Shown: positions 1 to 32,753 of the stretch, piece by piece
Layout: each line of letters starts with the position of its first letter
Position numbering within the stretch: position 1 is the stretch's first letter
IMG/VR virus record: IMGVR_UViG_3300010047_000009
Coordinates: 1-32,753 of that record
Direction: 5' to 3' (one strand)
Length of the DNA stretch: 32,753 nt
Source of the DNA: a virus
Lineage: Duplodnaviria > Caudoviricetes
Program-made: the position numbers and the translations under genes
Notes under the pieces: generated by a model
Told to the model about the DNA's origin: nothing
Seen by the model: only the letters and a program-made list of their open reading frames with translations
The model's database searches: none

Positions 1-117
1 CGGGCGGAGTCGACCCACGCAGCGGCAAGCGCGGGCCGCTCGGCCTCGCTCAATTGCGAAGCAAGCGAGCGAGGCCGAGCGGCCCGCGCTTGCCGCTGCG
101 TGGGTCGACTCCGCCCG
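1..117. repeat. 51-bp perfect inverted repeat (1-51 / 67-117) with 15-nt loop at the window start
   Basis: 1-51 is the exact reverse complement of 67-117. Probably a fold-back artefact at the contig end. Confidence 0.9.
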
Positions 118-532
118 CCGCACCGCGGCCCAAAGCGCCAACCCCGTGATGACCATGCGTGCGCAGTACGAGGCGCTTGGGTCTGAGACGCAAACAGCAC
201 TCTTTGGGTCGCAAAAGGCGGCGTTCGAGGACGTCTTACGAGCGGGCGATATGTCCCTTGCCCGCGCGGCACTACCGGGTGCCGCTGGTACCGCGGCGAC
301 CGCGGCGAAGTACGCGGGGCTCCCTCATGTGGTGCCGGGCCTGGGGTATACCGTTGCAGCGGGCGACCTCATGACGCCCCTTGTGGCGCGGCAAGCACTT
401 GTCAACCCGCGTTTCGCGGCGTTTGGCGGCGGCTTGTCGCGTACGCTGGGCGTTGCGGCGCCAGCGACGGCGCGGCTGGGGGGGCAGGCGTACGCCGAGC
501 GGGCGTGGCAAGCGGGCTTGCCGTCGTTCTAA
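53..532 (+). CDS. 3' fragment of a large Ala/Gly-rich protein, probably the last virion/ejection gene (5' truncated)
   Basis: The frame of ORF 146..532 stays open upstream (IAKQASEAERPALAAAWVDSARR...). It is on the same strand as the late genes at the other window end. Confidence 0.5.
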   Translation: MAKQASEAERPALAAAWVDSARRTAAQSANPVMTMRAQYEALGSETQTALFGSQKAAFEDVLRAGDMSLARAALPGAAGTAATAAKYAGLPHVVPGLGYTVAAGDLMTPLVARQALVNPRFAAFGGGLSRTLGVAAPATARLGGQAYAERAWQAGLPSF

Positions 533-903
533 GCATGCATCCGCCTCCACTCATAGCGGGTGGCGCGATCAAAGCAGGTCAGGTAGACAGCAACGCCGGC
601 GACCTCTGCAAGGAACGCGGCGCCCATTCCGTAGCAGAATGCGATGAGGACGAAGCCGACGAGCCCAAAGAGGGCGCCGACGATCTTGAGCGCCGCGATA
701 AGCCGCCGCACAGCGCGAGAACGCGCACCGCTTCGCCGTGCGTCGCGCTTCAGGCGTGCCAAGACACGCGCCGCTTCCTCCGGGCTCATGGGGGCAGGAG
801 GGGGAAAGAGGCCGTCGAAGAAGCCCACTAGGAGCCGCCCCGCTCCCGCGACCAGGAATAGTGCAACAAGCCAGTTCGCAGAGAGAGCACGCAAGAGCGT
901 CAT
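529..903 (-). CDS. hypothetical membrane protein (about 3 hydrophobic segments)
   Basis: Hydrophobic stretches WLVALFLVAGAG, IVGALFGLVGFVLIAFCYG and AAFLAEVAGVAVYL; promoter-like element upstream. Confidence 0.65.
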   Translation of the reverse strand: MTLLRALSANWLVALFLVAGAGRLLVGFFDGLFPPPAPMSPEEAARVLARLKRDARRSGARSRAVRRLIAALKIVGALFGLVGFVLIAFCYGMGAAFLAEVAGVAVYLTCFDRATRYEWRRMHA

Positions 904-912
904 ACCCTCTAG

Positions 913-945
913 ACGCTACCTGTAACGCTATCGGGTCGGCAAGCG
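913..945 (-). promoter_or_regulatory. sigma70-like promoter, copy 1 of a 25-bp direct repeat
   Basis: Minus strand TTGCCG-N18-TAGCGT, 9 nt before ATG 903. 921-945 matches 1157-1181 at 24/25. Confidence 0.55.
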
Positions 946-952
946 GGGCGGC

Positions 953-1138
953 TCATCCATGCACCAATCGGGTCAGGATGCCGGTCGCAATAACGAGCGT
1001 CCACGTGATGCCGAATCCCCAGACCATGTAGCGCTCGAGCGTTGCCAACCGCTGGTCTACGCCGTCGAGGCGCCCCTCAAGGCGCCCAAGGGAGTGGCTA
1101 ATCGGGTCAATCGGATGCTCGGCAGCCGGCGTGCTCAT
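953..1138 (-). CDS. small coiled-coil protein with C-terminal TM helix
   Basis: MSTPAAEH...LGRLEGRLDGVDQRLATLERYMVWGFGITWTLVIATGIL; heptad pattern followed by one TM segment. Confidence 0.65.
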   Translation of the reverse strand: MSTPAAEHPIDPISHSLGRLEGRLDGVDQRLATLERYMVWGFGITWTLVIATGILTRLVHG

Positions 1139-1148
1139 GGGATGAAAG

Positions 1149-1181
1149 ACGATAGCTGTTACGCTATCGGGTCGGCAAGCG
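1149..1181 (-). promoter_or_regulatory. sigma70-like promoter, copy 2 of a 25-bp direct repeat
   Basis: Minus strand TTGCCG-N18-TATCGT, 10 nt before ATG 1138. Confidence 0.55.
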
Positions 1182-1337
1182 ACGGCCCCGCTCACGGCAC
1201 CACGCCCGGAGCCCGGCGACGACCATGGCGACGAGGGTGCCGAGTACGGTGGCGACGGTGATGGCGGCATAGAGGGCGACGAGGACCCCCATCCCGACGA
1301 CGGCGGCCACGACGACCCACCAAACCAGCGTGGCCAT
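1164..1337 (-). CDS. small membrane protein
   Basis: MATLVWWVVVAAVVGMGVLVALYAAITVATVLGTLVAMVVAGL; ATG overlaps the upstream stop (TAATG). Confidence 0.6.
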   Translation of the reverse strand: MATLVWWVVVAAVVGMGVLVALYAAITVATVLGTLVAMVVAGLRAWCRERGRRLPTR

Positions 1338-1657
1338 TACTGGCCCTGCCGGCTGCGCCACGCCATGACGCGGCAACGGGGGCTGCAGTAGCGGGCGGTC
1401 CGGCGCTGGGGGCTGAAGGGGCGGTGGCAGTGGGCGCACCGCCGCTCGGCCAGCCGGGCGCGATCAGCCCCCGACTCGTGCCGCAGCTGCCATGCGGCAT
1501 TGCGGCAGTGATCGCTGCAGTACTGCCCCCGTTGCCGGCGCTGCGGGAAGGGGTGTCCGCACGCGGCGCAGGGCACCATGGTACCGCGGCTGTAACGCTT
1601 GGCCAAACGATACGGAGCCCCGCGCGCGGGCAGATGAGTGTCTGACCCTTCACTCAT
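1337..1657 (-). CDS. protein with two CxxC...YCSxxC zinc-finger repeats
   Basis: CAACGHPF...YCSDHCR and CAHCHRPF...YCSPRCR; ATGA overlap with the upstream gene. Confidence 0.75.
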   Translation of the reverse strand: MSEGSDTHLPARGAPYRLAKRYSRGTMVPCAACGHPFPQRRQRGQYCSDHCRNAAWQLRHESGADRARLAERRCAHCHRPFSPQRRTARYCSPRCRVMAWRSRQGQ

Positions 1658-1878
1658 GGCTCTGCGAGCCTCCGTATCGTTGTGGATGCGTTACCCGGGG
1701 CATTCTTGTCGCCGCCCGTGCCGTGGCGGCAGCGCTCCAGGTGCCGCGCGAGGGCGTCGGCAATCCAATCCTGCACCGTGACCTCGGCGGCCAAGGCCGC
1801 GAGCTTGACGGCATGGTGCACGCGGGCCGGGATCCGGGCGGCGAGTTGGGCGTAGGTCGGGTCACTCGGGCGTCGCAT
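1654..1878 (-). CDS. ribbon-helix-helix (CopG/Arc-like) DNA-binding protein
   Basis: QLAARIPARVHHAVKLAALAAEVTVQDWIADAL fits the strand-helix-helix pattern. Confidence 0.7.
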   Translation of the reverse strand: MRRPSDPTYAQLAARIPARVHHAVKLAALAAEVTVQDWIADALARHLERCRHGTGGDKNAPGNASTTIRRLAEP

Positions 1879-2389
1879 GGGGGGATCCTTGGGTGCGGGT
1901 CGCCGCGACGTAGGCGGCGAGCAAGAGGCCTTCGGCGGGGCCCTCGTCGGCGGCGGCCAGGGCCCCGACCGACGGGAAGCGTTCTTGTGCCCGGAGCCGG
2001 GACGCGGCCTTGCTGGCGCCGATCAACCCGGCGTGCTGCTTCCAGACGAGCGGGGCGACGATCCGGTAGGGTACCCGGGCCGAGACGACGAGCCCGAGCC
2101 AGAGCCCGAACCCAAGGCCGGTACGGAACGTCGACGCAACGCCTTGCCCGGGTCGGGCGCCTTGGGCCTCAAGGGCGACTTCGACCGTGGCCGCGTCCCC
2201 GTCGAGGAGGCGGGCCAAGAGCTGGCGCATGCCGAGCGGGTCGTATTCGTTCCGGGTCTTGCGGTTGCGCACGACGGGCATGGACGGCGTGCGGTAGAGC
2301 TCGACATGGAGCGGGGTGCCGTCGTCGTCGACATCAAGGACGCCGAGGCCGCCCGCCAAGCCGGGGTCAATGCCGATCACGCGCCGCAT
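1862..2389 (-). CDS. RuvC-like Holliday junction resolvase
   Basis: N-terminal VIGIDPG, ALEAQ, GVASTFRTGLGFG, PLVWK and DEGPAEGLLLA motifs; start reassigned to ATG 2389. Confidence 0.85.
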   Translation of the reverse strand: MRRVIGIDPGLAGGLGVLDVDDDGTPLHVELYRTPSMPVVRNRKTRNEYDPLGMRQLLARLLDGDAATVEVALEAQGARPGQGVASTFRTGLGFGLWLGLVVSARVPYRIVAPLVWKQHAGLIGASKAASRLRAQERFPSVGALAAADEGPAEGLLLAAYVAATRTQGSPHATPE

Positions 2390-2994
2390 GCGTCCCGGCT
2401 CGCAAAGAGCCCACGCTGTGCCGTGCGATCCCGCGCCAACTCGACGTAGGCTGGCGAGAGCTCGATCAAGACCGCGTCGCGCCCATTCGCCTCTGCCACC
2501 TCGCCGACGGTGCCCGAGCCGGCAAAGGGATCGAGCACCGGCATCGGGTTGGGCTTCGCCCAGATGATGTCGGCGCGGAGAAACCAGCCGTCGGCCTGGA
2601 GCGCCAAGGCGAGCCGCCACGGCATGCCGGCCAGGTCTTTCTCTTTCAACCCGATCGCCGACCAGTCACGCACAATGGTCCGATCACCCTCCTGCGCCCC
2701 AGGCCCGCGGGATGCCTGATCGCCGTAGGCAATCCGTGGCAACGGACTCGCGTAACTGTCGCCCATGTTGACCCAGCACGTGCCGTCGTCGCGCAGCACG
2801 CGGCGCACCTCGCGAAACACCGCGACTATCGTCGCGAGGTAGGCCTCGGGCGTCGATTCAAGGCCGATCTGCCCTTCCACGCCATAGTCGCGGAGCCCCC
2901 AGTATGGCGGCGACGTCACCACGCACTGCACCGACTCCGCCGGGAGGGTCGGCAGGAGCGTCCGGCAATCGCCCTCGAGGAGCGTGAGGCTCAT
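2377..2994 (-). CDS. beta-class amino (N4-C/N6-A) DNA methyltransferase with an apparent in-frame internal deletion
   Basis: GDC, TSPPY (motif IV), IIWAKPNPMP joined directly to VLDPFAGSGT (motif I); only 205 aa. Confidence 0.85.
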   Translation of the reverse strand: MSLTLLEGDCRTLLPTLPAESVQCVVTSPPYWGLRDYGVEGQIGLESTPEAYLATIVAVFREVRRVLRDDGTCWVNMGDSYASPLPRIAYGDQASRGPGAQEGDRTIVRDWSAIGLKEKDLAGMPWRLALALQADGWFLRADIIWAKPNPMPVLDPFAGSGTVGEVAEANGRDAVLIELSPAYVELARDRTAQRGLFASRDACGA

Positions 2995-3143
2995 GGGCGG
3001 CCGTACCGCGGGCAGATGAGCGCATGGCGCCACCACCGCCCGCAGCGCCAGAAATAGAGCCCGAGCAGCACGGCCACGGCCCGCCACCGCGGCGGGCGCC
3101 GGAGCTCGGCCAGGACCATCGGCCGCGAGCCGTTCACGAGCAT
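2991..3143 (-). CDS. small hypothetical protein (50 aa)
   Basis: MLVNGSRPMVLAELRRPPRWRAVAVLLGLYFW... fills the gap exactly; abuts the upstream stop and has an ATGA overlap downstream. Confidence 0.5.
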   Translation of the reverse strand: MLVNGSRPMVLAELRRPPRWRAVAVLLGLYFWRCGRWWRHALICPRYGRP

Positions 3144-3569
3144 TCAGGCTTCCTCGTCGTCGTTGGCAACGCGTCGTCGCCGCCAGCGCCCGGTGCGCTC
3201 GTCCTCCTCTGCCCAATAGCGACGCCACCAGTCGAGATCTTGGACGACGTATGCAGCTCGCGGGGGGGGCGATGGCAGCAGCGCATGGTGCGCCGCATCG
3301 CCCAATTCCTCCCACGTCCTGCAGGCGGCACGCGCGCGGGCGCATACCGGGCAATCCACGCGGCGCGCTGCCCTGCGGAGTTCCGCTGGTCGTGGAAAGA
3401 ACCGGCATTCGCGCAGCACGGTCAACACGCCGCCCTCGAGTGCCGGAAGGTGGAAATCGTCCAGCGCGAGCCAGTAACCCGCGACGCGGGCCGCGCTCAC
3501 GGGCTCGTTGAAGACCTCGCCCAATAACGCCATCAGCTCCCCGAATCGTCCCCGGTCGCGGTCGGTCAT
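3144..3569 (-). CDS. replication accessory protein (helicase loader/inhibitor-like)
   Basis: Directly after the initiator; YWLALDD and RFFPRPAELR motifs typical of genes at this position. Confidence 0.6.
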   Translation of the reverse strand: MTDRDRGRFGELMALLGEVFNEPVSAARVAGYWLALDDFHLPALEGGVLTVLRECRFFPRPAELRRAARRVDCPVCARARAACRTWEELGDAAHHALLPSPPPRAAYVVQDLDWWRRYWAEEDERTGRWRRRRVANDDEEA

Positions 3570-4417
3570 AAGCCGAGCCCTCTCTTGATCGCCTCGACAT
3601 TGCCGGCGGTGCGCGCGGTGACGCCGAAGAGTTGCGGCTCCGGTGGCTCATCCTCCCAGCGCCGGCCGTTTAGGTACGTCGCGGGATACGGGACGAAGTC
3701 GCCGCGGTCCTTGCGCCAGTCCGGTAGCTCGCGTTGCCACGCCAGCGCATCGAGGATGGCCCTGAGCGGGGGCGGCCGCAGCTTCGCCCATGCCTTGCGC
3801 GCTTTCTGCTTATCGACGTGGCGCGGATACGCCTTCCAAAACTCATCAAATTCTGTCGTGGATGCGCAAGCGAGCGAAGCGAGCGATAAAGTTTCTTGGG
3901 GTATGGGTACGGGAACGGGTACGGGAACGGGTACGGGATGCAGCGGATTCCGTGCGGAATCCCCGGGGGAATCCCTCGGAGAATCCCCAGGGGAATCCCC
4001 AGGGGAATCCCCAGGGGAATCCCCAGGGGAACGCTCTGCTTTTTTCCGTCGTTCCTTTTCCCGTCTGGCAAGTACCTGTTTTCTTGAGGGGTTATACTTG
4101 AGGTAATCGTGAATTAGGTAGCCGCCGTCGACCTCATGCCATAGGCCGACGTCGATGAGGTGACTGACTACTCCGTAGGGTTCTGGCGAATGCGCGCCGC
4201 CTTTCACGTCAAGATCAGGCAACCCGCATTCGTTGCCGCAATTCGTGAAGATGCCTGAGAGGTCGACCAGTGTGGTGACCTTGGCATGTGGCACGAATCC
4301 GTCGGTGAGGTTCCGACCGCAGTATGTGATTGCCGCAACGTGTAAACCAAAACCGACGAAACCTGCGGCGAGGATCTTGGGGTTGTCCAAGATCGCATCG
4401 TCAATCTTGACCCACAT
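3566..4417 (-). CDS. phage replication initiator (lambda O-type organisation)
   Basis: MWVKIDD..DNPK...TDGFVP N-domain; C-terminal FDEFWKAYPR..K..A.KAW...YPATYLNGRRWEDE; internal iterons; GGAGG RBS. Confidence 0.85.
   Translation of the reverse strand: MWVKIDDAILDNPKILAAGFVGFGLHVAAITYCGRNLTDGFVPHAKVTTLVDLSGIFTNCGNECGLPDLDVKGGAHSPEPYGVVSHLIDVGLWHEVDGGYLIHDYLKYNPSRKQVLARREKERRKKAERSPGDSPGDSPGDSPGDSPRDSPGDSARNPLHPVPVPVPVPVPIPQETLSLASLACASTTEFDEFWKAYPRHVDKQKARKAWAKLRPPPLRAILDALAWQRELPDWRKDRGDFVPYPATYLNGRRWEDEPPEPQLFGVTARTAGNVEAIKRGLGL
3956..4031. repeat. six 12-bp iterons (GGAATCCCCAGG) inside the initiator gene; probable replication origin
   Basis: Units at 3956, 3968, 3980, 3992, 4004 and 4016, encoding SPGD repeats. 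Flanked by A/T-richer DNA and a 6-bp GGGTAC/GGGAAC repeat at about 3899-3938. Confidence 0.8.
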
Positions 4418-4439
4418 GGCCGCCGCCCCTCCCTGATTC

Positions 4440-4688
4440 CGTACCACCGCCGTACCACCACGAGCCTCCGAACGACCGCCGCCGGCGCCTACGCCGAGCG
4501 GGGCGGTCGTCTCAGAAATCGCGGGGTTAGTGGGTGCGGGTGGGGGGCGTATGGCCTAGTGATCTGACTCTTAATCAGCGGGTCGCAGGTTCGATCCCTG
4601 CGCGGCCCATCAAGGAAATCGCGGAGTTGCATCACTCTGTCCCTCTTCCCCGCGGCGCGGTCGCACCGCGTACCACCACCGTACCACC
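4440..4688. mobile_element. attP region: tRNA-derived core with arm-type and IHF-like sites
   Basis: CGTACCACC pairs at 4440/4451 and 4669/4680 (11-bp spacing on each side). GAAATCGCGG(G/A)GTT(A/G) at 4515 and 4615 resembles the IHF consensus WATCARNNNNTTR. The core lies between them, next to the integrase 3' end. Confidence 0.8.
4564..4612 (+). tRNA. 3' half of tRNA-Lys(CTT), serving as attP core; not a complete tRNA
   Basis: CTGA-CTCTTAA-TCAG anticodon arm, GCAGG-TTCGATC-CCTGC T-arm, 3' acceptor strand GCGGCCC-A. No D-arm or matching 5' acceptor strand upstream. Confidence 0.85.
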
Positions 4689-5846
4689 ATCACCGGGTAG
4701 CGTATCAAGGGCCGCGACCCCGTGGCGGTCGTCAAGCGGCAACCCCGAGCCGTAGAGGTCGACCGTCGTCGCGACCGAGGCGTGGCCCATCTGGCGCTGC
4801 ACGTAGACGGGCGACTTACCCGCCGCTATGAGCTGGCTCCCGAACGTGTGCCGGAGGTCGTGCGGTCCGACGCCGCGCCCTAACCCGGCGTGCCCGGCGA
4901 TCCGGGCGAGGGCGCGGCGCACGTTCCGGCCGTCCAGCATCGTCCCCGCCATGCTGGGGAACAGCCACTGCACGACCGGAGTTCCATCCGTGAGGCGGAC
5001 GACCTTCCTGAGGCCAGCAATGTGGGCTTCGAGGATCGCGGCGAGCTGCGGCGAGACGTCGACCACGCGGGCCCCGTGCTTTGGCTCTTCGAGGCATCCA
5101 TGCCGCGCGTTCCACGCCCGCAGCACGTCCAGGCTCCCGGCCCCTGCGTGATAGTCGCCGATCTCAAGGGCGAGGGCCTCCCCAAGGCGGAGCCCCGTCC
5201 GCGGCAGCAAGAGGACGAGCGGATACCAGTCCGGCTCGTGCACGCGGGTGTGCTCGAGGAGCTGCTCAAGCCGGTCGCGGTCGAGCGCGCGTTTCACGAT
5301 CGCGGCCGCCCGCGCCTTCTTGGTCGGGTGCAAGTGGAGCGATTTCCCGAGCCGTGCGGCCGGGTTGTCTAGGCGGAGCCCGTCCTCAATCGCCGCGTTC
5401 AGCATGGCGCGGAGCGTGGCAAAGATGGCATACACCGATCCAGGCCGTAGCAGGTGCCCCGCGACCCCCGCCGCGCGGCACGCAATGAGAAAAGCCCGAC
5501 ACTCCGGTCGCGTGAGCTCCGCGACGGGCCGGTGCCCGAGCCGGGGCGCAAGGTAGCGCGCGAACTGCGCCGCATAATGCTCGTGCGCCCGCGGCTTGAT
5601 ACTTGGCCGGATGGCGGCGAGCCACTGGGGGCCATACTGGGCCACGGTCGAATCGGCGGCGACGAGGGGGATGAGCGCCTTGCTCGCCCGGATGCGTGGC
5701 CCGTGCGTATCGCAGAAGGCTTGCGCCGCTTTGAACGTCGCAAAGCCGGGCGATTTCTGCCGCCCGTCGGGGAGCCGATACTGGACGTACCAGGGTTTTT
5801 TGAGGGTGACGCCAGCCCGACCGCCGGTACGTTTCCGCGGGCGCAT
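4632..5846 (-). CDS. int: tyrosine integrase
   Basis: Catalytic set TGLRLGE (R), EPKHG (K), HDLRH (HxxR), MGH and DLYG (Y); N-terminal arm-binding region WYVQYRLPDGRQKS. Confidence 0.95.
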   Translation of the reverse strand: MRPRKRTGGRAGVTLKKPWYVQYRLPDGRQKSPGFATFKAAQAFCDTHGPRIRASKALIPLVAADSTVAQYGPQWLAAIRPSIKPRAHEHYAAQFARYLAPRLGHRPVAELTRPECRAFLIACRAAGVAGHLLRPGSVYAIFATLRAMLNAAIEDGLRLDNPAARLGKSLHLHPTKKARAAAIVKRALDRDRLEQLLEHTRVHEPDWYPLVLLLPRTGLRLGEALALEIGDYHAGAGSLDVLRAWNARHGCLEEPKHGARVVDVSPQLAAILEAHIAGLRKVVRLTDGTPVVQWLFPSMAGTMLDGRNVRRALARIAGHAGLGRGVGPHDLRHTFGSQLIAAGKSPVYVQRQMGHASVATTVDLYGSGLPLDDRHGVAALDTLPGDGGTVVVRGATAPRGRGTE

Positions 5847-5849
5847 TAG

Positions 5850-6137
5850 CTATTCACGCGCCCGGTCCGATGCGAGCAATTTCGTTGCACGGCGCTCTAG
5901 TTCGGTTGGGTTGCGCCGCCTCCGCTCTAATGCAGCGAGACATTCGGCGAGGATCTGCATGAGTATCTCCTCATGTAGGGCCCCGTCTTTTATCCGCTGG
6001 CGAAGCTCGGCAAGCCGCTGCGCTTCCTCGAAATGCGCATCACGCGCGGCGGCGGTCTTGAAGGATCGCTGCACGCGCTTTGTGCCGATGTAGTAGTCGA
6101 CGACGAATCCTCGGCCGGGGCGCTCGGTGGCTTTCAT
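5850..6137 (-). CDS. hypothetical protein resembling an integrase arm-binding domain
   Basis: FVVDYYIGTKRVQRSFKTAAARDAHF followed by helices; immediately upstream of int. Confidence 0.55.
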   Translation of the reverse strand: MKATERPGRGFVVDYYIGTKRVQRSFKTAAARDAHFEEAQRLAELRQRIKDGALHEEILMQILAECLAALERRRRNPTELERRATKLLASDRARE

Positions 6138-6359
6138 TTAGCTACTCATCCACCTGCGGCTTGGATGGGGTCGCGGGCGGAGCCCATGCTCCTTTGCCAG
6201 GAGCGTAAGGGCGGTCGCGGCGAGCGGCGTGATGACGCGCACGCCCTGTTCCCACCGGCTGACGGCGGTCGTCGTCACGTTGAGCTCGTTGGCGAGCCGG
6301 CGCTGCGTCCAGCCGAGACGACGGCGCAGGTCTTGGAGCATGTCGGGGGTCATGGTCAT
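6138..6359 (-). CDS. XRE-family HTH regulator
   Basis: LQDLRRRLGWTQRRLANELNVTTTAVSRWEQG is a canonical HTH_3 signature. Confidence 0.85.
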   Translation of the reverse strand: MTMTPDMLQDLRRRLGWTQRRLANELNVTTTAVSRWEQGVRVITPLAATALTLLAKEHGLRPRPHPSRRWMSS

Positions 6360-6744
6360 GCGGGGCATCATACCGGCGGTGTACGCCAATGGCAACAGTC
6401 TGGTGGGCGGTCTTGTACTCCTCGAGGCTTGCCAGCTCGAAGTGGAAGGGGGCACCTGGGCGGTCCTGTACCGCCGGCAAGGTGCCACGCTTCACGCGAT
6501 CGCGGATCGCGTCCGGCGAGCAGTCGAGGTAGGCCGCGGCCGCGCGGGTGCCGAGGAGGCCGCGCTCGGCGGGGGATGGGGCGGCTGGGGGCACGGGTAC
6601 ACGGGCCATGCGGTGCATCCAAGTGCGATCCTTCACGACCTCGCGGAGAAAGTAGAACTGCGAGAGCGGCAGCTCATCCACGAATTCCCCGAGATCATCG
6701 AGGGAGAGGAGGGCGACGGCGGCGGCGAGGGCCCGAGCGTGCAC
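6142..6744 (-). CDS. excisionase-like (MerR/HTH_17) DNA-binding protein with a long C-terminal extension
   Basis: LLGTRAAAAYLDCSPDAIRDRVKRGTLPAVQ..GAPFHFELASLEEY; GGAGGGG RBS before GTG 6744. Confidence 0.7.
   Translation of the reverse strand: MHARALAAAVALLSLDDLGEFVDELPLSQFYFLREVVKDRTWMHRMARVPVPPAAPSPAERGLLGTRAAAAYLDCSPDAIRDRVKRGTLPAVQDRPGAPFHFELASLEEYKTAHQTVAIGVHRRYDAPHDHDPRHAPRPAPSSRLDAAPARQRAQRDDDRRQPVGTGRARHHAARRDRPYAPGKGAWAPPATPSKPQVDE
6367..6395 (-). promoter_or_regulatory. near-consensus sigma70 promoter for a leaderless XRE-int transcript
   Basis: TTGCCA-N17-TATGAT, 7 nt before ATG 6359. Confidence 0.7.
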
Positions 6745-7032
6745 AGCTAGCGCGTCCCCTCCAAGCGCGCCCCTGACGCCATGTGCCCCCGATTGCGCAT
6801 GCGTGCGACCCTGCGGGCACACCCCGACCGCCCGCATGTATCCGCCCCACCGCCGCCGCCCCCTTTTCCGCCGACCCGATCTAAGGCACTAGCACCGTAT
6901 GCCGTTCCCTATCGCCGATTGAAGACACAACTGTCAATGGGGTAGACATAAAGCGTGGGGAAAACTGCTGCCCGGGGCAAACGTCGTCTCAGTGTTGCTC
7001 GTACGAAACCGTTACGCTACGGCGATGCCACC

Positions 7033-7248
7033 ATGGGCCGCCCTCCTGCGCCACCTCGGAGCTACATAACCCGGCATATTCGTTTCCGTCGCGCGACCGA
7101 CGCCGCCCTTCGGCGTGTGATGGTCGTCGAGCAGCGCGGTTTTAACGACCTCGTCCGCGTGATCGTCGAAGAGTGGTTGCGGGGCCGCGGCGAGTTACCG
7201 CCGCTCGCGCGTCCCGGGCAGCCCGGCAAGCCGCCGCGCAAGCCGTAG
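7033..7248 (+). CDS. ribbon-helix-helix (Arc-like) regulator
   Basis: MGRPP...ITRHIRFRRATDAALRRVMVVEQRGFNDLVRVIVEEWL; start could be GTG 6955. Confidence 0.7.
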   Translation: MGRPPAPPRSYITRHIRFRRATDAALRRVMVVEQRGFNDLVRVIVEEWLRGRGELPPLARPGQPGKPPRKP

Positions 7249-7467
7249 CTGCGCCTCGCGGTCGCCCGGGCACACGAGCGCCGCCCATTCGAGGACGATT
7301 CGCGCGTCTTGCACGGTGCCCTCGCGCCGCCAGCGTTTGAGCGTCGCCTCGCTCACGCCGAGCACCCGCATGGTGGCCGTCGGGCCGCCCGTCGCCTGTA
7401 TCGTCCTATAGACCAGATTGACGGGCGTTCTCGGCACGTTGCGCCCGTTCTTGCGCCGCCGAGGCAT
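7195..7467 (-). CDS. Cro-like HTH protein
   Basis: IQATGGPTATMRVLGVSEATLKRWRREG HTH pattern. Confidence 0.7.
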   Translation of the reverse strand: MPRRRKNGRNVPRTPVNLVYRTIQATGGPTATMRVLGVSEATLKRWRREGTVQDARIVLEWAALVCPGDREAQLRLARRLAGLPGTRERR

Positions 7468-7474
7468 TGGCTAA

Positions 7475-7545
7475 GTCTTACCGTGCACTACGGGTCGAAA
7501 GCAACACGGGTCGCTCTTGACACCTATTGACGGTAGGCGTATGGT
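7475..7545. promoter_or_regulatory. back-to-back divergent promoters
   Basis: Plus: TTGACA(7517)-N17-TATGGT(7540), 8 nt before ATG 7554, with a CCTA-N7-TAGG dyad in the spacer. Minus: TTGCTT-N18-TAAGAC, 7 nt before ATG 7467. Confidence 0.7.
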
Positions 7546-7553
7546 CTACGCAG

Positions 7554-7778
7554 ATGAAAACCCCGACCCGATACCTCCTTAATCCCGGCCACCGTTGCGA
7601 TGAGCGTTGCGTCGATGGCGGCCACCACACTGCATGGACGCCGCGCGGGCGACTCACGCGACCCGTACCGTTCAAGGTCGAGTGTCTCGAGTGTGGGCGG
7701 AAATTTCAGACCCGCTCGACGTTGCCGACATGCCCTAAGTGTGGCGGCGCCGACGTCGACGTGCGGGAGCTCGCCTAA
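7554..7778 (+). CDS. zinc-ribbon protein
   Basis: CLECGRKF...CPKCGG plus an N-terminal HRCDERC..HH. Confidence 0.7.
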   Translation: MKTPTRYLLNPGHRCDERCVDGGHHTAWTPRGRLTRPVPFKVECLECGRKFQTRSTLPTCPKCGGADVDVRELA

Positions 7779-7782
7779 TGCG

Positions 7783-8223
7783 CTACGCCACGGAGAGCGC
7801 CGGCGACGAGCGCCCGCGGTACACGTGCCCGCGGCTCTTGAGCGTGCCGAGCCACGGGGCGCCCACCGCGAGCGCCTCGCACACCCGCCGGCGCACGGCC
7901 GCCGGGTCCAAGTCGAGGGTCGCGCACGCCGGCCGGAATGCGAGCGGCCAGGTCTCGTCGTCATCCATGAGCCACTGCCACGCCATGGCGTACGGTCTGG
8001 TCCCGCGTGGGTAGCGGTGGAGGTCGAGGAGCACGCCCATGAAGACCGCCAGCACTAATCGCCGCTCTCCGGAAAGCTCCCGCCGGCGCGCGCGGAATTC
8101 CTCAAAGAGCACCTCCGCGTCGGTCGCATCGGGGCCGGGATCGGGTAACGCAAACGTGCGCTTGCCCCCCGAGCGCAACGCGGCCGCTTGCACGCGTAAC
8201 CCCGGGATAGCAAAGAGTGCCAA
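7783..8223 (-). CDS. conserved hypothetical helical protein (start uncertain)
   Basis: ERRLVLAV...AWQWLMDDDETWPLAFRPACATLDLDPAAVRRRV; recalled as a conserved hypothetical family. Confidence 0.6.
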   Translation of the reverse strand: MALFAIPGLRVQAAALRSGGKRTFALPDPGPDATDAEVLFEEFRARRRELSGERRLVLAVFMGVLLDLHRYPRGTRPYAMAWQWLMDDDETWPLAFRPACATLDLDPAAVRRRVCEALAVGAPWLGTLKSRGHVYRGRSSPALSVA

Positions 8224-8241
8224 GCTAACCCCGGAATATCA
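8197..8241. promoter_or_regulatory. pair of 16-bp direct repeats, possible operator
   Basis: TAACCCCGGGATAGCA (8197) and TAACCCCGGAATATCA (8226) between divergent genes. Confidence 0.45.
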
Positions 8242-8269
8242 CACGGTGCCCGAAAAGGAAGAGACAGCT

Positions 8270-9397
8270 ATGGAACCCGAAACCATTCCCGCCGAGGCCA
8301 CCGCCGCCGCGCCCGTCACCGCACCCGCCCTCGTGCCCGACGTCGTCGCCGAGGGCTTGGTGCTCGGCAATCCCGAGGCGCTCGCCGCGCAGCTCGAGAG
8401 TTTCAGCCGCGCGCGTGGTCTCTTCGTCGATTGGCTCTTTAACCGGCTCGTCGCCGGCATCGACTACATGGTGATCCACCGCAAGGTCGGGCCGCGGAAT
8501 GCGAAGACACCGTGCCCGAATGCGACGACCGCCACGGGGGCCACCTGCCCGACGTGCGGCGGCAAGGCGACGCTCTGCAAGCCTGGGAGCGAGAAGATTT
8601 GCGGGTTACTCCAGCTTCGGCCGCGCTTCCGGCGCGACGTCGAAACCTGGGAGATGCTCGGCGGCGAGGCCGGGCTGATGACGCTGGTCTGCGAGCTCGT
8701 CACCACGGCGGGCGTCGTCGTCGCCGAGGGCCGCGGCGCACGCCACCGTGACCAGGATTTCGGCGACGTCAACAAGGCCGTCAAGATGTGCCAGAAGTCG
8801 GCGCAAACTGACGCCGTGCTGCGGTGCGCTGGGCTCTCGGAGATCTTCACGCAGGACCTCGAGGACATGCCCCAATTCATGCGCGACGCCGACGCCGACG
8901 AGCCGCGACCCTTCGAGGCCCCGCGCCGGCAGAGCGAGCCCGCGGCGACGACCTCCGCAGCGCCGACGGGCTCCCAAGGCGAGCTCGACCTGACCGACCA
9001 GCTCCGCCGCTCCGTCGCCGAGGCCACGGCCCGCAAGGCCGCCGTCGCGCCAGCACCGACCCGGCCCGCCGCTGCCGGCGACGAGCCGCCGCCGAGTGAC
9101 GCGCTCTCGAAACCGCGCATCGGCCGCTTGATGGCGCTCCTGCATGAGGCCGTCGAGAAGCAAGGCGTTCCCGACGACTCGCACGAGGACCTGTTTAACC
9201 GCGCGCTCGATTGGCTCGCGGGCTGGGTCGCCACGACGCAGGGCCGCAGCAAGGTCACGCATTGCAGCTACAAGCAATACGAGGCGCTGTGCTCGCAAAT
9301 TCCCGTGGCCGTCGAGGCCGCGCTCGCCGGCGAGCGCCGCCCTGCGCCGCGACTCGTGCGCCGCAGTTACGCCGCCCCGCGTCGGCCGCTGCGGTGA
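8270..9397 (+). CDS. putative single-strand annealing / recombination protein
   Basis: KATLCKPGSEKI...NKAVKMCQKSAQTDAVL..GLSEIFTQDLEDM motifs; paired with a downstream exonuclease. Confidence 0.65.
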   Translation: MEPETIPAEATAAAPVTAPALVPDVVAEGLVLGNPEALAAQLESFSRARGLFVDWLFNRLVAGIDYMVIHRKVGPRNAKTPCPNATTATGATCPTCGGKATLCKPGSEKICGLLQLRPRFRRDVETWEMLGGEAGLMTLVCELVTTAGVVVAEGRGARHRDQDFGDVNKAVKMCQKSAQTDAVLRCAGLSEIFTQDLEDMPQFMRDADADEPRPFEAPRRQSEPAATTSAAPTGSQGELDLTDQLRRSVAEATARKAAVAPAPTRPAAAGDEPPPSDALSKPRIGRLMALLHEAVEKQGVPDDSHEDLFNRALDWLAGWVATTQGRSKVTHCSYKQYEALCSQIPVAVEAALAGERRPAPRLVRRSYAAPRRPLR

Positions 9398-10080
9398 CGA
9401 CCCTCTCGAGCGACTCCGAGCCCGCGCCGAGCGTGCTCGCGTTCGATCCGGTAGCCCATGAATACCGGGTGGACGGTGCGTTGGTGCCAAGCGTGACGCA
9501 GCTTCTTGAGGACGCCGGCCTCACGCCGGACTATTCCGTCGTGCAGCCCGCCGTGCTCCAGCACGCCCGCGAACGCGGCATCCACATTGACGCGTGCTGC
9601 GATCTCCTCGACGCGGATGACCTCGACTGGCGAAGCGTGCACCCGGAAGCGCTGCCGTACGTCGAGGCGTGGCGCGCCTTTCGGGAGCACGAGGGCTTTA
9701 CGCCGGTCGCCTCGCAGGTCCCGCTGTATCACCCGCGCTACGGCTACGCGGGCACGCTCGACGTCGTCGGCCTCTTGCCCGGCAACCGCCCGGTCGTCGT
9801 CGAGCGCAAGAGCACGGCCAAGATGGCGGCCACGTATGCGCTGCAGACCGCAGGCTATGCGCTCGACGGCATGTGGTTCGCGCCCCCGGGCGGCGGTGTC
9901 CTGACCCCCGTGCCGTGGGGGCCGCCGGCGCGGCTCGGCGTCCAGCTCCGCCGCGACGGCTCGTATCAGCTCGTGCCCTACGACGACCCCGAGGACATGG
10001 CGGCCTTTCTCGGCGTCGTCGCGCTCGGGCGCTGGCGCGGCGCGCGGCGTGCCTTGCAACCCATCCGCCGGGCACGGTAG
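9394..10080 (+). CDS. PD-(D/E)xK family phage exonuclease
   Basis: FDPVAHEY..DG..VPSVTQLL, RGIHID, YAGTLDVV, VVERKS and LQTAGY motifs; GTGA overlap. Confidence 0.85.
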   Translation: MTTLSSDSEPAPSVLAFDPVAHEYRVDGALVPSVTQLLEDAGLTPDYSVVQPAVLQHARERGIHIDACCDLLDADDLDWRSVHPEALPYVEAWRAFREHEGFTPVASQVPLYHPRYGYAGTLDVVGLLPGNRPVVVERKSTAKMAATYALQTAGYALDGMWFAPPGGGVLTPVPWGPPARLGVQLRRDGSYQLVPYDDPEDMAAFLGVVALGRWRGARRALQPIRRAR

Positions 10081-10089
10081 CGTAACACC

Positions 10090-10317
10090 GTGGCGAGTGA
10101 AACCCTCAAGCGCTTGGTCGCAATCGAGCGGCGGCTCGCCGCCCTCGAGGAGGGCCAAGCAGTCACCAACGGCGCGCTTGGGGGCACTAACGGGCGCCTC
10201 GACGTGGTCGTGATCCGGCTGGACCAGATGGTCGAGCTCTTGCGCCAAATGGTCGTCGTACGCGCCGAGTTTGACGCGCTTGAGCGGCGCGTGGAACGGC
10301 TTGAGGGCGCCCGGTGA
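10090..10317 (+). CDS. small coiled-coil protein
   Basis: Heptad repeats; preceded by TTGCAA-N18-TAGCGT, 6 nt upstream. Confidence 0.65.
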   Translation: MASETLKRLVAIERRLAALEEGQAVTNGALGGTNGRLDVVVIRLDQMVELLRQMVVVRAEFDALERRVERLEGAR

Positions 10318-10484
10318 CGCGCCTCGAGCAATGGAATGCTGCCGACGACGACGAGCGGATTCGATTGCTCCTCGCTTGGGATCGCGAGCGGGCGCAGGCC
10401 CCGGATGCGGACGCCTTGCGGCGCCCGATCACCGAGGAGGTCGCGCGGATCATCGTCCGCCGGGCGCGGCTGCGCGAGCGCTAG
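10314..10484 (+). CDS. hypothetical protein (56 aa)
   Basis: MTRLEQWNAADDDERIRLLLAWDRE...; GTGA overlap with the previous gene, GAGG RBS. Confidence 0.55.
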   Translation: MTRLEQWNAADDDERIRLLLAWDRERAQAPDADALRRPITEEVARIIVRRARLRER

Positions 10485-10505
10485 GGCTCGTCGGCCGCGC
10501 CGCGC

Positions 10506-10730
10506 ATGGCGTACACACACGAGCTCAAGTTGTGGGTCTCGCCCGCGATGTATGCGTGGCTCGCCGAGCGCGCCGCAGCGCGCGAGTGGACGGTGCCGCA
10601 GGTGGTACGGAAGTGTGTCGAGCGCGCGCGCCCGTATCTTGAGATTAGGGCTCGTCGGCCGCGCGCCGCAGCCGCTCGAGGGCGTCGTCCTCGAGGTTCG
10701 CGAGCACCTCGGGGGGTAAAAAGCCCGTGA
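10506..10730 (+). CDS. ribbon-helix-helix-like protein
   Basis: HELKLWVSPAMYAWLAERAAAREWTVPQVVRKCVE. Confidence 0.6.
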   Translation: MAYTHELKLWVSPAMYAWLAERAAAREWTVPQVVRKCVERARPYLEIRARRPRAAAARGRRPRGSRAPRGVKSP

Positions 10731-10998
10731 CCTCGAGGGCGCCCAAGTGCACCGACACGTACACGTAGTCCGGCTCGGGCGGCGTCTCCCGCGTCGCCGG
10801 CGCGCCCTTCGCGGCGTCGAGGACCTTGACCGTCAGTGGGAGTTCGACCTCGACCGTGTAGCGCATGCGGCGGGCGATGTCGCGCGGACGTCGCGGCCCG
10901 CCCGTATAGCAGAGCGCCCGCGCCCCGGCGACGAGCCGGCGGAGCTCCCGCAATTGGCCGTCGAGGGCGTCAATCGCCGACATCCCGGGCGCGCTCAA
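10645..10998 (-). CDS. hypothetical protein (start uncertain)
   Basis: Protein-like composition in a run of coupled minus-strand genes. Confidence 0.5.
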   Translation of the reverse strand: MSAPGMSAIDALDGQLRELRRLVAGARALCYTGGPRRPRDIARRMRYTVEVELPLTVKVLDAAKGAPATRETPPEPDYVYVSVHLGALEVTGFLPPEVLANLEDDALERLRRAADEP

Positions 10999-11167
10999 GG
11001 TCGCGCACGAGGCGCGCGTGGTATTCCATCAGGATCGCGCGGCGGGCTTGGCTCGGCCGCTGGTCGTCGAGCCGACGGAGATAGGCTTGTACGTGCTCGA
11101 TGGCGAAGTCCAAGTGCTCGGCCTGCTCCCGTTTCTCCTCGTACCACTCGCCCGGATCACGGGCCAT
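10970..11167 (-). CDS. hypothetical protein
   Basis: MARDPGEWYEEKREQAEHLDFAIEHVQAYL...; overlaps the upstream gene end. Confidence 0.55.
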   Translation of the reverse strand: MARDPGEWYEEKREQAEHLDFAIEHVQAYLRRLDDQRPSQARRAILMEYHARLVRDLERARDVGD

Positions 11168-11489
11168 TGGGATCGTCCCGGCAGCTCCGCGCGAGCGCCC
11201 GCCGCAGGTACGCGATGCGACCGCGATCGGGCGGCCATTCCGCGAGCGCCTCAGCGAGGAGCTCGCCCAATTCTGGCGTCGCCCCGTCCTCGGCGAGGTC
11301 ATCAATGCATGCCCGCGCCATGTCGCCGAGCTCCCGCCGGTACTCCGGCCAGTCGGGACTTTCGCGGATGCTGCGACACATCGCGATGAATTCGTCGCGC
11401 TCTGCGGGGGTGCTGACCGGGGCGATCTTCGCCCGCAGCTCCCGCTCCCAGCGTGGCCGCCCCACACGCCTCCTAGCCAAGTTGGTCAT
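11157..11489 (-). CDS. hypothetical protein
   Basis: AAGGA RBS; overlaps the 3' end of the terminase ATPase gene. Confidence 0.6.
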   Translation of the reverse strand: MTNLARRRVGRPRWERELRAKIAPVSTPAERDEFIAMCRSIRESPDWPEYRRELGDMARACIDDLAEDGATPELGELLAEALAEWPPDRGRIAYLRRALARSCRDDPNGP

Positions 11490-12171
11490 GCACCAAGTCC
11501 TTGAAGAAGCCCGGGCCGGCGCTCGACACCGCCGTCAGCCGCCCGCCGCCCTCGATCGTCGGCCGCAAGGCGACCCAGGTCTCGAACGCATGGTCCCAAA
11601 ACGCCACCTCGTCGGCCAAGACGCTGGTAAACGTGTGCTGCCGCGCCTGCTCCTCGCCTTCCCCGAGCGCCACGATCTCCGACCCATTCGGGAACCGCAA
11701 GAAGCCAATCGAGTACTCGACCTCGCACACCGGAAACGTGGCGGGCAGGTGCTCGTGAATGAACTTCGCGCGCCGCACGAGCTCCGCCGACCCCTCCGTC
11801 TCCGTCTTGCCGAGTTTCCGTGCCATGAACGCGACCTTGCTATTGCCACAGAACCGCGCAAGCCAGTAGTTCACCGCCACGAAGAGCCAGGTGACGACCA
11901 TGCGCCGGGACTTCGCGACCGCGAGTAACGGTTGCTCCTGCCAGCGGCGCACCAAGAGCTCGGCATAGGCTTGCGTCGGGTAGCGCCGCACGCGCCCCGT
12001 CACCTCGTCCCGCGTCCAGACGCAGTCCCGTACAAACGCCCACGGATCCCCGTCCCGGCCGTAGGTCGCGAGCGTCTTTCGTTGCTCAAGCAGGAGCCGC
12101 GCTGCGGCGCGCATGGCCAAGGGATGGTCGGGCCCAAGGACCCGCCCGGCGCCGGCCCCCGGCTCAGGCAT
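11473..12171 (-). CDS. terL: terminase large subunit, N-terminal ATPase domain only
   Basis: Walker A-like AVAKSRRMVVTW, FPNGSEI, Walker B VLADEVAFW, coupling motif AVSSA; stops at 232 aa. Confidence 0.88.
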   Translation of the reverse strand: MPEPGAGAGRVLGPDHPLAMRAAARLLLEQRKTLATYGRDGDPWAFVRDCVWTRDEVTGRVRRYPTQAYAELLVRRWQEQPLLAVAKSRRMVVTWLFVAVNYWLARFCGNSKVAFMARKLGKTETEGSAELVRRAKFIHEHLPATFPVCEVEYSIGFLRFPNGSEIVALGEGEEQARQHTFTSVLADEVAFWDHAFETWVALRPTIEGGGRLTAVSSAGPGFFKDLVHDQLG

Positions 12172-12177
12172 CGGTGC

Positions 12178-12372
12178 TCATCGCCGCCCCCCCGCCTCGT
12201 AGCGCCGCCGCGCCTCATCCGCGAGCGCCGCCACCTCGCGCTCGGAGAGCCGCATGGCGTCGGGAATCTCGAGCTCGTCCATGATCCGCACGATCTCCTC
12301 GGCACACCACGCGATCTTCCGTAATTCCTCCGGGTCCTCGACGATAAGCGTCCCGTCCGCCAGCTCCTTCAT
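12178..12372 (-). CDS. small acidic hypothetical protein
   Basis: MKELADGTLIVEDPEELRKIAW...; GGAGG RBS, ATGA overlap. Confidence 0.65.
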   Translation of the reverse strand: MKELADGTLIVEDPEELRKIAWCAEEIVRIMDELEIPDAMRLSEREVAALADEARRRYEAGGRR

Positions 12373-13049
12373 TCCTCCCCCCCGGGTCCCGGCAAGAGCC
12401 CGACCACGCCCGCCAACCGCTCGGGCCACGCCCCCGTCGCACTGAAGGCTTCGAGCTCCTGGTCGCTTAACTGCTCCAACACGTGGAGGTGTAACATCGC
12501 CTTGCGCTCGACCTTGTCCCCGCTCGTCGTCAACACCAAATCCGCCGCCCGGATGGCATCGGCGTCGCGCTTCGCCCGCCCGACCCGCTCGCCCGTCGTC
12601 TTGTCCTTCCGCCCGCCCGCGAGCTCGGTGACGTGCTCCATCACCGTGGGGGCCGCGGCTTTGGCCTGCGCAATCACCCCGTACTCGCCCCGCAAGACCC
12701 GCTCCACCTGCGCGTCGCGCACCAAGGCGACGATGCGCTGGACCGCGGGATGCTTGAGCGCCTTCATCCCCGCCTGCTGCGTCGTGTAGCCGATCGCCCG
12801 CGCAATCGCCGCCGCGTCGTAGCCCCCCAAGTGCAGCATCGCCACCGACCACAGCCGCGCCGGCGTCGAGCGCCGCAGGTCCTCAAGCGACATGGTCGTG
12901 CACCCCTCCAGCCACGCCCGCGCCGCCGCCTTCTTCTCGGCATGCGAGCGCTTGGCCGCCGCCTGCAACGCCGCCACCCGCTCCGCCAAGACGTCCGGCG
13001 GCGCCCCAGGATGCGCAATCACGCCCGGCCCCATCCGTCCCGATGCCAT
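12369..13049 (-). CDS. terS: putative terminase small subunit
   Basis: HTH-like YDAAAIARAIGY..LKHPAVQ, helical middle, C-terminal LEQLSDQELE; upstream of the terminase ATPase. Confidence 0.6.
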   Translation of the reverse strand: MASGRMGPGVIAHPGAPPDVLAERVAALQAAAKRSHAEKKAAARAWLEGCTTMSLEDLRRSTPARLWSVAMLHLGGYDAAAIARAIGYTTQQAGMKALKHPAVQRIVALVRDAQVERVLRGEYGVIAQAKAAAPTVMEHVTELAGGRKDKTTGERVGRAKRDADAIRAADLVLTTSGDKVERKAMLHLHVLEQLSDQELEAFSATGAWPERLAGVVGLLPGPGGEE

Positions 13050-13870
13050 CGGCTCCCGCCGCTACCACGGATCCCGACCGCCTAGCTAGCGGCCCCCGGC
13101 CGCAGCGGCAGGACTGAGGCTCGGCGTCGGGTCGGGTCCACCCTGGCCCGTCGGTGCTCAGGCCGCCCTGGACTCGCCGGCCCCCACGCAAGCGCTCCGC
13201 GCTTGCTCAACCCCTTGCTCCGCAAGGGCTTGCGGCCCCCACAGCTAGCTGGCTAGCCAGCTGGCCTGCCAGCTGGCCCGCTGGCTATTGCGCACTGGCC
13301 TGGCCCAGTGCCTTGCTGGGGCGCACGGAATGCTTCTTGCTAGCCCAGGCCTGTACCAAGGCCTGTGCGTGGTTTCGCCTGACAGTGCCCTTAGCAGGTG
13401 CCATAGGAGGGGGTGCGAGCGAGCCCGGGAGGGCGAGCGGCTGGTCCCTTCTGGCGGGCGAGTGCCGGCGGCGATCGGCTAGCAACCTAGCACCGGTCCC
13501 GTTCCGGCTGGACCATGCCGGCGGGGATTGGCTACCAACCTAGCGGACTAGTCCCTAGGGGGTAGGGTGTGGGGGCAGGGCAGGCCTGGCACGGCCTGGG
13601 ATCCCATCTGTTGGCGGGTGGATTTTCTCTGAAGGGGGGGGGAATCCGACTGCCTGGCGGCTCGTCCGCGTTAGCGTCGGGGCGGTCTGGGGGGGCCGCG
13701 TCGGGGTGCGCCCAGACCAAGAGACCCCCTGGTCCACGAGCGGGGGAATCCAGCGGCACTCTTCGCGGCGTCTGGCGTCCCGCGCCGGCTTTGCGTCCGG
13801 TCCGAGGGAGCGCCGTGCCACTCGAGGGTCCGGCACGCCAGTGGTGGTGTATGCGCTGCGAGCGCGCCGC
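13050..13870. other. largest non-coding region, CTAG-rich with short repeats; candidate packaging/terminus region
   Basis: No convincing ORF; 10 CTAG in 13082-13558; GCTA/GCTG/GCCA periodic run 13244-13287. Confidence 0.45.
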
Positions 13871-13873
13871 TCG

Positions 13874-14158
13874 TCAAGATGGGGGGCCGGGAATGCGGGT
13901 GCGCATGGCGCGTTCGATGGCGGCGTGGCGGGTCGGGCCGGCGGTGAAGAAGCGGGCCCCGAGATAGACGGTGAAGTAGGGGCGGTCGGGGCGGGCGGGG
14001 GTGATGATGGCGTGGTGGCGTTCGAGCCACGCATTGCAGGCTGCGGTGGTGGCGTGGAGGCGTTCGGTGCGGTGGTGGGGGTGGCGGCTCTGGGCGCGGG
14101 CGCGGATGGCGTCCCAGCCGACCAAGCGGGAGCCGTCGGCATGGCCGCGGCGGCTCAT
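13874..14158 (-). CDS. hypothetical protein
   Basis: ATGA-coupled to the upstream gene. Confidence 0.5.
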   Translation of the reverse strand: MSRRGHADGSRLVGWDAIRARAQSRHPHHRTERLHATTAACNAWLERHHAIITPARPDRPYFTVYLGARFFTAGPTRHAAIERAMRTRIPGPPS

Positions 14159-14346
14159 GCGGTCTCGGGCGTCGGGGTGGCGACGTGGAGTGGGACGACG
14201 GTGGCCGTGGGGGCGAGCTGCTCGAGGAGGACGAGGACGACCTTGCGGATGGTGGCATCATCGACGCGGCAGACGATGAGCGGCTCGCCGCTGTCCTCGA
14301 TGTCCTCGTCGGCTTCGGAGATGGTGAGGACGCGGAGCCGTGCCAT
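14155..14346 (-). CDS. hypothetical protein
   Basis: MARLRVLTISEADEDIEDSGEPLIVCRVDD...; TG-C-TATACC extended -10-like element upstream. Confidence 0.55.
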   Translation of the reverse strand: MARLRVLTISEADEDIEDSGEPLIVCRVDDATIRKVVLVLLEQLAPTATVVPLHVATPTPETA

Positions 14347-14376
14347 GGGCTGAGGGTATAGCACAGCGCGGCCCTC

Positions 14377-14416
14377 TTGACGGGGGCGGCGCTCGGGTGC
14401 GAGACGGCCCGTCCCG
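14377..14416 (+). promoter_or_regulatory. late promoter motif, copy A
   Basis: TTGAC-N20-AGACGGCCCGTCCCG directly before GTG 14417. Confidence 0.6.
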
Positions 14417-15244
14417 GTGGCGTGGTATTATACCGAGCCGCGGCGGCGGCGGCTGCCCTTGGAGCCCGTGCCGGGGACGGCGGCGGGCGGTGGGGGTGGG
14501 CCGCCGACGGGGCCGGCGGGCGGGGACCTTGCCGGGAGCTACCCGAATCCCAGCCTGGCGCCGGGGGCGGTGCAGCGGTCGGAGACGGCGCCCGATCTCT
14601 GGCTCTCCCCCATCCCGAGCGATCCGGGGAATGTCGGGCAGGTGCTGACGGTGGTGTCGGGTCCGGCGCTGGTGTGGCAGACGGTCGCGGCCGCGGGGAT
14701 CACCGGGATCTGGAACTATAAAGGCGCGACCGGACTTGTCGATCCGGGGAGCCGGAACCTCGGGATGGATTCGGTCACCACCCCGACGGTGGTCGTGTTC
14801 TCCACCACGACAGTCCCGGGCAGCGATGCCACGAATGTGCTGGTCACGACCCAGGTCGGCGACGTGCTGGTCGCGCAGCAGCGGGATGATGCGTCGAAGT
14901 GGGGGCGGTATCAGGTCCGCGCTCCCATCGTGAACCACGGCACCTGGTTCGAGGTGCCCGTGACGGTGATTGCCGGGGGGACGGGCGGCGGTCCGACACT
15001 CAATGCGGACGTCATGGTGCAATTCCAGCGGAGCGCCACGCCGGCGGCGCTGGCCTATCGCCACGTGCAATCGTCGGCATCGACCACGTGGGCGATCACG
15101 CACAATCTCTCCTTTCGGCCAAATGTGGCCGCGATTGATTCGACGGGGCGGGAGATCTGGCCGGGGGCGACCGACTATCCGAGCGCGACCACGGTGCAGC
15201 TGACGTTTTCGGCGGCGGTCGCGGGCGAGGCGTACCTCAGTTAG
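14417..15244 (+). CDS. virion fibre/decoration protein
   Basis: [11 protein letters not shown] motif; C-terminal HVQSSASTTWAITHNL..RPNV...TFSAAVAGEAYL module typical of phage fibres. Confidence 0.7.
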   Translation: MAWYYTEPRRRRLPLEPVPGTAAGGGGGPPTGPAGGDLAGSYPNPSLAPGAVQRSETAPDLWLSPIPSDPGNVGQVLTVVSGPALVWQTVAAAGITGIWNYKGATGLVDPGSRNLGMDSVTTPTVVVFSTTTVPGSDATNVLVTTQVGDVLVAQQRDDASKWGRYQVRAPIVNHGTWFEVPVTVIAGGTGGGPTLNADVMVQFQRSATPAALAYRHVQSSASTTWAITHNLSFRPNVAAIDSTGREIWPGATDYPSATTVQLTFSAAVAGEAYLS

Positions 15245-15253
15245 GGGGCTGTG

Positions 15254-16483
15254 ATGCCGACCATTTACGGCGCCGTCGATCTGGTCAAGAACGAGCTCCG
15301 CAATGCCGTGATGCAGAACTTGGGCTCCGCGCCGGCCTCGCCGGTAAAGGGGCTCATGTATTTCGACACCACCGCGAACATCTTTTACTGGTACAACGGC
15401 ACGACGTGGGTCGCGGCCCAGTCGGGGGCGAGTCTCAATCCGGCGACCACCGTCACGACGCAGGCGATTGGCGATGCCCCGGTCGTCGGCACGCTCGCCA
15501 GCTATGCCCGCGAGGATCACAAGCACGGCGAGCCGGCGTTCGCGGCCCCGACCGCGCAGACCTCCTTCGGGCTGGCGTCCGCGACCGGGTCGGCGGCGAC
15601 GCTGCCGCGCTCGGACCATACGCACGGCACGCCGACCCACCTGAACGCGGACCACGCCGCGATCAACCATTCCGCCTTGGCGCCCCCGACGGCGGACGTC
15701 AGCTGGGGGGGGTTCAAGCTGACCAGCCTCGGTGCCCCCGTGGCGGCCACCGATGCCTCGACCAAGGGCTACGTCGACGCGGCCATTAGTGGTCTGGCGT
15801 GGAAGGATACGTGTCGCATCGCGTCCACGGCCCAGGTGGCGTTGACGGGGCTCGTCGCGATCGACGGCGTGACGCCGGCGGCGGGCGATCGGGTGCTGTT
15901 GAAGAATCAGACCGCGCCGGCCGAGAATGGCATCTGGGTGGCGGCGTCGGGGGCGTGGGCCCGGGCGACGGATGCGGCGGCGGCCGGGGATCTCCTGAAT
16001 GCCGCCTGCTTCGTCTCCGAGGGCACGGTGAACGCCGATACGGCGTGGGTGATGACGACCAACGCGCCGATCACGGTCGGCACGACGGCACTCACCTGGG
16101 TGCAGTTCTCGGGGGGCGGGACCTATATTGGCGGCGCCGGGCTGACGCTGACGGGCAATACCTTCGACGTGGGCGCGGGGACTGGGATCACCGTGGCGGC
16201 GGACACCGTCGCCGTCGACACCACGGTCATCGCGACCCAAGCCTACGTCACCACCGCCATCACGGGGATGGCGAAGAAGTTTGCGGCGGCGCTGACGGGC
16301 ACCGCGAGCCCCGAGACGGTGACCCACAATCTGAACACCCGGGACGTGCAGGTGCTTGTCTACAACGGCGCGTCGCCCTACACGGCGGTCCAGGTGGATT
16401 GGGACGCGGCGACCGTGAACACCGTGACCATCCGCTACAACCCGAATCTCGGGGCCGGCTACCGTGTCGTGGTGATCGGCTGA
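15254..16483 (+). CDS. virion fibre/decoration protein
   Basis: [25 protein letters not shown]...WARATDA and THNLNTRDV modules. Confidence 0.75.
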
Positions 16484-16812
16484 TGCGCGACTACGGCAAC
16501 ACCAACGCGGCGCCCTATGCGAGCGCGCCGGCGGTCGGGCTGGCGGGCGACACGTACTGGAGCACCGCGGCGAAAGTCCTCTATGTGTCCGATGGCACGG
16601 CGTGGATCGCGGTGGGGCCGGGGGCGGGGGGGCCTCCGAGCGGCAGCGCCGGGGGGTCGTTAGCGGGCAGCTATCCCAACCCGACCCTTGCCGCGAGCGG
16701 GGTGACGGCAGGCAGCTACGGCGATGCGCGGACGATTCCGACCGTCACCGTCACTGCCGAGGGGCGGATTTCGGCCGTGACGACGGTGACCTTGATCGCG
16801 CAGTGGAAGTGA
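16483..16812 (+). CDS. small fibre-like virion protein
   Basis: [20 protein letters not shown] and [16 protein letters not shown] motifs; TGATG coupling. Confidence 0.7.
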
Positions 16813-16848
16813 GCGCCGCCCGCTGCCAACCGGGCGTGGCACGGGGAC

Positions 16849-16888
16849 TTGACGCGTGGGGGGGGCGAATGGCACACGGCCCGTCCCG
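16849..16888 (+). promoter_or_regulatory. late promoter motif, copy B
   Basis: TTGAC-N20-ACACGGCCCGTCCCG in the intergenic gap before the lysis cassette. Confidence 0.6.
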
Positions 16889-16991
16889 GCGAGGCTAATG
16901 GCGAGGCCCCCTGAGCCGGTCGGCCACGATTATCGCACCGCCCCCGGTGTGTCCCTCGAGGTCGGCCGGCTCCCCCCCCCGGGGTAAGCAG

Positions 16992-17558
16992 ATGCGCCGG
17001 GTCGGGGGCGTTGGGGTCGTCTTGGTGCTGGTGGCGGCCGAGACGGTGGGAGCATGTCCACCCGGCAAGGGCGGGCTCTCCGCCATTCGCACCAAGGGCG
17101 CGTTTTGTTTGACGGTCTGCAAGTCGAAGCAGCCGGGGCCTCCGGGTCCGCCGGGGCTGCCGGGCGTGGCTGGGACGGTTGGCCCGGTCGGTCCGGTGGG
17201 TCCGGCGGGCCCTCCGGGTCGCGATGGGGCGCCAGGAGTGGTCGGGCCGAGCGGTGCGCCCGGTCCGACGGGCCCCGGGCTGGCGCTGCGGCCAAAAGTG
17301 GCCACGTCGGGGGTGCTCGAGCGGCCGATCGCGGGGACCTTGGTGACGCTCACAGCCGAATGCGACCCGGGGACGGTGCCGGTCGGCGGTGGGCTCACGA
17401 ATGTGGTGGGAAATCCGCAGGATGAGCCCCGCACGCATCTTCTGGACTCCGGGCCGACGGCCACGGGCTGGCATTCGGACGCCACCGTGGTCTCGACGTT
17501 CTCGTTTGGCGGCACGCTCGAGGTCTTGGTGACCGTCCTCTGTATGGAGGCGCCGTAG
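16992..17558 (+). CDS. collagen-like protein with N-terminal signal/anchor
   Basis: MRR plus hydrophobic stretch, about 16 Gly-X-Y triplets, C-terminal [13 protein letters not shown] domain. Confidence 0.75.
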
Positions 17559-17560
17559 CG

Positions 17561-17872
17561 ATGGGGGCACCTGGGGGGGTCGGGGCCGGGGCGGGTGGCT
17601 TGGCGGGGATCGCGCAAGTGGTTGCGCAGGTTGGGTTTCCGGTGGTCGTCGCCGGGGTGCTCCTCTGGTTCCTCTTGACGAAGTTTCAGGACACCATGCT
17701 GACGATCACGGCGCGGATGGAGGCGAATACGGATGCCGCGGAGCACGTGATGGAGGTCCAAGCGGCTGAAATGGCTGAGTTAAAGGCCCAAACGATCGAG
17801 TTACAGCGCCAGACGGGGCTGATGCAGCGGTTTTTGGACCTCCGCGAGCGCCCCTCGGGGCACACGCCGTGA
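17561..17872 (+). CDS. putative holin (one TM plus coiled coil)
   Basis: [19 protein letters not shown] segment; immediately upstream of the endolysin. Confidence 0.55.
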
Positions 17873-17888
17873 TGGGGAGGGTGCACGC

Positions 17889-18485
17889 ATGATTCATCGC
17901 ACCTATTTCTTCGATTCCGTGCGCTATTACCTCGATTCCAACCAATCTTTGACCCAAGATCAGGTCGATGGGCTCAATTCCTTGCTCGATTACTACGAAA
18001 TGGTCGGGATTGAGGGCTCGGGAGACTATGAGGACCGCTATTTTGCCTATATTTGCGCCACGACGTGGCACGAGACCGCCGCGACGTGTCAACCGATCGC
18101 GGAATACGGGAAAGGCGCCGGAAAACCCTATGGGAAACCCGCCGGACCCTATGGGCAGGTCTATTATGGTCGCGGCTACGTGCAATTGACCTGGTATGAC
18201 AACTACGTCGCGCAGGATACGAAACTCGGGCTCAATTCCGAGCTCGTCAAAAACCCGGATCTCGCGCTCGACCCCGATCTTGCCACCAAGATCCTCTTCG
18301 GCGGCATGCGGGACGGCGATTTCACCGGCAAGCGGCTGTCCGATTACTTCACTGAGACGCTGACGGACTGGTACAATGCGCGCCGCATCGTGAATGCGAC
18401 CGACCAGGCCTCGTTGATCGCTGGCTACGGAGAAAAGTTCTTGAACGCGATCGCGCACACGTTCCCGCCGCCGCGTGCGGCGTAG
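17889..18485 (+). CDS. endolysin, glycoside hydrolase family 19-like
   Basis: AYICATTWHET, YYGRGYVQLTW.DNY, LVKNPDLAL, FTGKRLSDY and ARRIVN motifs. Confidence 0.88.
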   Translation: MIHRTYFFDSVRYYLDSNQSLTQDQVDGLNSLLDYYEMVGIEGSGDYEDRYFAYICATTWHETAATCQPIAEYGKGAGKPYGKPAGPYGQVYYGRGYVQLTWYDNYVAQDTKLGLNSELVKNPDLALDPDLATKILFGGMRDGDFTGKRLSDYFTETLTDWYNARRIVNATDQASLIAGYGEKFLNAIAHTFPPPRAA

Positions 18486-18498
18486 AGGAGAGCTTGAG

Positions 18499-18627
18499 AT
18501 GACGACCGAGCGCCGCCCCGAGGACGAGACCCCGCCACCCGTCCCGCCACCCGACGAGGACGCCGTCAAGGACTTGGAGGACCCCGAGCCCGTCGGGCCC
18601 AAGGAGCCCGCGGACGAAGGCGCGTAG
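18499..18627 (+). CDS. small acidic Pro-rich ORF (42 aa), in frame with the terminase nuclease gene
   Basis: GAGGAG RBS; ends TAG-CCG-ATG in the frame of 18631. Confidence 0.55.
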   Translation: MTTERRPEDETPPPVPPPDEDAVKDLEDPEPVGPKEPADEGA

Positions 18628-18630
18628 CCG

Positions 18631-19500
18631 ATGCCGTTTCTCGGTGCTCGCGGGGCCGCGCCCGACCCGCGGGGCACCGCCGCACAGCCGATGCCGGGCG
18701 TGACGGAGTGGCGCTGCCCGCGCAACGGCGTCCACGTCGTCGAAGTGCACTACACCGCCGATCCGGCGAAGCGCGACCCCGCGTGGAAGCGCGAAGCGAT
18801 GCGCGGCATGCCGCCGCGCGGCTGGCAACGTGAAATGGAGATCGCGTTCGACCTGGCTGGCGGCGAGCCGGTCTTGCCGGAATACGTCCCGGCGGAGATG
18901 CGCCGCCCCTTTCCGGTCAATGCCTCCGCCCGGCTCCTGCGCGGCTGGGATTTTGGCCAGGTCTGTCCCGTGACCGTGTTTGCGCAGCTCGACGTGCATG
19001 GTCGGCTCGGCTTCGTCGCCGAGCTGGTGCTCGAGCACGCCAACCTGACGGCGCAAATCGAGGCCACCAAGGCCATGACGATTGAGCTGGTTGGCCCGGG
19101 CGCAAACTGCTTTGACGCGGGCGACCCGGAGGCGTTGCACGAGATGGAGCTCGGGTCAATTCGCGCGGTCCTCTTAAAGCACGGGATCATCTTGCAGACC
19201 TTCGCGCGTAGCAGCGACACGTCCTACAACAACCTGCGCGACCGGCTCTTGCGCCGCGTGCGCATTCCCGGCGAGGAGGTGCCGAGTCCGGCGTTGCTTG
19301 TCGACCCGCGCTGCCCGATCCTCCATTCGGCGTTCTCGGGCGGGTTTGCGCGGCATCAGAAGACCGGGAAACCCATGCCCACGCACCCCTACAAGGACGT
19401 CGTCGACGCCGCGCGCTACTTGCACGACAACTTGCAGGGCTCGAGCTCGGACTGGATGCAGAAGCTCCAGCGCATCGCGCGCGCGGATTGCGCATGGTGA
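18631..19500 (+). CDS. terL: terminase large subunit, C-terminal nuclease domain only
   Basis: HYTADP, WQREMEIAF, RGWDFG, DAGDP and KDVVDAARY (RNase H-fold acidic motifs); no Walker motifs; directly upstream of the portal. Confidence 0.85.
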   Translation: MPFLGARGAAPDPRGTAAQPMPGVTEWRCPRNGVHVVEVHYTADPAKRDPAWKREAMRGMPPRGWQREMEIAFDLAGGEPVLPEYVPAEMRRPFPVNASARLLRGWDFGQVCPVTVFAQLDVHGRLGFVAELVLEHANLTAQIEATKAMTIELVGPGANCFDAGDPEALHEMELGSIRAVLLKHGIILQTFARSSDTSYNNLRDRLLRRVRIPGEEVPSPALLVDPRCPILHSAFSGGFARHQKTGKPMPTHPYKDVVDAARYLHDNLQGSSSDWMQKLQRIARADCAW

Positions 19501-19540
19501 TTGACGACCCGGGGGGCCGGCGGGTACACGGGCCGCCCCG
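19501..19540 (+). promoter_or_regulatory. late promoter motif, copy C
   Basis: TTGAC-N20-ACACGGGCCGCCCCG before the portal gene. Confidence 0.6.
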
Positions 19541-19555
19541 AGGCTAAGGCTCGGG

Positions 19556-22042
19556 ATGCCACGACGCACCGCGGGCGGGGCTGCCGCCGAAACGCTCTCG
19601 CCGGCACGCGGCGAGGCGCCGAAGAATCTCGCGCTCGACCCGCTCATTGTCGAGCGGGTCAAAAACGAGTTGGTGCCGCTCGTCCGTCGCACCCGCCAGG
19701 AGCGCAACGGCGTGCTCCGCGAGCGCTGGCTCCGCTATTACCGCATCTGGAGCGTGCGGCACGACCGCCAGGGCTACGTCGGGCGGTCAAATACCTATTT
19801 CCCGGTTGGCCGCCGCTGGATTGAGCAATGGGTCACGCGCCTCAAGCGCGATCTCTTTCCCGACCAGGACTGGTTTGCGTGCCGCGCGTTGCGCGAAGAT
19901 TTTGAGGCGCGCGTGCCCGCCAAGCAGGCATTGGCGGCCTATTGGATGCGCCGCCACATGCGGCTCCGCAAGCACGCGCTGCCGTGGCTCCGCCAGCTCG
20001 TCATGTATGGCACATCCCCGGTGCGCAACGTCTGGCGTGCCGTCGAGCACGAGCAAACGGTGCTCCGCGACGTCCTCGACGACGACGGCCAGCCATCGGG
20101 AAAAACGATTGAGCAAGTGGAAAAGGTGGCGGACTTCCTCGGCCCGACCTTCGAGCCCGTCGACCTTTTCGCGTTCTACGTCTGGCCGCCGACCGCCGCT
20201 GGGCTCGAGGACTGCACGCTCGTCTTCGAGGATCGGTGTGTGCCGCGGAGCCGGGTCTATGCCTTGGCCACGAAGCCCCTCGACCCCTCCAACCCGAAAG
20301 CCGGCAACGTGTATGAGGGGGTTGACGAGCTGGTCGCGCTCTACGACCAGGCGATGCAAAACCGCACGGGCGGGCAAGCGGGTCGCAACCCCGAGAAATT
20401 TGACGCGCTCGCCATCCGGTTAGCGGATAAGGGATTCACCGCCCCGCTCGACTTTAACGTCCCCGCCGCCCTCCGCCCGCTCGACCTGACGGAATGCATG
20501 TGGACGGTGGACCTCGAGGACGACGAGCCGGCCCGCTACTTGGTCACGCTCGGCGCCGACGAGGTCCCCTTACGCGTGCAACGCCGGCCGTTCTGGCACG
20601 GCGGTACGCAATGGCTCGTCGGCCGGTTTCAGCAAATTCCCGAGGAATTCTACGGCCGCGGGCTCTGCGAGCTCTTTGACTATCTGCAGTATTTCGTCAA
20701 CGACCTCGGCAACCAGTCGGGTGACGCCTTTGTCTGGTCAACCAACCCGATCGCCGTGGTTGACATTGGTGCCGTTCAGGACCCGACCAGTCTGCGCATG
20801 GCGCCGGGTGCCAAGTGGCTCGCCAATCCCGCCGGCGTGCAGTTCACCACGCCACCCCAAGGAGCGGCCACCGCCGGCTTTACCGCCGTCCAGGGCTACG
20901 TCGGGCTGGCCGATACCTTGGTCGCGCCGACGCCCGCACGGCCGATGGCGCCCAATCAGCAGACCGGCGCGCAGGATTCCGCGGGCTTGGCGGCCCAGCT
21001 CGCCGATAGCGCCGTCGACATTCGCGCCGTCATTGAAAGCCTCGAGGACGAGGTGATGGTACCGCTCCTTGAGCGCTCTGACATTCTCACGCAGCAGTGC
21101 TTGGACCGGGACATTATCTTAAAGGTGGCGGGCAAGGATGGGATGGAACTCGTCGAGCACCCGATCACGGTCGCCGACTTGGTCGGCGAGTACGAGTGGG
21201 AATGGCTCGGCACGACCACGGCGCAGAATCAGCAGGTCCGCGCGCAGCAGATGATCCAAGGCGTGGCGCTGATGAGCCAAATTCCACCGGACCAATTGGC
21301 CGCGCAGGGCGTTACCATCGACTGGCCGTACATCTTGCGCACCTTCTGGTCGGTTGGCTTGGGGCTCCCCGATGCCGACCGGGTCGTTAAAACCGGAAAA
21401 GACGTCCAGCCGAATGATTGGCGCTGGGAGAATGCGCTCGCCCGCGTGAACCGCGCCGACGAGCTCCGCGTCTCCCCGCAAGACGATCATACCGCGCACG
21501 TCCAGGGCCACCAGCATCTATTAGATAGTGACAGCCTGACCGAGGACGCCCGGCTCGGGCTCCAGACCCACATTCACCACCATATCGGGCTGCAGATTGC
21601 CGCCGAGGCGCAAGCACTCGCGCAGTCGATGGCGACGCTTGCAGGGCCGCCCGGCATGCCCGGCCCGCCGCCGGGAGCGCCTCCGCCTGGTATCGGGCCG
21701 CTGCCTGGTGGACCGCCGATGCCACCTCCCCCGGGGGCGCTCCCGCCGGCCGGGCCACCACCTCCCATGGGCCCGCCGCCCATGCCGCCGCCGCTCCCGG
21801 TCGGCCCGGGAGGGCCGCCGCCCCCTCCTTATATAGCGGGCGTGCCGAACGCGGGGATCAACGAGCTCGCGTCCCGGCTCCGTGGCCCGGACTTTGGCGC
21901 CCCGCGGCCGCATAGTGGCTCGCGCGACCGGGCCAAGGCGCTGATGGGCATTCGGCCCCCGGCCCCGCTCGGGCAAGGGCGAATTGGAAAGACCCGTACG
22001 CTGGCCGATCTTTTCCGCGGCCTGCCGCGGCTTCCGAGGTGA
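19556..22042 (+). CDS. portal protein with Pro-rich C-terminal tail
   Basis: 828 aa; MYGTSP, EEFYGRGL..QYFVN and LRMAPGAKW motifs of podovirus-type portals; position after terminase. Confidence 0.85.
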   Translation: MPRRTAGGAAAETLSPARGEAPKNLALDPLIVERVKNELVPLVRRTRQERNGVLRERWLRYYRIWSVRHDRQGYVGRSNTYFPVGRRWIEQWVTRLKRDLFPDQDWFACRALREDFEARVPAKQALAAYWMRRHMRLRKHALPWLRQLVMYGTSPVRNVWRAVEHEQTVLRDVLDDDGQPSGKTIEQVEKVADFLGPTFEPVDLFAFYVWPPTAAGLEDCTLVFEDRCVPRSRVYALATKPLDPSNPKAGNVYEGVDELVALYDQAMQNRTGGQAGRNPEKFDALAIRLADKGFTAPLDFNVPAALRPLDLTECMWTVDLEDDEPARYLVTLGADEVPLRVQRRPFWHGGTQWLVGRFQQIPEEFYGRGLCELFDYLQYFVNDLGNQSGDAFVWSTNPIAVVDIGAVQDPTSLRMAPGAKWLANPAGVQFTTPPQGAATAGFTAVQGYVGLADTLVAPTPARPMAPNQQTGAQDSAGLAAQLADSAVDIRAVIESLEDEVMVPLLERSDILTQQCLDRDIILKVAGKDGMELVEHPITVADLVGEYEWEWLGTTTAQNQQVRAQQMIQGVALMSQIPPDQLAAQGVTIDWPYILRTFWSVGLGLPDADRVVKTGKDVQPNDWRWENALARVNRADELRVSPQDDHTAHVQGHQHLLDSDSLTEDARLGLQTHIHHHIGLQIAAEAQALAQSMATLAGPPGMPGPPPGAPPPGIGPLPGGPPMPPPPGALPPAGPPPPMGPPPMPPPLPVGPGGPPPPPYIAGVPNAGINELASRLRGPDFGAPRPHSGSRDRAKALMGIRPPAPLGQGRIGKTRTLADLFRGLPRLPR

Positions 22043-22045
22043 CCT

Positions 22046-22615
22046 ATGATTGTCAAACGCGGCAAGCGCTACGTCCTGAAGAGCAAGGAGTCGGGCCGCA
22101 CGCTCGGCGTGCATCCGAGCCGGATGGCCGCCGAGCGGCAAGAGACGGCAATCAACATGTCGAAGGCGCGGGCTGCGGGGCACAAGCTCCCGCCGCCGCC
22201 GGATGAGAGGGGCGAAACGATGCGGAAGATTCGGAGCGGCAAGGCCAAGTTCCTTGTGCCGTTCATCCTTTTCGCCGCCCTACCGGCTCGGGCCGCGAGC
22301 GTGTCGTGCGCGTCGGGCACGCTCACCCCAACCGCCATGGCGGCAACCGGCCCGAGCGCCAATGTCCTCGTTGCCCGGGCGGCCCCGGCCGTTGTCTTCC
22401 AGACGATCCGCACGGCGGGCACGGCCACGGTGCAAATCGAGATCTCGTGCGATGGGACGAATTGGGCCGCGCTGCAAAATTCCGCCGTGACCGTGGACGG
22501 CACGACCACCTCGGCGGCCGTGTCGATCTTATCGCCGACCTGTACGTACCGGGCCAACGTGACGGCGTGCACAACCTGTTCCGTGACGGTCCTCTATGCG
22601 TGCTCTGGCCCGTAA
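22046..22615 (+). CDS. two-part ORF: small basic phage domain followed by a signal-peptide Cys-containing protein (internal start 22220)
   Basis: MIVKRGKRYVLKSK..GRTLGVH..., then GAGAGGGG-ATG MRKIRSGKAKFLVPFILFAALPARA. Confidence 0.65.
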   Translation: MIVKRGKRYVLKSKESGRTLGVHPSRMAAERQETAINMSKARAAGHKLPPPPDERGETMRKIRSGKAKFLVPFILFAALPARAASVSCASGTLTPTAMAATGPSANVLVARAAPAVVFQTIRTAGTATVQIEISCDGTNWAALQNSAVTVDGTTTSAAVSILSPTCTYRANVTACTTCSVTVLYACSGP

Positions 22616-23555
22616 TGCCGTCGCAGCGCTCCTGCTTGCCAGCGCCGCCGCCGCGCAACCGGCCAACCCCACGCGCGGCCCCGCCTTTGGTGGCTATGGC
22701 CCGGCGCACAGCGGCTATGGCCCCGCGGCCGGCGTGACGCGGCCAGCGCCGGCCGCATTTCCGATTGCCGACTATGCGGCGGTCGCGTTCGACGCCGACT
22801 CCGTGAAGCAGGCCGACGGCTCGGAAGTGCTCGCGTGGGCAAACGTGGGGGGCGCGGGAGCCGCGCTCGATGCGAGTGCCACGACGGGCACCGCGCCGAC
22901 GTACTATAACAACGTCGTCAACGGCCACGGGGCGGTCCGATTCGGTGGGACCAACCAGTTTATCCAGACTACCGCCGACGTCCCGATGACGGATCGGTGT
23001 AGCCTCATCGCGGTCGTGCGATTCACCTCCGCGACGGCAAGCTACCCGATGATCGCGATTCTTGGGAATCTTGCTAAGATCGAATTGCGTGGGTATTCGA
23101 CGCAGCTCCGCCTAAACTACCTGTACGTTGGAGGGGCGGGAATAGTCGTCGGCGCTGCCGACGCGGTCGCATTGAACGAGTGGCACATTCTAGAAGGGGT
23201 CTACAACCTCGCGGCGGCCTTTATGTTCATCGACGGAACGCAGAAGGGTACGCAAACGGGTGCCGCCGCCGATCCCGGCACCCCACGGCCACTCGTGCTG
23301 GGGCACCGTGTAGGGACAAGCTATCAGTTGGTTGGGGACATCGCCTACGTGCTCGCCGTGACGACCGATCTCGCGGTGGCGAATCGACAGAATCTAGAGG
23401 GTCAGCTCGCGTGGCGGTACGGTCTGCAGGGCAATCTCCCGCCGGGCCATCCATACCATGACACCCCCCCGACCGGCCTCGCCCGCAAGACGCCGGCGAG
23501 CACGACCACGAGCACGACGACGACGCCGACGAGCACGATCACCACGACGACCTAA
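22596..23555 (+). CDS. signal-peptide protein with LamG/ConA-like domain and Thr-rich tail
   Basis: MRALARNAVAALLLASAAAA signal; NEWHILEGVY..MFIDG, GDIAYVL and LEGQLAWRYG motifs. Confidence 0.7.
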   Translation: MRALARNAVAALLLASAAAAQPANPTRGPAFGGYGPAHSGYGPAAGVTRPAPAAFPIADYAAVAFDADSVKQADGSEVLAWANVGGAGAALDASATTGTAPTYYNNVVNGHGAVRFGGTNQFIQTTADVPMTDRCSLIAVVRFTSATASYPMIAILGNLAKIELRGYSTQLRLNYLYVGGAGIVVGAADAVALNEWHILEGVYNLAAAFMFIDGTQKGTQTGAAADPGTPRPLVLGHRVGTSYQLVGDIAYVLAVTTDLAVANRQNLEGQLAWRYGLQGNLPPGHPYHDTPPTGLARKTPASTTTSTTTTPTSTITTTT

Positions 23556-23575
23556 CGGGGTGGAAGGAGGCAGGC

Positions 23576-23776
23576 ATGGAATTGATCCAACTCGTCGTGA
23601 TCCTCATCGTGATCGGCGTGTTGCTCTGGCTCGTCAACAACTACGGCGGGCAATTCATGGACGCGAACATTTTGAAGATCATCAACGCCGTGGTGGTCAT
23701 TGCCGTTGTGCTCTGGCTACTCCTCTGGCTTCTCACCGTCGCGGGCGTCTCGCCGCACATGCGCGTCGGCCCCTAA
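23576..23776 (+). CDS. small two-TM membrane protein (Thivi_2564-like)
   Basis: LIVIGVLLWLVN...MDANILKIINAVVVIAVVLWLL; AGGAGG RBS. Confidence 0.75.
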   Translation: MELIQLVVILIVIGVLLWLVNNYGGQFMDANILKIINAVVVIAVVLWLLLWLLTVAGVSPHMRVGP

Positions 23777-23789
23777 ACCGCGCCGGGGC

Positions 23790-23830
23790 TTGACAACCCC
23801 CGGGGGTCGGGCGCTACACGGCCCGCCCCG
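23790..23830 (+). promoter_or_regulatory. late promoter motif, copy D
   Basis: TTGAC-N21-ACACGGCCCGCCCCG, 2 nt before ATG 23833. Confidence 0.6.
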
Positions 23831-23832
23831 AC

Positions 23833-24204
23833 ATGGCACGCAAACGCGGCGCGGTCGGGAACGGCAAGGGAAAAGCCCTCGTGCCGCCGCTGAAGGGCGC
23901 CGCCGCGACGCCGCCCTCCCGGCCCGTGCGCGGCCGGGTGGCGGTTGCCATGCCGGTCCTCGCGGTCGCGCCGACCCGCCGGCGCATGGGGCCGCCCCCG
24001 CCGGGACGGAACCCGCCGCCGCGGATGACGCCGCCGGCCCCGCCCGCACCGACGCGTGGCGTCCCGCCCGTGACCGCCCCGCAGCCTGCGCGCGTGCCGC
24101 CGCCGCCTCCACCGCTGCGGCCGTCAAGCACCTCACCCCTGATGCGGCAACGCGGCGCCCGGCAAACGATGGCGGCCATGCGCCGCGGAGCGGTGCCCTT
24201 CTAA
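23833..24204 (+). CDS. basic Pro/Arg-rich protein
   Basis: Follows promoter motif D; TAATG coupling to the next gene. Confidence 0.55.
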   Translation: MARKRGAVGNGKGKALVPPLKGAAATPPSRPVRGRVAVAMPVLAVAPTRRRMGPPPPGRNPPPRMTPPAPPAPTRGVPPVTAPQPARVPPPPPPLRPSSTSPLMRQRGARQTMAAMRRGAVPF

Positions 24205-24545
24205 TGTTCGGCCCACCCGCCGGTGTCGACCCCGACGAGCTCGCCCAACTGGTCCGCGACCTCGAGGTGAGCGGGTATCACGCCGCGCTGCGCACCTACG
24301 TCGAGGCTCGCATTGCACAGCTCTTGGTCGACGACGTGACGACGGCCGATGTCGCCATGAAACGTCGCGGGCAGGTCGAGGAGCTGCAGCGGCTCATCAT
24401 GCCGCTCTTCGTCAGGTCGCTGGCGCTCTCGGCACTGGCCAAGCGCGCCGAAGCACGCGCCGGCCTCGAGGACATCCGCCGCGCACGTGAGATGCCGGCC
24501 CGGGACTGGTGGATCGATCCCGTCGGCGAGGAGCCGGTGCCCTGA
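24204..24545 (+). CDS. hypothetical head-module protein
   Basis: MFGPPAGVDPDELAQL...RRGQVEEL; coupled on both sides. Confidence 0.65.
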   Translation: MFGPPAGVDPDELAQLVRDLEVSGYHAALRTYVEARIAQLLVDDVTTADVAMKRRGQVEELQRLIMPLFVRSLALSALAKRAEARAGLEDIRRAREMPARDWWIDPVGEEPVP

Positions 24546-25291
24546 TGGCTGACGAGCAACCAACCGCCCCCGCCCCCGAGAGCCCCGCCCCCGACGCGCC
24601 GGCCCCCGAGGCCGGCGCCCCGCCGGCGGAGGACTGGGGCGCACGCTTCTCGCGGCTCGAGGGGCAGCTCGCCGAGGAGCGCGCGCAACGGGCAGCCTTG
24701 GAGGGGACCTTACGCCTCCTCGCCCCGCAGCCGCCGCGGCAGCAAGGCGCCATGCCGCTGGTGCGGCTCCCGCGGGAGGACGCGTTGCGCATCGCGGCGA
24801 CCCTCGGCGGGCAGTGGACCGAGGAGGCGGTGCAGTCCCATGCGCCGATCTTCGCCGCGTTCATGGAGACGCTCGCGGCGCCACTCTTGGCCGGCCTCGA
24901 GGGGATGGCCGATACCGTCGACTTGATCCAGGTCCGGCAAGACGTGCCGCAGTACGAAACCCAGGCCGAGGAAGCCGACCGCGTGCGCATGGACTACCGG
25001 CAACGCGGCCAGGTGATCACCCGCAAACAGGCGATCGCGCTCGTAAAGGCGAGGAGAATGGACGACCCGAAATACGTGGATACGCTGGTCGAGGAGCGCG
25101 CCAAGCAGCGCACCGCCGAGCAGGCGCAGCGGGCCAGTGCCGCCGCCGGGGCCGTGACTGAGGGTGGGGCGACTGCGCAGAAAGCCGGCCCGGAGCCGAC
25201 CAAGGGACCGCGCACGCCGCCGACGCCCGAGCAATTCCGGCAGATGTCGCTCGAGGAGAAACGCAAGGCGCTCGAGGGCGCCGCGCTCTAA
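24545..25291 (+). CDS. capsid scaffolding protein
   Basis: Acidic Pro-rich N-terminus, coiled coils, C-terminal FRQMSLEEKRK; immediately before the capsid gene. Confidence 0.7.
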   Translation: MADEQPTAPAPESPAPDAPAPEAGAPPAEDWGARFSRLEGQLAEERAQRAALEGTLRLLAPQPPRQQGAMPLVRLPREDALRIAATLGGQWTEEAVQSHAPIFAAFMETLAAPLLAGLEGMADTVDLIQVRQDVPQYETQAEEADRVRMDYRQRGQVITRKQAIALVKARRMDDPKYVDTLVEERAKQRTAEQAQRASAAAGAVTEGGATAQKAGPEPTKGPRTPPTPEQFRQMSLEEKRKALEGAAL

Positions 25292-25303
25292 CAGGAGGAC
25301 GCC

Positions 25304-26626
25304 ATGCCCGGCAGTACCTATAACTACGCCGACCCGGGGCTCAGTACCTCAACCACCCTCGTCAACGACCTTGCACCGCTCTGGCTGCAGGATGAGCTCC
25401 TCGCCATCGCGCAGAAGCTCACCGTCTTTGCCGACATCGGTGACCAGCCGAACATGCCGGACGGTGAGGGCAAGACGTACTCGGCGCAGCGCTACGAGCG
25501 GCTGCCGCTGCCGGGTGCGCCGCTCACCGAGGGGATCACGCCGGACTCAACGGCGCTCGTCGTCAACAAGGTGACGGCCGTGCTTGAGCAATGGGGCATG
25601 GTCGTCTCGCTCACCGACGTCGCGCTGATGACGACCAAGCATCCGGCGCTCACGGCGGCGACCGATCGGCTCGGCAACGCCTCAGCCGAGCTGCAGGACC
25701 GCGAGATCCAGAAAGTGTTGATGGGCGGCGGCGTCGTCGTTTTCCCCGGTGGCAAGACGTCGCGCACGACGCTGGCCGCCGGTGACGTGCCGACGACGGA
25801 TTTCGTCTCGGGCATCGTCGCGACGCTCCGCCAGCTCGGCGCCCCGAGCTTTCCGGGCGCGATGTATGCGGGCGTGCTCGACCCCTACACCGAGCAAGAC
25901 CTCGCGAAAGACTCGACCTTCGTCTCGTCGCACCAGTACGCCGAGACCACGGCGCTGATGAATGCCGAGGTTGGGCGGTGGCGTGGCGTGCGCTGGAAGC
26001 GCTCGAATCTGCTCCCGATTATGTCTATTCTCCCGACCGGCGCTGGCGGTGTCTCGGCCGCCGCGCTCACGACACTGCCGACCGGGGACACCGGGTTCAC
26101 CGCCGGCTCAACAGTGAAGATCACGGCAGCGCTCGCCGATCCGATTACCGGCCTCGATAGCCGCCAGATCGCGAGCGCGAACGTGACCAATGCGGCCGCC
26201 TTCGATGTCCAGTTCACGATTTCCGCGACCGCGCCTGAGGGCCGCTATAACCTCTACGTGTCGACTGAGGGCGGCACCATTCCGCTCTATCAGGGCATCG
26301 TGTCGAAGCCCGTCGGCGCGCAGCTCCTAGCGAACGTGGCCAAGGTGAGCGGCGGCGTCTCGATTGGCTTCTCGTCGACTGGGGCGCCCGCCGGGGCCGA
26401 TCCGCCGGCAACCGGCAACGTGCACGTCGGCTACATCTTCGGCAAGAGCGCGTTCGCGGTGCCGGCCCTCGGCTCGCGCGTGACGACGACGTTGACGCCC
26501 GCTGCGGCAACCGATTCCGACCCCTTGAAGCAGCGCCGCAAAGCTGGCTTCAAGTTCATGACGAAAACCTGCATTCTGAACACGGATTTCTTCCGGCGTT
26601 TCGAGTGCTCGAGTGCGTTCGGGTGA
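25304..26626 (+). CDS. major capsid protein (N4 gp56-like)
   Basis: MPDGEGKT...RYERL, PLTEGITP, LEQWG..SLTD, EVGRWRGVRW and DPLKQR..GFK motifs; AGGAGG RBS. Confidence 0.88.
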   Translation: MPGSTYNYADPGLSTSTTLVNDLAPLWLQDELLAIAQKLTVFADIGDQPNMPDGEGKTYSAQRYERLPLPGAPLTEGITPDSTALVVNKVTAVLEQWGMVVSLTDVALMTTKHPALTAATDRLGNASAELQDREIQKVLMGGGVVVFPGGKTSRTTLAAGDVPTTDFVSGIVATLRQLGAPSFPGAMYAGVLDPYTEQDLAKDSTFVSSHQYAETTALMNAEVGRWRGVRWKRSNLLPIMSILPTGAGGVSAAALTTLPTGDTGFTAGSTVKITAALADPITGLDSRQIASANVTNAAAFDVQFTISATAPEGRYNLYVSTEGGTIPLYQGIVSKPVGAQLLANVAKVSGGVSIGFSSTGAPAGADPPATGNVHVGYIFGKSAFAVPALGSRVTTTLTPAAATDSDPLKQRRKAGFKFMTKTCILNTDFFRRFECSSAFG

Positions 26627-26631
26627 TCCTG

Positions 26632-27129
26632 ATGGCGCGCCCGCCCCTGCAGCGCAGCGCAGCCCCGGAGCCCTCCGACGAGCTCCCCGAGCCCGAGGCC
26701 CCGCTCGAGCCCGAGGAGCTCGCCGTCGCAGCGATTGAGGGTCGCGTTGGCTTGACACCCGAGGTCGTCCGCGCCCTGAACGAGACGTATCGCGAGTTTG
26801 TGCAGTACGACGACAACGCGAGTCGCGAGCGCTGCCGAAAGATTGCCGGGATTCTCCGTCGGGCGAAGCATACGGAGCTCCATCCCGGATGCGAGCGCGT
26901 CACGATGGACGTCCCCATGCTCGCCAACAAGACGTTCGCGCGGATCAATGAGCGCGTCTACTTCGGGCGGGTCGAGGTCTGGGACTGCGAGGCGCGCACC
27001 TTGGCGAGCCTCGTCTATGAGGCTCGCAAGGTCGAGGCGCAGCGCATGGACGACCGGCAGAGCGAGCATCCGACGCTCGACTTGGACTCGCCGTTCGCTG
27101 AGCGGGCCCGGGCGATTCAACGGGCATGA
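26632..27129 (+). CDS. hypothetical virion-module protein
   Basis: In operon after the capsid gene; ARINERVYFG. Confidence 0.65.
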   Translation: MARPPLQRSAAPEPSDELPEPEAPLEPEELAVAAIEGRVGLTPEVVRALNETYREFVQYDDNASRERCRKIAGILRRAKHTELHPGCERVTMDVPMLANKTFARINERVYFGRVEVWDCEARTLASLVYEARKVEAQRMDDRQSEHPTLDLDSPFAERARAIQRA

Positions 27130-27473
27130 TGGCGAAGGGCCCCGCCACCCGCGGCACGCCGCCGTTCTCCGGGCAACTCGTCAAGGTGACGGGCGAGGGC
27201 GAGCATGTCACGATTGCGTTCACGGCGCGCAACGCCGCCGAGCTCGAGACGGCGCTCGCCGCCGCGGGGAACGCCGCGGTGAATCGCCTGCATCAGAACA
27301 ACGCCGCTGTCCTCGCCGCCGGCGAGCACTTCGAGCAACGCCAGCGCCAAGTGTACCACCACGCGGTCGGGCAGCTTCGCCAAGAGCTTGGCCTGCCCGA
27401 CCCGCCCGCGGAGAAGGACGCGACTCGTGCCGACAATCCCGCCGGGGCGGTACACGCGGCAGAAAATCCGTGA
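27126..27473 (+). CDS. hypothetical protein
   Basis: ATGA coupling in the late operon. Confidence 0.6.
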   Translation: MMAKGPATRGTPPFSGQLVKVTGEGEHVTIAFTARNAAELETALAAAGNAAVNRLHQNNAAVLAAGEHFEQRQRQVYHHAVGQLRQELGLPDPPAEKDATRADNPAGAVHAAENP

Positions 27474-28119
27474 CCTCGCGCTAAACCGCGCGGGCAACCG
27501 CGCGCTCGACGCCGATGCCGCTGACTTTCTCGCGCAGCACCTCTTCGAGCTCTACACGCTCGCCGACTGGCCGTTCCTCTACGTCTCGGCCGCGCTCACG
27601 CTTTCCGGCCCTACGGTCACTTTGCCCGCCGATTTCGTCACCGCAACCGACGATCACGCGTTCCAGATCATCGCGATTGACGGCAGCCCGCAGGCAAACC
27701 TGTTCGCAATCGAGCTGTCGCCTGAGGAGCTTGCCACGATCGCCCCGCCAGCGGGCGCGAGTGCCGGCGGCGTACCGCTCTATTGGGCGGTGTCACGGAG
27801 CGATACGACGGCGCGCGTCGCCCCCGACCCGACGGGCCGGCGGATTGACGTCGTGCTGCGCTACAAGCGGCTGCCGCCCGAGCCCATCCCAGCCGACGAG
27901 CCCGCCGATATTCCGGTGTTCCCCTATCACAACTACCTCGTGCAGGCCGTCTATGTGTTCGCGCTTGAGCACGAGCGTGACGCTCGCGCACAAGCCGAGG
28001 CCGCGAGTCGTGACAATCTCTTGGCGCTCATCCGCCGTGGCGCGGCACCGCTGCGCTCGCAACGCGCCGACATTCCACTTGACCCGGCCGTGTTTCGCCG
28101 GCCGTACCGAGGCGACTAG
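27427..28119 (+). CDS. head-tail adaptor / tail tubular protein A-like
   Basis: DWPFL, GVPLYW..., VAPDP..IDVVLRY and PVFPYHNYLV motifs; position; GTG start with GAAGGA RBS. Confidence 0.65.
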   Translation: MPTIPPGRYTRQKIRDLALNRAGNRALDADAADFLAQHLFELYTLADWPFLYVSAALTLSGPTVTLPADFVTATDDHAFQIIAIDGSPQANLFAIELSPEELATIAPPAGASAGGVPLYWAVSRSDTTARVAPDPTGRRIDVVLRYKRLPPEPIPADEPADIPVFPYHNYLVQAVYVFALEHERDARAQAEAASRDNLLALIRRGAAPLRSQRADIPLDPAVFRRPYRGD

Positions 28120-30144
28120 ATGCCGGGCGCCCCTGACCGCGAGACGCCGCTTCCCGTTCGGCGCTTTCAAGGGACCATGCTCGCGATGGACCCCGCGTTC
28201 ACGCCGCCGGGCTTTCTCACGCGCTCGGAGAATTGGGTGCCCGATCTCACCTATGTCCTGAGCAAGCGCCGCGGGAGTCTCTCCTGGCTGCGGCTCCCGC
28301 AACCGGGCCGCTGTGATCCGCTCGTCTACTGCACGGCGACCGATGGCCACCGCTATCTCTACGCGGTGGCTGCAGATCAACTCTACGTGTCGAAGGACGA
28401 TAGCCCGTTTAGTGTCGTCTCAAACGGGGTCTTTCCGTTGACCCGTGACGCACGCGCCGCGGGCACCGATAACCGCTACGGGGCCGCGGTCGTCGCCGAT
28501 AGGCTCTACGTCGGCAGTGACGTCGACCCGATCAAACAGGTACCGCTCGGGGGCACTGCCACCGATTTGGTGCCGCTCGCGACTCTTGATGATACCGGGC
28601 AGGCAACGACGCTCACCGCCGACGATGCGACGCGCGTGCTCGCCGGGACGTACAGTTATCGGTGGGGCCTCTACGACCATGCGGCGAGCGTTTGGACGAA
28701 GATCGGACCCGTGCGCACGGTGACAACGGGTGGCACCGGCCGGCAGCGGATCGCCTTCACGGCCCCGAGCGCGGCACTGTCGGGCAGTCTGCTCTATCAC
28801 CTGTTCTTGGCAGGGGTCGACCAGGAGATTGAAGGCGCACACGACCAGACGCCCGCCGGGCTCTCCGCCGGGGGGCAATTCGCCTTGTGGGATGACCCGG
28901 CCGTCGAGTCGGTCGGCGTGCCGACCCCGTCCACCGTGGTCCGGCGCGGCTCGCATCTAATCGCGCATCGAGGCCGGTTGTGGGGTGCCGGCGGCCTCGA
29001 CGCCGCGTGTCGGCGGGCATGGGCGACGAGCGTGCTCGTTCCCGGCCTCGAACAGACCCTCTATGAGCAAGGGCTCTTTTTCCCCGCCGCGGCGGTGAGC
29101 CCCGATCTCGGCGCGCCGGTGACCGGCTTTGCGGTGGCGAGCTTGAGCTCGACCAACCGCAGCCCGACCTCCCCACTCGGCATCTTCACCGCCACGAGTA
29201 CCTGGCTCTATTTCGGCGACCCGCTGGACGACCCGCAGAGTGAGCTCGTGCAGGTCTCGGGCGAGATTGGCTGCCCGGGGGATCGGACCATCGTGGCGAC
29301 CCCGGTCGGCGTCCTCTTCTGCGGCAAGCGCAGTGTCTATCTCTTGACCCCGCAACAAGCCGAGCCACGCGATGTCGGCTGGCCAATCGAGCCAGCGGTG
29401 CGGGCACAACCCGTGCCGTTCCGCACGCGCGCGTGGGCCATCTTTCACCGCGGGTTTTATAAGCTCGCACTCGTGCCCACTGGCGGAAGTGACCCGAGTG
29501 AGGAATGGTGGCTTGACCTCCGCCACGGCTTGACCGATCCCCCGCAATGGTGGGGACCGCATACGACGCCGGCGTACACGGCGGCCGCACGCGCGACCGA
29601 CCATCCGGACGAGGAAGATCGGGCCTGGGCCGCGCAGGACGGCTCGAGCACGTTTTTCGTGCTGCTCGACCAGGCCGACGAATACATGGATCCGATCGGA
29701 CCGCGCACGGGCGGCCAATGGAACCTCGCGCAATGGAATACGAGCCAGTGGGCCACCGAAGTCTCCGCGACGATTGTCTCACGGCTGCGCACCGCACTCC
29801 TCGATGCGCAGCAACCGTTGACGCCGAAACTCGCCAAGCGGGCCCGCATCATCGCGCAGACGATTGATACGACCTCCCTCGGCATCGTCGTGCATTCGGA
29901 CTATGGCTATGCCGCGTCGGGGACGCTCGTCTTCCCCACCCCGCCGGGGGACGCGTGGGATATGAGCGATTGGAACGTGAGCGACTTTGCCATGCGTTGG
30001 ACCGTGTTGAGCGAGTTTGAATGCCCCGTCCCGGAGCCCCGCGGCCGGGCCTTCACGGCGACGTTGACACACGTCGATGCGCTCGCCTGCGATCTCCGAG
30101 ACTTTGAGTTACGCGTCCAGCCCTCGGCGCGGGAGACGCGATAA
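28120..30144 (+). CDS. tail nozzle / stabilisation protein (P22 gp10- or T7 gp12-like position)
   Basis: 674 aa, beta-rich; LSKRRGS, HRGRLW and IGCPGDRTIV..GVLF motifs. Confidence 0.7.
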   Translation: MPGAPDRETPLPVRRFQGTMLAMDPAFTPPGFLTRSENWVPDLTYVLSKRRGSLSWLRLPQPGRCDPLVYCTATDGHRYLYAVAADQLYVSKDDSPFSVVSNGVFPLTRDARAAGTDNRYGAAVVADRLYVGSDVDPIKQVPLGGTATDLVPLATLDDTGQATTLTADDATRVLAGTYSYRWGLYDHAASVWTKIGPVRTVTTGGTGRQRIAFTAPSAALSGSLLYHLFLAGVDQEIEGAHDQTPAGLSAGGQFALWDDPAVESVGVPTPSTVVRRGSHLIAHRGRLWGAGGLDAACRRAWATSVLVPGLEQTLYEQGLFFPAAAVSPDLGAPVTGFAVASLSSTNRSPTSPLGIFTATSTWLYFGDPLDDPQSELVQVSGEIGCPGDRTIVATPVGVLFCGKRSVYLLTPQQAEPRDVGWPIEPAVRAQPVPFRTRAWAIFHRGFYKLALVPTGGSDPSEEWWLDLRHGLTDPPQWWGPHTTPAYTAAARATDHPDEEDRAWAAQDGSSTFFVLLDQADEYMDPIGPRTGGQWNLAQWNTSQWATEVSATIVSRLRTALLDAQQPLTPKLAKRARIIAQTIDTTSLGIVVHSDYGYAASGTLVFPTPPGDAWDMSDWNVSDFAMRWTVLSEFECPVPEPRGRAFTATLTHVDALACDLRDFELRVQPSARETR

Positions 30145-31101
30145 ATGGCGAAGATTCCCCGCCCGCCGAAACAGGGCAATACGACGAGCTACGTCGCCAA
30201 GGTTGCGGCGGGCTATACGAAGATCCTGGCCGGCGAGGTCGATGCCGATTTCGATACGATTTACAACGCCTGGAATACCGGCACCGATACCGCGAACCTG
30301 AAAGACGGATCGGTCACGAGCGCAAAACTCGCCGCCGACGCGGTCGGCCCGCGCGAGCTCGCCGACGGTGCGGTCTTCACGGATCACCTCCAAGACGGCG
30401 CGGTGACGACCGCGAAGCTCCACGACGGTGCCGTGACAGACGCCAAAGTGAGCAACGTGGCGTGGGGGAAGGTGACAGGCGCGCCGACAACCTATCCCCC
30501 GTCGGGACCGGCGGGCGGGAGTTTAGCGGGGAGTTATCCCAATCCCGGGATTGCGGCGGGCGCCATCACGGCGGCGGCGCTGGCAGCGGATACCATCACG
30601 GCCGCGCAAATTGCCCCGAATGCCATCGGCATCTCGGAGCTCGCCGATGGTGCCGTCGGCACGTCGGAGCTCGTCGACCAGGCGGTGACACGCGCAAAGC
30701 TCGGCCCGAACGCCCCGTGCGGCACTCCCGTCTCCGTCTCCGTCCCGACCGGCGCGACGATTCCCGCCAATACGGCCTGGACAACGCTCGCCTCGCTCTC
30801 GATCACCACGCGGGGCGGCTCGGTCTTCCTCTTCGCCTCGGGCAACATCTCGGCGACCTGCTCGGGCGCGGGAGCCAACGTGGGCGTCCGCTTCCTCCGC
30901 GACGGCACGACCGGGATCATCGCGGCGGCGCATCTCATCAGCGGCGCCGCCTACACGGCGGTCCCCACCCTCGCCTACGTCGACTCGGCCGTCGCGGCTG
31001 GCGCGCACACCTATGCGCTGCAGTGGACTGCCGAGGCGACCATCACCGCACAGACCTCGAACGCGGGCGGGGGCGGGTTCATCGCCATGGAGATCGGATA
31101 G
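30145..31101 (+). CDS. tail fibre protein
   Basis: Repeated DGAVTTAKL-type 10-mers and [11 protein letters not shown]; N-terminus paralogous to the next gene. Confidence 0.75.
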   Translation: MAKIPRPPKQGNTTSYVAKVAAGYTKILAGEVDADFDTIYNAWNTGTDTANLKDGSVTSAKLAADAVGPRELADGAVFTDHLQDGAVTTAKLHDGAVTDAKVSNVAWGKVTGAPTTYPPSGPAGGSLAGSYPNPGIAAGAITAAALAADTITAAQIAPNAIGISELADGAVGTSELVDQAVTRAKLGPNAPCGTPVSVSVPTGATIPANTAWTTLASLSITTRGGSVFLFASGNISATCSGAGANVGVRFLRDGTTGIIAAAHLISGAAYTAVPTLAYVDSAVAAGAHTYALQWTAEATITAQTSNAGGGGFIAMEIG

Positions 31102-31851
31102 ATGGCGCTCACACGGCCACTCAAAGAAGGGAGCGTCACCACGTATCAGCAAAAGGTGGCGCTCGGGTTCAAGGACATTCTCGCCAGCGAGGCGGATGCC
31201 GACCACGACACCATGTATGCGGCATGGAATGGCGCACTCGGCGGGGATCTGACGGGCACGCTGCCCAATCCGACTCTCGTGGCGGGAGCGGTGACGACGG
31301 CGAAGCTCGCGGACGCCCCGAACGGCGTCACGACGGCGAAGTTGAATGATCTCGCGGTCACGACGGCGAAGTTGAACGATCTCGCGGTCACGACGGCGAA
31401 GTTGAATGCTGCGGCTGTTACACTCGCCAAGCTGGCCGTCGGCGCGACGGTGCGCCAGATCGTGACGGCCAACCTGCCGACCAATTACACACTGACGGGC
31501 GGTGCCGCGTGGACGGATGTCATAACGCAGGCGATCACGACGAGTGGGGGTACGGTGGTGATCCTCGTCTCTGGCGGGTGGTGGGTCCTCGCCCCGGCGA
31601 ATACCGATACGTATGTCTTGACGGGGTTGGCACTCGATCAAGTGACGCCCAATATCGTCGCCGGCGAGCGCCATTGCGTGACGCCCGGGACCGGCAACCT
31701 CGTCATGCCGCTGCCCGCGCTCATGGCCGTCAATACGCCGATCGCAGGTGCGCATACCTATCACGTCGTCGGCTACTGCCCGATTGCGGGCGTCTCGCTC
31801 AAGACCGCCGCGACATGGTCCGGCGCGTTGTGGCTGGTCGAGTTGGCATGA
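31102..31851 (+). CDS. tail fibre protein
   Basis: VTTAKLNDLA repeats, GGDLTGTLPNP. Confidence 0.75.
   Translation: MALTRPLKEGSVTTYQQKVALGFKDILASEADADHDTMYAAWNGALGGDLTGTLPNPTLVAGAVTTAKLADAPNGVTTAKLNDLAVTTAKLNDLAVTTAKLNAAAVTLAKLAVGATVRQIVTANLPTNYTLTGGAAWTDVITQAITTSGGTVVILVSGGWWVLAPANTDTYVLTGLALDQVTPNIVAGERHCVTPGTGNLVMPLPALMAVNTPIAGAHTYHVVGYCPIAGVSLKTAATWSGALWLVELA
31291..31430 (+). repeat. 30-bp coding tandem repeat
   Basis: GTCACGACGGCGAAGTTGAA(T/C)GATCTCGCG, about 3 near-exact copies plus degenerate ones. Confidence 0.85.
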
Positions 31852-32054
31852 TGTCGCAAGTGATCGAGGCCAAGATCCACCAGCATCGCGCGGAGCTCAC
31901 GCGGCAACGCGGCCGCTTGGCCGAGCTCCGCCGCGGCGTCGCCGAGGCGCGGGCGATGTGCGCCCGGCTCGAGGGGGCCGTGCTCGCGCTCGAGGAACTC
32001 AGTGCCGCCCCCGCTACCGACACGGATGGCGTCGGTGAGGACGGAGCGTCATGA
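31848..32054 (+). CDS. small coiled-coil protein (possible fibre chaperone)
   Basis: ARLEGAVLALEEL; follows the fibre genes with ATGA coupling. Confidence 0.6.
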   Translation: MMSQVIEAKIHQHRAELTRQRGRLAELRRGVAEARAMCARLEGAVLALEELSAAPATDTDGVGEDGAS

Positions 32055-32671
32055 CGGTGCGCCCCGCCGTCTTTGCCGACGTGCCCGGCCTCCGCCGGCT
32101 CTATGCGGCGCTCCAGGCCGAGCTCGCGGCGGCGTACCCCGTGCCCTATCCCGGGCACGCGTCTGAGGATCTTGACAGCTTTACCCTCTTGGCCGCCCGC
32201 CGCCTCGAGCAGGATCCGACGTTGCTTTTCTACGTCGCCATGGATGACGACACGGGCGACCTCCTCGGTTTTCTCGGGGGCGAGATCTCGGAACGCGCAA
32301 TCGGCGAGCCGCGTGTCTTTGGGGCCGCGCATTGGCTCTACATCGTGCCCGATGCGCGGGGCCGCGGTCTCGCCCGCGCGCTGGCCGCCCGCGGGGTCGC
32401 CGACTTGGAGGCGCTCGGCGTGACGCACGTCGAGATCGGTGCCATTGCCGGCGATACGCAATGGGCAACCCGCGGCTGGCTCCCCTATCTCGTCCACCAC
32501 GTGTTACCGCTTGCGGCCGTTCGGGCCGGTGTCGCCGAGCGCCCCGCCGTCGCTCAACCCACCTCGGCGGCCCCGACGGCACCGGCCCCAGTCGAACCGC
32601 CACCGCCAAAGCGCCGGCGGCGGCGGCGCACAGTGCCGCGGCCGAAGCTCGTGGCCGGGGGCCGCGCATGA
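32051..32671 (+). CDS. GNAT-family acetyltransferase
   Basis: VRPA..DVP and LYIVPDARGRGLARAL (acetyl-CoA binding motif A). Confidence 0.85.
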   Translation: MTVRPAVFADVPGLRRLYAALQAELAAAYPVPYPGHASEDLDSFTLLAARRLEQDPTLLFYVAMDDDTGDLLGFLGGEISERAIGEPRVFGAAHWLYIVPDARGRGLARALAARGVADLEALGVTHVEIGAIAGDTQWATRGWLPYLVHHVLPLAAVRAGVAERPAVAQPTSAAPTAPAPVEPPPPKRRRRRRTVPRPKLVAGGRA

Positions 32672-32753
32672 GCCTCGTGGTGCGTACCGCGGAGTCGGGC
32701 GACCGCCACGGGCTCGAGCTCCTCTTGGCCGCCCTCATGCGGGAGCATCAACG
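32668..32753 (+). CDS. probable second GNAT protein, truncated by the window end
   Basis: MSLVVRTAESGDRHGLELLLAAL resembles the GNAT N-terminus; ATGA coupling. Confidence 0.5.
   Translation, partial: MSLVVRTAESGDRHGLELLLAALMREHQ

What the first reader, a model, noticed from the sequence alone, without database searches (positions are those of the whole stretch)
11473..19500. Large terminase split into ATPase and nuclease genes on opposite strands about 6.5 kb apart
Seen: 11473-12171(-) has only ATPase motifs (KSRR, DEVAFW, SSA) and sits behind terS. 18631-19500(+) has only the linker and nuclease motifs (HYTADP, GWDFG, DVVDAARY) and sits before the portal. Both frames are intact and together total about 520 aa, with no redundancy. 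Established: TerL is normally one polypeptide, and known interruptions (introns, inteins, frameshifts) are usually collinear. Inference: this phage builds a two-chain packaging motor, with ATPase and nuclease in separate divergent transcription units. That would allow independent timing or stoichiometry of cutting versus translocation.
Basis: partly seen in the sequence, partly recalled or inferred. Interest (0 to 1): 0.85.

Follow-up and report, generated by a model that had tools for sequence, protein, structure and literature searches.

The report
Two-chain phage terminase, opposite-strand genes
This uncultured phage and its close relatives encode the DNA-packaging enzyme, normally one protein, as two genes kilobases apart on opposite strands; the cut lies inside the ATP-driven engine, so the two proteins likely have to lock together to work.

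Summary
Confirmed and real. 11473-12171(-) is a large-terminase ATPase core and 18631-19500(+) carries the terminase nuclease; together they tile one-chain relatives of about 510 aa without overlap. All 12 related viral contigs holding both halves have them on opposite strands. Two complete genomes show no other terminase, both genes are under purifying selection, and I found no intein, intron, readthrough or invertible switch. One correction: the break is not at the ATPase/nuclease boundary but inside the ATPase domain. The second chain is predicted to supply the last core strand and the lid, and a complex model pairs them there (0.90 against 0.00 for the best control; likeness to solved one-chain terminases may explain the pass). 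That points to a 1:1 heterodimer rather than independently dosed cutting and pumping. Trees place the split first (same-strand relatives with cargo in the gap) and an inversion of terS plus ATPase later. Two-gene terminases are published for cluster AY phages, but as consecutive genes of an unrelated family cut after the lid. This scan found the same opposite-strand family twice before on other DNA. New variant of a known kind.

The parts
11473..12171 (-). Terminase chain A, 232 aa: ASCE ATPase core with five core strands; Walker A K87-S-R89-R90, R177, Walker B D187-E188, motif III S216-S-A; ends before the sixth strand and lid
   Evidence: (T4 gp17 100-303, Z 22.4, rmsd 2.8 A, 200 aligned)
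18631..19500 (+). Terminase chain B, 289 aa: residues about 17-77 predicted to be the last ATPase strand (35-39) and lid (E68), then RNase H-like nuclease from residue 78 (D107, D165, D256, D259)
12369..13049 (-). Likely small terminase subunit, 226 aa
   Evidence: ESM Atlas feature hits 0.92-0.93 including a PF03592 cluster; upstream of the ATPase in same-strand relatives; no Pfam or PHROG hit
12178..12372 (-). 64-codon ORF between terS and the ATPase, a variable slot (24-6,166 nt in relatives)
13379..13442 (-). Conserved non-coding element upstream of terS (GCTCGC repeats, octamer ACTGTCAG, followed by GCTA-type repeats); candidate packaging site or operator, untested
13874..14364 (-). Two small leftward ORFs (94 and 69 codons); the strand switch lies just right of them
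   Evidence: GC skew changes sign between 12-13 kb and 14-15 kb
14417..17558 (+). Cargo: virion or fibre-like genes (275 aa, 410 aa phrog_2647, about 110 aa, 203 aa collagen-repeat)
17561..18485 (+). Cargo: holin and endolysin; an endolysin also lies in the gap of 5 of 24 same-strand relatives
18499..18627 (+). Small acidic ORF whose stop lies 3 nt before the chain B start
19556..22042 (+). Portal protein, 828 aa
   Evidence: PF23899 E 2e-6, under its cut-off; phrog_1216 E 2.5e-5

Best explanation
The phage encodes its large terminase as two separately translated genes on opposite strands, and the two proteins likely assemble non-covalently 1:1 into one motor subunit. Shown: chain A is the ATPase core up to the helix after motif III; chain B carries the rest. 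Predicted: chain B's strand 34-39 completes chain A's sheet beside the Walker A strand, and its lid closes on the P-loop, so the Walker A arginine (R89, chain A) and the lid glutamate (likely E68, chain B) would work across chains. Inferred from other terminases: five such heterodimers ring the portal, with chain B cutting the DNA. Inferred history: the gene was cut at a variable surface loop, cargo genes filled the gap, and in this clade the terS-ATPase block was then inverted into the leftward arm. The split is most likely tolerated, not a device for separate control.
For: Tiling of the fused profile; 120 of 120 listed long homologues match both half-profiles, 9-26 residues apart in the 117 under 600 aa. 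Chain A ends at T4 gp17 303, P74-26 195, Sf6 164, D6E 189, before the published lids at 314-357, 221-251 and 173-210 (PMC6379665 Table 1) and the D6E linker 230-241 (PMC5727402); chain B residue 78 aligns with D6E 234. Complex model 0.90, best of 3 controls 0.00; that mark was reached by 116 of 157 solved complexes and 2 of 215 mismatched pairs (rough here, own alignments); runs agree in at least 97% of contacts, partner pLDDT at least 79; closest pairs are A83-86 with B34-39. K87, R89, R90, R177, D187, E188, H40, E68 and D165 are identical in 117 of 117 fused relatives. Median dN/dS 0.087 and 0.105, 47 pairs each. Stop at the same codon in 53 of 53 ATPase loci, using TAA, TAG and TGA, with unrelated sequence after it. 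In quick trees of both halves the 10 opposite-strand loci are one clade (SH-aLRT 100) inside same-strand split relatives (97 and 99).
Against: No experiment, transcript or protein evidence. The complex pass may come from likeness to solved one-chain terminases, since the interface is the ancestral intramolecular one. Trees are quick searches without bootstrap, rooted at the midpoint, with long-branch warnings. The Walker A lacks the usual GK(T/S) lysine (lambda-like KS-R form, shared by the fused relatives), so activity is inferred. No cultured phage of this family was found. The leftward unit continues into integrase and replication genes, so differential timing is not excluded.
Confidence: 0.78

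Rival explanations
1. Regulated assembly switch: the split is selected so that terS and chain A, in the leftward arm, are made at a different time or level from chain B, and cutting and pumping start only when chain B arrives.
For: The two genes are in divergent units in 12 of 12 contigs; the leftward arm also holds excisionase, integrase and replication genes; the arrangement has been kept across 72-100% identity.
Against: The virion gene homologous to 15251-16483 sits between terS and the ATPase in 7 of 38 loci. 30 distinct same-strand split loci, some with gaps of 3-66 nt, keep the split with no separate strand. Fused and split forms interleave in the trees.
Confidence: 0.14
2. The halves are rejoined into one chain by an invertible DNA segment, trans-splicing RNA or a split intein.
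For: One inversion bounded by the ATPase stop and the chain B start would make them adjacent (geometry of the window); split-intein terminases are published (PMC2677866); the phage has a tyrosine recombinase.
Against: Longest inverted match between the two junctions is 8-12 nt in 10 loci, against a random median of 9 and 95th percentile of 11; flanks diverge right after the stop and right before the start; no Rfam hit in the window or six related loci; no extra residues for an intein at either end; no joint linking the halves among the listed joints of 4 runs of contigs (contigs drop rare forms).
Confidence: 0.03
3. Assembly artefact, decayed prophage, or a complete terminase elsewhere does the job.
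For: The window is a linear record estimated 86% complete and begins with a 57-bp mirror repeat not seen in three relatives.
Against: 12 of 12 contigs share the layout; terS is opposite to chain B in 20 of 20 loci that reach it; purifying selection; G001 (39,113 bp) and G003 (37,490 bp), both with terminal repeats, give one match per half, and only the ATPase half hits a terminase PHROG among 80 and 94 ORFs of 200 aa or more.
Confidence: 0.02
4. The split is kept to escape host sensors that recognise whole terminase (Avs type).
For: A terminase bound by Avs3 is among the structural matches (8dgc); a search listing says Avs2 recognises terminase (PMC11564622, start of abstract only).
Against: The predicted heterodimer rebuilds the normal fold and both active sites are conserved; host unknown; no direct test.
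Confidence: 0.03

Closest known systems
One-chain large terminase (T4 gp17; P74-26, D6E, Sf6, HK97 TerL)
   Same: ASCE ATPase core, Walker A arginine, Walker B DE, motif III, lid, RNase H-like nuclease; terS upstream and portal downstream
   Different: Two genes, two chains, opposite strands; last ATPase strand and lid on the nuclease chain; lambda-like Walker A
Two-gene terminase of Arthrobacter cluster AY phages (BillyTP, BlueShadow; PMC11920828, PMC12820723)
   Same: Large terminase encoded by two separate genes in cultured phages
   Different: Consecutive overlapping genes on one strand, 359 + 198 aa; the second gene reaches its first catalytic-type Asp at residue 15 versus 107 here, so the cut is after the lid (read by eye); no detectable similarity to either half (hhalign probability under 1%)
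Parabacteroides phage PDS1 two-CDS terminase (PMC10773633)
   Same: Terminase annotated as two CDS
   Different: Adjacent, same strand, 337 + 148 aa; authors raised an assembly or codon-table problem; ATPase part not similar
Split-intein and group I intron terminases (PMC2677866; PMC12880540)
   Same: terL in pieces with other DNA between
   Different: Those are rejoined by protein or RNA splicing; here no intein or intron was found and the pieces are on opposite strands
Uncultured one-chain relatives of about 500-540 aa, including Megasphaera prophages (L162-L164, L166, L168)
   Same: About 40% identity, same motifs, both halves match
   Different: Fused through a variable loop of about 13 profile positions where this family is cut

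Membership tests
One-chain large terminase (TerL) | ASCE ATPase core with Walker A arginine, Walker B DE, motif III | tested here: met
One-chain large terminase (TerL) | Canonical GK(T/S) Walker A lysine | tested here: not met
   KSRRMVVT; N-terminal lysine as in the lambda motif of PMC6379665 Table 1; K87, R89, R90 in 117 of 117 fused relatives, so not caused by the split
One-chain large terminase (TerL) | Lid subdomain after the ATPase core | tested here: met
   Absent from chain A; predicted on chain B residues 40-77; not aligned directly to a solved lid
One-chain large terminase (TerL) | RNase H-like nuclease with conserved acidic residues | tested here: met
   D107, D162, D165, D256, D259 invariant in 50 of 50 aligned
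One-chain large terminase (TerL) | ATPase and nuclease on one polypeptide | tested here: not met
One-chain large terminase (TerL) | Works with a small terminase and a portal | tested here: inconclusive
   terS by Atlas features and position only; portal by sub-threshold Pfam and PHROG hits; interactions untested
One-chain large terminase (TerL) | ATP-driven packaging and DNA cleavage | not testable with these tools
   needs biochemistry
Cluster AY two-gene terminase | Two consecutive same-strand genes | tested here: not met
   opposite strands, 4.6-10.8 kb apart; consecutive forms occur only in distant kin
Cluster AY two-gene terminase | Cut between ATPase (with lid) and nuclease | tested here: not met
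Cluster AY two-gene terminase | Sequence homology to BillyTP gp2 or gp3 | tested here: inconclusive
   no detectable match, profile against single sequence; remote common terminase ancestry is not excluded
Split-intein (fractured) terminase | Intein halves at the facing ends | tested here: not met
   halves tile the fused profile with at most 16 spare residues; no intein Pfam in 42 and 50 members
Intron-split terL | Group I or II intron RNA, collinear exons | tested here: not met
   no Rfam hit at gathering score; opposite strands; own stop and start
Invertible DNA switch | Inverted recombination sites at both junctions and both orientations seen | tested here: not met
   one orientation in 12 of 12 contigs

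The most novel reading that the evidence does not exclude
Terminase activation by fold completion: terS and an incomplete, inactive ATPase core from the leftward arm load on the conserved site upstream of terS, and the motor fires only when the rightward late arm delivers the chain that brings the missing strand, the lid and the nuclease, making packaging an AND gate between two divergent transcription units.
Probability: 0.15. Interest if true: 0.82.

Novelty: new variant of a known kind. Interest (0 to 1): 0.62.

Why it matters
Models of the packaging motor have force passing from the ATPase core through the lid to DNA and the nuclease within one chain. Genes on opposite strands cannot be joined by readthrough, frameshifting or cis-splicing, so this clade is clean natural evidence that the core-to-lid connection need not be covalent. 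It gives a ready pair of proteins, with fused relatives as controls, to test whether the lid and the arginine toggle work in trans, and to switch a motor on by adding one chain. It also warns that terminase-based annotation and phylogeny miss this family: the second chain has no Pfam or PHROG hit.

Tried and rejected
Sequence searches of chain B against Pfam, PHROGs and PDB gave nothing useful. No cultured close relative among annotated phage records. My idea that new terminal helices (A 17-37, B 274-288) form a new dimer interface was not borne out: neither is among the confident contacts. Homing-endonuclease origin of the split: HNH genes in the gap of only 2 of 24 same-strand loci (99 ORFs scanned), so unsupported. 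Stop recoding or readthrough rejected (three stop codons, unrelated flanks). The phrog_2 genome search missed the known ATPase in G001 (4 of 5 found), so I relied on the family profile and ORF scans instead. Sigma-70 and terminator scans were uninformative (2 promoter-like sites against 0.5 expected, neither before terS or either half). No RNA holder listed. Read laying used contigs only and no piece spans the whole stretch; a variant contig spans the strand switch (13526-15767), but the best run may be the source sample. Host unresolved: two metagenome-bin labels disagree. L171 has the window's length and an identical ATPase and was left out of all counts, as were metagenome duplicates of viral contigs; L132 (ATPase frame running 71 residues on) is among the 30 same-strand loci. 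A paper search for T4 half-protein complementation found nothing. Papers PMC12210895, PMC10054541, PMC9414953 and PMC7824862 (passages) held no two-chain precedent.
Full report
Setting. The window is a linear virus record of 32,753 bases, estimated 86% complete. It encodes an integrase, excisionase-like protein, replication initiator, methylase and resolvase leftward, and portal, capsid and fibre genes rightward, so it is likely a temperate tailed phage; one relative is classed as a provirus. Runs holding the stretch are soil metagenomes. The host is unresolved.

Observation. Both ORFs are as described: 232 aa at 11473-12171(-) and 289 aa at 18631-19500(+), diverging, 6,459 nt between starts. 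The first matches terminase by sequence (phrog_2; T4 gp17) and by fold (model pLDDT 92.7; gp17 Z 22.4). The second has no family hit, but its model (pLDDT 85.2) matches D6E, P22, G20c and SPP1 terminase nucleases. A search for longer homologues gave 145 hits; all 120 listed match profiles of both halves, and 117 are under 600 aa. Those tested are phrog_2 terminases (3 of 3 from that list). On their 512-position profile the halves cover 17-211 and 225-488. So both pieces come from one terminase family and do not overlap.

Not an artefact. Twelve distinct viral contigs hold both halves, and all 12 have them on opposite strands, 4.6-10.8 kb apart with changing cargo between (L001, L008, L013, L016, L023, L024, L038, L043, L052; G004 and G005; G011; G004 is divergent only if read as a circle). 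Some may share a sample or be close strains. terS is opposite to the nuclease gene in 20 of 20 loci that reach it. Two relatives with terminal repeats, G001 and G003, give one match per half, and among their 80 and 94 ORFs of 200 aa or more only the ATPase half hits a terminase PHROG. Median dN/dS against the window is 0.087 (range 0.025-0.187) and 0.105 (0.030-0.253), 47 pairs each. The ATPase stop is at the same codon in 53 of 53 loci, uses all three stop codons, and the DNA after it, like the DNA before the second start, is unrelated between loci. That argues against readthrough, recoding, a conserved splicing RNA or a recombination site. Rfam gave no hit, and inverted matches at the junctions are at chance level.

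Where the cut lies. Chain A ends at the equivalents of T4 gp17 303, P74-26 195, Sf6 164 and D6E 189. Published lids lie at 314-357, 221-251 and 173-210 (PMC6379665 Table 1, passages read), and in D6E the lid runs into a linker at 230-241 (PMC5727402, passages and section 14 read). Chain B aligns to nuclease domains only from residue 78 (D6E 234). So the first 77 or so residues of chain B belong to the ATPase domain. Chain A's model has five core strands; that terminase cores have a sixth beside the Walker A strand is recalled, not from a call. The complex model places B34-39 against A83-86, the Walker A strand, and B67-74 among the interface residues along with A82-91: score 0.90, best of 3 controls 0.00, mark reached by 116 of 157 solved and 2 of 215 mismatched pairs, run agreement at least 97%, partner pLDDT at least 79. 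This is the ancestral intramolecular contact, so the pass may reflect likeness to solved terminases; it supports binding and does not show it. PMC6379665 describes a Walker A arginine toggling to a lid glutamate; here R89 is on chain A and the invariant E68, my inferred equivalent, is on chain B (both 117 of 117 in fused relatives).

History. More distant loci show a series: fused (7 loci, 3 distinct, mostly Megasphaera prophages), and split on one strand with gaps of 3 to 7,415 nt (30 distinct), nearly all ending at the same loop. In quick trees of each half the 10 opposite-strand loci form one clade (SH-aLRT 100) grouped with L111, L113 and L144 (97 and 95) inside a 24-row split clade (97 and 99). 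L111 and L144 read replication genes leftward, then terS, ATPase, nuclease, portal rightward. An inversion of the terS-ATPase block gives the window's order; this is inferred. An endolysin lies in the gap of 5 of 24 same-strand loci, as it does before chain B here. Fused and split states interleave (starred branches force at least 3-5 changes), suggesting repeated fission or re-fusion; the trees are unbootstrapped and midpoint-rooted.

Mechanism. Shown: two separate, selected genes that together make one terminase. Predicted: strand and lid complementation. Inferred: a 1:1 heterodimer that forms the usual ring. Separate dosing of cutting and pumping fits poorly, because pumping is predicted to need the nuclease-bearing chain, and because a virion gene sits between terS and the ATPase in 7 of 38 loci. 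A timing role cannot be excluded without RNA data.

Known systems. Cluster AY Arthrobacter phages encode the two domains as separate consecutive genes (PMC11920828 and PMC12820723, one passage each; the Gavin 2024 paper they cite was not seen). BillyTP is 359 + 198 aa, cut after the lid, and not detectably similar. PDS1 has two CDS that its authors doubted (PMC10773633, passages). Intein- and intron-split terL are rejoined by splicing (PMC2677866, PMC12880540, passages). A review describes TerL as one chain with a linker (PMC7617512, passages). Ten full-text searches showed no paper on an opposite-strand terminase or one cut before the lid; the library lacks most subscription papers, and I opened no supplements, so PDS1 Figure S3 and AY details may bear on this. 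Earlier notes of this scan list 36 findings on split terminases, two of them on look-alike DNA with the same opposite-strand layout; these are leads, not support.

Verdict. A real, conserved two-chain terminase. It works like TerL and derives from it, but fails the one-polypeptide feature, and differs from the published two-gene type in family, break point and gene layout. New variant of a known kind; interest 0.62.

Noticed in passing
window 13379-13442: Conserved non-coding element upstream of terS. All 25 copies of the octamer ACTGTCAG in 508 kb of loci L001-L053 lie 229-797 nt upstream of terS on its strand; present in 24 of 27 close loci with 300 nt or more of upstream DNA, and in none of 10 same-strand relatives within 800 nt. 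The motif was picked from the same data. Candidate packaging site or operator.
   Followed up: partly
window 1-117: 57-bp near-perfect hairpin at the contig start; no such hairpin in G001, G003 or G004, and G003 matches only from position 61 on, so it may be an assembly mirror.
   Followed up: partly
window 14417-16812; L004, L005, L016, L017, L039, L041, L046: A virion-gene cassette lies on the nuclease side in the window but between terS and the ATPase, on the other strand, in several relatives.
   Followed up: partly
window 18627-18633; L054-L105: The chain B start often lies 0-3 nt after an upstream stop codon with no clear Shine-Dalgarno, whatever the upstream gene; suggests translational coupling.
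   Followed up: no
L129, L130, L162-L164, L166, L168: Fused terminases of Megasphaera prophages nest among split forms (L119, L120, L158) in both quick trees, a possible re-fusion.
   Followed up: partly
window 13050-13075 and 14346-14365 (minus strand): A TG(C/G)TA motif lies 10-20 nt before the likely starts of terS and of the 69-codon ORF, and before terS in many relatives; possibly a short-leader promoter.
   Followed up: no
window 3947-4031: 12-nt tandem repeats inside the replication-initiator gene, likely origin iterons.
   Followed up: no
P0194, P0260, P0266: Three fused relatives of 838-847 aa carry LAGLIDADG or intein Pfam domains; in P0194 the insertion interrupts the nuclease part.
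   Followed up: no
L251:14990-15766; L253:8686-9522: Cargo next to the nuclease gene in complete relatives includes a PAPS-reductase-like gene (G001) and a Mom-like DNA modification gene (G003).
   Followed up: no
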